Made by a program: the position numbers and the translations under genes. Below, in pieces: positions 1 through 64,000 of a DNA stretch of 64,000 nt; position 1 is the stretch's first letter, and every line of letters starts with the position of its first letter. The notes beneath the pieces are model-generated. The model was not told the origin of the DNA. It saw only the letters and a list, made by a program, of their open reading frames with translations, and did not search any database. The DNA lies in assembly GCA_965224245.1 (NCBI GenBank), contig OZ245046.1:5824001-5888000 (forward strand). The letters run 5' to 3'. This DNA is from Candidatus Eiseniibacteriota bacterium (GTDB lineage: Bacteria > Eisenbacteria > RBG-16-71-46 > CAZAMP01).

Positions 1-519
1 ATCGAGCCGCCGTGCGTGGTCGATCTGCAGTACGAGCTCACCGGCGTCGGCGTGTCGGTCGACGAGAGCTTCGAGTTTCAACCTCAGTGGCCGGTCCTGC
101 GCGAGGAGTACCGGTTCTCGGTCTCGCGCGAGCTGTGGCAGAAGGCCGCGGACGAGGGGCTGGCGTGGGAGTTCTCGGCGAGCTCCACGCCGAGAACCTG
201 GGAGCCCAAGCGCGCGGACACCACGGATTTCTTCACCTGGTACTGGGCGGAGAGCAACGTGGAGCCGTTGCCGGCGGGCGAGCCTGCGAGCCGCGCGAAG
301 ACCGTGACCGTCGAGGGCTACCTGCCGGCGCCGGCTCTGGCCGGCATCGATCCGGACGAGCTCCCGCAGCTGGAATCGCTCACCGAGATTCTCATGCTCG
401 AGGAGCGGCTGATCGACACGTACGAGGAGCGCGAGCGTGAGTTCGGGGGCCCCGGCGGCGTGTCGGAGTCCTCGACCGGATCCGGGGGAGCGTCGCTCCC
501 TCCGCGCGTTGGGAAGTGA
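1..519 (+). CDS. Hypothetical protein, 3' part (5' end outside window); weak resemblance to DUF3857 domain
   Basis: Frame open from base 1 (IEPPCVVDLQY...) to TGA at 519; pattern VVDLQY..FQ..WPV..Y..W..NVEPL..EP recalls DUF3857. Confidence 0.5.
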   Translation: MEPPCVVDLQYELTGVGVSVDESFEFQPQWPVLREEYRFSVSRELWQKAADEGLAWEFSASSTPRTWEPKRADTTDFFTWYWAESNVEPLPAGEPASRAKTVTVEGYLPAPALAGIDPDELPQLESLTEILMLEERLIDTYEEREREFGGPGGVSESSTGSGGASLPPRVGK

Positions 520-636
520 TCACCGCGGTCGATCCCGCTTCCGGCGTGTGGTAGCATCCGCCGCCGTTCGCGCGTCGTTGCCTCGTGACCACGACGCGGG
601 CTTCGAGCGACGCCCGCGAGCTTTCGGGAGAGCACC

Positions 637-1677
637 ATGAACCTCGAGCTGCTTTCAGAGATCTGCCAGACCCCCGGTGCGCCGGGCTCCGAGGACGAGA
701 TTCGCCGAGTCGTCATCCGGGAGCTCGAGCCGCTGGTCGACGAGCTCGAGGTGGACAATCTCGGAAACGTCATCGGCCGGCGAAAGGGGAAGCCCGGCAC
801 CAAGAAGCTGATGCTCGCGGCGCACATGGACGAGATCAGCTTCGTCGTGCGCCACATCGACGACAGCGGCTTCATCCGCGTCACGCCGCTCGGCGGCTTC
901 GATCCCAAGACGCTCACGGCGCAGCGCGTGTGGGTGCACACCCGTTCGGGTCCCATGCTGGGTGTCATGGGGACCAAGCCGATCCACATCCTCACCGAGG
1001 AGGAGCGGCGGGCCGGCCCGAAGCTCGATCACTACTTCGTGGATCTCGGCCTGACCGGCAAGGAGGTCGCGCGCAAGGTCCGGATCGGCGACGCGATCAC
1101 CCGTGAGCGCTCGTTCGAGAAGATCGGTCACATGGTCAACTCGAAGTCCCTGGACGATCGCGTCGGCGTGTTCGTGATGATCGAGGCGGTGCGCAAGGCC
1201 AAGCGGCACGGATGCGAGCTCTACGCGGTGGCCACGGTCCAGGAAGAGGTGGGCCTTCGCGGGGCCATCGCGGCCTCGCATCGGGTTCAGCCCGACATCG
1301 GCATCGCGCTGGACGTGACGCTGGCCAACGACGTCCCCGACGCGAAGCCGCACGACCGCGTGTCGGTGCTGGGGGGCGGAACGGCCATCAAGATTCTCGA
1401 TTCCAGCGTCATCGCGCATCGCAAGCTGGTCGACTACATGATCAAGGTCGCCGAGACCAAGAAGATCCCCCACCAGCTGGAGATCCTACCTGCCGGAGGC
1501 ACCGACACCGCGGCGATGCAGCGAGCAGGCGTCGGGTCGATCGCGGGATGCGTGTCGATCCCGTGCCGGTACGTACATTCGGTGATCGAGATGTGCCACA
1601 CCAAGGACATCCAGGCGTCCATCGACCTGCTCGCAGCCCTCGTGGCCGACGTACACAAGGCCAGGCTCTCCTGGTAG
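637..1677 (+). CDS. M42 family metalloaminopeptidase (TET/FrvX type)
   Basis: LAAHMDEI, LDDRVG, QEEVGLRGA, GGTD, RYVHS motifs; GGAGAG RBS. Confidence 0.95.
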   Translation: MNLELLSEICQTPGAPGSEDEIRRVVIRELEPLVDELEVDNLGNVIGRRKGKPGTKKLMLAAHMDEISFVVRHIDDSGFIRVTPLGGFDPKTLTAQRVWVHTRSGPMLGVMGTKPIHILTEEERRAGPKLDHYFVDLGLTGKEVARKVRIGDAITRERSFEKIGHMVNSKSLDDRVGVFVMIEAVRKAKRHGCELYAVATVQEEVGLRGAIAASHRVQPDIGIALDVTLANDVPDAKPHDRVSVLGGGTAIKILDSSVIAHRKLVDYMIKVAETKKIPHQLEILPAGGTDTAAMQRAGVGSIAGCVSIPCRYVHSVIEMCHTKDIQASIDLLAALVADVHKARLSW

Positions 1678-1846
1678 GCAAGAGATGCCCGGGCGCGCCC
1701 ACGCTCCCGGGGGCCTTTCCGGACGACGTTTGATATCCTCCCGGCTCGTCGTCGGCGGGTCGACGGCCTCTCGTAGCGTCGCCCCGCCCCGAGGAGTCGC
1801 AAACGTCGGGCGGCCCGCCCTCGACGGACGCCGAGGTGGGAGGTCC

Positions 1847-3745
1847 ATGGTCGCCGTTCTTCGAGCCGTCGTCGCGCTCGCCTTTGCGGCCGGCGCGTCG
1901 TCGGCGGTCGTACGCGTCGTGGACCCGTCCGGAGACGATTCGGCCTCCGGCACCGTCTCCGAGCCGTGGCGCACGATCGAGCTCGCGCTCACCCGGGTCA
2001 CGTCGGGCGACGTCGTGCTGCTCCGGGGCGGCGTCTACTCCGTGTTCAACCAGGGTGGGGTTGCCGGTCTCCGCGGCTGGAGCCCCGTCGAGCCCGGCGT
2101 CACGCTGGCCGCCTACCCCGGTGAGACCCCGATCGTCGACTACGACGGAATCTCGTTCGAACCGAACGCGCCGGCCATTCGTCTCGACACCGACGACGAC
2201 GGGTTCCGCATGTCCGGGATCACGTTCCGCGCGTGGGTGCACGCACTCGGCTCGGGATCGAACAGCGAGCACGTGCGCGTGGACGGCACCGACGCCCTCG
2301 AGATCGAGAGCTGCACGTGGGACAGCTGCGGCGCCGACTTCGGCACCGTCACCGTCACGTCCGCCGCCGGGGGGTCGCACGACGTCACCATCGCGGATTG
2401 TGCGTTCACCCGAAACGCCGACGACTGGCGGGCGTCGATCGTCCTCCACGGAGACGGAAACCCCGGTACCGACGAGATCTTCACCGTCCGCGACGGCCTG
2501 TTCAACGACGTGCGGGACCTTGCGCTGCCCGAGGGCGGACGGCCCGCCGTTCGCGTCTTCTCGGTCGACAGCCTCGTCGTGGAGGGGTGCTTCGGATACA
2601 ACGCGGGAGGCATCCGGACACCGACCACCGACGAGAGCGACTTCATCCACCTCACCTCCACCACCCGGGCCACGATCCGCGGCTGCGAGATGCGCCGCTA
2701 CGTCGGAGACTGGCAGTTCGAGGGCGAGGACCACCCGCTTCACCAGTGCGACGGCGTCGTTCTGTGGGACGGATGTTCGGACGTGCGGATCGAGGACTGC
2801 CTGTTCTGGGGCGCCGGGCACGGCGTGGAGGTGTTGCTCGGGTCCCACGACTTCACGATCGAGCGCGTGTACACGGACAGCACCTACGACGACGGCATCT
2901 ACGTCGACGCCACCTCCCATCATGGCGTGATCTCGGGCTGCGTCATCCATCATCCGTGGGACAACGGGATCGACCTGAAGGGTCAGTTCGTCGACGTGCG
3001 GCACAACACGCTCGTGCGCTGCTACTCGAACGCGCTCTCGGTCTGGGGAACCTGCGAATCGGTCAAGGTGCTCGACAACTGCGTCTACGATCTCCTGGCC
3101 GGGCCCGCGTCGTTCTTCGGCAACGAGGGCAGCACCTTCGACCAGGCGGACGGCGTTGCGTGGGACTACAACCTGTACTTCTCACCCGACGCGGACGAGG
3201 TGTGGTTCCAGGTCTGCGACCCGGTCTGTCGGGCCGTCGTATGGAGCGACTGGACCGGCGCCTGGGCGCACGACGCGAACGGCCACTTCGACGACCCGCT
3301 CTTCGTCGATCCGGACGGGCGGGGGTATCCGCTCGGCTCGACGAGTTTCATGCTCGGCGAGGGATCTCCGGGACGGGACGCGGCCAGCGACGGACTCGAC
3401 GTCGGGGCGATCCAGCGTCCCGTCACCGGGGTCGGTCCGGGCTCCGGGCAGCATCCCGTTCTGAGCCTGGCTCTCCGCACGCGCAATCCGTTCACCACCG
3501 GCATCGCATTCGAGGTGCTGGGGCAGGGGACGGGACCGGAAGCGCGGGGCGCCCTGGTGATCGACGTGATCGACGTGTCGGGACGTGTCGTGCGGCGGCT
3601 CGTGCGTGGGGCCGCGGCCGACGCCGGACTCGTGTGGTGGGACGGCACCGACGATGGGGGGCGCACGGTGGCGTCGGGCGTGTACGTGGTTCGCGCGACC
3701 GTGGACACGCGCGTCCGGTCGCGTCGGGTGGTCCGGCTACGCTGA
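1847..3745 (+). CDS. Secreted right-handed parallel beta-helix protein with C-terminal FlgD Ig-like domain
   Basis: GGGAGG RBS before ATG 1847; signal peptide; GDDSASGT..PWRTI start motif; DGI/NT beta-helix repeats; NPF..IDVSGRVVRRL..WDGTDDGG..SGVY tail. Confidence 0.8.
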   Translation: MVAVLRAVVALAFAAGASSAVVRVVDPSGDDSASGTVSEPWRTIELALTRVTSGDVVLLRGGVYSVFNQGGVAGLRGWSPVEPGVTLAAYPGETPIVDYDGISFEPNAPAIRLDTDDDGFRMSGITFRAWVHALGSGSNSEHVRVDGTDALEIESCTWDSCGADFGTVTVTSAAGGSHDVTIADCAFTRNADDWRASIVLHGDGNPGTDEIFTVRDGLFNDVRDLALPEGGRPAVRVFSVDSLVVEGCFGYNAGGIRTPTTDESDFIHLTSTTRATIRGCEMRRYVGDWQFEGEDHPLHQCDGVVLWDGCSDVRIEDCLFWGAGHGVEVLLGSHDFTIERVYTDSTYDDGIYVDATSHHGVISGCVIHHPWDNGIDLKGQFVDVRHNTLVRCYSNALSVWGTCESVKVLDNCVYDLLAGPASFFGNEGSTFDQADGVAWDYNLYFSPDADEVWFQVCDPVCRAVVWSDWTGAWAHDANGHFDDPLFVDPDGRGYPLGSTSFMLGEGSPGRDAASDGLDVGAIQRPVTGVGPGSGQHPVLSLALRTRNPFTTGIAFEVLGQGTGPEARGALVIDVIDVSGRVVRRLVRGAAADAGLVWWDGTDDGGRTVASGVYVVRATVDTRVRSRRVVRLR

Positions 3746-3803
3746 ACGGTCGGCCGAGGCGCTCGGCGACCGTGCCGCCGGTCGGATGGGCGCGAAGACG
3801 GGG

Positions 3804-6455
3804 CTACGACGTCGGCTGCGGGAGCCTCCGCGCGACCGACACGATCCGGAGACGCCGCGGACCATCTTCCAGCGGCACCGTGACCTCGTCGCCCACCTTG
3901 TGGCCACGCAGCGCGGCGCCCAGCGGGGCCCGGTACGAGATCACGTCGTTTCCGAGGAAGGTGTCGCCCTCGCCCAGGATCCAGTACGTGTGCGTGGACC
4001 CGTCGGCCAGGTCCTCGGTCACGACCTCTCGACCCGGTCCGGCCACCGTGTCGTCGAGGGCCATCTCCTCGATCGCGCGGGCCTGGGAGATGAGCTGCTG
4101 GAGCTGCTGCACCCGCTGACCGAACTGGCGCTGCTTGTCCTTGGCGGCGTGGTACTCGGCGTTCTCCTTCAGATCGCCCAGCTCCATCGCGCGGCGGATC
4201 GTGGCCGGGAGCGTGGTCTTGAGGGCCGTCTCCAGCTCCAGGATCTCGTCCCGAAGTCGTTCCATGCCGGCGCGCGTCATGAAGATGCCGGCCTCGCCCT
4301 CGTCGGCGTCCCCGCGCACGACGAACTCGGCCGACTTCTCGGAGCGGTCGCGGTGCACCTCCTCGACCACGTTCCGGGCTCCGGCCATCTCGATGAAGTC
4401 CAGGATCGGGAAGAGCAGGCGATCGGTCGTGCGCCAGGACGTCAGCTGGGTGACCAGGAGCTGGTGACCCTCGTCGTCGATCGGGTGGTCGGCCAGGACC
4501 TTCACGAACGGACCGCTCAGCTTGAGCTGAGCGAGAGCCTGACGGCGCGGCGGCTCCTTTGCCGCGCCGTGAATGATGGCGATCAGCGCACGTAGCGCGA
4601 ACCAGGGATCCTCGATCGCGACCGGGACCGCGTCGGGCGCCGAGACCGCGAACTCCACGAGTCCCAGGATCCGGTTGGCGTCCTGGGGCGACCGGCTGAA
4701 GAGCTCGCGCACGAAGCGACGGACCTCGTCGGGCGGCTCGCCGCCCAGCAGCTCGGCCGCGTGACGCCGGACGTTCTCGTGGCGCGACGGGAACGCGGCG
4801 AGGGCGGCTACCATCGTCAGTCCCATGTCGTGGGCGACGTCGACGAGCTCCATCTGCTCGACGTCCAGCGACGTGAACGAGAAGTCGCCCCCTGCGGCGA
4901 GGAGCTCGCGCAGCTCCTCGCGGAACGACTGATCGAGCCCCCGATCCCAGCGACGCAGCACGGCCAGGATGTGCACGCGCGCCTCGTGGCGCTGGCTGGT
5001 GCCCAGCCACTGGGCCAGCCGGGGGCGGTACACGCGGCGGGCCTCACTCTCGGCCTCGGGATGCTGGATCAGGAAGTGGTGGATCATCTCGAGGTTCTGA
5101 TGGAGGTCCGAGCGCTCCTGGATCGGCGGGAGCAGGGACGCATCGCCGGCGGCGTCGGCCACCCGGTAGACCCGGCGGAACGTCTGGCTGGTGTCGATGC
5201 GGGCGTCGTCCTTCGCGGCGGTCGTCGCCCTCTTCCACCACGCAGGCCAGGACTGCGCCGACATGACCCGCGGCACGAGCTGCTTGCGAACGTCGGCGCT
5301 CGACGCCTCGCCGCCGGCCTTGACCAGCGCCAGGCTCAGGAGCTCGACCGGGTCCTTCTTGGCCATCGTCTTGATCCCGTCGAGATCGGTGAGGATCTTC
5401 GTCATCAGATCGTCGGGGGGGAGGATGTCCAGGGAGCGCTCGGCGATGCTGAGGCTCATCCGATGTCCGCTCTTCTCGTCGAAGTCGATGACGAGGCTGT
5501 CGCCGTCGTTGTCCTTGATCGTGCCGGCGCCGAAGCCCTGGTGAATGACGAGCAAGCCGGGTGCGAACTTGAGCAATCGATCGTACTCCTTGAGCGCCGT
5601 CTTCGCCGGCACGTCGCTGTTGCCCAACCCACTGCGCTCGAGGATCTGCTCGATCGATGCCAGGCTTCGATGTCGATGCGTCGCCACGGTCGTGGCGAAG
5701 GCGCGGATCTTCCGTGTGGATTGGCCGATCTCCATCAGTCGCCGGAGCGAGTCCCAGACGGTGTCGAGCATGCCGAGCGGAGCGAGGTGCTCCATGCCCA
5801 TCTCGAGGAAGCTGTTGAGCGGCTTCGGCTCGCCGTGCTTGGCGAGGTGGGTGACCGCGTCCCAGATCTGCTCCCAGTGATCGGCGTCGGGCGTCTCGAT
5901 GACCTGGAGGATGGCCTCCTCGACGCGCTCGACCGCCTTGGCTCGGGCCCATCCGGGCGCCGCGGCGGCAAAGAAGCTGTCGGCGTTGCCCTCGCCCGCG
6001 TCGGCCAGGCGCGTGCCCTTCAGCCACAACAGGCGGTGGCTGTCCGGCGCCAGCTCCAGCGCCCGGTCCAGTGTCCCTTCCGGGAGGACGTCCACGCTGC
6101 CCTCCTCGCCGGCCCGGGCCACGTAGCGGCAGAAGCCGGGATCGCCGGCCAGGTCGGCGATCCCGATGGCCAGCCGCCCCAGCGCGGCCCACTCGCCCTG
6201 CTGATTGAGGTTCTCCAGGGTGGCCGCGAGCCGCTCGGCGTAGATGGGGTCGGTCCCGTCGAGCGCCGCCATCAACGTGAACGCGAAGCGAAGCTGGGGC
6301 GTGGCGCCGCCATCGGCGGCGGCCTCCGACAGCTCCTGGAGATCCTCCGAGATCGTCCCGGCCGACAGCGAGCCGCGGACCGCGTCCATGAGCGAGTCGA
6401 TGAGGGACTCGTCCCAGCCCGTGGCGCTTCGCAGCTGGATGATCAGCGTCTCCAT
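3804..6455 (-). CDS. greA: GreA/GreB transcription elongation factor with ~730-aa N-terminal extension
   Basis: C-terminal AMELGDLKENAEYHAAK and ISYRAPLGAALRG motifs; GGAGG RBS before ATG 6455. Confidence 0.85.
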   Translation of the reverse strand: METLIIQLRSATGWDESLIDSLMDAVRGSLSAGTISEDLQELSEAAADGGATPQLRFAFTLMAALDGTDPIYAERLAATLENLNQQGEWAALGRLAIGIADLAGDPGFCRYVARAGEEGSVDVLPEGTLDRALELAPDSHRLLWLKGTRLADAGEGNADSFFAAAAPGWARAKAVERVEEAILQVIETPDADHWEQIWDAVTHLAKHGEPKPLNSFLEMGMEHLAPLGMLDTVWDSLRRLMEIGQSTRKIRAFATTVATHRHRSLASIEQILERSGLGNSDVPAKTALKEYDRLLKFAPGLLVIHQGFGAGTIKDNDGDSLVIDFDEKSGHRMSLSIAERSLDILPPDDLMTKILTDLDGIKTMAKKDPVELLSLALVKAGGEASSADVRKQLVPRVMSAQSWPAWWKRATTAAKDDARIDTSQTFRRVYRVADAAGDASLLPPIQERSDLHQNLEMIHHFLIQHPEAESEARRVYRPRLAQWLGTSQRHEARVHILAVLRRWDRGLDQSFREELRELLAAGGDFSFTSLDVEQMELVDVAHDMGLTMVAALAAFPSRHENVRRHAAELLGGEPPDEVRRFVRELFSRSPQDANRILGLVEFAVSAPDAVPVAIEDPWFALRALIAIIHGAAKEPPRRQALAQLKLSGPFVKVLADHPIDDEGHQLLVTQLTSWRTTDRLLFPILDFIEMAGARNVVEEVHRDRSEKSAEFVVRGDADEGEAGIFMTRAGMERLRDEILELETALKTTLPATIRRAMELGDLKENAEYHAAKDKQRQFGQRVQQLQQLISQARAIEEMALDDTVAGPGREVVTEDLADGSTHTYWILGEGDTFLGNDVISYRAPLGAALRGHKVGDEVTVPLEDGPRRLRIVSVARRLPQPTS

Positions 6456-6610
6456 CCGGACGACCTCCAACGATATGGGCCTGTTGAACGGCGGAGCATG
6501 ATGCCAGAAAGCCCGCGCGGGCGCAACGGACGTGGACCGCCCGCCCGGGCATCACGGCCGTCGCCCCGGGCCGGGTTGTCACGCGCGTCGATTTGCCGAT
6601 AATGCGTCGG

Positions 6611-8131
6611 ATGAGCATGACGACACCCCCCACCCCGGTCCACGTCGGCGCCGGGGGACGCCGCGCGCGCCGCGCCGCCCCGCTCGGAATGGGCCTCTTC
6701 GTCGCACTGGCCGGTGCGGTGGCGCTCTCCCAGTACTGGGGCTACGCGGGCGACGACACGTTCATCCATCTCCAGTATGCCCGCAACATCGCTTCCGGCA
6801 ACGGGTTCGCGTTCAACCCGGGCGAGCCGTCCTATGGCTCGACGAGCCCCCTGTGGACGATCCTGATCGCCGGCGGGGGCCAGCTCGCGGGCGGGCGCTT
6901 CTACCTGGCCGCCAAGGTGCTGTCGGCGCTGGCCTACGTCGGTGCCGTGGTCGCCGTGTTCGTGCTGGCCCGGCGCGTGACGCCCGGCCGCGTACCGCCG
7001 CTCTGCGCCGCGGCGCTGGTCGCGTTCGATCCATGGATGCTGAAGTGGGGGGCCAGCGGCATGGAGACCTCGCTGGCGGTGGCGCTGGCGGTGAGCGCGG
7101 TCACGATGCACCTCGTGCGTCGCAACGAGGGGGGGATCCCGGCCTCGGCCTTCCTCCTCGGGATCGCGACCCTGGTCCGCCCGGAGCTCGTGGGGCTGTT
7201 CCTGGTGTGCACCGTCGATCGAGTGTTCTTCGCGCGGCGCCCCCTGTACGAGAGCGCGTTCGGGGTATTCCTGTTCCTGGTGCCGCTCCTGCCGTGGGCG
7301 CTGTTCGCCCTGTCCACGTTCGGCGACGTCGTGCCGACGACGATCCATGCGAAGGCCGGGCACACGTCCTGGATCGATGCGGCCACGCGCACGGTCAAGA
7401 TCCTGGGCTCCTCGATGGTGCCGCTGACGCTGCTCGGCGTGGCCGGCGCGATCGCCGCGCTCCGGCGGCCGGTCCCGTGGGCGGCGCGCCTCCGGTGGGT
7501 GACGGACCGGACAGCCGTCTGGGGCTGGGCGTTCGGGCTGCCGGTCGCCTACGTCCTCACCGAGAGCTACGTCGCGTCGCGCTATCTCCTCCTGTGTACG
7601 CCCTTCTTGGCGGTGCTGGTGGTGGCCGCGCTCGACGCCATCCCCGAGCGACACCGCTCGCGCGTCGCCCTGGCCACGATCGTCGCCTCCCTCGCGGGCT
7701 CGATCCTCGTACAGGCGCAGGTGGTCTATCCCCGCACCCGCTTCGTCCGCGGCGTCGACGAGAGCCTGATCGCGATCGGGGACTGGCTGCGGAGCCGGAC
7801 CGACGAGAACGCCGTCGTCGCCGTCCACGAGGTGGGCGCCGTCGGCTTCTTCGCCGAGCGCCGCGTGATCGATACCGCGGGGCTCGTCACCCCGGGAGTG
7901 CTGCCCTACGTGACCTCGTACCGGGTGGCGGACTACCTGATCGAGGCGCGACCCGACTACTACGTCTCGAGCGGGGACGACCGCATCGATCGACAGGTCT
8001 TCGAGTCTCTCGGCTCGCGTCTCAACGTCGTGTTCGAGACGACCGTCCAGCGCGGGGGATCCTCGGCGCGGTTCGCCGAGCCCATGCCGATGGCGGTGTA
8101 CGCGTTCGACTGGGAGTCCCCGCCGAGCTGA
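6611..8131 (+). CDS. Polytopic membrane protein, probable GT-C fold glycosyltransferase
   Basis: GDDTFIHLQYARN..G.G..FNPGE..GSTSPLW loop, SGMET, RPE, SRY motifs; many TM helices; start approximate. Confidence 0.75.
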   Translation: MSMTTPPTPVHVGAGGRRARRAAPLGMGLFVALAGAVALSQYWGYAGDDTFIHLQYARNIASGNGFAFNPGEPSYGSTSPLWTILIAGGGQLAGGRFYLAAKVLSALAYVGAVVAVFVLARRVTPGRVPPLCAAALVAFDPWMLKWGASGMETSLAVALAVSAVTMHLVRRNEGGIPASAFLLGIATLVRPELVGLFLVCTVDRVFFARRPLYESAFGVFLFLVPLLPWALFALSTFGDVVPTTIHAKAGHTSWIDAATRTVKILGSSMVPLTLLGVAGAIAALRRPVPWAARLRWVTDRTAVWGWAFGLPVAYVLTESYVASRYLLLCTPFLAVLVVAALDAIPERHRSRVALATIVASLAGSILVQAQVVYPRTRFVRGVDESLIAIGDWLRSRTDENAVVAVHEVGAVGFFAERRVIDTAGLVTPGVLPYVTSYRVADYLIEARPDYYVSSGDDRIDRQVFESLGSRLNVVFETTVQRGGSSARFAEPMPMAVYAFDWESPPS

Positions 8132-8208
8132 ACGGACGTCGACCCGCTCGGCAGGCCGGTCCCGCGAGGCCGGCGGACCCCGGCGCGCGCGGGGACGAAC
8201 GATGTGGT

Positions 8209-8214
8209 TATAAT
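8209..8214 (+). promoter_or_regulatory. Putative sigma-70 -10 element
   Basis: Exact TATAAT in GC-rich intergenic DNA ~65 bp upstream of ATG 8277. Confidence 0.45.
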
Positions 8215-8276
8215 GCCCGCCCGAGAAACGGAACCCGAGCGCCGGCTCCCCGGGCGTGGAAGGAGCGATCGGATCG

Positions 8277-10154
8277 ATGGGAACGAGATTCTACAGGCCC
8301 GCCGCGCTGGTCACCGCGCTCGCGCTGGCCGTCTGCGCCTGCGACCGCGACCGGAAGCCGGAGACCGGGTTCGAGGCGGACTCGCGACCGACCTTCCAGG
8401 CCCACGATCCGTACGAGGAGCTGAGCCTCGTCGACTGGCGCCCGTGGAGCGACGATCTGTTCGGGAAGTCCAGGAAGCCGGTCCTGCTGGACATCAGCGG
8501 CAAGTGGTGCCACTGGTGCCATCTCTACGACGAGACCGTCTACGCGAACCGTGAGCTCGCCCGGTACATCTCCGAGCACTTCGTCCCCGTGCGGGTGGAT
8601 CCCGATGCGCGACCCGACATCGACTCCCGGTACAACCACGGCGGCTGGCCCACCCTGGTCGTGCTGACCCCCGACGGCGACGTCATCCGCGGCACGACGT
8701 ACGATCCGGACGGCGTGCAGGCGTTTCTCGAGCGGGCGCTCGAGGGCTACGCATCCATCGCCGACTCGACCCGCACGCAGATGCTCGAGGCGAGGCGCAA
8801 GCTCGCCGAGGCACAGCCGTTCCTGCGCGAGCAGAGCGAGCTGGACGGCGACGTGCGCCGGAAGGTCGTCACGGGGCTCCGGCGGGTCCTGGATACCGAC
8901 TACGGTGGCTTCTCGGGCATCGCGGGCGGTAATCGGAAGCTGGCCTCGGCGGGCGTGCTGGCCGTCATGCTGCGCGAGATCGACCCCCTGTCGGCGATCG
9001 ATCCGGCGTTTCAGACCTGGCTGGAGGTCACGTGCACCACGATGGCGCGCGGCGCCGTGCACGATCACATGTTCGGGGGGTTCTTCCGCTCCACCGAGGA
9101 TCGGGCCTGGTCGATCCCGCACTTCGAGAAGCTCCTGTCGGTCCAGGCCGACATGATCGATCTCTACGTCCTCGCCGCGCGCCGCTGGGACGATCCGCTG
9201 CACCGTGACGCGGTCCGCTCGACGGTCGACTTCGTGATGACGACGCTGGCCAACCCCGACGGGGTCACGTTCGCGAACGCCGTCGATCCCGACCTCGGCC
9301 CCGGTGACGACGGCAGCTTCTACACCTGGACCGTGTCCGAGGTGGACTCGCTGGTGAGCCCCGAGGAGGCGCAGGTCTTCAAGTTCCACTACGGGATCGC
9401 CCCCTCGGGAGAGGTGCCGACGAGCCCCGATCGGAACACGATCTACGAGACGTACTCGATCGACGAGGCGGCCCAGCGTCTCGGAATGGAGACCGCGACG
9501 TACGCCGCGGTGCTCGAGCGTGCGACGACGCGCCTTCGTGCCGCGCGCACCAGCGGCCCGCGACCGCGCGTCGACACGAACGCCTACGCCGCGGCCAACC
9601 TGCGCGTCGCGTCGGCGCTCCTGGGCGCGTCCCAGGTTCTCGACGAGGTGAGCTACCGCGAGCGCGCCATCGCCACCATCGACTTCTTCACCACTGCGAG
9701 CGGAGACTGGGGCACCGGCATCCCGCACGGATACGACGGGAAACGGTTCGTGGGCCCCAACGTGCTCGAGGATCAGGTGGCCGGGCTCGAGGCGTTGATT
9801 CGCGCCTACGCCGTCACGGACGACGACTCGTACCTGGCCCGCGCGAGGGAGCTCGAGGCCAGGATCCGGCTCGCGTATGCGAACGACGTCGCCGGTGTGT
9901 TCTGGGACGTGCCGATCATCGCCACCGGACCCGGTCGCCTGATGCTGAAGGACCGGCCCCTGACGTTGAACGTCCGCATGGCCGATTGTCTGATGGACCT
10001 CTACGCGGCCACGCTGGAGGACACCTACAAGCAGCTCGCCGAGCGCACGTTGGAGTCGTTCGCGCAGTCGTTCAGCCAGTCGGGTGTCGAGTCGATCCGC
10101 TACGCCAACGCCGTGCACCGGCTGCTCTGGGAGCTGCGCGCCCGCTCGAGCTGA
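8277..10154 (+). CDS. Thioredoxin-domain DUF255/YyaL-like protein with predicted lipoprotein signal
   Basis: WCHWCH, GGWPT, GGFFR, PHFEKLL, GSFYTWT motifs; N-terminal LALAVCAC; AAGGAG RBS. Confidence 0.85.
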   Translation: MGTRFYRPAALVTALALAVCACDRDRKPETGFEADSRPTFQAHDPYEELSLVDWRPWSDDLFGKSRKPVLLDISGKWCHWCHLYDETVYANRELARYISEHFVPVRVDPDARPDIDSRYNHGGWPTLVVLTPDGDVIRGTTYDPDGVQAFLERALEGYASIADSTRTQMLEARRKLAEAQPFLREQSELDGDVRRKVVTGLRRVLDTDYGGFSGIAGGNRKLASAGVLAVMLREIDPLSAIDPAFQTWLEVTCTTMARGAVHDHMFGGFFRSTEDRAWSIPHFEKLLSVQADMIDLYVLAARRWDDPLHRDAVRSTVDFVMTTLANPDGVTFANAVDPDLGPGDDGSFYTWTVSEVDSLVSPEEAQVFKFHYGIAPSGEVPTSPDRNTIYETYSIDEAAQRLGMETATYAAVLERATTRLRAARTSGPRPRVDTNAYAAANLRVASALLGASQVLDEVSYRERAIATIDFFTTASGDWGTGIPHGYDGKRFVGPNVLEDQVAGLEALIRAYAVTDDDSYLARARELEARIRLAYANDVAGVFWDVPIIATGPGRLMLKDRPLTLNVRMADCLMDLYAATLEDTYKQLAERTLESFAQSFSQSGVESIRYANAVHRLLWELRARSS

Positions 10155-10192
10155 CCGCCGCCGCGGGGCCGTTCGACGACAGGAGTGTTTCA

Positions 10193-10912
10193 GTGAAAGG
10201 GATCATTCTCGCCGGCGGGCGCGGCACGCGCCTCGATCCGCTGACCCGCGTGACGAACAAGCATCTTCTGCCCGTGTACGACCGACCGATGATCCACTTT
10301 CCGTTGCGGACGCTCGTGGACGCGGGCATCGACGAGATCCTGATCGTCACCGGCGGCGAGAGCGCCGGCGACTTCCTGAAGCTCCTGGGCAACGGCAAGG
10401 ACTTCGGGCTGCAGCATCTGAACTACACGTACCAGGAAGGCCACGGCGGGATCGCCGAGGCCCTCGGGCTGGCCGAGCACTTCGTCGCCGGCGACTCGAT
10501 GGTGGTGATCCTCGGCGACAACATCATCCAGAGCGGCATCGCGACGCATCGCCGGAACTTCGAGACTCAGGGCGTGGGCGCGCGGATCCTGGTCAAGGAG
10601 GTCGACGATCCCGAGCGCTTCGGCGTGGCCGAGATCGACGGCGATCGCGTCGTGCGGATCGTCGAGAAGCCCGCGTCGCCGGTCTCGCGCTTTGCGGTCA
10701 CCGGCATCTACTTCTACGACGCGACCGTGTTCGACATCGTCCGCCGCCTCGACCCGTCCGCGCGGGGCGAGCTCGAGATCACCGACGTCAACAACGCATA
10801 CATCGAGCGCGGGCAGATGTCGTTCGACGTGCTCGACGGGTGGTGGAGCGACGCCGGGACGTTCGCGAGCCTGCATCGGGCGGGAACGCTGGTGGCGGCC
10901 TCGGCGGGATGA
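10193..10912 (+). CDS. Glucose-1-phosphate thymidylyltransferase family (RmlA/SpsI-like) nucleotidyltransferase
   Basis: KGIILAGGRGTRL, NKHLLPVYDRPMI, LGDN, EKP, SARGELEITD; AGGAG RBS before GTG. Confidence 0.93.
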   Translation: MKGIILAGGRGTRLDPLTRVTNKHLLPVYDRPMIHFPLRTLVDAGIDEILIVTGGESAGDFLKLLGNGKDFGLQHLNYTYQEGHGGIAEALGLAEHFVAGDSMVVILGDNIIQSGIATHRRNFETQGVGARILVKEVDDPERFGVAEIDGDRVVRIVEKPASPVSRFAVTGIYFYDATVFDIVRRLDPSARGELEITDVNNAYIERGQMSFDVLDGWWSDAGTFASLHRAGTLVAASAG

Positions 10913-10963
10913 CCTCCACGAGGCTCGCCGGCGCGGGTCCAGGGCGGGCGGCGACCGCGTCGG

Positions 10964-11518
10964 TCAGCGTGAGGGTGTGCGCGTGTACCGGACGACCGTG
11001 AGCTCCGCGTTGTAGGGATGCGCCGACGGCTCGTGGCGCGACCACGTGTCCATCGGGATCGTCGGGAACCGAACGGCGTCCGGGTGATCGATCACCTCCG
11101 GGACGAGCGTCAGGTCGATCAGGTTCCCCAACGGCATTGCATCCGCGTAGATGCGCGCACCGCCGATGAACCACACGTCGGCGTCTCCGGCCAGCGAGAG
11201 CGCCGCCTCCACCGACGGGACGAGCTCCACGCCCGGGATCGGACGGGACGTGACCACGACGTTGCGGCGATCCGGCAGCGGGCGCGCCCCCATCGACTCC
11301 CACGTGAGTCGACCCATCACGACCGTCGTGCCGCGCGTGATCTCCTTGAAGCGGCGGAGATCCCCGCGATACGACCACGGAATCCGGCCGTGAAGCCCGA
11401 TCACGCCGTCGACGCTGACCGCGGCGATCAGCCCGCGGACGGGGGTCGGAGCCGACGCCTCGGCCCGGGTGGCGGCACGGGACGAGGACTCCTCGGGAGG
11501 GGACGCCTCGCGCGTCAC
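10964..11518 (-). CDS. folA: Dihydrofolate reductase
   Basis: IAAV..GVIG..GRIPW..DL..FK, VVMGRLTWES, PLPDRRNVVVT, FIGGARIY; GTGA overlap with thyA stop. Confidence 0.93.
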   Translation of the reverse strand: MTREASPPEESSSRAATRAEASAPTPVRGLIAAVSVDGVIGLHGRIPWSYRGDLRRFKEITRGTTVVMGRLTWESMGARPLPDRRNVVVTSRPIPGVELVPSVEAALSLAGDADVWFIGGARIYADAMPLGNLIDLTLVPEVIDHPDAVRFPTIPMDTWSRHEPSAHPYNAELTVVRYTRTPSR

Positions 11519-12393
11519 ACGGCGACCTTGAACCGGATCGCCGGCTGCGGCGCGTATCCCTCCAGTCGAAACACGTCGAGGATCTCGGTGGTGTCGGCAC
11601 GGATCAGCCGATCCACGTCGTCGAGCGTCCGGACGTCCGGGGAGATCGTCAGACGCGGCAGCGGTCCGGGCGTCCGCGTGAGTTGCTCGCGGAGACCCGG
11701 CACGTGGTCGTACTCGGACATCGACCCGTCGGGCTTCTCGGTGTAGACGTGCGCGTCCACGAGCGTGTGCGCGAACCGGCCGGCGCGGATTCCCGAGAGA
11801 TGCGAGAACAGCTCCAGGATGAACGCGTACCCGGCGATGTTGTACGGCACGCCGAGCGCCACGTCCGCGCTCCGCTGTGTCAGGTGGAGGCAGAGTCGCG
11901 GCTCGCCGTCGGCGTCGAACTGCACGTTGAACACGAACATCGCATGGCATGGCGGGAGCTTGCTGGTCTGCGCGTTGCCCGGCGCCCATGCCGACACGAC
12001 CAGACGCCGGCTCGTCGGGTTCCGCGCGAGCTCGTCCAGCACGTAGCGGATCTGGTCGTTGAACGCCGGACCCTCGGGGCCGGGAACCGGGAAGCGCCGC
12101 CAGAAGTTTCCATAGGCGCTCGGCACCCTACCGTCCGCGTCGGCCCAAGGATCCCAGAACCGACACCTGTGCTTCCGGAGGAGGCCGATGTCCAGGTCGC
12201 CGGACAGGAACCAGAGGTTCTCGACGACGATGTTCTTCCACGAGATCTCCTTGGTCGTGAGCAGCGGGAAGCCGTCGTCGAGCGAGATGCTGTAGTTGTG
12301 GTTGAACGTGGAGAGCGTGTCGATGCCGGTCCGGTTGGGCTTGCGCGTTCCCTGGTCGAGAACGGTGCGGACGAGATCCAGGTAGGCTTGCAC
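11515..12393 (-). CDS. thyA: Thymidylate synthase
   Basis: NRTG, GFPLLTTK, catalytic LPPCH, QRSADVALGVPYN, DAHVY. Confidence 0.97.
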   Translation of the reverse strand: MQAYLDLVRTVLDQGTRKPNRTGIDTLSTFNHNYSISLDDGFPLLTTKEISWKNIVVENLWFLSGDLDIGLLRKHRCRFWDPWADADGRVPSAYGNFWRRFPVPGPEGPAFNDQIRYVLDELARNPTSRRLVVSAWAPGNAQTSKLPPCHAMFVFNVQFDADGEPRLCLHLTQRSADVALGVPYNIAGYAFILELFSHLSGIRAGRFAHTLVDAHVYTEKPDGSMSEYDHVPGLREQLTRTPGPLPRLTISPDVRTLDDVDRLIRADTTEILDVFRLEGYAPQPAIRFKVAV

Positions 12394-12567
12394 GGGTCGG
12401 CTCCGCCGATCTAGCGTTGTTGGACGCGGGCGCCGGATGATCGCGGCGGCGCCGCAGGCGAGCGATGGCTGCGATGGGCAAGACTAATACGGCGGCTGGA
12501 CCCCCGCAACGACCGGTCGCGGTCGACGCGGGGCTGCGGCGGCGGAGACGATGGAGAATCGGGAGCG

Positions 12568-13854
12568 ATGACACACAGACGGATCGCACGCGCGGTGCTG
12601 GCGGCGACGATCCTCCTGGCCCTCGGCGCCGCACCGGCGGTGTCGGGATCACGGGAGGATCTGGCGGCCGCGTGGGCGCGCCTGGAGGCGGAGACACGCC
12701 AACGTCCCCGGGCCGAGGCGAGCGAGATCACCCGCGCCTTCCTGGATGGCATCACCGACGCGGACGTCCTCGACGCGTGCGCCGCGGATCCCGGCCACGA
12801 CGCCGCCGGCGCGAGCGCCGCGACGGAGCCCGCGCCGGCGTTTCGCCGCCTCCTGATCGCGTACACGCGTCATCGTCCCCCCGATGCGGCCACGATCGTC
12901 GCGCGCCTCGGCGATCCCTCGCTCGCCCCCGATTGCCACGACGCCTATCTGCGCGCGGCCCAGCGGCAGATCGACGCCTTCACGGACGCCGAGGCCGACG
13001 CGATCGCGCGCTCTCTCCTGACGCTCTCCGATGCGCGCCCCGGCTCCAGCACGGACCTGGAGCGCAGCGCGGTGGCGTTCGGACACAGCGATGCGGTGCT
13101 CGCGCGCCTCAGCACCCATCTCACCTCGACGCGCGACGCCGACCGGCGACGCGGCGCGGAGCTGGCGCTCGAGTCGCGGGACGACCGCGTCGGCCCCCTC
13201 CTGGTCCGTCTGCTCGAGAAGATCGTGCACGATCCCATCCCGTACGCCGAGAGCCTCGACGCGGTCGCGGTGGCCGCGGCCGAGCAGTCGGGTGGGGCCG
13301 CCCTTCCGCTCCTTGCTCAGCTCATCGCGAAGACCTCCGACTGGCGGATCCAGCGCGCCGGCATCGTCGCGCTCGGGCGCACCGGCGAGCCGCGCGCCTA
13401 CCGCGTCCTGGCGCGCCTCTACCGCGAGGCACCCGCGATGGCGCGATCGTGGCCGTCCCGCGATCCGGAAGCGGACGGGGCAGATGCCGACGTTGGAGCC
13501 GGCGCCGACAGTGGAGCCAGTGCCGACGTTGGAGGGAGCGCCGACGGTGGAACCGGCGCCGGCGTCACGGCTCACGACGTGTCGCACGCGACCGGTTCGG
13601 TCCCCAGCGCACTGCCGGCGGAGCTCTACCGCACCGCGCGGCGGCTCGAGCCGGCGGGGCTCGCCGCGCTCCGGCACGGACTCGTGGCCGAGGCCCGGGA
13701 CGTCGTGGAGGTGCTCGATCGGATGAGCCGGGAAGGGCCCTGCGTGCGTCCGGAGTCCGTGATCGAGGCGTTGAAGGACTACCTGACGCGCGACGCCGAC
13801 GCCGACACCGAACGCATCCGGGCGATCGTGGAGCGAATCGGCGCCACGCGCTGA
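12568..13854 (+). CDS. Secreted HEAT-repeat-like hypothetical protein
   Basis: Signal peptide, helical Ala/Leu-rich repeats (RAGIVALGRTGEPRA); GGGAG RBS. Confidence 0.6.
   Translation: MTHRRIARAVLAATILLALGAAPAVSGSREDLAAAWARLEAETRQRPRAEASEITRAFLDGITDADVLDACAADPGHDAAGASAATEPAPAFRRLLIAYTRHRPPDAATIVARLGDPSLAPDCHDAYLRAAQRQIDAFTDAEADAIARSLLTLSDARPGSSTDLERSAVAFGHSDAVLARLSTHLTSTRDADRRRGAELALESRDDRVGPLLVRLLEKIVHDPIPYAESLDAVAVAAAEQSGGAALPLLAQLIAKTSDWRIQRAGIVALGRTGEPRAYRVLARLYREAPAMARSWPSRDPEADGADADVGAGADSGASADVGGSADGGTGAGVTAHDVSHATGSVPSALPAELYRTARRLEPAGLAALRHGLVAEARDVVEVLDRMSREGPCVRPESVIEALKDYLTRDADADTERIRAIVERIGATR
13486..13557 (+). repeat. Four imperfect 18-bp in-frame tandem repeats (GCCGAC..GGA...)
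   Basis: Encode ADVGAG/ADSGAS/ADVGGS/ADGGTG. Confidence 0.75.
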
Positions 13855-13873
13855 GCCCGCGGCGAGGAAGCGG

Positions 13874-16771
13874 CTAGCGCCGCGAGCCCGGCCTCCGCGC
13901 CGAGCGTGCCCCGGGCTTTCGGGTGACGGCGCGTCGTGCGGGCGCGTGCGCGTGCCCGGGTCGTGCTTCGGCCGGGCGACCCCACCGCTTCAGATGAGCG
14001 GCCAGGTGTCGTCCGGTCACCGAGCTCGCGTTCGCGGCGATCTCGTCGGAGGTTCCGGTCGCGACCACGCGACCGCCACCGGCGCCCCCCTCGGGACCCA
14101 GATCGATGACGTGGTCCGCGCGCGCCACGACGTCCAGGTTGTGCTCCACGACGACGACGGTGTGTCCCCGATCCAGCAGCCGCTCGAAGGCGCGCAGGAG
14201 ATTGCCGATGTCGCCCACGTGCAGCCCCGTCGTGGGCTCGTCGAGAATGAAGAGGTTCGTGCCGCGCGTCGTCCTGGCCAGGTGGCTCGCGATCTTCAGC
14301 CGCTGCGCCTCGCCGCCCGACAGCGTGGTCGCCGGCTGCCCGAGCCGGAGGTACCCGAGGCCGACCTCCGCGAGGTGCCACAGCGGCCGCGAGATCGCCG
14401 GCGTGTCGGCGAAGAACGAGATCGCATCGGTGACGGTCATCTGGAGAATCTCGTGGACGTTCTTGCCGCGGTACCGTGCCTCGAGAATCCGGGCCTGATA
14501 GCGGCGGCCGCCGCAGTCGTCGCACGTCACGAACAGATCGGCGAGGAACTGGAGCTCGATCCGGATCGAGCCGGCCCCCTCGCACGTCTCGCAGCGCCCG
14601 CCCGCCACGTTGAACGAGAAGTCGCCCGGCGAGAGTCCGAGCCTCGACGCGTCCCGCGTTCCCGACAGGAGCTTCCGGATGCCGTCGAACGCCTTCACGT
14701 ACGTGACCGGGTTCGATCGGGGCGTGCGGCCGATCGGTGATTGATCCACGAGCAGCATGTCGTCGATTCTCGCATGTCCCGACAGGCGCTTCAGCGGCGC
14801 CGGGGAGGCGCCGCCCGGATCGCGCTCGGCGCGGTAGTTCCGGTACAGCGTCTCCTCGACGAGCGTGCTCTTGCCCGATCCCGAGACGCCGGTCACGCAG
14901 ACGAGTCCTCCCAGCGGAACGTCCACGTCCACGCCGTCGAGGTTGTGACCGCTCGCCCCGCGGATGCCGATCACGGGTGCGCCGGTCAGGTCGCGCCGCG
15001 TCATGGGCGGCAGCGTCTGGCGGCCACTCAGGTACGCCGCGGTGGAGCCGGGAGCGTCGGTCTCCAGCGCGGCCGGGTCGCCCTCGTAGACGATCCGTCC
15101 GCCGTGCTCGCCGGCGCCCGGTCCCAGATCGATCACGTGATCGGCGGCGGCGATGATGTCGCGGTCGTGCTCGACGACGACCACCGTGTTGCCGCCGTCG
15201 CGCAGCTCGGTGAGGATGCCGAGGAGCCGATCGTTGTCGCGGGCGTGAAGGCCGACCGACGGCTCGTCGAGCACGTAGAGCGTGTCGACCAGACCCGATC
15301 CCAGCGCCCCGGCCAGGAGGATGCGCTGATACTCGCCGCCCGACAGGCTGCGGCTGGATCGGTCGAGCGTGAGGTAGTCGAGCCCGGCCCGCTGCATGAC
15401 ATCCAGACGCCGCACGATCTCGGTCACCAGCGGCGCCGCGGTCTCTCCCGCGCGGCCGTCCAGCGGGAGCGCCTTCCAGAACGCGAGCCCATCGGTGACC
15501 GACATCCGACACACGTCGGCGATCGACCGGCCGAGGACCTCGAACGCGAGCGCCTCGGGTCGGAGCCGCGTGCCCCCGCACGCGTCGCAGGTGACGTAGC
15601 GGCGATGCCGGCTCAGGAACACCCGCACGTGGAGCTTGTAGATCTTGGCCTCGAGCGCCTTGAAGAATCCGCGCACGCCGGGGAAGTCCGGGGTGCCGTC
15701 GAAGATCGCGCGCCGATCGGTCTCCGGGAGGTCTTGCCAGGGAACGTCCGTCGGAATGCCGGAATCGGAGGCGAACGCCATCAGACGGCGCCGCCACTTC
15801 TGTCGCGCCGCGCTCTGCCAGGGCGCGACGGCGCCGCGGGCCAGGGATCGTGAGGGATCGGGGACGATGCGATCGGGGTCCAGGTCGATGATGTCGCCGA
15901 AGCCCCGGCATCTCGGACACGCGCCGGCCGGGCTGTTGAACGAGAACGCGAGCGGGCCCGGATCCGTGTACGCGCGGTCACATTCCGCGCAGTGAAACCC
16001 ACGCGAGAGTCGAACCGGCCGCGGGCCGTCGAGGAACACGGCCGCGCGGTCACCGCCCTCGGAGAAGGCGGCGTCGAGCGCCTCGGCCAGGCGCTGGCGG
16101 TTCGACGGCGCCAGCCGGAGCCGATCGGACACCACGAACGTCGGCGGCGAGTCGTCCGGGCCGACGGTGGCCACCGCGTCGCGCACGACGGGCTCGTGGA
16201 GATCGTCGATACCGGTGCCGTCGGTCGTGACGCGATAGAATCCCCGGCGCACCAGCGCGTCGAGCGCGCTCTCGCTGCGATCGATCACCGGAAACACGAC
16301 GGACGCCCGCTCGCCGGCGTGGGCATTCAGGAGGCGGTCCACGTTGGAGACGGTCGTGTCCCGCGTGACGACGTTCCCGCATCCCAGGCACCGGAGCACG
16401 GAGGCGCGAGCGTAGAGCATGCGCAGGTAGTCGAGGATCTCGGTCACGGTCCCCACCGTCGATCGGCTCGTCTTCGCCGGCGGCTTGCGCTCCACCGCGA
16501 TCGCGGGCGGGATCCCGCCGACGGTATCGACGTCGGGCCGGTCCATCCGCTCCAGGAACTGACGCGTGTACGCCGAGAGCGACTCCACGTACCGCCGTTG
16601 TCCCTCGGCGTAGAGCGTGTCGAAGGCCAGGCTCGACTTGCCCGATCCGGAGGGGCCGGTCACGACGACGAGCTTCCCGCGCGGGATGTCGACGTCGAGG
16701 TTCTGCAGGTTGTGCGTGCGCACGCCTCGTAACGAGATCACGTTCGAGGCCGGCGGAGCGTTCGGCGTCAT
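13874..16771 (-). CDS. uvrA: Excinuclease ABC subunit A
   Basis: Two Walker A (GPSGSGKSS, GVSGSGKST), LSGGE signatures, CxxC zinc fingers, IGRTPRSNP. Confidence 0.96.
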   Translation of the reverse strand: MTPNAPPASNVISLRGVRTHNLQNLDVDIPRGKLVVVTGPSGSGKSSLAFDTLYAEGQRRYVESLSAYTRQFLERMDRPDVDTVGGIPPAIAVERKPPAKTSRSTVGTVTEILDYLRMLYARASVLRCLGCGNVVTRDTTVSNVDRLLNAHAGERASVVFPVIDRSESALDALVRRGFYRVTTDGTGIDDLHEPVVRDAVATVGPDDSPPTFVVSDRLRLAPSNRQRLAEALDAAFSEGGDRAAVFLDGPRPVRLSRGFHCAECDRAYTDPGPLAFSFNSPAGACPRCRGFGDIIDLDPDRIVPDPSRSLARGAVAPWQSAARQKWRRRLMAFASDSGIPTDVPWQDLPETDRRAIFDGTPDFPGVRGFFKALEAKIYKLHVRVFLSRHRRYVTCDACGGTRLRPEALAFEVLGRSIADVCRMSVTDGLAFWKALPLDGRAGETAAPLVTEIVRRLDVMQRAGLDYLTLDRSSRSLSGGEYQRILLAGALGSGLVDTLYVLDEPSVGLHARDNDRLLGILTELRDGGNTVVVVEHDRDIIAAADHVIDLGPGAGEHGGRIVYEGDPAALETDAPGSTAAYLSGRQTLPPMTRRDLTGAPVIGIRGASGHNLDGVDVDVPLGGLVCVTGVSGSGKSTLVEETLYRNYRAERDPGGASPAPLKRLSGHARIDDMLLVDQSPIGRTPRSNPVTYVKAFDGIRKLLSGTRDASRLGLSPGDFSFNVAGGRCETCEGAGSIRIELQFLADLFVTCDDCGGRRYQARILEARYRGKNVHEILQMTVTDAISFFADTPAISRPLWHLAEVGLGYLRLGQPATTLSGGEAQRLKIASHLARTTRGTNLFILDEPTTGLHVGDIGNLLRAFERLLDRGHTVVVVEHNLDVVARADHVIDLGPEGGAGGGRVVATGTSDEIAANASSVTGRHLAAHLKRWGRPAEARPGHAHAPARRAVTRKPGARSARRPGSRR

Positions 16772-17107
16772 GTGTCGTCCTGGCGGGGAGAGAACGGTGA
16801 CCACGAGCGGCCGATTGTCCTGCGTCGCACCATCCGGCGCAACGTCGCGGCGCCCGGCCGCGTCCCGCCACGCGCGGGCCGGCGGGCGGCACGAGGCTCG
16901 GGCGGATACCCACGCACCGGTCGCCGCCGGGTACGAAGTACCCACACCAACATGCTGCAGGAGAACGGTTTGTGCGAGAACTGGCTACTATGGGCACCCC
17001 GGTCCCGGATCCGGCCTCCGATCCGGGGTTCCCGATCCCGCGGCACCGGGCTCTCCAAGCGTGTGCGGTCGAGGAGCTTGGGCGGATCGAGGCGCTCCTC
17101 GGTCCTT

Positions 17108-17123
17108 TGGCACACTGCGTGCA
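17108..17123 (+). promoter_or_regulatory. Putative sigma-54 (-24/-12) promoter
   Basis: TGGCAC-actgc-gTGCA: exact GG-N10-GC spacing, in an intergenic region. Confidence 0.7.
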
Positions 17124-17131
17124 ATACGACA

Positions 17132-17385
17132 GGGCAGCGTGAGGCGCCGGCGGGATCTGGAAGAACCGCGACCTGTTTCCCAACCCCGGCAGTCTAGCAG
17201 CTCCTTCTCTTGGCAGCGGTCGGAGCTGTTCGTCGCGGTTCTTCCAGATCCTGCTGGCGACCTCGCCAGAGCCCTCGTTGCTGTTGTCTTGCAGAGTCAG
17301 GACCGACGGCCGGTGCCTCCGCTCTTCTTCAGGCGTTGGGGTACTAGCCTCCCGACGCCTGGGGACCGCGGCCGTGGGCTTTTTT
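17132..17385 (+). ncRNA. Candidate structured non-coding RNA (~250 nt), family unknown
   Basis: 32-bp stem 17141-17172/17232-17264 with G-U pairs valid only on + strand; inner hairpin 17196-17230; 3' hairpin 17306-17375 then T6. Confidence 0.65.
17306..17385 (+). terminator. Intrinsic terminator-like hairpin closing the candidate RNA
   Basis: ACGGCCG/CGGCCGT outer and AGGCGTTGGG/CCCGACGCCT inner stems followed by TTTTTT (17380-17385). Confidence 0.6.
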
Positions 17386-17488
17386 CGTGCCCCCGAGGCG
17401 CCCGTCATCCCGGTCGCGTAAGATGCCGCCGGGCCGGACCCGCCGGCCGCATCCCACGCGAGATCCACGACCGAGACGGGCACCCCTC

Positions 17489-19936
17489 ATGCCGCCACCG
17501 ATTCGTTCCGACCGCGATCCGGTTCCGACGAGCACCTCGGCACGCGCCGAGATCGGGCTCGCCATCGTGGCGTCGAGCGTTCTCACGCTCGCGATGGTCG
17601 GTGCGCTCCTCTCGCTGGGGGTCTCGGCGCTGTCACTGAACGCGTCCTCCTCGGCGCCGCTGCCCCATGGACCGACCACGGTGCTCCGCGTCACCATCGC
17701 AATGGCGCTCGGCTACGCGGGCGTCTTCGCGCCGGTCGGGCTCATCGTGGGCGTCGTCGTCGCTCTCGTGCGTGGCCACGCGATCGCGAGGCGGCCGGGA
17801 CCGCGGACCCTCGCGCGGGCGGCGCTCGCGTTCGTCGGGCTGGAGGCGCTCGTCGTGCTGAGCGCGCCGTGGCTGGCCGACCTGCTCGACGGCGAGCGGC
17901 GGGTCGTGGCGGCCGTGGCGGCCGGCACCGCGCTGGCCGTGCTGCTGGCGGTGATCGTCGTCCGGCTTCCCCGTGAGGGACGTCACCCCGCGTGGGACCG
18001 CATCCGCATGGCCGTCCTGTTCGCGGTGGCGGTGCCGGTGGGCGTCGCGGTCGTCGTGAGGTCGACGTCCGAGCCACGCCCGGCCGCGGCGACCGAGCCG
18101 TTTCCACCGCTCACGCGCGCGTCGTCCTCCGGCATCGCGCTCCTGGGAGTCGACGGCGCGGACTGGATCACGCTCGATCGGCTGATCGCGGCCGGTGTGA
18201 TGCCGAACCTGGCCCGTGCGCGAGAGGACGGCGCCGCCGGCGATCTGTACGTCCGGTTTCCGTTCACGCCCCCGTCGTGGACGACGATCCTGTCGGGCGT
18301 GGACGATCACACGCACGGGATCGTCGCGTTCGCCGGGCAGGTGGACGCGTGGGGAGACCTCGTTCGCCGCCCGCGCATTCACGACATCACGGCGCGAGTC
18401 CTGAGCGAACGTCGGCAGCTCCCTCCGCCGCCGGCCATCATCGGGTGGCTGTCGGCTCCGGCGGACCTCGCCGCCGTCGCCTACGCCCGCGCGATCCATC
18501 CGTTCGATCGGCCGCTGGTGCTGCTGGACGCCACGCACGTCGCGTTCAAGCGGCTCTGGCAAATCGCCGAGGATGCCGGACTCGCGACCGGGACGTTCGG
18601 GGTCGATCTCAGCTGGCCCGCCGAGCAGGTGCGCGGCTTTCTCGTCTCCGATCGGTTCGTGCGGGGTGAGCGGGCGGACGCGGTCTACCCCGACCGGCTG
18701 GTCATGCCCCTCGACGCCCTCGCGATCGGCTCGCCCGACGCGATGGCCGATCCGGGCGACACGCCCTCGATCGATCCCGGCGGCCGAGATGCGGACGTCT
18801 CCGGCTCGCGCGAGGCCGAGACGGCGTTCTTCGTGCGAACCGCGCGGCGTCAGCACCGCGAGTGGCTCGAGGAGCTCCGGATGGCGCGCCGTCTCTTCGA
18901 GACCGAGTGCGACGGGCTCGACCTCGTCACGCTGAAGTTCCGCCAGCCCGACACGATGAAGCACTACCTCCTGCCGTTCCTGAGACCCGACGCGTTCCCA
19001 TGGCTCGACGTCTCACCCGACGCGAGCGCCGCCGTGCTCGAGGTGCTTCACGACGCCTACTACGAGCTGGATCTCCTGATCGGAGAGATCCGCGACGCCG
19101 GGTGGACGCTGTGCATCGTCTCGGACCACGGTTTCTATCCGAACCGGGCGGAGTCCCCGAGACAGGACAGCGTCTCGCTCGACGCAGACACGCTGCTCGA
19201 TCGACTCGGATGGCTCGTTCGGGGTGAAGACGGGGACATCGACTGGACGCGAACGCGCGCGTACGACCCGGGCACCCCGACGCCGGCGGAGACGAGCGGC
19301 CTCCGGCTCAACCTCCGGGGAAGGGAGCCGAACGGCGTGGTGCCCGTCGCCGAGCGCGCGTCCGCGCTCGAGGCGCTCGTGCGCGACCTGGGGTCCGTCC
19401 GGTACGCCGACTCGGGCGAGCCCGTGTTCACGACGATCGAGACCGATGCCGCGGGCTTCGACGTGGTGGTGCGCCATCCGCTCCGGCGGCCGCTTCGCGA
19501 CGTGCTGGAGCCACTCACGCGTCGCGTGGTCGTGGCCGGCCGCTCCGCGCCGATGAGGTCGGTGTTCGCGTTGCATCCGACCTACGGGGGTCACCGGGGT
19601 GGCACCGACGTCGCGGGGTACGGCCCGGCCGTCCTGCTCCTGTGCGGTCCCGACGTGCGCCGCGGCGTGACGCTGGAGAGCGCGGAGGACCTGGACGTGA
19701 CGCCCACGATCCTGCGGCTCCTCGGCGTTCCGCTGTCGGCGGAGCTCCAGGGACGGGTGCTGGACGAGGCGCTCGCGCCGGCGTTCCTCGAGGCTCACCC
19801 GATCACGACGGTTCCGGGCTACGGCCCGCACCGGTTCGACCCCGAGCTCCTGGCGAGGGCACGCGCGGGCGGCGGCAGCGAGGCCACACGCAAGGAGATG
19901 GTGGATCGGATCCGGGCCCTCGGCTACCTGAACTGA
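17489..19936 (+). CDS. Membrane-anchored alkaline phosphatase superfamily (phosphodiesterase-like) protein
   Basis: ~5 N-terminal TM helices; LLGVDGADW, TPPSWTT..SG, VSDHG, DVTPTIL, C-terminal IRALGYL; start approximate. Confidence 0.85.
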   Translation: MPPPIRSDRDPVPTSTSARAEIGLAIVASSVLTLAMVGALLSLGVSALSLNASSSAPLPHGPTTVLRVTIAMALGYAGVFAPVGLIVGVVVALVRGHAIARRPGPRTLARAALAFVGLEALVVLSAPWLADLLDGERRVVAAVAAGTALAVLLAVIVVRLPREGRHPAWDRIRMAVLFAVAVPVGVAVVVRSTSEPRPAAATEPFPPLTRASSSGIALLGVDGADWITLDRLIAAGVMPNLARAREDGAAGDLYVRFPFTPPSWTTILSGVDDHTHGIVAFAGQVDAWGDLVRRPRIHDITARVLSERRQLPPPPAIIGWLSAPADLAAVAYARAIHPFDRPLVLLDATHVAFKRLWQIAEDAGLATGTFGVDLSWPAEQVRGFLVSDRFVRGERADAVYPDRLVMPLDALAIGSPDAMADPGDTPSIDPGGRDADVSGSREAETAFFVRTARRQHREWLEELRMARRLFETECDGLDLVTLKFRQPDTMKHYLLPFLRPDAFPWLDVSPDASAAVLEVLHDAYYELDLLIGEIRDAGWTLCIVSDHGFYPNRAESPRQDSVSLDADTLLDRLGWLVRGEDGDIDWTRTRAYDPGTPTPAETSGLRLNLRGREPNGVVPVAERASALEALVRDLGSVRYADSGEPVFTTIETDAAGFDVVVRHPLRRPLRDVLEPLTRRVVVAGRSAPMRSVFALHPTYGGHRGGTDVAGYGPAVLLLCGPDVRRGVTLESAEDLDVTPTILRLLGVPLSAELQGRVLDEALAPAFLEAHPITTVPGYGPHRFDPELLARARAGGGSEATRKEMVDRIRALGYLN

Positions 19937-19968
19937 ACCCGTTCCGCTCGCCCTGCGGACGGCGCCGC

Positions 19969-20415
19969 CTACACGTATGCGATTGCGTACGACATCGCGA
20001 ACACGACCAGCGTGAGCACCGCGCCACCGATGAGCACGTTCCCGGGACCCCGTCGCGGCGCGTGTCCATCGCCGGCGTAGACGGCGGGCGTCGCGATCAG
20101 GATCCCGAACGCGACGATCGTGCCCGCGATCTTGCTAATCAGCAGGGGACCGTACGGCGTCATCGGGATCAGCATCACCGACACCAGCGTCGAGCGCAGG
20201 TGGAGCGCGCCGAAGACCGCCGCGGCCAGTAGACCGATCATGGCCACCAGGCGCAGGCGGGCCTCCAGCCGGAACGCGGCGTGGATCGCCTCGGCGGTGT
20301 CGACCGGCAGCGGGCGCCACACGATCAGCGCGAGATGAAGCTGACTGCCGACGACGACGGCGCCCGCGAGCGCGTGGAGCAGCTGGATCAGCTGCGGAAC
20401 GGACGGCAGGAACAC
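19969..20415 (-). CDS. Four-TM membrane protein (CopD/DUF4149-like)
   Basis: LLHALAGAVVVG, YG.LL..K pattern; hydrophobic helices. Confidence 0.5.
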   Translation of the reverse strand: MFLPSVPQLIQLLHALAGAVVVGSQLHLALIVWRPLPVDTAEAIHAAFRLEARLRLVAMIGLLAAAVFGALHLRSTLVSVMLIPMTPYGPLLISKIAGTIVAFGILIATPAVYAGDGHAPRRGPGNVLIGGAVLTLVVFAMSYAIAYV

Positions 20416-20572
20416 GAAGACCCCTCGGCAATCGGCCGCGCAGCGAGACGGAGGACCCGAATCGAGCGGGTCAGTCTAGGAGAAGTCCCGTGCTTGCGCC
20501 AGCGCGACGCACGGGCCAAGATCGATCCCCCTGCCGGGCTGCACCCCCGACACACGTCTCGGATGAAGGTCA

Positions 20573-21088
20573 ATGCGTCGAACACTCCGGCCTCGATCGA
20601 TCCTCGCCACGCTCCTGGCCGCCGCCGTCGTGGTGATCGTGGCAGAAGTGCTCCTGATCGATCACGTGCGCGTGGCCTCGGGCTCGATGCGCGAGGCGCT
20701 GCTGGTGGGCGACCGAGTCGTGGCGAATACGCTCGTGTTCGGCAGCCGGGTGCCCGGGCTGGGACGGCTGCCGGCGCTCCGATCGCCCCGGCCCGGGGAC
20801 GTGCTGCTGTTTCGCCACCCCGACGAGCCGCACCGCCGGTTCGTGAAGCGATGCGCGGCGGTCGCCGGCGACTGGGTCGAGACGGACGGGCGCCGGGTCG
20901 AGGTGCCGCCGGGCATGCTCTACGTGCTGGGTGACCATCCGGAGTCCTCGTGGGACTCGAGGGACTGGGGCTTCCTGGACCTCGGAAACGTGATCGGGAA
21001 GGTCGAACTCGTGTACTGGTCCCGCCGCCCGGACGCAGGGGCGTTTCGTGGCGCGCGGTGGGAGCGAATCGGTCACCGCGTCCGTTGA
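20573..21088 (+). CDS. lepB: Signal peptidase I
   Basis: SGSM (Ser), FVKR (Lys), GDH...SWDSR.WG boxes after one TM helix. Confidence 0.92.
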   Translation: MRRTLRPRSILATLLAAAVVVIVAEVLLIDHVRVASGSMREALLVGDRVVANTLVFGSRVPGLGRLPALRSPRPGDVLLFRHPDEPHRRFVKRCAAVAGDWVETDGRRVEVPPGMLYVLGDHPESSWDSRDWGFLDLGNVIGKVELVYWSRRPDAGAFRGARWERIGHRVR

Positions 21089-21134
21089 CGGCTCCGGCGA
21101 GGCGCACGCACCCGGGGAGGATCCGCGCCACGCG

Positions 21135-22541
21135 TCAGCGCGGGACGGTCGTGTCGGAGGGCGTGAGTCGGTCGAACAGCTCGGCGAGCTGGCGCGCCTG
21201 GCTGGGCCGGGAGTAGGCCGCCACGGCCTCGGGGCGCGCGCCGCGCAGCGTTCCCGCGACCCAGCGCTGGTGCAGATCGACCAGCGCCCTGCACATCGCA
21301 TCCACGTCGCCCGGAGCGACGACGGCGCCGGCGTCCAGCGACTCGATCAGACGCGTGGCCTCGCCCGCGGCCGCCAGGGCGAGGATCGGCTTGCCGAGTC
21401 CGAGATACTCGAAGAGCTTCCCGGTCAGGATCCCCGGCGCATGAGGCGTCTGATCGACGACGAGAAGCGCGACGTCGGCGGCGCGCAGCTCGGCGATCGC
21501 GGTCGCGTGGTCCACGTAGCCGACGCGGTCGACGGCGCCCGCCACGGTGCTTCGCGCGATGCGGTCGGCGATCGCGTCATCCACCCGGCCGATCAGGCGG
21601 ACCCGCGTGGCGGCGGCGGCGTGACCGTCGGCCGCGAGGCGCTCGAGGCCGTGGATCAACGTCTCGGGATCTCGGGGACCGTACAGCGTCCCCGAGTACA
21701 CGATCACCGGACCGTCCGCCGCTGGTAGCTCCCCGGGCGCCGGGCCGACTCGAGGGCTCGCGCCGCCCGGATCGGCCAGGTCGGCGGGATCGAACCCGTT
21801 CGGGATCCGGACGAATCGCTCGGACGTGATCGCCGGGTGCCGGGACCGGAGATCCTCGGCGACCCCGTCGGACACCGTGACCACCGCCGTGGCCTCGGCC
21901 AGGACGGCGCCCTCGAGGGTCAGATCCCACCGCCGCGAGAGGCCCGCGCGCGACGGCGCCGACAGCCAGTCCACCCACGAATCCCGGAAGTCGGCCACCC
22001 ACGGCAGACCGGTCCGCCGGTGCAACGTCAGCCCGATCACGTGTGCGGTGTAGGGCGGCGCGGTCGTGTAGATGATGGACGCCCGGGTCTCGCGGAGCAC
22101 GCGGCTGCCCGTGCGCACCGCGAACGGGTACCAGCCGATGCGCGCATCGGGCACGAAGACGGTGGCGCGGATCCACTCGGAGAGGCGTTCGCTCCACGAT
22201 GGATCGGATCGCGTCAGCGACGCCACGTCGAGCGATCCCCGCCGGCCGGTCAGTCGACGGTACACCGCGTACGGCTCGAGGATCCGGGCCTCGTGACGCA
22301 CGACCTCGGGGGGCACCTCGGCCTCGAGGAACGGATCGGTCACCGGGTAGTCCGGGTTGGCCGGAACGACCAGATGCGGCCGCCACCCGTGGGAGGGAAG
22401 ATAACGCGTGAACTTGAGCGTGCGCTGGACGCCCGCCCCTCCGGCCGGCGGATAGTAGTACGCGACCATCAGGACCGGGCGAAGCGACGTGGACTCCTTG
22501 TCGAGTGGCCGGGTCGGCCGTTGGCGCGGCGACGCTAGCAC
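21135..22541 (-). CDS. Glycosyltransferase family 4
   Basis: YYYPP.GGAGVQR, ADFRDSW, IPNGFD, TGKLFEYL; true start uncertain (22469-22541). Confidence 0.9.
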   Translation of the reverse strand: MLASPRQRPTRPLDKESTSLRPVLMVAYYYPPAGGAGVQRTLKFTRYLPSHGWRPHLVVPANPDYPVTDPFLEAEVPPEVVRHEARILEPYAVYRRLTGRRGSLDVASLTRSDPSWSERLSEWIRATVFVPDARIGWYPFAVRTGSRVLRETRASIIYTTAPPYTAHVIGLTLHRRTGLPWVADFRDSWVDWLSAPSRAGLSRRWDLTLEGAVLAEATAVVTVSDGVAEDLRSRHPAITSERFVRIPNGFDPADLADPGGASPRVGPAPGELPAADGPVIVYSGTLYGPRDPETLIHGLERLAADGHAAAATRVRLIGRVDDAIADRIARSTVAGAVDRVGYVDHATAIAELRAADVALLVVDQTPHAPGILTGKLFEYLGLGKPILALAAAGEATRLIESLDAGAVVAPGDVDAMCRALVDLHQRWVAGTLRGARPEAVAAYSRPSQARQLAELFDRLTPSDTTVPR

Positions 22542-22601
22542 GCGGTCGGAGGGCGCTCAACGGTGGCCTGCTCGACACCCCGGATCCGGTGTGCTAGCGT
22601 C
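22531..22601. promoter_or_regulatory. Back-to-back sigma-70-like promoters
   Basis: Identical inverted GTGCTAGCGTC (extended -10) at 22531-22541 and 22591-22601, each 17 bp from a -35-like hexamer (TTGAGC, TCGACA). Confidence 0.5.
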
Positions 22602-22621
22602 ACCCGCCGCGGGAGGACCTC

Positions 22622-23173
22622 ATGACCGACGACCGACCAGACGCCTCCGACGACGCTCCGGAGCCGACCCCGGAAGACGAGCGCTCCGACCGGTCCCCCG
22701 ACGTCGACGCCACCGGCGAGCCGGCCGGCACTCGGGCGGACGATCGCCGGAGCGATGCGGACGATCGCCGGAGCGATGCGGACGATCGCCGGAGCGATGC
22801 GGACGATCGCCGGAGCGATGCGGACGACGAGCCCAAGCTGCCCACGCACGTGGCCTGCGCACTCTGCTACATCCTCAGCTTCGCGTCCGGCATCGTCATG
22901 CTGATGCTCGAGCAGGAGGACCGGTCGGTCCGGTTTCACGCATTCCAGTCGATCCTGCTCGGCGCGGTGTGCCTCGTGCTGACGATCGGCGTGGTCGTGC
23001 TGGGGTGGATCCCGCCGCTCGGCTGGCTCCTGGGCGGCATCCTCCGCTGGATCGTGGGCTTTGCGTGGCTGTTCGTCAGCGTCTTCCTGATGCTGAAGGC
23101 GTACAGCGGCGAGGACTACCGCCTGCCGTACCTCGGGTCCCGCGCCAGCCGCCTGGCCAGCCCGCTGGACTGA
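22622..23173 (+). CDS. DUF4870-like membrane protein with acidic N-terminal extension
   Basis: ALCY, VRFHAFQSI, KAY.GE.YRLP..G motifs; GGAGGA RBS. Confidence 0.85.
   Translation: MTDDRPDASDDAPEPTPEDERSDRSPDVDATGEPAGTRADDRRSDADDRRSDADDRRSDADDRRSDADDEPKLPTHVACALCYILSFASGIVMLMLEQEDRSVRFHAFQSILLGAVCLVLTIGVVVLGWIPPLGWLLGGILRWIVGFAWLFVSVFLMLKAYSGEDYRLPYLGSRASRLASPLD
22736..22827 (+). repeat. Perfect 21-bp tandem repeat, 4 copies plus partial, in frame (ADDRRSD)
   Basis: GCGGACGATCGCCGGAGCGAT repeated. Confidence 0.95.
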
Positions 23174-23264
23174 CCCCCCGGGGTTCCCGATCGCTCATCG
23201 TCTTGGCTACTCTGGTCGATGCTCCCCGTAAACGTGAGACGTTCCAGCGTCGAGGAGGATCGAC

Positions 23265-23531
23265 ATGTCGAGAAGATGGTTGGGGCTCGTCGCGTGTGCC
23301 CTCGTCGTGGTCGCCGGGCTCGGGTACGACGTGGGGTCGCGTGTGGCCGAGGCGCAGCAGATGCGTCTCGAGCGGAGCGGCGTCGAGCCGGTCGGCATCA
23401 CCCAGGTCGGGCGCTACGTGTTCGTCGCGATGAGCAACGGTCAGGTGTATCGGGCCGATGGTGAGGCCACGACGCCCCTGTGGCAGTTCTGGGGTCAGCC
23501 GTTCGCGGATGCCCGACCCGGCTGGAAGTAG
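23265..23531 (+). CDS. Small secreted hypothetical protein (88 aa)
   Basis: GAGGAGG RBS, signal peptide ending AEA, protein-like composition. Confidence 0.7.
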   Translation: MSRRWLGLVACALVVVAGLGYDVGSRVAEAQQMRLERSGVEPVGITQVGRYVFVAMSNGQVYRADGEATTPLWQFWGQPFADARPGWK

Positions 23532-23636
23532 CCGCCGGGGAGTCGCGGGCACCGGGCGCCGCCGCGCGTGCGGCGCCGGCCGCCCGGTCGTCGAGCCGCG
23601 CCGGACAACGCGACAAAGCAACGGCGAGATCGCCGG

Positions 23637-23677
23637 ACAAAGCAACGGCGAGACCGGGAGGGCACCGGTCTCGCCGT
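23637..23677 (-). terminator. Intrinsic terminator-like hairpin
   Basis: Perfect 13-bp stem 23645-23657/23665-23677 followed on - strand by TGCTTTGT. Confidence 0.6.
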
Positions 23678-23786
23678 CAGGAGGCATCCTCCGCACGAAG
23701 TGCGTCGGTGTGGTTGCCTGCATATACCCGTCTCGTGGAGCCGGGTTCCAGAAAGTCGACGCCGCCGGTCCACCGGGTGGCGCGGG

Positions 23787-25211
23787 TCAGTCCAGATAGC
23801 CCAGCGAGCGCAGCAGCTCGCGATACGCCTCGTCGTCACCGGAGCTGACGGGGAGCGCATCCTCCGGCGATGCCTCGAGCCGGTAGGGAGGGGCGGTCAC
23901 GGCCGGGCGCCGGACGAACCCCGGCTCGAACAGCCCGGTCAGCACGTCGCCCTGGAGGTCCTCGCCGATCGGCTCGCCCATGGCGTAGAGCAGCGTGGGG
24001 ACGACGTCGTAGACGCTGCCGTCGACCTCGGCTCCCGGCGCCACGCCATAGCCCCACGCGGCCAGGATCCCCTCCAGCCGATGCCAGTGCGGGTTCGCGG
24101 CGTGGAGCCCGTCCCCGATGTGGAGCTTCTCCCCGGATTCGTTTTCCCCGTACCCGTGGTCGGACACGATCACGATCGTCGTGCTGTCGTCGGCCATCGC
24201 GATCAGCTCGGCGAGCGTGTCGTCCACGAACCGGAACGCGCGTTCGAAGTTCTCGCCGACGTACTGCGCGAAGTCGGGGGGCATGTTCTTGGGCGGGTCG
24301 GTCCAGCGCGTGGGCTCGCCGAAGCGCGCCCAGCGCGAGTAGCGCCAGCTGTCCCAGAAGTAATGCGCCATCACGTCGGGAAGCTCGAGGTAGAGCGTGA
24401 AGAAGTCCGGCCGTACCGACGGCACGAGCCGACGGGCCATGCGCACGAAGGTGAGGTCCTTGGCGTACACGTCGGCCACGGACGGACCGCGGTTGTCGAC
24501 GGTCCCCAGCGGACCCGACACGTCGACGCGCGTGGCCTCGGCGACCGATCCCCGGCTCAGGTCACGCCGCGTGACGATCTCCGACGCGATGCCGTCGTAG
24601 AGGGTCTCCGGGTAGGTTCGACGGTCGAGCTCGGGGACCTCGTGCGACGTCACCGGCATGCCGTGCTCGCTGAACGTGATCGGCCACGTGCGCTCGGAGA
24701 CGAGGAATCCATCGACCGGGGTGGCAGGCCACGTCGTCCACCAGCCGATCACCCCCACGGTCCGGTTCCGGGATGAGAGCATGTCCCACAGCCTCGGAGC
24801 GCGGACGAGGTTGCTCGTGACGGGGATGGGCTTGCCGTCCACCGGAACCGTGAAGCTCTGGATCCCGTGGACCTCCGGAGGCTGACCGGTCGAGACCGTG
24901 GCCCAGACGACGGGTGAGAAGATGGGCTCGATGGTCCGCAGCGTCCCGTGGGCGCCTTCGCGGAGCACGCGCTCCCAGGTGGGCAGTGCCCCGTCGGCGA
25001 TCAGGAGATCGATCACGGTCCAGTCCGCGCCGTCGACCGCCAGCAGCATCACGCGCGGGGCCGGCGGCACGGGCGGAGTGCGATCGCAGGATCCCAGCAG
25101 GGTCGAGAACGCCAGGGGCGCGAGCGTCGCGAGCGCGCGCCGGGCCGTGGCGCGTCGCCTCGCGCGCCGGCGCACGTCGGGGACGCTCGGTGACGGCAGC
25201 GTGAACGTCAT
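23787..25211 (-). CDS. Alkaline phosphatase superfamily (phosphodiesterase-like) lipoprotein
   Basis: LLGSC lipobox; LAVDGADW, SPVVWAT..TG, VSDHG, DVVPTLL, LRSLGYL. Confidence 0.87.
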   Translation of the reverse strand: MTFTLPSPSVPDVRRRARRRATARRALATLAPLAFSTLLGSCDRTPPVPPAPRVMLLAVDGADWTVIDLLIADGALPTWERVLREGAHGTLRTIEPIFSPVVWATVSTGQPPEVHGIQSFTVPVDGKPIPVTSNLVRAPRLWDMLSSRNRTVGVIGWWTTWPATPVDGFLVSERTWPITFSEHGMPVTSHEVPELDRRTYPETLYDGIASEIVTRRDLSRGSVAEATRVDVSGPLGTVDNRGPSVADVYAKDLTFVRMARRLVPSVRPDFFTLYLELPDVMAHYFWDSWRYSRWARFGEPTRWTDPPKNMPPDFAQYVGENFERAFRFVDDTLAELIAMADDSTTIVIVSDHGYGENESGEKLHIGDGLHAANPHWHRLEGILAAWGYGVAPGAEVDGSVYDVVPTLLYAMGEPIGEDLQGDVLTGLFEPGFVRRPAVTAPPYRLEASPEDALPVSSGDDEAYRELLRSLGYLD

Positions 25212-25425
25212 GCAGGGCGGTCCTCGATGAGTCGCTCAGGGGTCGGGTGGCCGTGTCAGCGTACGGGGACGATGCGGATCGGGTCAAATCCCCGGCGCCG
25301 CCCGACGGCGGGGCTCGTCGTTGGCGCGTGTCCGGGGGTTGGGTACACTCCGCCGGCCTCGACCAGCCTCACGCCGGGTCCCACCGGTTCACGGCGCGAC
25401 GAGTGGCACCGAAACGGAGTCGACC

Positions 25426-25980
25426 ATGATCCCGCAGAGGATGTTCCTGACCAAGGGCGTCGGCCGTCACAAGGAGAAGCTCCAGTCGTTCGAGCTGGCC
25501 CTTCGCGACGCCGGCATCGCCCACGTCAACCTCGTGCGCGTCTCCAGCATATTCCCGCCCGGCTGCAAGATCGTGCCCAGGGCGCGCAAGTCCGAGCTCG
25601 AGCCCGGCGAGATCGTGTTCGCGGTCATGAGCGAGGCTCAGACCGACGAGCGGAACCGACTCCTGGCCGCCAGTATCGGGCTGGCGCGGCCCAGCGATGC
25701 CGAGCGGCACGGCTACCTGTCCGAACACCACGCGTTCGGTCAGACCGAGCGCGTGGCCGGGGACTATGCCGAGGACCTCGCCGCGAGCATGCTCGCCTCC
25801 ACGCTCGGCATCGACTTCGATGCCGACGAGGGCTGGGATCACCGCAAGCAGGTCTTCCACATGGCCAACGAGATCGTGAAGACACGATCGGTCACGCAGT
25901 CGGCCGAGGGTCGCCACGGGGTCTGGACCACGGTGATCGCCGCCGCGATCTTCCTGCCGAAGCACCTCCGACACCACTGA
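25426..25980 (+). CDS. pdaD: Pyruvoyl-dependent arginine decarboxylase
   Basis: SFELALRDAGI, NLVRVSSIFPP (SS self-cleavage site), GYLSEHH. Confidence 0.93.
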   Translation: MIPQRMFLTKGVGRHKEKLQSFELALRDAGIAHVNLVRVSSIFPPGCKIVPRARKSELEPGEIVFAVMSEAQTDERNRLLAASIGLARPSDAERHGYLSEHHAFGQTERVAGDYAEDLAASMLASTLGIDFDADEGWDHRKQVFHMANEIVKTRSVTQSAEGRHGVWTTVIAAAIFLPKHLRHH

Positions 25981-26044
25981 GCCACGTACGCGAGCGACCC
26001 CGGAGAGGATCGCCCTCGGGCGCGGGCGTCGACGCCGGCAGCGG

Positions 26045-26767
26045 TCAGATCGACGCCACGCCGAGCGACACCACGTCGTCGACGGCGATCGGCTCCAGGG
26101 TCACGAACGGCTCGCCGTACGGTACCTGGATCAGCGAGCCGTAGTGTGCCGCCCGCAGCTCGACGCTGGCGTAGAAGTCCCGTCCGGTCGGGAACAGCTC
26201 TCCGCCCTGGTCGCGGCCGTCGAACTGGGTGCCGTAGGCGCGGATCGCATCCATCTTCTTTCCGAGGGTGTCCGTGACGTCCACGACGAAGCTGGGGTGG
26301 GAGTCGTGATCCCGGTACGCCGACGCGTAGAGCAGCTTCCGGGGCTTGTGCGGCTCGGCGTCCGACATCGCGAAGCGCCTGAGGCCGGCCAGGAACGCCG
26401 CGCTCCTGCCGAGCGCGGAGGCGGCGCCGTGATCGGGATGCCGGCCGGCGGGGTACGGGAGGATGATCGTCGCCGGCCGAAGCCGGCGGATGACCTCCGC
26501 CAGCGCCTCTCGCTGGGCGTCCACGTCGGCCAGGCCGGCATCGGGCAGTCCCAGGTTCTCCCGGTGGGTCAGGCCGAGGATCCCGGCCGCCTCGGCGGCC
26601 TCACGCGCCCGCTCGTCGACGCTCCCGCGCGAGGCCATCTCGCCGCGGGTCAGGTCACAGACGCCGACCCGGTACCCGCGCTCGGCCATGCGGGCCAGGG
26701 TGCCTCCGGCCAGAAGCTCCGCGTCGTCGGGATGGGGCATCACGGCCAGGAGGTCGATGGCTTCCAC
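26045..26767 (-). CDS. bshB1: Bacillithiol biosynthesis deacetylase (PIG-L family)
   Basis: PHPDDAE, DLTRGE..SRG, RHPDH, G..I...YGEPF; AAGGAG RBS. Confidence 0.85.
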   Translation of the reverse strand: MEAIDLLAVMPHPDDAELLAGGTLARMAERGYRVGVCDLTRGEMASRGSVDERAREAAEAAGILGLTHRENLGLPDAGLADVDAQREALAEVIRRLRPATIILPYPAGRHPDHGAASALGRSAAFLAGLRRFAMSDAEPHKPRKLLYASAYRDHDSHPSFVVDVTDTLGKKMDAIRAYGTQFDGRDQGGELFPTGRDFYASVELRAAHYGSLIQVPYGEPFVTLEPIAVDDVVSLGVASI

Positions 26768-27126
26768 GGGGGCGCTCCTTCACGGCGGCGGAACGGGGCG
26801 TGACGGGACGCCGGCGATGATATCCCGCCTCGGGGGGTGCGCCGACCGCGAAAACGCGCGATCATGCCCGCGCTTCGGTTCACCGATCCGAGCCTTCGGG
26901 CGCGTGGCCGACCCGCGAGGGCGTCGCGTCGCCAGAGTCCGCCGGAACCCCGATCGGGGCCACGGGTGGTAACGACACTCCGGATGCACGAGCGCACGAG
27001 GCGCGTTTGGCCGATGTAGCGAAGAGGGTTCTCCGTGCGGGAAGGCGGGTCGACGGCCGGCCGGACACCGCGTGGGGACGGGTCGCGCCGAGGGCGGCGT
27101 CGCGGCGGGCCGCCCCGCGGTGGGCC

Positions 27127-29040
27127 GTGCTGCGCCGCGTCGCGGCGTGCCTCGTGGCGTCGCTCCTGACGGTGGCGCCGGCACTCCTGCCGGACCGGGC
27201 CTCGGCGCAGGCGCTCTCCCGCCCCGACGGCGTCCTGGGGCCGCTCCACCCGGTGTACAACACGTCGTACGACGTGCTCCGGGCGCGCAAGACCTGGAAC
27301 CAGAGCTTCAAGCTGGATCATCGACTCGACTCGCTCCTCGTGAGCACGTCGATCACGTCCAAGATCGAGCGCAACGAGGACCTCTCGGATCTCGAGACGC
27401 GGGTGTCGAGGAGCCGGAGCACGCTCGACTACACGCTGTTCGGCGGGCTCCGGACCGGCGTGCTCCTCGACTTCGATCGAAACCGGCGCACCCAGACCAC
27501 CTCGAATCGCGAGGCCACGACCAACACGTATCAGCTCACCGCGGGGGTCACGCGCCGCGTCGCCGGGCTCCGCGTGGCCGCCAACGGCCGGGCCGGCTAC
27601 ACCGAGCAGGACGCGTCCACGTTCACCACCGGCTTCCGGACCGTTCGCGACGATACGCGCCAGACCGGCCCCGAGATAAACCTGGATCTCAGCGTCACCA
27701 GCGGCGCCGGCGCGACCCGCCGCCCGCTGATCTACGGGCTCGACGCCTCCAGCACCACGTTTCGCCAGACCACCGACAACACGAAGCTGGAATCCCAGTC
27801 CGACGGCACCGAGACCCGCACCGACACGTTCCAGAAGTCCGACAACGTCACGCGCAGCGTGTCGGCGAACGCGACCTGGCGGGGACTCTCCTGGGTCGAG
27901 TCCACGGTGCGCGTCTCGCGATCGACCGCCGACCTCGTGCGCCCCAACGCGACCCTCGGCTCGATCGAGAAGTTCGAGACCCGGGACGACAACGTGACGG
28001 TGGATCTCGAGCTGAAGCCCGTCGACGACCTCGCGATCAGCACGGCGTACAGCATCGCCGATTCCAGGTCGCGATCCGGCCAGGAGGTCCAGAACCGCGA
28101 CCAGTCCCAGGACTCGTTCATCCTCCAGGCCGCCTACCCGCTTCTCGGGTGGGACACGAGCGTGGACTTCACCAGCCGGAGCGACGTGCGCGAGTACTTC
28201 GGCGTGGAAGGCGGGAGCACCACGTCGCTGGAAGACGTGACCACCGACTTCGTGTCGTTGAAGGGCACGCTGCGGCGCCGGCTCTCGGACCGGATCACGC
28301 TCACCTACTCCGGTGAGCTGTCGCTCACCCAGGATTTCTACGAGAAGGGGCTCCTGGACAAGGACAAGCAGAACCGCGTCAACGACGTCAACTTCAGCTA
28401 CGAGCCGTTCGACGCGTTCTCCAGCAGCGTGCGACTCACCGAGGCCCGCACACGCACCGTGAACGTGCACCCCGACCGCTCGGCCAACACCAACACCGAG
28501 CAGCAGGTCTCGGTCGAGGCCACGTACTCGTACGACGCGCGCCGCTTCACCGCCACGCAGAAGATCACCGTCACCGCGAAGTCGCGCGAGTTCGACTTCG
28601 ACGACGCGGCGCAGAGCGATCTCACGCGGAACAGCCGTCTGAACACGACCGTCGCCGTGCCGATCTACGGGCGCGCGCGGGTGACGCTCGATCACCGGTA
28701 CAACTTTCGCAATAGCGGGCAGTACACCGACGAGGACGCCGACGGGATCCGCCTCTTCGCGCTCGAGCGCGAGGTCACCGAGCAGGAGCTGACGCTGGCC
28801 ACCGCGTACGCGCCGATCCGAGACCTGACGGTCTCGGGCGAGCAGCGCCTCCGCGTGAACCTGACCGAATCCCCCGACTCCCCGCCACGGCGTTCGACAC
28901 GCTATGATCTCGAGCTGAAGACCACGTTCAAGCGGCGGCTGATGAAGTCGATCGACACCAACCTCGACGTGACGCGGATCATCTCGACCCAGGAGGACTA
29001 CTACTGGAAGGTCCGGGCGAGCGTGAACCACGTGTTCTGA
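27127..29040 (+). CDS. Putative outer-membrane beta-barrel protein
   Basis: Signal peptide (ASA-Q), Thr/Ser/Tyr-rich amphipathic strands, C-terminal YYWKVRASVNHVF; start approximate. Confidence 0.7.
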   Translation: MLRRVAACLVASLLTVAPALLPDRASAQALSRPDGVLGPLHPVYNTSYDVLRARKTWNQSFKLDHRLDSLLVSTSITSKIERNEDLSDLETRVSRSRSTLDYTLFGGLRTGVLLDFDRNRRTQTTSNREATTNTYQLTAGVTRRVAGLRVAANGRAGYTEQDASTFTTGFRTVRDDTRQTGPEINLDLSVTSGAGATRRPLIYGLDASSTTFRQTTDNTKLESQSDGTETRTDTFQKSDNVTRSVSANATWRGLSWVESTVRVSRSTADLVRPNATLGSIEKFETRDDNVTVDLELKPVDDLAISTAYSIADSRSRSGQEVQNRDQSQDSFILQAAYPLLGWDTSVDFTSRSDVREYFGVEGGSTTSLEDVTTDFVSLKGTLRRRLSDRITLTYSGELSLTQDFYEKGLLDKDKQNRVNDVNFSYEPFDAFSSSVRLTEARTRTVNVHPDRSANTNTEQQVSVEATYSYDARRFTATQKITVTAKSREFDFDDAAQSDLTRNSRLNTTVAVPIYGRARVTLDHRYNFRNSGQYTDEDADGIRLFALEREVTEQELTLATAYAPIRDLTVSGEQRLRVNLTESPDSPPRRSTRYDLELKTTFKRRLMKSIDTNLDVTRIISTQEDYYWKVRASVNHVF

Positions 29041-29711
29041 TGGAGACCGACGTGACCCACCGGCATCCCGTCGACCGCGGCTCGATCCCGAGGGCGGCGT
29101 CCCGAGGCGCGGCGCCACCGGTGACGCGGCATCGCCTTCCGGCGCTCGCGGCGGCCGCCGTCCTGCTCGCGTTCGCCGGCTGCCCGTTCGACACCCGCGA
29201 GCCGGTGCCGCCGGTGGACGACTCCGAGATTCCCGAGGAGTGCCGGAGTCAGGACGTCCAGGATCCGGTCGAGCTGCTGCGGAGCTTCGAAACGGCGTTC
29301 GAGTGCACCGAGAACGGCGTCACGCTGTTCGCCGGCCTCCATGCCGACGACTTCGTCTTCACCTCTCCGTTTCCCGACGACGACACGTTCGTGAACGGCC
29401 AGCCCATCGATCAGATCTTCAGCCAGCGGCTCTCTCCGCTGGCGGGGCAGTCCGTCATCATGACGATCTCGGAGGCGAGCGGCAGCCAGGTCACCGAGGG
29501 CGACATAACACGCTTCATCAATGTGACTTACACGCTCAAGATCGAGCTCGGGTCGACCGAAGTGGATTTCGGGGGGATCACGACGATCACCGTGCGCGAC
29601 GACGGGACGACCCAGGTCATCACGTCCTGGGAGGACAACGAGGGCGCCTTCGGTCCCGAGACGATCGGTGCGTTCTGGCAGTTCGGAACCGCCGGCCGCG
29701 GCGGCGGGTAA
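29040..29711 (+). CDS. Hypothetical lipoprotein (NTF2/SnoaL-like fold suspected)
   Basis: LAFAGC lipobox; TGATG coupling to barrel gene; ADDFVF..ITSWED. Confidence 0.7.
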   Translation: METDVTHRHPVDRGSIPRAASRGAAPPVTRHRLPALAAAAVLLAFAGCPFDTREPVPPVDDSEIPEECRSQDVQDPVELLRSFETAFECTENGVTLFAGLHADDFVFTSPFPDDDTFVNGQPIDQIFSQRLSPLAGQSVIMTISEASGSQVTEGDITRFINVTYTLKIELGSTEVDFGGITTITVRDDGTTQVITSWEDNEGAFGPETIGAFWQFGTAGRGGG

Positions 29712-29911
29712 ACCTGGACGTGGATTCGGCGCATGTCGACCCGTCTGGACGGCGCCGACTTCGAAACGCCCCCTGGCCGGACCGGGTGGCGGCGCTGGGC
29801 TCGACGCTCGGTGGCGGCGCTCAGCCCGTCTGGACATTTTCGAGATGCTCCGCGTAGACTTGATCCAATCCCCGGAGCAACCCGTGACTCCCTCGACGAG
29901 GTCTCTCTGAC

Positions 29912-30529
29912 ATGATCAACGCGCTTCACCCCCGACGCTCGTTCGTTCTCACGGTGCTCGCGATCGGTGTGCTGACCGCCACCGGTTGCCTCTTCTCGCC
30001 CGAGAAGAAGAGCGACCCCCCAACGGACCCGGGTGGAACCTACCTCGCGCCCACGTCCCCCGAGAACGTGCTGCACAACCTCGAGGAGGCCTACCGCAAC
30101 CGCGAGATTCAGCGCTACACGGCACTCATCGCGGACGACTACGTCTTCGAGGCCTCCGAGGCCGACCTCGAGGTGGACTTCGACTACCTGAACTACGATC
30201 AGGAGATCGAGACCCACGAGAACATGTTCCGCAACGTCGACAACATCACGATCACGCTCGATCACAACGGCGCCGTGCCGTCCGATCGCGCCGCGTACCC
30301 GCCGGAAGACGGCTACATGAAGATCCTCGTTCCGGCCGTTCGCATCGACGTGCTGTCGCGCATCGCGGACGAGACGTCCGGCGAGCTGATCACGTTCCGC
30401 GTCAACGGCGATCCCGCCGTGTTCATCTTCGAGCCCGACTTCACCAAGACGCCCACCGAGTACAAGGTCGTCTACCAGCAGGATCTGTTCACGGGCCGTC
30501 TCGCCGCAGACCACCTGGCCCAGCGCTGA
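29912..30529 (+). CDS. Hypothetical lipoprotein (NTF2/SnoaL-like fold suspected)
   Basis: LTATGC lipobox; SPENVLHNLEEAY..ADDYVF; GAGG RBS. Confidence 0.8.
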   Translation: MINALHPRRSFVLTVLAIGVLTATGCLFSPEKKSDPPTDPGGTYLAPTSPENVLHNLEEAYRNREIQRYTALIADDYVFEASEADLEVDFDYLNYDQEIETHENMFRNVDNITITLDHNGAVPSDRAAYPPEDGYMKILVPAVRIDVLSRIADETSGELITFRVNGDPAVFIFEPDFTKTPTEYKVVYQQDLFTGRLAADHLAQR

Positions 30530-30576
30530 CGCGTGAGCGCGGCGCGCGAGCGCCCCGCACTCGAACGGTCGTGGAG

Positions 30577-30608
30577 ACGCCGCCCGGGCCCGGGCGGCGT
30601 TTTCGTTT
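30577..30608 (+). terminator. Intrinsic terminator
   Basis: ACGCCGCCCG-ggcc-CGGGCGGCGT followed by TTTCGTTT. Confidence 0.75.
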
Positions 30609-30709
30609 GCCTGCCGCGAGGTCCGCGCCTATACATGGCCACGCCGTCGCGAGGGCATGCCGCTCGCGATCGTCCCCACGCCACCCCCATCCCGAGAGGT
30701 CCCGGAGAC

Positions 30710-31897
30710 GTGTCGAGCCGGAAGTCCCGGAGAGACCGGAGCACGGTCCTGACGATCGTGGGCGCCGTCCTCGCGATGCTGCTCGTGGTGAGTGCCTGGA
30801 GCGTACGCGACATCCTGTTTCCCGAGCGCGTGGCCGTCGAGCTGGATCGCAGGCTCCGGCCGGGGCGCTTCGAGGAGCGCGTTCCATGGGTGCAGGGCCA
30901 GGTCGTCGAGGCCATGGCGGCCATAGAGGACGTGACCGCGAGCTGGGAGACCTCCGCCGAGGCCGGGGGCGAGTTCGGCGTGCGGCTGACCGCCACCGAC
31001 ACCACGCCGCTCGAGGAGGCGAACCGCCGGCTCCGGGAGGCACTCGTCGCCTTGGGGCTCGAGGTGCTCGACGCGGTCGAGCTGGAGCCGCTCGAGGATC
31101 ACCGCCGGCTCGAGATGTCGGTGGGGCTGGACGGCCGCCGGATCGCCTGGGCCCACGTCCGCGCCTACCGGCACGAGCCGGTCATACCCGGTCCCAAGGT
31201 CGCGCTCGTCATCGACGACCTGGGGCAGCAGCCGATGGATCTGGCGCGTTCGTTCATCGACGTGGACTTTCCGCTGGCGGTCACCGTCCTGCCGGACCTC
31301 CGCAACAGCGTGGCCATCGTGGAGGAGGCGCGGGCGCGGGGACGCGAGGTGCTCCTGCACCTCCCGATGGAGCCGCGAGGCTATCCGCGCGAGAACCCGG
31401 GCAAGGACGCGATTCTCGTCCACCTGTCCGACGGCGAGGTGAAGCGGCTCGTCCGCCGCGCGCTGGAGGCCGTGCCCGGCGTCGAGGGGATCTCCAACCA
31501 CATGGGATCCTTGGCCACCCAGGATCGGGCCACGATGACGGCCGTCCTGGACGTCGTGGCCGGCGAGAACCTCTACTTTCTCGATTCCCGAACGACCAGC
31601 CGATCGATCGTGCCCAAGATCGCCCGGGAGTCCGACACCCGCTGCGTCCAGAACGACATCTTCCTGGACAACGTCCGGGAGGCCGAGCCCATCCGGGAGC
31701 GCCTGGCCGAGACCGCCGAGCTGGCCCGAGCCACCGGGAGCGCGGTGGCGATCTTCCACCCGCACGCGGTCTGTCTGGAGGTCATCCCGCCCGAGGTGGA
31801 GCGGCTCCGGGACGAGGGCATCACGTTCGTGACGCTCCGGGATCTGGACCGCGACCGCTGGATCGGGGGGCGCCCCCCCGTCCAGACCGGACGTTGA
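30710..31897 (+). CDS. Divergent polysaccharide deacetylase family (YibQ-like), membrane anchored
   Basis: ALVIDDLG, LLHLPMEP, SNHMGS, FLDSRT, IFLDN; start approximate. Confidence 0.9.
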   Translation: MSSRKSRRDRSTVLTIVGAVLAMLLVVSAWSVRDILFPERVAVELDRRLRPGRFEERVPWVQGQVVEAMAAIEDVTASWETSAEAGGEFGVRLTATDTTPLEEANRRLREALVALGLEVLDAVELEPLEDHRRLEMSVGLDGRRIAWAHVRAYRHEPVIPGPKVALVIDDLGQQPMDLARSFIDVDFPLAVTVLPDLRNSVAIVEEARARGREVLLHLPMEPRGYPRENPGKDAILVHLSDGEVKRLVRRALEAVPGVEGISNHMGSLATQDRATMTAVLDVVAGENLYFLDSRTTSRSIVPKIARESDTRCVQNDIFLDNVREAEPIRERLAETAELARATGSAVAIFHPHAVCLEVIPPEVERLRDEGITFVTLRDLDRDRWIGGRPPVQTGR

Positions 31898-31923
31898 CAC
31901 CCCAATCGGCCCGACCCTACAAT
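31894..31923 (+). promoter_or_regulatory. Sigma-70 promoter for secDF
   Basis: TTGACA-18 nt-TACAAT. Confidence 0.7.
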
Positions 31924-32106
31924 CTTCGCCTTGTTTCGCCCGGGCTGTGCCGTCTCCCGGTGCCCGCCCGAGCGTCGAGCCAGCCAGTGGCCGTATGCGC
32001 GTCGCCGACCGATGCGCTCGCAGGTCAAGAACATACGGCGGCGTGAGGCCCGTCGGCGCACGCCGGCGGGGCGTCCCTCGCCGAGCCCTGGAGCGCGGAG
32101 ATCAGC

Positions 32107-33711
<1,605 letters not shown>

Positions 33712-33735
33712 GTCGCTGAGAAGGAGCCTCACGCA

Positions 33736-34701
33736 ATGTTGAAGATCATTGGCGACACCAAGATCGACTTCATGGGCATGAGAAAGCCCGCGTTCTTCCT
33801 GTCGCTCGCGCTGCTGGTGGCCGGGCTGGTGTCGCTGGCCGCGCACGGCGGTCCGCGCTACTCGATCGACTTCGAGGGTGGCCGCCTGATCGAGTTCGCC
33901 TTCTCCGGCGGCGACATCTCCGCCCGCGAGGTGCGCGACGCGCTGGGCACGATCGGGATCCAGACGGCCGAGGTGCAGCACTACGAGCCCGGCGCGAACA
34001 CGGGCGCCCACCCCGGCGTGCTGCTTCGCATCAAGGAGTCCGAGGACACCACGACCGAGAGCCCGACGCCGGCCATCATCGCCGCGCTGTCCGAGGCCCA
34101 CCCGGGCCTGACGTTCGACATCCGTCGCGAGGAGAGCGTCGGTCCCAAGATCGGAAGCGAGCTGAGGGGCCGGGCCGTCCAGGCCATTCTCTACGCGCTG
34201 GGCGCCATCCTGCTCTACGTCGGCATCCGATACGAGTTCACGTTCGCGCTGGCCGCCGTGGTGGCCCTGTTCCACGACGTGCTGATCACGGTGGGCATCT
34301 TCTCGTTGCTCGACATCGAGATCTCGCTGCCGATCGTGGCCGCGCTCCTGACGATCGCCGGCTACTCGATCAACGACACCATCGTCGTGTTCGATCGAAT
34401 CCGCGAGCGGCGAAAGACCGAGCAGCGGCGCCCGCTACGCGACATCATGAACCGGAGCGTCAACCAGATGCTCTCGCGCACGATCATCACGAGCGTGACC
34501 ACGCTGGTCACCGCGCTGTCGCTGTTCATCTTCGGGGGCTCGGTGATCCACGACTTCTCGTTCGCGATCGTCGTGGGCGTCATCATCGGAACCTACTCGT
34601 CGGTGTTCGTGGCCTCCACGCTGGTGTTCACGATGCTCTCGCGCCGGGCCGCCGGCGGCAAGAAGACCGCCCGCAAGAAGACGGCGGCCGCCACCTCCTG
34701 A
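33736..34701 (+). CDS. secF: Protein translocase subunit SecF
   Basis: IDFEGG, HDV, GYSINDTIVVFDRIRE, GTYSS. Confidence 0.97.
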   Translation: MLKIIGDTKIDFMGMRKPAFFLSLALLVAGLVSLAAHGGPRYSIDFEGGRLIEFAFSGGDISAREVRDALGTIGIQTAEVQHYEPGANTGAHPGVLLRIKESEDTTTESPTPAIIAALSEAHPGLTFDIRREESVGPKIGSELRGRAVQAILYALGAILLYVGIRYEFTFALAAVVALFHDVLITVGIFSLLDIEISLPIVAALLTIAGYSINDTIVVFDRIRERRKTEQRRPLRDIMNRSVNQMLSRTIITSVTTLVTALSLFIFGGSVIHDFSFAIVVGVIIGTYSSVFVASTLVFTMLSRRAAGGKKTARKKTAAATS

Positions 34702-34810
34702 GGGAGGATGCCGGGCCGCCACCTCCTGAGGGAGGATGCCGGGCCGCCACCTCCTGAGGGAGGATGCCGGGCCGCCACCTCCTGAGGGAGGATGCCGGGC
34801 CGCCACCTCC
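34686..34810 (+). repeat. Perfect 28-bp tandem repeat, 4 copies plus 13-bp partial, over the secF stop codon
   Basis: GGCCGCCACCTCCTGAGGGAGGATGCCG at 34686, 34714, 34742, 34770; no spacers. Confidence 0.95.
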
Positions 34811-34836
34811 GGAGCCGGATTCCGCGACGCCGGCGA

Positions 34837-35292
34837 CTACGACTCCAGCTGGGACGTGCAGAACCCGCAGCGCACGGCCTTGATCGGGATCGTCTGGAAG
34901 CAGTGCGGGCAGTCCTTCGTGGTGGGCACGGCCGGCGGCGCCTCTTCCTTCCGCTTGGCCGCGTTGATGCTCTTGACCAGCAGGAACACCGCGAACGCCA
35001 CGATCAGGAAGCTGATGACGTTGTTGAAGAACACGCCGTAGTTGATCGTGACGGCGCCGGCGCCCTGCGCGTCGCTGAGGGCGGCGTAGGGGCCTGCGTC
35101 CTCGGCGCCCTTCTTCAGCACCGCGAACAGGTTCTGGAAGTCGACCCCGCCCAGCAGGAGACCGATCGGCGGCATCAGGACGTCGGCCACGAGGCTCTTG
35201 ACGATGGTCCCGAACGCGCCGCCGATGATGATGCCGACGGCCATGTCGACCACGTTGCCCTTGACCGCGAACTCCCGGAATTCCTTGAGCAT
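34837..35292 (-). CDS. mscL: Large-conductance mechanosensitive channel with C-terminal zinc ribbon
   Basis: [33 protein letters not shown]...CGFC tail; GGAGG RBS. Confidence 0.96.
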
Positions 35293-35615
35293 GGCTTCCT
35301 CCATGAAGTCTGCGCATACGAGACTGGGACCCCCAAAGCCGGCGGATTGTGGCCGCTGCCTCTCTCCCGATCAAGCGCGGGGCGCGGGGCCCCCGAGCTC
35401 GCGTTCGCCGGAACCGGCGCGCCCGGCGGCCGGTATACCCCCAGACGCGCATAAGCTGCGGTGTATCCAGACCTTAGCCAGCGGGCGTCGCGAGCCTCGT
35501 GCTATCATGGAGCGAGGATCCGGCGTGGATCCGGCTGATCATGTAACCGAATGCGTCGCAAGTCATTACGAGTTCGTACCTCGCGCGGGCCGAGCCTGTC
35601 CCGACCGGAGGCCGT

Positions 35616-36314
35616 TTGACCCGGAGCCTGACGATCCCCATCGCCAGCGCCGTGACGCTGGCCATCGCCCTGTCGGCGGTACCGGTCCGACCGGTGGCGG
35701 CCGGCGAGGTCGAGCCCGATTCCCGCTTCACGATCGGGCGGCTCAAGTACGGCGGCGGGGGAGACTGGTACTCCGATCCCACGTCCCTGCCGAACCTCCT
35801 GACCGAGCTCGGGCGCCGCACGACCCTCGAGGTGACCGCGCGCGAGGTCAACGTGAGCCTCGACGACGAGACGCTCTATCGAACACCGTTCCTGTACATG
35901 ACCGGCCACGGCGCCGTTAAATTGACCGATACCGAGGTCCGACGCCTGCGCGAGTTCCTCGAGGCGGGCGGATTCCTCTGGGCCGACGACAACTACGGCC
36001 TGGATTCGCACTTCCGGGCACTCGTGAAGCGGGTGTTTCCCGATCGAGAGCTCGTCGAGCTCCCGTTCGACCATCCGATCTTTCACGTGCTCTACGATTT
36101 CGACCAGGGGCCCCCCAAGATCCACGAGCACGACGGCAAGCCGCCCCAGGGCTTCGGAGTCTTCGATCGCGGGCGCCTGGTGATCTTCTACACGTACGAG
36201 TCCGACATCGGCGACGGCCTCGAGAACCCCGACGTGCACGGCGATCCGCCCGACAGGCGAGAGGCGGCCATGCAGATGGCGATCAACGTCGTGCTGTACA
36301 GCGTGCTCTACTGA
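35616..36314 (+). CDS. DUF4159 domain protein, secreted
   Basis: RLKYGGGGDWY, PFLYMTGHG, GGFLWADD, DIGDG.E; signal peptide; GGAGG before TTG. Confidence 0.88.
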   Translation: MTRSLTIPIASAVTLAIALSAVPVRPVAAGEVEPDSRFTIGRLKYGGGGDWYSDPTSLPNLLTELGRRTTLEVTAREVNVSLDDETLYRTPFLYMTGHGAVKLTDTEVRRLREFLEAGGFLWADDNYGLDSHFRALVKRVFPDRELVELPFDHPIFHVLYDFDQGPPKIHEHDGKPPQGFGVFDRGRLVIFYTYESDIGDGLENPDVHGDPPDRREAAMQMAINVVLYSVLY

Positions 36315-36341
36315 GGCGTCGCGTACCCGAGAGGATGGATC

Positions 36342-39300
36342 GTGATGGCGGCACCCCGTTACTCCGACCTCGTCAATACCCTCGAACGCCTTCGCGCGCG
36401 CGTGATGACGCGACTGTTCGCGCGGGGCGCGTTCGCCGCGCTGGCCTGGGTGGCCGCATGGGCCGCGGTCGCGCTGATCCTCCAGGGTCTGGCCGGCCCG
36501 CGCCTCGACGTCGGCATCCTGCTGGCGGTCGCTCTGGCCGCGATCGCCACCCGTCTCCTGTGGCGCCACGTCGTGACGCCGCTCCGCCGCTTCCCGACGC
36601 TGCGGCAGTTCGCCGCCGAGGTCGACAGGGTCGCGTCGGGGCCGGTCGACGCCGTCATCAACGCGCTCGATCTGGGCAAGCGCCGGGACGCGGAGCCCGA
36701 TCCCATCTCGCGAAGCCTGATCGATCATGCGGTGGCCGAGGGGACCGCTCCGGCGATGGCCGTGGTGCCGTCCACGCTGGATCGCGGGCCGCGACTTCGC
36801 CCGTACGCGATCGCGCTGGCGATCGCCATCGTGGGCGTCACGATCTTCGCCCTGCTCGCGCCGATGCGGTTCCGGGCGTCGCTCCTGGCGCTGCTTCACC
36901 CGGTGAGCTTCCCGTACGCCCCGGAGGTCGTGGTGTCGGTGCCGTCGGGTGGCGGTGCCGTGGACTCGGGCGCCGACTTCGCCGTGAGCGCCGAGGTCAC
37001 CGGCACCGAGGAGCCGGCCCGCCTGGTCTATCGCAAGGAGGGCGGCGCGTGGAAGAGCGTCCCCATGACGCTGGTGGCCGACGCGATCGTTCCCTGGAAG
37101 GGGCACCTGGACGGCAGCCAGGTCACCGTCACGCGCGAGATTCCTCAGCGGTCGTATCGCGCCAGCCTGACCGAGCTGCGGCGCGACACCGAGTACCGCG
37201 TTCGAGCCGGCCGTCACGACTCCGAGCTCTTCGACGTCGAGGTGCTCACGCCGCCTCGGGTCGCCGCGTACGTCGTCCACGCCGACTATCCCGACTACGC
37301 GGGCCTCGCGGACGAGACGATCCGGAGCGCCACCGGTGACGTCGCGCTCCTGACCGGCACCGACGTCACGTGCGTTCTGGAGACCGAGGGGCACGTCGGG
37401 CGCGCCGAGATCGAGTGGAGCGACGGGCGACCCACCGACGTCACGACGACCGGCGACGGCGCGTCGTTCGCGTTCCGGGTCGACGCGCGCGCCGAGTACC
37501 GCGTGCGTCTGTTCGATCCCGAGGGACGCCGCCGGTTCGAGAGCCCGTTCTTCGCGGTCGACGCGGTTCCCGATCAGAACCCGCTGGTGCGCCTCCTGGC
37601 CCCCGGAGAAGACGTCGACGTGCCCGACGGCATGGAGCTGCCGATCGTCGTGTCGTGCACGGACGACTACGGGCTCTCCCGGCTACTCCTGCACGTGCAC
37701 AAGGAGCCCTACGAGCCGTTCTCGAACGAGGTCCGGACCTTCGAGGTCGGCACGCGGGACGAGGTCGTCGAGTTCGTGTGGGATCTGAGCTCGCTCGAGC
37801 TGATGCCGGGCGAGAGCGCCACGTACTATCTCGAGCTGTTCGACACCGACACCGTGTCGGGTCCCAAGTCGGCGCGCACGCCGGTGTACCAGGTCCGGTT
37901 CCCGTCCATGGCGGAGCTGTACTCGCGCGTCGAGGAGGAGTACTCCGAGAACGTGGTCGGCTCGCTGGACGAGGTCCTCGAGGAGCAGCAGCAGCTCCGG
38001 GATCGGGTCGAGGCCACGCGCCGGGAGCTGGAGCGCGCACGGGACGGCATCACCTACGAGCGCCAGAAGGAGATCGAGGCGCTCATGGAGAGCCAGAGCA
38101 ACATCCAGGACGAGCTCTCCCAGGCGCTCGACGCGCTCCAGCGCAGCATGGACCGTCTCTCCGAGACCGACATGACGAGCTTCCAGATCATGGAACGGAT
38201 GGAGCAGATCCAGGCGCTGCTCCAGCAGGTCGACAGCGAGCGCATGAACGCGATGCTGGAGGAGGTCAAGAAGGCGCTCCAGGACATGGACGAGCGCGAG
38301 CTCCAGGAAGCGCTCGAGGCCTTCGAGTTCACTCAGGACGAGATGCTCCAGCAGCTGGACCGGTCGCTCGAGCATCTGGAGAAGATCCTGGCCGAGCAGA
38401 AGCTGGAGGCGATCGTCGACGAGCTGCAGGCGCTTCTGGAGGAGCAGGCCGAGATCAGCGATCAGCTCGAGGCGCTCGAGGACGCCGAGTCCACGGACGC
38501 GTCCGACGCCGACGCGTCCGACGCCGACGCGGCCGAGGACGACGCGGCCGAGGACGACGCGGCCGAGGACGACCTGGCCGCCGCGTCGGACACCGAGACC
38601 GACGACGCCGCGCAGGCCGGAGACACCGAGAACGCGTCGGAGACCGACTCCGAGACCGACCCGTCGGCCGCCGGCGATGCCGAGTCGGACGTCTCCGACT
38701 CCGAGTCCACCGAGAGCGACGTGGCCGACGCGACCCAGTCCGAGGCCGATGCCGACCCGTCCGAGACGAGCGCCACCGATCCCCAGGACGGATCCGACTC
38801 CGAGAGCGGGGAGGACGCCTCCCAGTCCGACTCGGAGTCGGACGAAACCGAGAGCCCGTCCGGCCAGAGCGAGGGACAGAGCAGCGAGGGATCGCCGCCC
38901 AGCGACTCCCCGTCGATGGAGGAGCTGGCCGAGCTTCAGGAGGCGCTGGCCCAGCGCGCCGAGGAGATCGCCGAGCGGATCGAGGAGCTCCGCGAGCTGT
39001 CGAAGCAATCGCACCAGGCGCTCGATCAGGCGCTCCAGCAGCAGTCACCGGAGACGGGGATGCAGCAGGCCCAGGAGAGCATGGAGAACGCCGCCAGCGA
39101 GATGCAGCAGAGCGAGCAGGAGCCCGCGCTGCGTTACACGCTGAAGGCGCAGGAGCAGATCCAGAGCCTCATGAGCGGCATGCAGGGAGCGATGCAGGCG
39201 ATGCAGGCCAATCAGACCAGTGAGCTCTCGAAGCAGATGCTCGCGGTCGGCGCCGAGCTGCTCCATCTCTCGACCAAGCAGGAGACGGTGTCCGACGGGC

Positions 39301-40190
39301 CGGGTGGCGCGTCCACCCGCGATCTCGCGGCCGGCCAGATGCGGGTCTACGAGGCAACCGGCCGAGCCTCCGAACGCCTGCACGAGATCGGCAAGGAGAC
39401 GCTGTTCATCTCGCAGGCAATGCTCCTGAACATGGGCGCGATTCTCGACGACATGAGTCGGGCCACGACCCAGTTCGAGGGCGGCAATCGCGCCCGCGGC
39501 GCCCGCGACGCGGCCGAGGCGATGACCGGCCTGAACGAGGCCGTCATGGACATCATCCGGGCCAACGAGCAGATGCAGAGCTCCGGGGGCTCGTGTTCGA
39601 ACCCGAGCCCCAGCGCGATGAGCCGGCTCCCCACGCTCACCGGCATGCAGAAGCAGCTCAACCAGCAGACGATGTCGCTGGCCGAGCAGCTCGCGCGGCA
39701 GCGGCTCTCGCCGCAGGCGGGACAGGCGGCGATGAAGCAGCTCGCGGCGCGACAGGAAGCCATCCGTCGCGGCCTGGCCGAGATCTCCGAGGAGCTCGAG
39801 GGCCGGCGCGACGTCCTCGGCCGTCTCGACGAGCTGGGCGGCGAGCTCGAGGACGTCGTCGAGGAGATGTCCCGGGGCAACGTGGATCGCAAGCTCGTCG
39901 AGCGCCAGCAGAAGATCCTGAGCCGCCTCCTGGCCGCCGAGAAGTCGATCCGCAAGCAGGACGAGGACGAGCGTCGCCTGTCCCGGTCGGCCGACGAGGT
40001 CGAGCGCACGACCACGCCGGCCGCGCTCGACGCGGACGACATGGGCGAGACCGATGCGCTGAACCGGGAGATCATGCAGGGGCGGACCGATCCGTACCCG
40101 GCCCGGTATCGGGGCATGATCGACGCGTACTTCAAGGCCCTCGGCGAAGGGGATGGACCCCGCCGGGACGCCGAGGACGCCGGCCGATGA
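36342..40190 (+). CDS. Large membrane-anchored DUF4175-like protein (TM, Ig-like region, long coiled coil)
   Basis: 3 TM helices, YPDY.G, DDYGL, Q/E/M-rich coiled coil, C-terminal P..YR..I..YF. Confidence 0.75.
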   Translation: MMAAPRYSDLVNTLERLRARVMTRLFARGAFAALAWVAAWAAVALILQGLAGPRLDVGILLAVALAAIATRLLWRHVVTPLRRFPTLRQFAAEVDRVASGPVDAVINALDLGKRRDAEPDPISRSLIDHAVAEGTAPAMAVVPSTLDRGPRLRPYAIALAIAIVGVTIFALLAPMRFRASLLALLHPVSFPYAPEVVVSVPSGGGAVDSGADFAVSAEVTGTEEPARLVYRKEGGAWKSVPMTLVADAIVPWKGHLDGSQVTVTREIPQRSYRASLTELRRDTEYRVRAGRHDSELFDVEVLTPPRVAAYVVHADYPDYAGLADETIRSATGDVALLTGTDVTCVLETEGHVGRAEIEWSDGRPTDVTTTGDGASFAFRVDARAEYRVRLFDPEGRRRFESPFFAVDAVPDQNPLVRLLAPGEDVDVPDGMELPIVVSCTDDYGLSRLLLHVHKEPYEPFSNEVRTFEVGTRDEVVEFVWDLSSLELMPGESATYYLELFDTDTVSGPKSARTPVYQVRFPSMAELYSRVEEEYSENVVGSLDEVLEEQQQLRDRVEATRRELERARDGITYERQKEIEALMESQSNIQDELSQALDALQRSMDRLSETDMTSFQIMERMEQIQALLQQVDSERMNAMLEEVKKALQDMDERELQEALEAFEFTQDEMLQQLDRSLEHLEKILAEQKLEAIVDELQALLEEQAEISDQLEALEDAESTDASDADASDADAAEDDAAEDDAAEDDLAAASDTETDDAAQAGDTENASETDSETDPSAAGDAESDVSDSESTESDVADATQSEADADPSETSATDPQDGSDSESGEDASQSDSESDETESPSGQSEGQSSEGSPPSDSPSMEELAELQEALAQRAEEIAERIEELRELSKQSHQALDQALQQQSPETGMQQAQESMENAASEMQQSEQEPALRYTLKAQEQIQSLMSGMQGAMQAMQANQTSELSKQMLAVGAELLHLSTKQETVSDGPGGASTRDLAAGQMRVYEATGRASERLHEIGKETLFISQAMLLNMGAILDDMSRATTQFEGGNRARGARDAAEAMTGLNEAVMDIIRANEQMQSSGGSCSNPSPSAMSRLPTLTGMQKQLNQQTMSLAEQLARQRLSPQAGQAAMKQLAARQEAIRRGLAEISEELEGRRDVLGRLDELGGELEDVVEEMSRGNVDRKLVERQQKILSRLLAAEKSIRKQDEDERRLSRSADEVERTTTPAALDADDMGETDALNREIMQGRTDPYPARYRGMIDAYFKALGEGDGPRRDAEDAGR

Positions 40191-41902
40191 CGGTCTCCCG
40201 ACGCCCACGTCCGTCTCGCACGCTGGCGCGCGCGGTCGCGCTGGCGCTTCCGGTGCTGACCGCGTTCGTCGGATCGGCGCTCGCGCAGCCGACGCTGGAG
40301 CCCGCGCGTCCCCCGCGCTCGGTCGTCCGGCAGCCGGACTCGCGGCAGGACCGCATCAACGTCGCGCACCAGTACATGCGGCAGGGTCGCCTCGCCGAGG
40401 CCCTCCAGCTCTTCTCGAATCTGCACCGCGAGTTCCCTCGCGACGCCAACGTCGTCCGCGGTTATGGCACGTGTCTGCGTCAGTACGGCCGCTACGAGGA
40501 GGCGCTGACGCTGTACGCCGAATACGATCGCGTCCAGGCCCGCCCCACGTTCGTGCGCGAACGCGTGGGGCTCCTGACGCAGCTCGGGCGCGAGGCCGAG
40601 GCGCTCGAGGTGTGCCTGGCCGTGGTGCCCACCGCGCCCGGCTACATCAAGCAGTACATCAACGACGAGATCGTGGAGCTCTCGGAGAACCCCACGCTGG
40701 GTGAGCGGGCGTACGAGTCTCTGCGCGACCGATTTCGCGGCGACGATGCCGCCGCGGTCGGCGCCGCGCTCCTCGAGCTTTGCCTGGCCACGGGGCGATT
40801 CCAGGAGGCGGTGGAGGTGGTCGAGCGCCTGGATCCGATGATCGACGGCGACGGCATCGAGTTCTTCAACCTGGCGCGCCGGCTGGACCGCGAGGGAGAG
40901 ACGGCGCTGGCCCGCGAGCTCATCTCGCGGATCACCACCGACGTGGGCACGGCGTTCTGGCACGAGGCGGTGCTGTTCAAGGCGCGCCTCGACGAGTCCC
41001 TGGGCGATGCCGAGGCGGCCGTGAACGAGCTGACGCGTCTCCACGACCAGACCGGTCGGCCCGAGGATCGTTACCGGATCGACATGGAGCGCGCTCGCCT
41101 GCTCGGCGAGGTGCTCGATCGTCCCGGTGAGGCCGTGGCCGTCTACGACTCGCTCCTGGCCGACCGCGCGCTTCGACCCCGCCACGAGGAGGTGCGTCTG
41201 GCCCGCGCCGAGACGCAGATGCGCGCGGGCGAGCTGGCCGGCGCGCTGGAAGACTTCCGTGAGCTGTCCACGTCGAGCCGGCAGGCCGAGACGCGCGAGC
41301 GGGCCGAGTTCCTCGTGGGCGAGATCTACTTCCACGAAGGCAACATCGACTCGGCCGCCGCCGCCTACCTCCGGCAGGTCGAGGCGTTTCCTGCGGGTCC
41401 GCTCGCCAACGACGCGCTGGATCGGATCTTCCTGTTCAACGAGAACTACGAGGGAGAGGGCGAAACGCTGGCCGAGCTGGGGCACGTGTTCGCCCTGGAG
41501 CGCAACGGCTCGCTGGACGAGGCGATCGTCGCGGGCACGGAGCTCGAGGCGAAGGTGCGCGAGGCCACCATCCACGACGACGTGCTGTGGGCGCTGGGGA
41601 GCCTCTGGGCGGAGTCGGAGACTCCGATCGTCGCCACGACCTATCTCGAGCGACTCGCGGCCGCGCATCCCGAGAGCCGCCTCGTCCCTCGGGCGCTGAA
41701 GCGCCTCGGCGACATCCAGATGAGCGAGGCCGCGACCTGGATCCCCTGGCCGCCGGAGATGCCGGTGGCGGGGCTGTTCGTCCCCGACCGGCACCGGGCG
41801 CTGCAGACGTTCGAGCGCCTCCTGATCGACCATCCGCTGTCGATCGAGGCCGCCGAGGTCCGACAGCTCGTCAGCCAGCTGAGAAAGGAGCTGCCGTCAT
41901 GA
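40187..41902 (+). CDS. Secreted tetratricopeptide repeat protein
   Basis: ATGA overlap with upstream stop; signal peptide; TPR-like repeats, ANDAL motif. Confidence 0.8.
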   Translation: MTVSRRPRPSRTLARAVALALPVLTAFVGSALAQPTLEPARPPRSVVRQPDSRQDRINVAHQYMRQGRLAEALQLFSNLHREFPRDANVVRGYGTCLRQYGRYEEALTLYAEYDRVQARPTFVRERVGLLTQLGREAEALEVCLAVVPTAPGYIKQYINDEIVELSENPTLGERAYESLRDRFRGDDAAAVGAALLELCLATGRFQEAVEVVERLDPMIDGDGIEFFNLARRLDREGETALARELISRITTDVGTAFWHEAVLFKARLDESLGDAEAAVNELTRLHDQTGRPEDRYRIDMERARLLGEVLDRPGEAVAVYDSLLADRALRPRHEEVRLARAETQMRAGELAGALEDFRELSTSSRQAETRERAEFLVGEIYFHEGNIDSAAAAYLRQVEAFPAGPLANDALDRIFLFNENYEGEGETLAELGHVFALERNGSLDEAIVAGTELEAKVREATIHDDVLWALGSLWAESETPIVATTYLERLAAAHPESRLVPRALKRLGDIQMSEAATWIPWPPEMPVAGLFVPDRHRALQTFERLLIDHPLSIEAAEVRQLVSQLRKELPS

Positions 41903-43233
41903 CCGCCGCACGCCGTGCGCCCACCCGACGACTCGCGAGGCTCGCGCGGCATCTCGCCCGCCCGGGTCGAGCGCTCGCGGCGGGCCTCTGTGTCGCGTCG
42001 TTCGTGTCGCTGGCCCCGGCCGCGCGCGTGCAGGCGTCCCAGCTGGCGGTGTTCATGGATCTCCGGCAGACCGACCACCTGAAGGCGTACGGGCTGGCCT
42101 ACTGGGCGCTCACCCAGGGGCAGCAGGTCGAGTGGCTCCTCAACTATCGCGGGGGATCGTTCCTCCTGGACGACTCCGCCACGAACCGGCAGGAAGCCCG
42201 CATCCGGGGCGTCCTGGCCGAGTCGATCTCGGACGGCGACGTGGATGCGATCTACACGACGATCGAGAACGACAACATGGAGCGGATCCTCCTCGACAAG
42301 GCCCCGCGCATCGCCGTGTACATCCCGCCGACACACGAGCCGTGGGACGACGCGGTCACCCTGGCGCTCGAGTATGCCGACATCCCGTACGCGCCCGTCT
42401 GGGATCCCGACGTGCAGGCGGGTGTGCTGGATCAGTACGACTGGCTCCACCTCCATCACGAGGACTTCACCGGCCAGTACGGCAAGTTCTACATCCAGTT
42501 CCACAGCGCCGCGTGGTACGTGGACCGACAGCGCCGCTACGAGGCCGCCGCCAAGGAGGCCGGCTACGACACGGTGTGGCAGTACAAGCACGCCACCGCG
42601 GAGATCGTGCGCGAGTACGTCGCGCGCGGCGGGTTCCTGTTCGCGATGTGCTCGGCCACCGACACGTTCGAGATCGCGCTGGCCGCCGGCGACACCGACA
42701 TCGTGGCGCAGTACTACGACGGCGATCCCGCCGATCCCGACTCCCAGGCGAAGCTGGACTTCTCGCGCACGCTCCTGTTCGAGAACTTCCGCCTGGTGAT
42801 GAACCCGTTCCAGTACGAGTTCTCCGACATCGACGTGTCGGACTACGCGAGCGTGCGCGGTCCGGGCGCCGAGGGCTTCACGCTGTTCGAGTTCTCGGCC
42901 AAGGAGGACCCGGTGCCCACGATGCTCACCCAGTGCCACGTGAACGTCGTGAACGGGTTCCTGGGCCAGACCACCGGCTACAACCGGCGGGTGTTGAAGG
43001 ACAACGTGGTGCTCCTGGGCGAGGTCGAGGGCACCGAGGAGGTCAAGTACGTCCACTCGAACTTCGGAAAGGGGACCGTCACGTTCTACGGCGGGCACGA
43101 TCCGGAGGACTACCAGCATCGGGTGGGGGATCCGCCGACCGATCTGTCGCTGCACAAGACGAGCCCGGGCTACCGGCTGATCCTGAACAACGTGCTGTTC
43201 CCGGCCGCCGAGAAGAAGCCCCGCAAGACGTGA
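41899..43233 (+). CDS. Secreted conserved protein with class I glutamine amidotransferase-like features (often annotated 'asparagine synthetase B')
   Basis: HLKAYG, WLLNYRGGSF, WLHLHHEDFTGQYGKF, FAMCSAT, GHDPEDY, GYRLILNN. Confidence 0.75.
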   Translation: MTAARRAPTRRLARLARHLARPGRALAAGLCVASFVSLAPAARVQASQLAVFMDLRQTDHLKAYGLAYWALTQGQQVEWLLNYRGGSFLLDDSATNRQEARIRGVLAESISDGDVDAIYTTIENDNMERILLDKAPRIAVYIPPTHEPWDDAVTLALEYADIPYAPVWDPDVQAGVLDQYDWLHLHHEDFTGQYGKFYIQFHSAAWYVDRQRRYEAAAKEAGYDTVWQYKHATAEIVREYVARGGFLFAMCSATDTFEIALAAGDTDIVAQYYDGDPADPDSQAKLDFSRTLLFENFRLVMNPFQYEFSDIDVSDYASVRGPGAEGFTLFEFSAKEDPVPTMLTQCHVNVVNGFLGQTTGYNRRVLKDNVVLLGEVEGTEEVKYVHSNFGKGTVTFYGGHDPEDYQHRVGDPPTDLSLHKTSPGYRLILNNVLFPAAEKKPRKT

Positions 43234-43356
43234 GTGATCTCGACGTCCGACGCCGTCGGGGATAGGCCGGGATTCGTCGACCGACTCGCGGATCCGCGCT
43301 ACAATTCGTGCTGAACCCTCCCCAACGTGGAATCATGGCCTGGCCGGAGGATCAGC

Positions 43357-45474
43357 ATGCGCCACCTCCTCTTCGCGCTCGCGCTCGCCGTCGTTCCCGT
43401 CGTGGCCTCGGCCGACTGTGTCGCCCTCGGGGACTACATCCATGCGGTCGGCGAGACCGAAGACCGATACGTCGCCCAGCAGATCGCGGTCGGCGCGACG
43501 ATCGCGCTGCTCGTGTCGGAGTCGGACGGGGAGGTCATCGCGCTTCGGACCACGGCATCCGATCCCAACGGCTACATCGAGGCCGAAGAGCTCGGCTACC
43601 CGGCGAGCGCCGCGACGTTCCTCGCTGCGCAACCCTCGTCCGAGCTCTTCGCGATCGCGGACGACGACGTCCTGATGCTCTCCGTCATAGATCCAACGGC
43701 GCTTCTCGTGGTCGACGTGTTCTGGATCCCACACACCCACGGCAGGTTCGAGCGGCTCGCCGCCACGCCGGGGCTCATTCATGCCATTGATCGCACCGAC
43801 GGATACGCCGTCTTCTCGCACGGAGCCGAAATGGGCAGCCTCACGCTACCGGCACGCCCGGTAGGCCTGGCGGCGGAGGGGACGACGGCCTACGTCACGC
43901 TGGAGACCGACGAGCTGGTCGTCATCGATTCGTCGGCCCTGGAGATCGTGGGGACGCTGGCGCTGGCGCGACGACACGCCAGCGTGGCCGCGTCCGGCGG
44001 CATCGTGTATCTGAGCGACACGTACGACGACGAAGTGGACGTGGTCGACGCCGGCGATCCGACGGCTCCCGTGCTTCTCGGCAGCTGGACGACGCCCGGC
44101 GATGGTGGTGAAGTCGGAACGTACGAGGGCTTCGTGTTCCACGCCGGCAGGATCTACGAGGTAGCAGATCCGGTCGAACCGGTCGTGGTCGCAGGGTACG
44201 AGTCCCACAACGTGCTCGGCGTCGGCAGCGGCGGCGCGGTATCGTCGCTGTACGGCAGCTCCGCGACCTGGTCGGTTCCGGTCATCGACGTCGATCCGGT
44301 CGCGCCCGTTCCGACGATCACGTCGCTGCCGATCACGGCGTCGCCGTCGGACATCTCCGGCGACGGCGAACGGCTCGTGATCAGCTACGAGGACTCGGGG
44401 ATCGAGATCTACGACATCTCGGACCCGGACGCGCCGGCGCTCAGGAGCTCGCTGGCAATGGCGGGCGCCCTCGGCGTCGACGTCGCCGGTGAGCACGCCT
44501 ACGTCGCCGATGCGCTCGGGCTCAGGGTCGTCGACGTCTCCGATCTGGACGCTCCCACCATGGTGGCGACCGTCCCGTTCATCGATCCTCCGGCACGCAT
44601 CCGCGTGTTCGGGTCGGTCGCGATGGTAGGACCGCTGGCCGGCGAGTACACGCTGATCGACGTGTCGACGCCGAGCGCCCCGGTCGTGGGGGGTCACGTG
44701 TCGTCGTTCGGGCTGGGCGACGTCGAGGGCGATCATCTGTTCGTCTCGGCGGGGATCACGTGCGAGATCTACGACATCAGCTCGCTCGGCTCGCCGCTGC
44801 TCGTGGGGTCCTTCCCGTCGACCAGCGCCGCGTGGGGCTTCACGTCGGTCGAGGTCGTCGGCGACCACTGCTATGGACGCGAGGTGTTCGAGTCGTTCTT
44901 CGAGGGACTGCCGGCCCGCATGCGCGTGTACGACGTCAGCGATCCGACCGACCCGGTGTTCGTGACCCGGCGCGACGACATCGTCGGCGAGCTGACGCCT
45001 GACGCGTACCCGTACGTGTACGCCGGCGCGATCGCGTACGACTTCACGGATCCCACGGGACCGGTCGCGGTCGGCGGCGTCGGCTACGCGCACGAGTGGG
45101 TCGGACCCGAGCGGATCTACCGGGCGGTGTCGACGCTGAACGTGCATCCGAAGCAGTGCGGTGCGGTCGGTGTCGGGGAGTCCGTCGCCCCGGGGGCGAA
45201 CGTGTCGCTGGCCGCACGTCCCGATCCCATGCGATCGGGCACGACGTTCACGTTCGACGCAGGGGGATCCGGCCGTGCGGAGGTCTCGATCTTCGACGTC
45301 GCCGGACGGGTCGTGCGAACGCTCGAGTCGAGCGGTGGTCGCTCGGGACGGCGCTCGGTCGCGTGGGACGGTCGCGACGACCGGGGCGCGCCGGCCCCTC
45401 CGGGCGTGTACGTGGCGAGACTGGTCGTGGACGGCCGGGCGCGGGCCACCCGCAAGGTCACCATCGCCAGGTAA
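43357..45474 (+). CDS. Secreted LVIVD-repeat protein with C-terminal FlgD Ig-like domain
   Basis: Repeated YVA..GL.VVDVSD...P units; IFDVAGRVVRTL..WDGRDDRG..PGVY tail; GGAGG RBS. Confidence 0.85.
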   Translation: MRHLLFALALAVVPVVASADCVALGDYIHAVGETEDRYVAQQIAVGATIALLVSESDGEVIALRTTASDPNGYIEAEELGYPASAATFLAAQPSSELFAIADDDVLMLSVIDPTALLVVDVFWIPHTHGRFERLAATPGLIHAIDRTDGYAVFSHGAEMGSLTLPARPVGLAAEGTTAYVTLETDELVVIDSSALEIVGTLALARRHASVAASGGIVYLSDTYDDEVDVVDAGDPTAPVLLGSWTTPGDGGEVGTYEGFVFHAGRIYEVADPVEPVVVAGYESHNVLGVGSGGAVSSLYGSSATWSVPVIDVDPVAPVPTITSLPITASPSDISGDGERLVISYEDSGIEIYDISDPDAPALRSSLAMAGALGVDVAGEHAYVADALGLRVVDVSDLDAPTMVATVPFIDPPARIRVFGSVAMVGPLAGEYTLIDVSTPSAPVVGGHVSSFGLGDVEGDHLFVSAGITCEIYDISSLGSPLLVGSFPSTSAAWGFTSVEVVGDHCYGREVFESFFEGLPARMRVYDVSDPTDPVFVTRRDDIVGELTPDAYPYVYAGAIAYDFTDPTGPVAVGGVGYAHEWVGPERIYRAVSTLNVHPKQCGAVGVGESVAPGANVSLAARPDPMRSGTTFTFDAGGSGRAEVSIFDVAGRVVRTLESSGGRSGRRSVAWDGRDDRGAPAPPGVYVARLVVDGRARATRKVTIAR

Positions 45475-45536
45475 GTCGTTGGCGCGGCTCGCGGATGCGC
45501 CGACCCGGCTCCTCCAACTCGTTTTCTGCAAATGAC

Positions 45537-45565
45537 TTGACAGTCGCGGCGCCTCCGTCGACAAT
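45537..45565 (+). promoter_or_regulatory. Sigma-70 promoter for the Zn-finger/HAD/nnr operon
   Basis: TTGACA-17 nt-GACAAT. Confidence 0.6.
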
Positions 45566-45622
45566 CCCCGACGTGGGAACCCAGGGTCCTCGCGCGCCCT
45601 GGACGGGATGACGCCGGGGGGG

Positions 45623-45826
45623 ATGATGGAACAGCGCAACACTCAGTTTCCAAACTGCCAGAAGTGTGACAAGGGCGTGCTCGTCCCGCTCTCCGACTAT
45701 GGACGTGACGGGGCCCCCATTCAGTACAAGGCGTGGGTCTGCACGAACCCCGATTGCGGGTTCAATCTCCGGATCGACAATGGAGAGATCAGCGCCGGCC
45801 GCCCGGTGGGCGTCTCCTTCAAGTAG
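45623..45826 (+). CDS. Small zinc-ribbon-like protein (~67 aa)
   Basis: CQKC...CTNPDC; follows promoter and ends 6 bp before the HAD gene. Confidence 0.75.
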   Translation: MMEQRNTQFPNCQKCDKGVLVPLSDYGRDGAPIQYKAWVCTNPDCGFNLRIDNGEISAGRPVGVSFK

Positions 45827-45832
45827 TCGCGT

Positions 45833-46537
45833 ATGATCCGCGGCATCATCTTCGATCTCGACAACACGCTCACCGACTTCATGCGCATGAAGCGCGATGC
45901 GATCGCGGCGGGCGTCGAGGCCATGATCGACGCCGGGCTACCCCTGTCCGACGACGACGCGCAGGAGCGCATCTTCCGCATCTACGATCGCGAGGGCATC
46001 GAGTACCAGCAGGTCTTCGATGCGCTCCTTCGCGACGTGAGCGGCCGGGTCGACCAGCGCGTGCTGGCGGCCGGCATCGTCGGCTATCGCCGCGCACGAG
46101 ACTCCCGGCTCGTCCTCTACCCGCACGTCAAGCCGACGATACTGACCCTGATGCGCCGGGGCATCCAGCTCGCGCTCGTCTCCGACGCACCCGGCATCCA
46201 GGCGTGGCTCCGGCTGTGTCAGCTCGAGCTCCAGCACGCGTTCGATCCGGTGGTGACGTTCGACGACACCGGCGTCCACAAGCCCGATCCCAAGCCGTTT
46301 CGCATCGCGCTCGACCGCATGGGGCTCGGCGCCGACGACGTGCTGATGATCGGCGACTGGCCCGAGCGCGACATGGTCGGCGCCAAGAGGCTCGGCATCC
46401 GCACCGTGCACGCGCGCTACGGCGACACGTTCGGCACCGTCGACAGCGGCGCCGACTTCGCCGTCGATTCGGTCCGGGAGCTCCTGGCGATCGTGGACCG
46501 GCTGAACGCGAACGAACCCGAGGATCGGTCACGATGA
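45833..46537 (+). CDS. HAD-superfamily hydrolase (YjjG-like subfamily IA)
   Basis: FDLDNTL, HKPDP, MIGD..RD. Confidence 0.92.
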   Translation: MIRGIIFDLDNTLTDFMRMKRDAIAAGVEAMIDAGLPLSDDDAQERIFRIYDREGIEYQQVFDALLRDVSGRVDQRVLAAGIVGYRRARDSRLVLYPHVKPTILTLMRRGIQLALVSDAPGIQAWLRLCQLELQHAFDPVVTFDDTGVHKPDPKPFRIALDRMGLGADDVLMIGDWPERDMVGAKRLGIRTVHARYGDTFGTVDSGADFAVDSVRELLAIVDRLNANEPEDRSR

Positions 46538-48123
46538 AGCTCGCGACGCCGAGCCAGGTGCGTGAGGCCGATCGCCTGACGATCGAGCGGGGCCTGGTCC
46601 CCAGCCTGCAGCTGATGGAGAACGCCGGGCAGGCGGCGGCCCGCGTGGCCCGCCGGCTCCTCGACGACGTGGCGTCCTCGAAGACCGTCATCGTGTTCGC
46701 CGGGAAGGGCAACAACGGCGGCGATGCGTTCGTGGTCGCGCGCCTCCTCTGCGAGTGGGGCGCGCGCGTTCGCGTCTTTCTGACCTGCGATCCCGGAGGT
46801 GTTCGCGGCGATGCGCGGGTGAACCTGGATCGCTGGCTCGCGACCGGCAACGACGTCGTGACCCTGGCTCACGAGCGGGCGGCGGACGAGCTGGATCGCG
46901 TCACGGCCGGAGCCGACCTGCTGGTGGACGGGCTCTTCGGGACGGGCTTCCGCGGTGACGTGACCGGGGTCGAGGCGCGCGTCATCGCGTGCATCGACGA
47001 TTCGGGGGCGGACGTGCTGGCGCTGGACATCCCGTCCGGCGTCGATGGCACGACCGGCGCCGTCGGCAACCTCGCGGTCCGCGCCACGACCACCGTCACG
47101 TTCGCGCTGATCAAGACCGGTCTCGTGCTCGAGCCCGGCCGCTCGCACGCGGGCGACGTGGACGTCGTCGACATCGGAATCCCCGAGTCGGTGCTCGACG
47201 AGATCGGGATCGAGGCCGAGCTGACGGACGCAGCGTCGATGCGGGCGCTGTTGCCCCGGCGCACGCCCGACGCCCACAAGGGAGATGCCGGGCGAGTCCA
47301 CGTGGTCGGTGGATCCCGCGGCATGGCGGGAGCGGTGGTGCTGTCGGCCCGCGCCGCGCTCCGGTCAGGCGCCGGGCTCGTGACCGCCGTCGTGCCCGGG
47401 GGTCTTCACGACGTGCTCCAGACCAGCGTCACCGAGGCGATCGCGTTCCCGGTCGCCGAGACCGAGACCGGCGCCCACACACACCACTCGCTGTCGGCGA
47501 TTCGCGAGCGCCTCGCGGATGCGGACGTCGTCGCGATCGGGCCGGGGATGGGGCGACATCCCGAGTCCCTGGTGGCCGTGCGTCACCTCGTGCGCGAGCT
47601 CGAGATGCCGGTGATCCTGGACGCCGACGGGCTCTTCGCGTTCGCCGAGCGTCTGGAGACGCTGGCCGACGCGACCGGTCCCCGGGTGGTGACGCCGCAT
47701 CCCGGCGAGGCCGCGCGCCTCCTGGGCACGACCGTCGCCGAGGTGCGGGCCGACGTGTTCGCCGCCGCCCGGCGTCTCCAGGAGACGAGCGGCGCCACCG
47801 TGGTGCTGAAGGGCGGTCCCACGCTGGTGCAATCCCGCTCGGGGCGAACCACCGTCAACGCCACCGGCAACGCGGGCATGGCGACCGGCGGCAGCGGAGA
47901 CGTCCTCACCGGCGTCATCGCCGCGCTGATCGGTCAGGGCATGGATCCCGACGACGCGGCCCGGCTCGGCGTCCACGTGCACGGGCTGGCCGGGGACCTC
48001 GGCGCCGGACGGCTCACCGAGTGGGGCCTCGTGGCCGGCGATCTGGTGGATCTCCTCCCCGAGGCGTTCTACGTGCTCGACCGCGGGGAGAGCGATCCCG
48101 AGCCGGCCGGACGGTCGTCGTGA
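46534..48123 (+). CDS. nnr: Bifunctional NAD(P)HX epimerase/dehydratase
   Basis: LMENAG, GKGNNGGD, DIPSG, HKG..G, TPHPGE, ATGGSGDVLTG. Confidence 0.95.
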   Translation: MKLATPSQVREADRLTIERGLVPSLQLMENAGQAAARVARRLLDDVASSKTVIVFAGKGNNGGDAFVVARLLCEWGARVRVFLTCDPGGVRGDARVNLDRWLATGNDVVTLAHERAADELDRVTAGADLLVDGLFGTGFRGDVTGVEARVIACIDDSGADVLALDIPSGVDGTTGAVGNLAVRATTTVTFALIKTGLVLEPGRSHAGDVDVVDIGIPESVLDEIGIEAELTDAASMRALLPRRTPDAHKGDAGRVHVVGGSRGMAGAVVLSARAALRSGAGLVTAVVPGGLHDVLQTSVTEAIAFPVAETETGAHTHHSLSAIRERLADADVVAIGPGMGRHPESLVAVRHLVRELEMPVILDADGLFAFAERLETLADATGPRVVTPHPGEAARLLGTTVAEVRADVFAAARRLQETSGATVVLKGGPTLVQSRSGRTTVNATGNAGMATGGSGDVLTGVIAALIGQGMDPDDAARLGVHVHGLAGDLGAGRLTEWGLVAGDLVDLLPEAFYVLDRGESDPEPAGRSS

Positions 48124-49034
48124 CCGAGTCCGCGGCCCGCGCCGCGATGATCGAGGTGGGTCGCCGGATGTGGCTCAAGGGCTACGCCGCGGCCAACGAC
48201 GGCAACCTCTCGGTCCGGCTCGGTCCCGATCGCTTCATGGCCACCGCGACCGGCTCGATCAAGGGGTTCCTGACCGACGCCGATCTGGTCGTGATCGATC
48301 ACGGCGGACGCACGCTGGATCGGTCCGCGGGATCGGTCCCCGGCACCGCGGTCGCCGCGGCGAGTCCGCCCGGCGCGGGCACCGCGCGCGCGTCGTCGGA
48401 GATCCGGATGCACCTGGCCATCTACGAGGAGCGGCCGGACGTGCTGGCGATCGCACACGCGCACCCGCCGACGGCCACCGGCTTCGCGACCGCCGGCGTT
48501 TCTCTGGACGCGTGCGTGCTCCCGGAGATCGTGGCCACGCTGGGTGCGATCCCCACCGCTCCGTACGCGACGCCGTCGACCCGCGAGCTGGCCGATGCGG
48601 TGCGGCCGGTCGTTCGCGAGGGGCACGCCTGTCTCCTGGCCAACCACGGCGCGGTCGCGTACGACACCGATCTCTTTCGCGCCTACTATCATCTCGAGCG
48701 CCTCGAGCACTTCGCCTCCATCGTGCTCACCGCGCGGCTCCTGGGCGGCGTGAACGTGCTGGGCGCCGGTGACGTCGCGGCGCTGCACGCGGCCGTTGGC
48801 GGGTCGCCGGGGCCCGCCTGCGTGCCCGGCCCGGAGTCGCGGAGAGGCGACGGAACCGACGCGCCCGGGCCCGACACGCGCGAGAGCGCCGGAACGGACG
48901 CCGCCCCGACCCCCGCGCACTGCGCGTCCGACGCGCGCGACCCCGACGGGAGCGACCCGTCGCGGGGCTCCGATGCCGATCTCATCGAGGTGATCGCCCG
49001 CGAGGTGCGACGCCGACTCGAACGAGGACGTTGA
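48120..49034 (+). CDS. Class II aldolase/adducin family (fuculose-phosphate aldolase-like) with C-terminal extension
   Basis: ANDGNLS, SSE..MH, HAHPP, LANHG. Confidence 0.9.
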   Translation: MTESAARAAMIEVGRRMWLKGYAAANDGNLSVRLGPDRFMATATGSIKGFLTDADLVVIDHGGRTLDRSAGSVPGTAVAAASPPGAGTARASSEIRMHLAIYEERPDVLAIAHAHPPTATGFATAGVSLDACVLPEIVATLGAIPTAPYATPSTRELADAVRPVVREGHACLLANHGAVAYDTDLFRAYYHLERLEHFASIVLTARLLGGVNVLGAGDVAALHAAVGGSPGPACVPGPESRRGDGTDAPGPDTRESAGTDAAPTPAHCASDARDPDGSDPSRGSDADLIEVIAREVRRRLERGR

Positions 49035-49038
49035 CCCC

Positions 49039-49809
49039 ATGGATCTCGGACTGGACGGAAAGATCGCCTTCGTCGGTGGCGCGAGCCGGGGGCTGGGCAA
49101 GGCCATCGCCCTCTCGCTGGCCCGCGAGGGTGCCCACGTGGCCATCACGGCCCGGGGCACGGATGCGCTCGAGGCGGCGGCCCGGGAGATCCGCGGCGCG
49201 GGCGGCACCGCGCTCCCCATCGCCGTGGACCTGACCGACACCGCCGCCGCGGCGGCCGCGGTCGAACGAACCGTGACCGAGCTCGGGCCGATCGACGTGC
49301 TCGTGGTCAACGTGGGGGGCTCGATGGGCGAGCGCACGTCGGCCGCCTCCGACGAGGACTGGGACGCGGTGATGGGGCTGAACGTCCGTGTGGCGGTGCG
49401 GCTCTGCCGTCAGATCTCGCCGAGCATGGTCGAGCGACGGTCGGGGAGCATCCTGACGATCTCGTCCATCTACGGTCGCGAGTGGGGTGGTGCGGTGACC
49501 TACAACGCGGCCAAGGCGGCGCTGATCGCGTTCACGAAGTCGCTCTCGCGCGAGCTGATCCCGCACGGCGTACGCGTGAACTCGCTGGCGCCGGGCTCGG
49601 TCCTGTTCGAGGGCGGGTCGTGGGACCGCAAGCGAAAAGCCGATCCCGAGAAGATCCGCCGCTTCGTGGAGGACGAGCTCCCCCGGGGCACGTTCGGCGA
49701 GGCGCACGAGATCGGTGACGTGGCGGCGTTCCTGTGCTCCGAGCGCGCGTCGCTGATCGTGGGCGCGTGTCTCAACGTGGACGGCGGACAGTCGCGCGCG
49801 CTCTTCTGA
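49039..49809 (+). CDS. Short-chain dehydrogenase/reductase
   Basis: GASRGLG, YNAAK, VDGG. Confidence 0.93.
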   Translation: MDLGLDGKIAFVGGASRGLGKAIALSLAREGAHVAITARGTDALEAAAREIRGAGGTALPIAVDLTDTAAAAAAVERTVTELGPIDVLVVNVGGSMGERTSAASDEDWDAVMGLNVRVAVRLCRQISPSMVERRSGSILTISSIYGREWGGAVTYNAAKAALIAFTKSLSRELIPHGVRVNSLAPGSVLFEGGSWDRKRKADPEKIRRFVEDELPRGTFGEAHEIGDVAAFLCSERASLIVGACLNVDGGQSRALF

Positions 49810-49827
49810 TCGGCACCGCGGACCTGC

Positions 49828-50703
49828 TCAGCACCGCTCCCGGATGAACCCGACGACCGCGTCCCGGAACGCATCCGGGGCCTCGAGGAATGGGAAGTGC
49901 CCGCACGCGTCGATCACCGACAGCGTGGCTCCCGGGATGCCGTTCGCGAGCGTCTCGGCCGTTGCGACGGGGAAGATGCTCTCGCGTCCGTGCACGACGA
50001 GCGTCGGGCAGTCGACCTCGCCGAGGCGGCCGGTCAGGTCCCAGTCGCCCAGATCCTCGCGGATGCGCGGGCCGGTCACGCCGAGCGCGCGCACGGTGCG
50101 ATCGTCGATCTCGATGCCCACGTCGGGTGTTCTCGCGCGATCGAAGACGTACGTGCCGAGGTGAATGTCGAGATACCGCGCCAGGCGCTCGGGGTCGGCG
50201 TGCCACCCCGGCGCCTCGGTGAGCGCGGCCATCTCGGCACGCTCGTCCTCCGCGAGTCGCTCGCGCACGCGGGTCTCGTGGAGTCGCCACTCGCGGCGCG
50301 AGGCCGGATCGGAGTCGACGAGCACGAGTCCGGCCAGGGCGCCCGGACGCGCGAGCGCGACGTGGAGCGCGAGCAAACCGCCGAACGAGTGTCCGAGCAC
50401 GATCGGGCGCGTGATCCCGAGCGTGGACGTGAGCGCGCAGTGGTCGGCGACCAGTGACGCCATCGTGAGCGTGTCGGGCACCTCGACGCCCGAGGATCGG
50501 CCGCTTCCGCGCTGATCCACGAACACCAGCCGCGTGCGGTCGCCCAGCGCGCGGGCCAGGGGATCGTGGAGATACCGGCTGGAGATGCCGGGTCCGCCGT
50601 GACAGACGAGCACCGTCGGGCCCTGGCCCAGGATCTCGACCCAGAGTCGCGCGCTGCCGACGTCCACGAAGCTCCGGGACTCGTATGTGGAGGGTGCGCT
50701 CAC
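49828..50703 (-). CDS. Alpha/beta hydrolase (proline iminopeptidase-like)
   Basis: HGGPG, DQRGSGRS, GHSFG, GHFP. Confidence 0.9.
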   Translation of the reverse strand: MSAPSTYESRSFVDVGSARLWVEILGQGPTVLVCHGGPGISSRYLHDPLARALGDRTRLVFVDQRGSGRSSGVEVPDTLTMASLVADHCALTSTLGITRPIVLGHSFGGLLALHVALARPGALAGLVLVDSDPASRREWRLHETRVRERLAEDERAEMAALTEAPGWHADPERLARYLDIHLGTYVFDRARTPDVGIEIDDRTVRALGVTGPRIREDLGDWDLTGRLGEVDCPTLVVHGRESIFPVATAETLANGIPGATLSVIDACGHFPFLEAPDAFRDAVVGFIRERC

Positions 50704-50716
50704 GGGCCCGGCGCGG

Positions 50717-51139
50717 CTACGTCGGGTCGCGATCGAGATCGATCGAGACCGAGTTGATGCAGTAGCGCTTGCCGGTGGGTGCGGGGCCGTCGTCGAACAC
50801 GTGCCCCAGGTGGGCGTCGCAGGCCGCGCACCGGACCTCGGTACGGATCATGCCGTGGCTGCGGTCCTCGAGGAATCGGATGCTCCCCTCGTCGGCGGCC
50901 CGGTAGAAGCTGGGCCAGCCGCACCCGGCGTCGAACTTGGTGTCGGACGTGAACAGCGCGGCGCCGCAGCAGATGCAGCGGTAGGTGCCGTCGTCGGTGC
51001 AGTCGACGTACTCACCGCTGAAGGGACGCTCGGTGCCTCCTTCGCGCGTGACGCGGTACTGCTCGGGGGTGAGCGTCGAGCGCCAGTCGGTGTCGGCGCC
51101 GGGGGTCGGGCTGGGATCGTTCGCCATCGGGCTCTCCAT
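50717..51139 (-). CDS. msrB: Peptide methionine (R)-sulfoxide reductase
   Basis: GTERPF, GCGWPSF, HLGHVF.DGP, RYCINS. Confidence 0.97.
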
Positions 51140-51154
51140 TCGTCGGGTTCTCCG

Positions 51155-52165
51155 TCACGCGGGTCGCCGGGACGCCTCGGGCATCGTGTGGGTCGAGGCG
51201 GAACCGATCGCACCGGCCGACACCGCGATCGCGCCGAACTCGACGCCGGCCGGGAACGCGTCGGCCGCGCGCCGGCACGCCTCGCCGGGCGGGACGCCGC
51301 GCGCGACGTCATCATAGATGCGGACGGCGCTCAATCGGACCATGATCTCCTCGCCCTCGCCGGTCACCGTGACCGCGCCGGCCGGTCCGGCGTAGAGGCC
51401 GCACCCGACGAGGGGCGAGTCGCCGACCCGGCCGTACAGCATCAACGCCGTCCCGCCGGTGGACGTGGCGGTGGCGAACCGTCCGTGCCGGTCGCGCGCA
51501 ACGGCCCCGACGGTGTCGCAGGGACCGTCGCCGGCTCCCCCGGAAGCGCGGTGATCCCCGGTCCCGCCCGTGGCGCCGCGATCGCGGAACTCACCGCCGC
51601 CGCGGGCGAGCGCGTCGAAGTCGGGCATCGGCGTGGGGTAGTTCCAGATGGCACGGAGATCGACCCCGCGCCAGGCCGCGTACTCGGTGTGGAGGCGTCC
51701 GGCGGCCGCGAGCGCGGCCATCCGGCGGAGCTTCGCCCGCGAGGCGTCGCTGGTGGTGACCGGGCCGGCGAGGCCGTGACGCTCGGCGAAGCGCCGCGCC
51801 CCCTCGCCCGCCAGAAAGCGAGCCGGACCCTCCGCGAGCTTCTCGGCCACCCGCACCGGGTTCGGCACACCCTGCACGACGGCCACCGCGCCGTAGCGTC
51901 CCCCCGAGTCCATGACCGCCGCGTCCAGCTCCAGCGTCACGCCGTCCAGGCCGAGCTGCGAGCCGTGCCCGGCGTTGAAGCGAGGATCGTCCTCGAGGGC
52001 CGCCACGGCGGCCACGACCGCCGACAGCGCCGATTCTCCCGCGGCGAGTCCGGCCGCGGCGATCTCCGCCGCGCGCTCGCATTCGCCAGCGAGGTCGGGC
52101 GACGCGCCGACGCCGCCGTGGACGAGGACGATGGGATCGGCGTGAGCGGTGCGCGGCGTCGGCAA
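51155..52165 (-). CDS. Isoaspartyl peptidase / L-asparaginase (Ntn hydrolase)
   Basis: VHGG, LEDDP.FNAG, DTVGAVA (Thr nucleophile), TSTGG, GRVGDSP; start approximate. Confidence 0.9.
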   Translation of the reverse strand: MPTPRTAHADPIVLVHGGVGASPDLAGECERAAEIAAAGLAAGESALSAVVAAVAALEDDPRFNAGHGSQLGLDGVTLELDAAVMDSGGRYGAVAVVQGVPNPVRVAEKLAEGPARFLAGEGARRFAERHGLAGPVTTSDASRAKLRRMAALAAAGRLHTEYAAWRGVDLRAIWNYPTPMPDFDALARGGGEFRDRGATGGTGDHRASGGAGDGPCDTVGAVARDRHGRFATATSTGGTALMLYGRVGDSPLVGCGLYAGPAGAVTVTGEGEEIMVRLSAVRIYDDVARGVPPGEACRRAADAFPAGVEFGAIAVSAGAIGSASTHTMPEASRRPA

Positions 52166-52289
52166 GGCGGCCCTCGCTCGGTGAGCGTTGCAATCGACGA
52201 ATCGATGCGGCAGGGTCTTTCGGAGAGTCCCACCATCCATCGGGTGGACGAGAGGGGACAGTACCACGGTGCCGGAAGCCGGAGGCGAC

Positions 52290-53132
52290 ATGCATCTCGA
52301 TCTGGGTGACACGCGCGTGGACGTCGTCTCGGACGGAACGTTCCGGCTCGACGGCGGCGCGATGTTCGGTGTGGTACCGAAGCCGCTGTGGAATCGCGTC
52401 AGTCCCGCCGACGAACGCAACCGGATCCGCCTCGCGCTGAACTGTCTCCTGATCCGGAACGGCGCCGATACGATCCTCGTGGACACCGGCATGGGAGCGC
52501 GCTGGAGCGACAAGGAACGCTCGATCTACGCGCTCGAGAACGCACCGGGGCTGATCGAGGCTCTGGCCGGCTTCGGGGTGGCCCCCGGCGACGTGACGAT
52601 GGTGATCAACACGCATCTGCACTTCGACCACGCCGGCGGCAACACGATCGACGTGGACGGCGTCCCGACCCCGACCTATCCGAACGCGCGCTACGTCGTC
52701 CAGGAAGGGGAGTTTCGCTGGGCGATGTCGCCGACGCCGCGCGATCGGGCGTCCTACCTCCGCCCGTGCTTCGAGCCCGTCCACGAGGCGGGCCTCTTCG
52801 ATCTCGTCGACGGCAACGTACCGGTGTCCGAGGGTGTCTTCGTGCGGCGGCTGCCCGGGCACACCCCGAACCTGCAAGGGGTGCTCGTCGAGGGCGGCGG
52901 GAGGACGGTCTTCTTCCCGTCGGATCTGTGCCCGACGAGGAACCACCTGCCGTTCCCATGGGTGATGGGCTACGACCTGATGCCCCTGGTCACGCTGGAG
53001 AGCAAGACGCACGCGCTGACCGAGGCGGCCGAGAAGGACTGGATCGTCGTGTTCCAGCACGAGCCGGACACGCCGGTGGGACGGGTGCGGCTCGAGGACG
53101 GGAAGCCGGTGTTCGAGCCGGTCGAGACGTGA
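52290..53132 (+). CDS. MBL-fold metallo-hydrolase (YtnP-like)
   Basis: FRLDGGAMFGVVPK, THLHFDHAGG, GHT; GGAGG RBS. Confidence 0.92.
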   Translation: MHLDLGDTRVDVVSDGTFRLDGGAMFGVVPKPLWNRVSPADERNRIRLALNCLLIRNGADTILVDTGMGARWSDKERSIYALENAPGLIEALAGFGVAPGDVTMVINTHLHFDHAGGNTIDVDGVPTPTYPNARYVVQEGEFRWAMSPTPRDRASYLRPCFEPVHEAGLFDLVDGNVPVSEGVFVRRLPGHTPNLQGVLVEGGGRTVFFPSDLCPTRNHLPFPWVMGYDLMPLVTLESKTHALTEAAEKDWIVVFQHEPDTPVGRVRLEDGKPVFEPVET

Positions 53133-53205
53133 TGCGGTATCTCGTCGAATCGACGCGTCGGCCCCATCGTGTCCGTGGGCGCGCGGGCTGCCGAGCCGCG
53201 CGCGG

Positions 53206-54894
53206 TCACTCCTCGATCCACGCCCCGAGAACACGCGACACCCACGGCTGGGAGAACCCGGAGTAGAGACGGCCGAGGGCGAGCGGCTTGGTCGGGTAGA
53301 AACCCCCGATGAGCATCCCGAAGTCCTCCAGGTACCACGACGTCGTGGTCAGCTCACCGCCCGAGAGCGAGTGGAGCCGGAGGCCGAAGTCCGGGTGGGA
53401 GACGAGAAACCCCCGCCCGAGCCCCGTCTCGAACGGATGGTCGAAGGGGACGTCGCCCAGCAGAACCCCGTCCACCGTTCCCATGTACGTCAACGAGCCG
53501 TCCTCGGACACCGTGAACAGCTCGTCGTCGTACGATGCGAGGAAGCATACGCTGTCGCCGTCACCGTCGGTGACGCGCATTCCGTCCACCGGCAGGGTCG
53601 CCTGGAGCCGGGCCGCGCCCGATGCCGGGTCGATCCTCCAGAGCTTGCGGTCGGAGATCAGCCAGACGAAGCCCTCGCGGGACCACGCGATCCAGCTCGG
53701 GTCGAGTCCGTCGGGTAGGTCGAGCCGCTCGGCCGCTCCGCCGGGCGCCCAGACGACCAGCGCCGCTCCACCGGCGTCCGTGCGCTCGTGCACCCCTATC
53801 GCCATCGTGGATCCCCGGGGACTCCAGGCGACGACGTCCTCGGCTCGCCAGCCGGCGTCGAGCAGCGTCGCATCGGATACGATCGCGCGCTGCCGATCCA
53901 CGACCGCGAGTCGACCGACGACCGATCGGACCTCGCGGGTCACCACCGGTGGTGTGCCGTCGAGCGCCGCCCCGAGCAACGCTTCCTCGACGCCGTCCAG
54001 GATGACGATCGTCGAGCCGTCGCGTGGATCGATCTCGACCAGCTCGTCGGCGGTCGTCCCGAAGAGGCCCGCACGAGTCCATGCGAAGCGGACGATGGCC
54101 CCCCGGGGCACCTCCAGGCTCACCGATCCGTCGATGCCACGGATCACGATCACGTCGCCACGAGTCGTGAGGTACCGATCGCCGGAGGGCGAGATCGTGT
54201 GCACGAACTCTCCGGGGTATGGAAGCGACACGACGTCACCCGTCGCGAGCGACATGATCTCGAGCACCGGGTCGGCGGGTCCAACGTCCCGCGTATACAT
54301 CGCGTGCGACGCGTCCGGCGTCAGCGCCAGGGGCTGGCCGTCGTCGGCCAGATCGATCGGGTCGAACTCTCCGTCGGCGGTCTCCACCAGCAGCGTCGGT
54401 CCGGACGTCAGGTAGCGATAGAGACCATCGGCGCCGCGCGCGATCGCGACCGGGTTGCGATACCGCGTCGGCAGGAGCCGTGACTCGATGACCGTGCCGT
54501 CGAAGCTCGCCAGCACGCGATACACGTACTGGTGGTTCATCGCATCGCCGCTCATGGGCTCGGCACCCACCCAGGCCACGTGATCGGTGTCCACTGCCAG
54601 CGCCAGCTGGATCGACGTGGTCCGGAGGTCGTTTGCCGAGCCGAGCCTCCTCACCGTGTACAGCGCGACGTTCTCGTACAGCACCCCGAACTCGGCCGGA
54701 TGGTGCGGTCGACCCCCGATCGCGTCCGGCGACCGGGCCACCTGAACCAGCGTCTGGGGCTGCCCCGACGTGAAGGCCGGACGATGGATGTCGTCCGACA
54801 GGCATCCCATGGTCACGATCCCCGCGATCGCGAGGATGCCGCCGGGTCCAAGTCGGCCAGCCCCGCCGACCGGGTCTCTGGGCCGCGGCGACAT
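53206..54894 (-). CDS. Hypothetical lipoprotein, beta-propeller (TolB-like) suspected
   Basis: VTMGC lipobox-like; SPSG/WSPRG/TPD repeats; coupled to upstream stop. Confidence 0.6.
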   Translation of the reverse strand: MSPRPRDPVGGAGRLGPGGILAIAGIVTMGCLSDDIHRPAFTSGQPQTLVQVARSPDAIGGRPHHPAEFGVLYENVALYTVRRLGSANDLRTTSIQLALAVDTDHVAWVGAEPMSGDAMNHQYVYRVLASFDGTVIESRLLPTRYRNPVAIARGADGLYRYLTSGPTLLVETADGEFDPIDLADDGQPLALTPDASHAMYTRDVGPADPVLEIMSLATGDVVSLPYPGEFVHTISPSGDRYLTTRGDVIVIRGIDGSVSLEVPRGAIVRFAWTRAGLFGTTADELVEIDPRDGSTIVILDGVEEALLGAALDGTPPVVTREVRSVVGRLAVVDRQRAIVSDATLLDAGWRAEDVVAWSPRGSTMAIGVHERTDAGGAALVVWAPGGAAERLDLPDGLDPSWIAWSREGFVWLISDRKLWRIDPASGAARLQATLPVDGMRVTDGDGDSVCFLASYDDELFTVSEDGSLTYMGTVDGVLLGDVPFDHPFETGLGRGFLVSHPDFGLRLHSLSGGELTTTSWYLEDFGMLIGGFYPTKPLALGRLYSGFSQPWVSRVLGAWIEE

Positions 54895-56675
54895 CAGTGA
54901 CGCTCCTCGCCGATGGGGCGGAAGTAGATCCGGCCGGTCTCCGACCACGAGTACGTCCACACGAGACCGGGCTGGTGCGGGGCGAACGTGGCTCCGCTGG
55001 GCACGTCGGGAACGACGAGCAGGTCGTCGAACGGTTCGATCAACAGGCCACGACCGTCACCGGAGGTCGACTCCGCGAGCAACGTCCGTCCCAGCCCCGT
55101 GCGAAGCCGGCTCGAGGACGGCGCCACGTCGCGACAGAGGTGAGACATCCACGCGTGCTCGACGACGTCTCCCGTCCGGAGGTCGACCCAGATCACCTGA
55201 AACGGATCCAGGATGCGTGAGAAGCGCACCACGACCACCATCTCGCCGGCTGCCTGATCGGTCAGCACCGATCGCGATGCGCTGGGCGGCACCGGGTACG
55301 CGTGAAGCGGCTCGATGGTCGAGCCGTCCTCGGAGAGCCGCGTGACGATCACCCCGTCCGGATCATATCCGATGACGTAGAGGCCATCGTCCAGCCACGC
55401 GAGCGTGACGCCCGGTGGCGAGTCGATGGCGCGGATCTCGCCGTCACCGACGATCTCGATGACCATCTCGGAGGTGGCGTGGTCCGTGAGGATGGCAATC
55501 CGATCGCCGTCGGGCGATGCCGTCATGTCGAGCAGCGGCCCCTGAATCGGCACGATCCACTCGCGCGCGGTCCGCGCCGCGCCGCCGGCATCGAGCTGGA
55601 TGTCGAGAACGCTCCCGACGATGTCGAGCCGAACGCCCCAGACGTGCGTGCCGTCGCCTCGGAAGAGCATCAGTGCGTCGACATCGACACCGGGATCCAC
55701 CGGAATCTCGTGAACCGTCCAGGTGCCGTCCTCGAGCCACAGCTCGCGGATCGCGCCGACCTGGTGAACGACGATGAGATCGTCGCGTTCCCAGGCGGCA
55801 CGGAGCACGGGCTCGCCGTCGAACGTCGCCACGTCCTCGATGGCGCCGCTCGGTACGTCGAGCGTGATCAGGCGATCTTCCTCCCAGGTCCAGAGAAGAA
55901 CGCGAGTATCGGTCGGCGCCACGTCGAGCACCGAACACGACACGTCGAATCCGACCGTGTGCTCGGCCACCACGTCGACCGACGTGGTGGTGACGTCGAG
56001 CTCGGCCAGCACGACCGCAGTGCTGTCGAAGAAGCTACGCGTGCCCGCCACACGACGTCCGTCGGCGCTCATCCTGCTCAACGTCGCACCGCGAACGTCC
56101 ACGGTGGCCTCTGCCGTCACGACGCCCTCCGACGATACGAGGCGAACGCCGCGCGACTCGAGGAGGAGAAACGACCCCGAATCGAAGGCCACGACGTCGC
56201 GCACCGTGGGTGATCCATCGACGTGGACACGGCGTGATTCGCCCGTCGTGAGATCGATCGTCAGGATGTCGGCCGGGGGAACGTCGATCGAGGCATCGGC
56301 TCGCGCAGCGGTCAGAACGACGCGTCCGGACGCGGCGTCGATGCGGCCCAAGCCCGACGGGCTGTAGGCGGTGCCCACGAGCGGTGCGAAGTCCGCGCCG
56401 AGAAACCCGATCCGGAGGTCGAAGTCGGCCGAGGACGCCAGTACAGCCTCACGTCCCATCCACGCCGCTCGGTGGATCCGGATCCCGTTGCCGATGTCGG
56501 AGACGATCACGTCGTCACCATCCGCTTCGTGGGGCCACGAGGGTGCCTCGAAGTCGTCGCAGCCTTCGCCGAGGATCGGTCCGACGGCGATGAGGGCACA
56601 GGTGAGGAGTAGCCGCCGGTCGGCGCGTCGGGGCCGGCAGGCGTGCGGACCCGACATGGGTGGGTTCGCGCGCAT
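54894..56675 (-). CDS. Hypothetical lipoprotein, beta-propeller suspected
   Basis: LGEGC lipobox-like; SADG/SPDG repeats; starts just after TonB receptor stop. Confidence 0.6.
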   Translation of the reverse strand: MRANPPMSGPHACRPRRADRRLLLTCALIAVGPILGEGCDDFEAPSWPHEADGDDVIVSDIGNGIRIHRAAWMGREAVLASSADFDLRIGFLGADFAPLVGTAYSPSGLGRIDAASGRVVLTAARADASIDVPPADILTIDLTTGESRRVHVDGSPTVRDVVAFDSGSFLLLESRGVRLVSSEGVVTAEATVDVRGATLSRMSADGRRVAGTRSFFDSTAVVLAELDVTTTSVDVVAEHTVGFDVSCSVLDVAPTDTRVLLWTWEEDRLITLDVPSGAIEDVATFDGEPVLRAAWERDDLIVVHQVGAIRELWLEDGTWTVHEIPVDPGVDVDALMLFRGDGTHVWGVRLDIVGSVLDIQLDAGGAARTAREWIVPIQGPLLDMTASPDGDRIAILTDHATSEMVIEIVGDGEIRAIDSPPGVTLAWLDDGLYVIGYDPDGVIVTRLSEDGSTIEPLHAYPVPPSASRSVLTDQAAGEMVVVVRFSRILDPFQVIWVDLRTGDVVEHAWMSHLCRDVAPSSSRLRTGLGRTLLAESTSGDGRGLLIEPFDDLLVVPDVPSGATFAPHQPGLVWTYSWSETGRIYFRPIGEERH

Positions 56676-56677
56676 CG

Positions 56678-58981
56678 CTAGAGGTCCACGCTGAAGCCGA
56701 ACGACGGTATGCGGGGCAACATCCGGAGCACCTCGCTGCTGGAATAGTCGGCGTCCCACAGGATCCCGACCACGTTGTCGCGGTCGGTCACGTTGATCAT
56801 CTCCAGGAAGAACGTCACCCGTCTCGAGAACAGCTGCCGGTGGTGCTCGAGCCTCACGTCCCAGCGGAAGTACTCGGGCCACTCGTGGCGGTTGGCCGGC
56901 TCGTAGACCGCGATCCAGCTCTCGGTGCCGTCGGGGAGAACCTCGCGTATCCGGAGCTCGGGCACCGAGTACGCGCCGCCGGTCTTGAACGACGCGAGGT
57001 TCGAAAGGGACCAGGAGTGACCGAGGTTCAGCGTGCCCGACGCCGACAGCGTGTGATACGCGTGTCCCGCGGGCCGGGTCCAGTCCGTGTAGGTGCCACC
57101 GCGTACCCGCGCGTGCGTGTACGAGTAGCTGACGAAGCCGCTCCAGCGCCGGTTGCCGCCGGGGTTGCGCTCGACCAGGAGCTCGGCGCCGGACGTGAAC
57201 CCCTCGCCGTCGGACGACGCGCGATTGCGCTGATCGGCCGGTACCAGCACCTGATCGAGATCGCGGTAGAAGCCCTCGACGCGCAGCCCGACACTCGGAC
57301 CGCGGCGCCAGCGGAGGCTGGCGTTGACGTGAGCCGCCCGCTCGGAGTCCAGCGTGCGGAGGTCGGTGCCGAAGTCGTAGCCGTGCTCGCGGGCGAACAC
57401 GAGCGACGGCTCGGGGGCCTGGTAGAAGAGGCCACCCGCCAGTTCGAGGATCACCGGCGCCGCCGGTCGCCACGTCACCGACAGCCGCGGCGAGACCTCA
57501 CGGTCGTCGTTGATCGTGGTCTCGTCGCCGCGCACGCCGGCGGTGACCAGCGCGTCCTCCCCGAGGTGCTGCGTCATCTCGGCGTAGAGGCCGTTGTGCG
57601 ACTTCCGGCCCGAGGCGACCGACTCGGTCGGCGTCGGGAAGTGCAGGTTCGGCGCGCCGGGGTCGCGTGCCCAGAAGAGGTCGTAGTGCGACCAATTCAT
57701 CTCCATGCCGAACCGGAAGTCGCGCGCGCCCGCCGTCCGCGCGAACTCGCCCCTGAACGACGATCCGTAGTCCCGCGTGGAGAGATCCCCCACGCGGAGC
57801 ACGTCGTCGGTGACGCGCACCGTGTTCTCGTCGTGGAGGTAGCTTGCACGCAACTCCAGCACCGAGTCGTCGCTCGGCCGCTGCCGGTAGATGACCGCGC
57901 CGAGGCTGGACTCGCTCTCGGCTGCGGTCACGCTCTCGCCGCCGAACGTGAAGAGATCCGAGCTCGTCACGTCGGTCTTCTCGCGGCCGTAGAGACCCTC
58001 GAAGATGACCTGTCGCGTTTCGTCGAGGTCGTGCACCGACTTGAGCTGGAAGTCGTAGAAGTTCGGCAGCGTGGTCCCGGGGTCCACCGCGCCCCTGACC
58101 GCCACGTCGTAGTAGGTGCGCCGCGCCGACACGATCCACGATCCCCGTCCGGATCGCCACGGCCCCTCGACGAGCACGTTGGCCGAGATCAGGCTCGCGC
58201 TCGTGCGCACCGCGGTCTCCTGGCGGCTTCCCTCGCGCGTGGTCACCTCGATCACGGACGCCAGGCGATTGCCGTATCGCGCGCTGAAGCCACCGGCCTG
58301 GAGGCGGATGTCGTCCACGAGGTCGATGTTGAACATGCTGATTCCGCCCCCGAACAGGATGCGCATGCGGTACGGATTGTGGAGCCCGATACCGTCCACG
58401 AGGTACAGGTTCTGATCCGGGGTCCCACCGCGGACGCGGACGAGCCCGGCGAGGTCGTTGACGGCACTGACGCCCGGCAGAACCTGCAGCGACCGGAACG
58501 GATCCTGGAACGAGCCAGGCACGCGGAGAATCCGATCCCGGTCGTTCTCGACGTAGGAGTACGGCGTGACCGTGTCCTCCCACCGGAAACGCATGCGCGG
58601 CGCCTGGATGGTCACGCCGGGAAGCTGGTAGACGCGGGGGGTCAGATGAACGACGTGCGTCGAGCCGGTCCCGGAGGCGAGATCGACCCGGTCCCAGTCC
58701 CGGAGCTGGTACGCGTCGGAGTACACGCGAACCAGGTGAGCGCCCGGCTTCAGGTCCTCGAAGACGACCCGGCCATCGGCACCCGAGCGAGATCCCGCGG
58801 CACGCCCCTGCACGATGACCAGGACGTTCCCGACGGGCTCGCCGGTGGCGTGATCCACGACCTCGACGACGAGCGTCTCGGCCCACGCGGGCACGGCCGC
58901 CGGTCCGACACCGACGATCCCGACCAGCGCCACCAGCAGCCCGCGGACCGCGAGTCTCCGCAACGGCATCAGGTCGTTCAT
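56678..58981 (-). CDS. TonB-dependent outer-membrane receptor
   Basis: Signal peptide, CarboxypepD-like N-domain, plug LPGV..VRGG..QN..LVDG, GGFSARYG, ARRTY, barrel ending PSFGFSVDL. Confidence 0.92.
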   Translation of the reverse strand: MNDLMPLRRLAVRGLLVALVGIVGVGPAAVPAWAETLVVEVVDHATGEPVGNVLVIVQGRAAGSRSGADGRVVFEDLKPGAHLVRVYSDAYQLRDWDRVDLASGTGSTHVVHLTPRVYQLPGVTIQAPRMRFRWEDTVTPYSYVENDRDRILRVPGSFQDPFRSLQVLPGVSAVNDLAGLVRVRGGTPDQNLYLVDGIGLHNPYRMRILFGGGISMFNIDLVDDIRLQAGGFSARYGNRLASVIEVTTREGSRQETAVRTSASLISANVLVEGPWRSGRGSWIVSARRTYYDVAVRGAVDPGTTLPNFYDFQLKSVHDLDETRQVIFEGLYGREKTDVTSSDLFTFGGESVTAAESESSLGAVIYRQRPSDDSVLELRASYLHDENTVRVTDDVLRVGDLSTRDYGSSFRGEFARTAGARDFRFGMEMNWSHYDLFWARDPGAPNLHFPTPTESVASGRKSHNGLYAEMTQHLGEDALVTAGVRGDETTINDDREVSPRLSVTWRPAAPVILELAGGLFYQAPEPSLVFAREHGYDFGTDLRTLDSERAAHVNASLRWRRGPSVGLRVEGFYRDLDQVLVPADQRNRASSDGEGFTSGAELLVERNPGGNRRWSGFVSYSYTHARVRGGTYTDWTRPAGHAYHTLSASGTLNLGHSWSLSNLASFKTGGAYSVPELRIREVLPDGTESWIAVYEPANRHEWPEYFRWDVRLEHHRQLFSRRVTFFLEMINVTDRDNVVGILWDADYSSSEVLRMLPRIPSFGFSVDL

Positions 58982-59197
58982 CTCGGACTCCGATTGGGAT
59001 GCGATGGCGCGCTGAATCGAGAGAGTATCAGAAGCCGTCAGCCGGTCGCGACCGCGTGATCTCGCCTTATCGAGGTCGAAACGGCGTGATGAGGGCTTTT
59101 GTCGATTGTGCAAGTCTGCTAGTCTTCGACTCAGGGCGGGGGCCACGATTGAACAGCGCAAGTCCAAGTGACGAAGCGCGTTAACCAAGAAACGAAC

Positions 59198-60262
59198 ATG
59201 CTGGTGGAAACTCGGCCGCGCCCACTCCTGATCGACTCCTGCTACGGATCCCCCACCCGCCGGGTGCCGGTCTGGATACTCCGGCAGGCCAGCCGTTACC
59301 TCCCGGAGTACCGCGAGCTCCGCGATCGCGTCCCGTATCGCGACATCTGCACCACGCCCGAGCATGCCGCCGACGCCACGATGCAGCCCGTCCGGCGCTT
59401 CGGTCTGGATGCGGGCGCGCTGATCGTGGACCCGCTGCTCGCGCTGGAGCAGCTCGGGGTCGAGGTCACCTTCACCGACGACGGGCCTCGCATCGCGGAC
59501 CCGGTTCGTTCCCGACTGGGGCTGGATCGACTGCGCATCCGCGGCGACGTGAGTGACACCTTCCTGCCGGGCGTCACGGCGGCGGCGCACGAGTCGCTGG
59601 GCGAGACGCCGCTGATCGCGGTGGCCGGCGCGCCGTTCACGCTGGCGGGCTTTCTCGTCGAGGGACGCCGGTCGCTCAGCCTCCGTCACCTGAAGGCGTT
59701 CCTCTACAACGACCCCGAGGCCGCCCATCAGCTGATGGAGCAGCTCGCCGACCTCGCCACCGCCTGGCTGGAGGTGCAGTTCGAGGCGGGCGCGTCCGCG
59801 TTCATTCTGTACGACAGCTGGGCCGGGCTCCTCGGCACGGCGGACTACCGCGCGCACGTGGCGCCGTTCGTGACCGACGTGTTCCGGCGCGTCGCGAGCC
59901 GGCGGCGACCCGGGATTCTCTACGTGAACGAGGCGGGGCACCTCGTGGACATGCTCGTGCGCACCGGAGCCGAGGTGCTGGCCCCGGACTGGCGCGTGGA
60001 TCTCGAGCGCATGCGCACGCGGCTGCCCGAGAACATCAGCATCCAGGGCAATCTGGATCCGGCGGTGCTTCTCGGACCGCCGGATCTCATTCGCCATCGC
60101 GTGCTGGATCTGCTCATCCAGGGCACGCTCTATCGCGGACACATTCTGAATCTGGGCGGCGGCATCCTGCCGGACACGCCGCCCGAGAACGTCCAGGTGA
60201 TGGTGGACGTCGTTCGCGACTTCGACCCCGGCCTTCAGGGGTGGCAGAGCGTTCGACCCTGA
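59198..60262 (+). CDS. hemE: Uroporphyrinogen decarboxylase family protein, divergent
   Basis: PVW..RQ.SRYLPEY, GAPFTLA, DSW, QGNLDP, but NLGGG in place of NLGHG. Confidence 0.8.
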   Translation: MLVETRPRPLLIDSCYGSPTRRVPVWILRQASRYLPEYRELRDRVPYRDICTTPEHAADATMQPVRRFGLDAGALIVDPLLALEQLGVEVTFTDDGPRIADPVRSRLGLDRLRIRGDVSDTFLPGVTAAAHESLGETPLIAVAGAPFTLAGFLVEGRRSLSLRHLKAFLYNDPEAAHQLMEQLADLATAWLEVQFEAGASAFILYDSWAGLLGTADYRAHVAPFVTDVFRRVASRRRPGILYVNEAGHLVDMLVRTGAEVLAPDWRVDLERMRTRLPENISIQGNLDPAVLLGPPDLIRHRVLDLLIQGTLYRGHILNLGGGILPDTPPENVQVMVDVVRDFDPGLQGWQSVRP

Positions 60263-60290
60263 CGTCCGGCTCGCGCACCCGACTCTTGCG

Positions 60291-61814
60291 TCAGCGGGGC
60301 ACGACCACCAGCTTCGTCACCTGCGCGCGCGTCCGACCCCTCGCCGTCCCGGAGGCGGGCGAGGCGTCGGTCCCCCGATCCGAGACCCGTAGCCAGTAGA
60401 CACCGGGCGCAACCGGGCTTCCGGAGGCGTCGCGGGCGTCCCACGTCACGGTGTTCCATCCGTTCCGGGCGTCGAGGCGTTCGGCCAGGACGCGGACCGA
60501 TCGGCCCGTCGCATCGAAGATCTCGACGCGGACGCGATCTCCGGGCGCGGCCAGGAAACGGACCAGGACCGAGGATCGGAGCGGGTTCGGCGACGCGGAG
60601 ACCGCCGGCGTCTCACTCATGGACGCGTCGCCGACGTCGACGACGCCCGGGCGCGAGATCACGAGGTCGGCGGGCGGCAATCCCACGTCGACCGGTGCGC
60701 CCGTGAGCGGCGCGCCGGAGCTCGCGTCGAACACGCGCACGCCGGGTGCCGAGACGTCTCGGACCCCGAGGAAGAGCGTGCCCGTCGGCGCGTCGCAGTC
60801 CATGGCCTCGGTGTACGACTCGGTGGTGTACACGATCGGTCCGAGCGCGCCGGACGTGTCGAACCCGCGGAGGTCGGTGGTGAAGAAGAAATCCGTCGAC
60901 GACAGGACGAACCCCGTCGTTGCCGAGCACATGGTGAGACAGCCGACGTCACCCCCCAGCGCCGATTCGGTCACCACGAGCCCGAGATCCTGAAGCGTCT
61001 CGGTGTCGACGACGTCGATCCCGCCGTCGAGCGCCCCGTAGCTGCCGACGCAGGCCACGTAGAGACGGCGCGAGATCGGGTCGAGCTCCATCTTGCACAC
61101 GGGGTTCGTGCCGGTCAGCGCGATGGCCTGCGTGCCCGGCGCGACGGGATCCGCGTCGACCAGCGTGTCGGTCGAGACGTCGATGACGGCCAGATACGAC
61201 GGCGCCACCGGCGTGTAGAACGCGTCCCGATCGAGCCGCTGCACCTGGACGAAGAGGCGGTCGTCCGCGAGGGCCATCGCGTTCAGCTCGGGCAACCCGT
61301 CGGCATCGGCGAAGGCACCGAGATCGATGCCGCCGGTGACGGTGCCGCTGGATGGATCGACGATCAGCACGTCCGTGCCGTCGTACGCGCTCACGTATGC
61401 CTTCGTCTCGGAGACGACCACGATGTCGTGCGGGTTCGTGCCGGCGCCGGTCGAGAACTGGCGCACCGTCGAGAACGAGGCGGGATCGATGACCTGGACG
61501 TTGTCCCCGAGGAACCGGTTCACGACGTAGTGCCGTCCGAAGAAGTGACGCACGATGGGATCCGAGCCGACCCCCTCCACGTTGACGTCGGCCGACCATG
61601 GCGACTCGATGTCCACGGCCGAGGAGCTGCCGGTGGCGCCGAAGTCGGTCGTGACCACGAACACGTGGGGCTCGAAGCCGGCGGACGCCGGCGACGGCCC
61701 GAACGGTGAGCCGGGGCCCATCGCGAGGAGGACGAGCGTGGCCGCGAGCCGGCGAGCGACACCGACGCCGAATCGTGTGCCGGGGCGATCGTGAGGGCGG
61801 GGACGCGGGATCAT
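60291..61814 (-). CDS. Secreted YncE/BtuG-like beta-propeller protein with C-terminal FlgD Ig-like domain
   Basis: YVVNR..DNVQVID, NPHDI...KAYVS repeats; PNP..IFDATGR..WDARD..PGVY tail; AAGGAG RBS; downstream of B12 riboswitch. Confidence 0.8.
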   Translation of the reverse strand: MIPRPRPHDRPGTRFGVGVARRLAATLVLLAMGPGSPFGPSPASAGFEPHVFVVTTDFGATGSSSAVDIESPWSADVNVEGVGSDPIVRHFFGRHYVVNRFLGDNVQVIDPASFSTVRQFSTGAGTNPHDIVVVSETKAYVSAYDGTDVLIVDPSSGTVTGGIDLGAFADADGLPELNAMALADDRLFVQVQRLDRDAFYTPVAPSYLAVIDVSTDTLVDADPVAPGTQAIALTGTNPVCKMELDPISRRLYVACVGSYGALDGGIDVVDTETLQDLGLVVTESALGGDVGCLTMCSATTGFVLSSTDFFFTTDLRGFDTSGALGPIVYTTESYTEAMDCDAPTGTLFLGVRDVSAPGVRVFDASSGAPLTGAPVDVGLPPADLVISRPGVVDVGDASMSETPAVSASPNPLRSSVLVRFLAAPGDRVRVEIFDATGRSVRVLAERLDARNGWNTVTWDARDASGSPVAPGVYWLRVSDRGTDASPASGTARGRTRAQVTKLVVVPR

Positions 61815-61997
61815 GACGGGACTCCTTCCGTCGACCGGACGTGGGTGAACGAAAGGCGCGCGGAGTGACGGGGCCGTTGCGTGAAGAGAGGACATCACGC
61901 GCTCGGACCCCATGGCCCATCGATCGGAATCCACGCCGAGGATGAGCATCACCACGCGGGCACGTCGCTGCACCCGGCCGCGCGCTTGCGCGCGCAT

Positions 61998-62225
61998 CCT
62001 CTTCGGGCAGGTCTTCTGGCTTCCGGGTCGTCCTCGCCTCACGCCTTCCCACGGCACGTCGCGCTCGGGGCGCGGCCGCAGTGGCTCTGTTGTGAGGGTC
62101 GTCGCCGGTCACAGCGGCGGGTCCGCGACGGTTTCGCACCGTCTTCCCTCGCGCCCGTCACGATCGCATTCGATCGCACGCGGCACGGTCGCACGTCGGT
62201 CTCGACGCACGGGACCCGAAGAGGC
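61998..62225 (-). promoter_or_regulatory. Cobalamin riboswitch
   Basis: On - strand: AGGGAA-GACGGTG-CGAAA-CCGTC, CCCGCCGCTGTGA, GCCACTG, GGGAAGG, B12 box AGCCAGAAGACCTGCC; P1 CTCTTCGG/CCGAAGAG. Confidence 0.93.
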
Positions 62226-62348
62226 GTTCTCGTGCCGGGAGGCTAGCAGTCCTCGGAGGCCGCGGTCAACGCGGCGCCGACGGCCGGCGTGGGTGGGAGG
62301 AGACGGAAGAGGGGAGACCGCCCCCGCCGGGGACGGCCTCCCGGGAGG

Positions 62349-64000
<1,652 letters not shown>

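Follow-up and report, generated by a model that had tools for sequence, protein, structure and literature searches.

The RNAs GlmY, Qrr1-5 and CrcZ, all of which have -24/-12 promoters, are composed of several short stem-loops or A-rich motifs rather than of a 34-bp duplex such as the one described below, and the genes glmY, qrr1, crcZ and pxr adjoin the genes of their activators. A perfect duplex of two to three turns is unusual among bacterial trans-acting sRNAs, and 6S RNA is defined by a large central bubble. Expression of a regulatory RNA from a -24/-12 promoter under the control of an enhancer-binding protein is described for glmY in PMC3162934 and for Qrr in bioRxiv 10.1101/2021.07.01.450815. 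NrsZ of Pseudomonas aeruginosa is, according to PMC4253122, an NtrC/RpoN-dependent sRNA. Going by the survey in PMC3162934, sigma-54 is near-universal in diderm phyla with lipopolysaccharide, and is absent from Actinobacteria and Cyanobacteria. Long inverted repeats are also known as DNA elements; the Correia element, as characterised in PMC2649163, has inverted repeats, can give rise to promoters, and is a target that RNase III binds or cuts.

The locus analysed here lies in a 64-kb stretch of DNA (hereafter the window) with a base composition of ~70% G+C. It occupies the gap between uvrA and a phosphodiesterase-family gene whose 815-aa product is identical to a database entry. The two genes are divergent and the gap measures 717 bp, close to the ~720 bp given in the original prediction, from which this work started. 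The genes around the phosphodiesterase gene are of envelope type, and encode a glycosyltransferase, a second Phosphodiest protein, a PIG-L deacetylase and a signal peptidase. A T9SS sorting domain scored above the cut-off in the window, and FlgD_ig and LVIVD domains were also found; together they suggest a diderm, FCB-type organism, which would fit the presence of sigma-54. ARAGORN reported no tRNA or tmRNA. Read along its + strand, the gap contains, in this order, a -24/-12 motif, a 34-bp duplex with a two-hairpin tip, a linker, a 16-bp hairpin and a run of six T (T6; Table 1).

Table 1 Features of the uvrA-phosphodiesterase gap and its flanks, in window coordinates
Feature	Position	Strand	Basis or detail
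uvrA	start ATG 16771	-	UvrA domains (Pfam), translation
Small ORF, 56 aa, GTG start	16972-17142	+	GGAG at 16960-16963, 8 nt upstream of GTG
Sigma-54-type -24/-12 motif TGGCAC-N5-GTGCA (TGGCACACTGCGTGCA)	17108-17123	+	GG 17109-17110, GC 17121-17122
Predicted non-coding transcript, ~252 nt	17134-17385	+	predicted ends; fold, no codon periodicity, no Rfam match
5' domain: branched tip closed by a 34-bp duplex (helices of 28 bp and 6 bp separated by a 1-nt bulge; 3 G-U)	17139-17266	+	predicted fold
Tip of 5' domain: small hairpin 17173-17177/17188-17192 and 9-bp hairpin 17196-17204/17222-17230	17173-17231	+	predicted fold
Pyrimidine-rich linker with weak hairpin 17280-17291/17298-17310	17267-17314	+	alone folds at only -7.7 kcal/mol
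3' domain: 16-bp hairpin on an ill-defined base stem ending beside the T-run	17315-17379	+	predicted fold
T6, presumed U-tail of an intrinsic terminator	17380-17385	+	directly follows helices ending at 17379
Phosphodiesterase-family gene, 815 aa, membrane protein	start ATG 17489	+	type I phosphodiesterase/nucleotide pyrophosphatase domain

The original prediction had placed a sigma-54-type promoter in this gap, and TGGCAC-N5-GTGCA was found at exactly the position claimed for it; no other exact match to TGGCACACTGCGTGCA occurs in the window. The motif agrees with 10 of the 11 specified positions of the sigma-54 consensus TGGCAC-N5-TTGCW quoted in PMC4253122, its GG at -24 and GC at -12 are exactly 10 nt apart, and it would place the start of transcription near 17134. 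With 0.40 matches of 10/11 expected per window, two were observed, and 30% of 200 simulations contained at least one. Taken by itself, the motif is weak evidence and is not significant per window; hence, its weight comes from its position and orientation. The other 10/11 match (55093-55078, - strand) was rejected as a promoter because it lies inside a gene, and the site upstream of the candidate RNA is the only high-scoring sigma-54 match outside coding DNA in the window. Note that in E. coli many non-productive sites are bound by sigma-54, as reported in PMC4591121. A sigma-70 promoter for the candidate RNA was rejected, a scan of 16600-17700 having returned 0 sites.

Two comparisons bear on the deviation of the motif from the consensus. 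In the proven sigma-54 promoter of nrsZ, as given in PMC4253122, the first base of the -12 block is likewise not T, such that both promoters are of the form TGGCAC-N5-xTGCA (TGGCACAGCCCCTGCA for nrsZ, TGGCACACTGCGTGCA here); the candidate also resembles NrsZ in being intergenic and of a similar size class. The second comparison is with an Eisenbacteria MAG (locus L046), in which a near-identical motif, TGGCACAGCACGTGCA, lies just downstream of an NtrC-type activator gene. The order there is histidine kinase, NtrC-type activator, TGGCACAGCACGTGCA and a tiny ORF, just upstream of the uvrA gene of that MAG. The L046 element is not homologous to the candidate RNA at 17134-17385; it does show, in a convincing sigma-54 setting, a -12 block with the GTGCA variant seen here.

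The candidate RNA had also been credited with its own enhancer architecture, and for this we found no support: a Pfam scan of the 91 ORFs of the window revealed no Sigma54_activat or RpoN domain, the upstream DNA is unstructured, and the recurring upstream motif TTCCnGATCCnGC does not rise above chance level. The absence of an activator gene among these 91 ORFs is a difference from nrsZ, which PMC4253122 places directly beside the activator gene ntrC; here, the activator may be encoded elsewhere in the genome. The motif TTCCnGATCCnGC occurs at 17003 and 17029, and also in both arms of the stem. It has 8 matches in the window against 2.0 expected, with 4 of the 8 in the gap, but we discount this excess because the pattern was derived from those very sites. 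As an enhancer it was rejected as a chance occurrence, since alignments to the stem arm that are equally good or better were obtained with 15 of 174 other segments, each of 359 nt, from the window. A cluster of GATC sequences was likewise rejected, GATC being common (775 in the window). Further upstream, a perfect palindrome, GGTAC-GAA-GTACC, is found at 16930-16942 and nowhere else in the window; it could equally be an operator of uvrA.

Most of the structure that had been described for the RNA was recovered by folding. The long stem, put at 32 bp in the original prediction, is present and extends to 34 bp in the minimum-energy fold, with near-perfect arms (17139-17172/17232-17266). The inner part of this duplex (17145-17172/17232-17259) is a helix of 28 bp with 2 G-U pairs, which includes the 20 consecutive Watson-Crick pairs exactly as claimed (17153-17172 with 17232-17251), and a further helix of 6 bp with 1 G-U pair lies beyond the 1-nt bulge (17139-17144/17261-17266). 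Pair probabilities within the 34-bp duplex are 0.999-1.0. The inner hairpin proposed at 17196-17230 is the 9-bp hairpin of the tip, a region that also carries C/U-rich unpaired stretches and an unpaired UCUAGC. The second long hairpin, said to end in T6, corresponds to a strong hairpin at 17326-17365 with pairings that continue to 17379, where T6 follows; its top helix (17326-17341/17350-17365) has 16 bp, 4 of them G-U, with pair probabilities of 0.93-1.0 and a loop that contains ACUAGC. The closing helix fared less well: 17133-17139 can pair with 17276-17282 (7 pairs, 2 G-U), but the minimum-energy fold instead pairs 17131-17135 with 17271-17275. Two CUAGC motifs are thus exposed in loops of the predicted RNA. 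Of the 10 CTAG sequences in the DNA of the window, 8 are at ORF ends; the two exceptions include the CTAG at 17194.

This architecture differs from those of the RNAs with which the candidate is most readily compared. NrsZ is processed to ~40 and 140 nt, with three similar small forms, as described in PMC4253122, whereas the candidate has no repeated modules, consists of one long duplex and a terminator domain, and has no sequence or model match to NrsZ. With 6S RNA it shares the general appearance of an abundant-type structured RNA of ~200 nt with a long hairpin; however, its duplex is continuous over 34 bp, without a large central bubble.

The predicted structure is far more stable than that of shuffled sequences. 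The segment 17130-17390 folds at -147.7 kcal/mol (z = -6.58), and the predicted transcript (17134-17386) at -145.1 kcal/mol (z = -8.00); in both cases, 0 of 200 dinucleotide shuffles was as good. For comparison with the genomic context, 1063 tiles of 261 nt were folded on both strands (2126 tile-strands) and their energies were regressed on G+C. The lowest GC-corrected residual of all 2126 (-44.6, with a residual standard deviation of 8.1) belongs to an overlapping tile that starts at 17101, and the residual of the target tile itself is -38.9. Without this correction, the locus comes only 22nd of 2126 by folding energy, its G+C content being lower than that of the DNA around it. The 196 nt upstream (16940-17135) are unstructured (z = -0.22), indicating that structure begins where the motif predicts the start; the extreme structure sets in ~5 nt past the predicted transcription start.

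G-U pairs had been put forward as a sign that the RNA is made from the + strand. The fold of the + strand contains 15 G-U pairs among 95, and that of the - strand 4 among 82; when the + structure is mirrored onto the - strand, 80 of the 95 pairs are kept, at a cost of 36.8 kcal/mol. In the inverted repeats detected strand-blind there are 3 mismatches, and on the + strand every one of them is G-T, an outcome with a chance of 1 in 8 if transitions are random. We agree that the wobbles favour the + strand, on which the promoter motif and the T-run also lie; the bias is a modest argument for selection acting on an RNA of that strand. A strand call by energies alone was rejected, since the raw difference between the strands, 17.6 kcal/mol, is equalled or exceeded in 146 of 1063 tiles and is therefore within the normal range of the window.

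The - strand also folds well (z = -5.26), as would be the case if the locus were a palindromic element at the level of DNA. Such an element might be a non-autonomous mobile or repeat sequence resembling Correia, ERIC or REP elements, or a protein-binding palindrome, situated beside a chance -24/-12 match, and the RNA hairpin would then be a side effect. Correia and ERIC/REP elements are units of ~100-150 bp whose RNA forms long hairpins owing to the inverted repeats at their ends. Here, two arms of 28 nt, 93% complementary and including 20 perfect pairs, are separated by 59 nt, and the whole spans ~125 bp, within the size range of such elements. A perfect palindrome of 20 bp would also be expected of a young DNA-level repeat, and a -24/-12 motif that is not significant alone fits a chance match. 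However, Correia and ERIC/REP elements are multicopy by definition, whereas searches of the 64-kb window by pattern, blastn, nhmmer and covariance model, with the stem arm, the entire gap and 17131-17282 as queries, found no second copy; the check for a multicopy MITE or REP element that accompanied the original prediction therefore gave a single copy as far as the window extends. Nor was there a further copy in 1.39 Mb of other loci, or any match to the locus in plasmid and phage collections. No direct repeat indicative of a target-site duplication flanks the element; its flanks are inverted rather than direct because they form the closing helix. Moreover, conservation between the arms is best at their inner rather than their outer ends, each mismatch reads as G-T on one and the same strand, and the attached terminator domain, with its second hairpin and unique T6, would be left unexplained. 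We consider a DNA-level element to be an improbable explanation of the locus.

The gap had been described as lacking a convincing ORF. In the flanking genes GC3 is ~0.9, and this codon periodicity vanishes between ~16800 and 17480, in keeping with that description. One reading frame considered is the small ORF listed in Table 1. It was suggested by a weak codon-like periodicity at 16980-17100 (GC1 ~0.8, GC2 0.50-0.55, GC3 0.75-0.80), by the Shine-Dalgarno-like GGAG ahead of its start, and by its stop codon (17140-17142), which abuts the long duplex. If it encoded a small protein and were followed by a structured 3' UTR, the -24/-12 match would be an accident inside coding sequence, and the hairpins and T6 would form the 3' end of its mRNA. 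Against this, its GC3 is well under the ~0.9 of the flanking genes, no promoter-like site was found upstream, and a search of 1.84 billion representative proteins returned a single marginal match (E = 5.7e-5), covering 19 residues of a 290-aa protein. Given that no family was found, the ORF was rejected as a known protein, and we regard a protein-coding origin of the locus as very unlikely.

The T6 that ends the predicted RNA is unique in the 64 kb: no other T-run or A-run in the window reaches a length of five. A U-run of at least five directly after a hairpin was our mark of a terminator, and T6 follows the pairings that end at 17379 without a gap. In a simple terminator, a GC-rich stem with a loop of 3-8 nt would abut the U-run. 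Here, a consensus terminator scan of 16600-17700 returned 0 sites, 14 nt lie between the stable 16-bp hairpin and the T-run, and for the base stem that bridges this distance several versions compete, each with a probability of at most 0.002. On the predicted fold, a non-canonical terminator at 17380-17385 is plausible. Other genes of the window, too, are followed by hairpins with T-rich sites, among them those at 23645 (- strand) and 30600 (+ strand), and the organism thus appears to use intrinsic termination.

T6 is separated by 103 nt from the start codon of the phosphodiesterase gene, with which the RNA is co-oriented and of which it lies directly upstream. The RNA could therefore be the 5' leader of that gene. 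In that case, a shared sigma-54 promoter would give rise to a 356-nt leader, with a duplex of RNase III type or with a stabilising role, and with a terminator at which most transcripts end. The level of the enzyme would depend on read-through, or on processing at the duplex, and the short terminated RNA would be a by-product. The leader reading is attractive because envelope genes surround the gene and because no promoter-like site that might serve it separately was found between T6 and the start codon; sigma-54 regulons, as surveyed in PMC3162934, are biased towards the cell exterior. Note that the sigma-70 scan returned no sites anywhere in 16600-17700, so a missing promoter before the phosphodiesterase gene says little. 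It would also suit a leader that, before the 3' arm of the terminator is made, the 5' arm can form a local hairpin (17315-17323/17332-17342). However, this 9-pair hairpin is the only alternative to the terminator hairpin, whose pair probabilities are high and whose 3' arm can be forbidden only at a cost of 26.4 kcal/mol. We found no mutually exclusive terminator and antiterminator folds of comparable stability, the best terminator-free fold being worse by that same amount, and hence no riboswitch-like switch is seen. The 34-bp duplex is static and lies outside any alternative fold, Rfam has no riboswitch or leader family that matches, and the distance from the terminator to the start codon also speaks against a leader. 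Finally, the phosphodiesterase protein has no close relative on record: among 8000 scored candidates there were 2 matches at E <= 0.001, one of which is the protein itself and the other 43% identical over 9% of the query. We judge a leader unlikely, although it is the rival that we take most seriously.

To place the candidate among known RNAs, the window was searched with the 4227 models of Rfam 15, which include GlmY, Qrr, CrcZ, 6S, riboswitches, HEARO, OLE and ROOL. At the gathering threshold, no family was found at the locus in a search of the whole window. At E <= 10, the region 16700-17600 gave 6 matches, the best with E = 0.5, all of them miRNA-type or unrelated and far below threshold. 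No 6S model was among them, and the models of GlmY, Qrr1-5 and CrcZ, whose promoters are of the type that the candidate motif resembles, also gave no match at the locus even at E <= 10. The earlier statement that the RNA could not be assigned to a known family therefore holds for Rfam. Elsewhere in the window, a cobalamin riboswitch (61989-62173) is the only match at the gathering level.

Relatives of the locus were sought by way of UvrA. This search gave at least 596 pattern matches, of which 567 were confirmed and 80 loci were kept; UvrA identity across these 80 is 41-53%, they come from many phyla, and the source genome is not among them. None of the 80 uvrA loci carries the candidate RNA. 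Searches of the window and the 80 loci (1.45 Mb) with blastn, nhmmer and a single-sequence covariance model built on 17131-17282 recovered the locus, in both orientations, and nothing else; the best matches elsewhere had E = 0.006 (blastn, 34 nt), E = 2.7 (nhmmer) and E = 0.7 (cmsearch). The homologue search suggested with the original prediction was thus carried out, with blastn and nhmmer on the 80 uvrA loci, but yielded no homologue. In a set of 5.8 billion proteins, the nearest relatives of UvrA are only 65-67% identical and lie on metagenome contigs, indicating that the lineage is isolated. Given that no homologue was found in the collections searched, we regard the locus as a good single-sequence candidate and not as a proven RNA.

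Our case rests on three rare features that occur in the right order, on one strand and within 280 nt of non-coding DNA, a combination that was recognised post hoc. The sequence supports a unit that is non-coding, co-oriented and sharply bounded, running from the motif through the extreme structure to the hairpin and T6. The explanation that we tentatively prefer, and consider possible rather than probable, is that the locus is a stand-alone gene of sigma-54 type for a structured sRNA of ~250 nt that would belong to a family not yet described. We infer transcription, sigma-54 dependence, the ends of the RNA and all of its functions. Sigma-54 RNA polymerase would bind the TGGCAC-N5-GTGCA motif and, once activated by an enhancer-binding ATPase encoded elsewhere, would start near 17134. 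The RNA would fold at once into the 34-bp duplex with its two-hairpin tip, the pyrimidine-rich linker and the 16-bp hairpin, and transcription would terminate at the U6 tail, at ~17385. The long 5' duplex might protect the 5' end, or might be recognised by RNase III or by some other protein that binds double-stranded RNA. Contacts with targets, such as purine-rich ribosome-binding sites, or with a protein might be made by the unpaired stretches rich in C and U and by the two CUAGC loops. As to function, the model offers only hints: a duplex of dsRNA length, open stretches rich in C and U, and two exposed CUAGC motifs. Pairing of the RNA with the start regions of its neighbours was rejected as ordinary, since the complementarity of its open segments to the start regions of uvrA and the phosphodiesterase gene ranks 140 to 709 of 840 background windows.

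A bolder version of the sRNA explanation is that the RNA is the first representative of a class of sigma-54-controlled regulatory RNAs that has yet to be described, in a deeply branching, uncultivated lineage of FCB type, with the duplex serving as an RNase III gate or as a decoy for a dsRNA-binding protein, and the CUAGC loops as recognition sites. We think this improbable. The probability that is left after these readings falls to the locus having no function at all.

Were the locus a leader or a repeat element instead, it would be ordinary. If the stand-alone sRNA exists, the sigma-54-dependent sRNAs would gain a member from a lineage that is poorly known and phylogenetically isolated. The main body of this sRNA would be a perfect RNA duplex of two to three turns, which would point to RNase III or a dsRNA-binding partner, and the RNA would provide a handle on sigma-54 regulons outside Proteobacteria.

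The tetranucleotide CTAG occurs only 10 times in the 64-kb window, and eight of these occurrences lie at ORF ends, where they belong to stop codons. The remaining two both belong to the candidate RNA, the putative non-coding transcript encoded between uvrA and the phosphodiesterase gene, where they occur as UCUAGC and ACUAGC in segments that the fold predicts to be unpaired. Since CUAG is self-complementary, a loop-loop contact between the two sites of the folded model is conceivable, as is a site at both for a common protein.

Features of the window, with positions in window coordinates
Feature	Position	Strand	Remarks
ORF with C-terminal GreA/GreB domain	3804-6470	-	up to 888 aa
UvrA	13874-16771	-	
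Palindrome GGTAC-GAA-GTACC	16930-16942		perfect
First CTAG in candidate RNA	17194-17197	+	
Second CTAG in candidate RNA	17344-17347	+	
Phosphodiest (alkaline-phosphatase-type) domain membrane protein	17489-19936	+	815 aa
Hairpin with T-rich tract TTGCTTTG	23645	-	perfect, GC-rich
Second Phosphodiest gene	23787-25211	-	
Hairpin with T-rich tract TTTTCGTT	30600	+	perfect, GC-rich
Gene for product with T9SS C-terminal sorting domain	60291-62057		
Cobalamin riboswitch	61989-62173	-	75.3 bits

The palindrome, which occurs nowhere else in the window, lies ~160 nt 5′ of the uvrA start codon and ~190 nt 5′ of the -24/-12 motif, the sigma-54-type promoter motif upstream of the candidate RNA. It could be either an SOS-type operator of uvrA or an activator site, and we prefer neither reading. 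Elsewhere in the window, two hairpins are positioned immediately past gene ends, each with its T-rich tract directly 3′; despite the genome being nearly devoid of T-runs, these sites look like ordinary intrinsic terminators.

Among 80 uvrA loci from other genomes, one from an Eisenbacteria MAG (L046, 6655-9800) encodes a histidine kinase with a PAS domain and a sigma-54 activator of the NtrC type. After these genes come TGGCACAGCACGTGCA at 9579, a 22-codon ORF rich in Lys and Ala (9702-9767), and a hairpin accompanied by a T-run, the whole stretch being located immediately 5′ of uvrA. Four Nitrospira loci, L013, L015, L023 and L029 (- strand), have in common a near-identical -24/-12 motif, TGGCATCTC(A/G)CTTGCT, <10 kb from uvrA, which is probably a conserved sigma-54 promoter.

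The closest relatives of the UvrA protein are 65-67% identical, every one of them encoded on metagenome contigs, and identity to GTDB representatives is 41-53% among the matches listed. The source lineage seems to be poorly sampled. The 815-aa Phosphodiest protein has no near relative among 5.8 billion clustered proteins, its top match besides itself being 43% identical across 9% of the query.

The GreA/GreB-domain product fits the long models titled "transcript cleavage factor/unknown domain fusion". The cobalamin riboswitch is immediately 5′ of the gene whose product has the T9SS sorting domain. This product may be related to B12 and either secreted or displayed at the cell surface.
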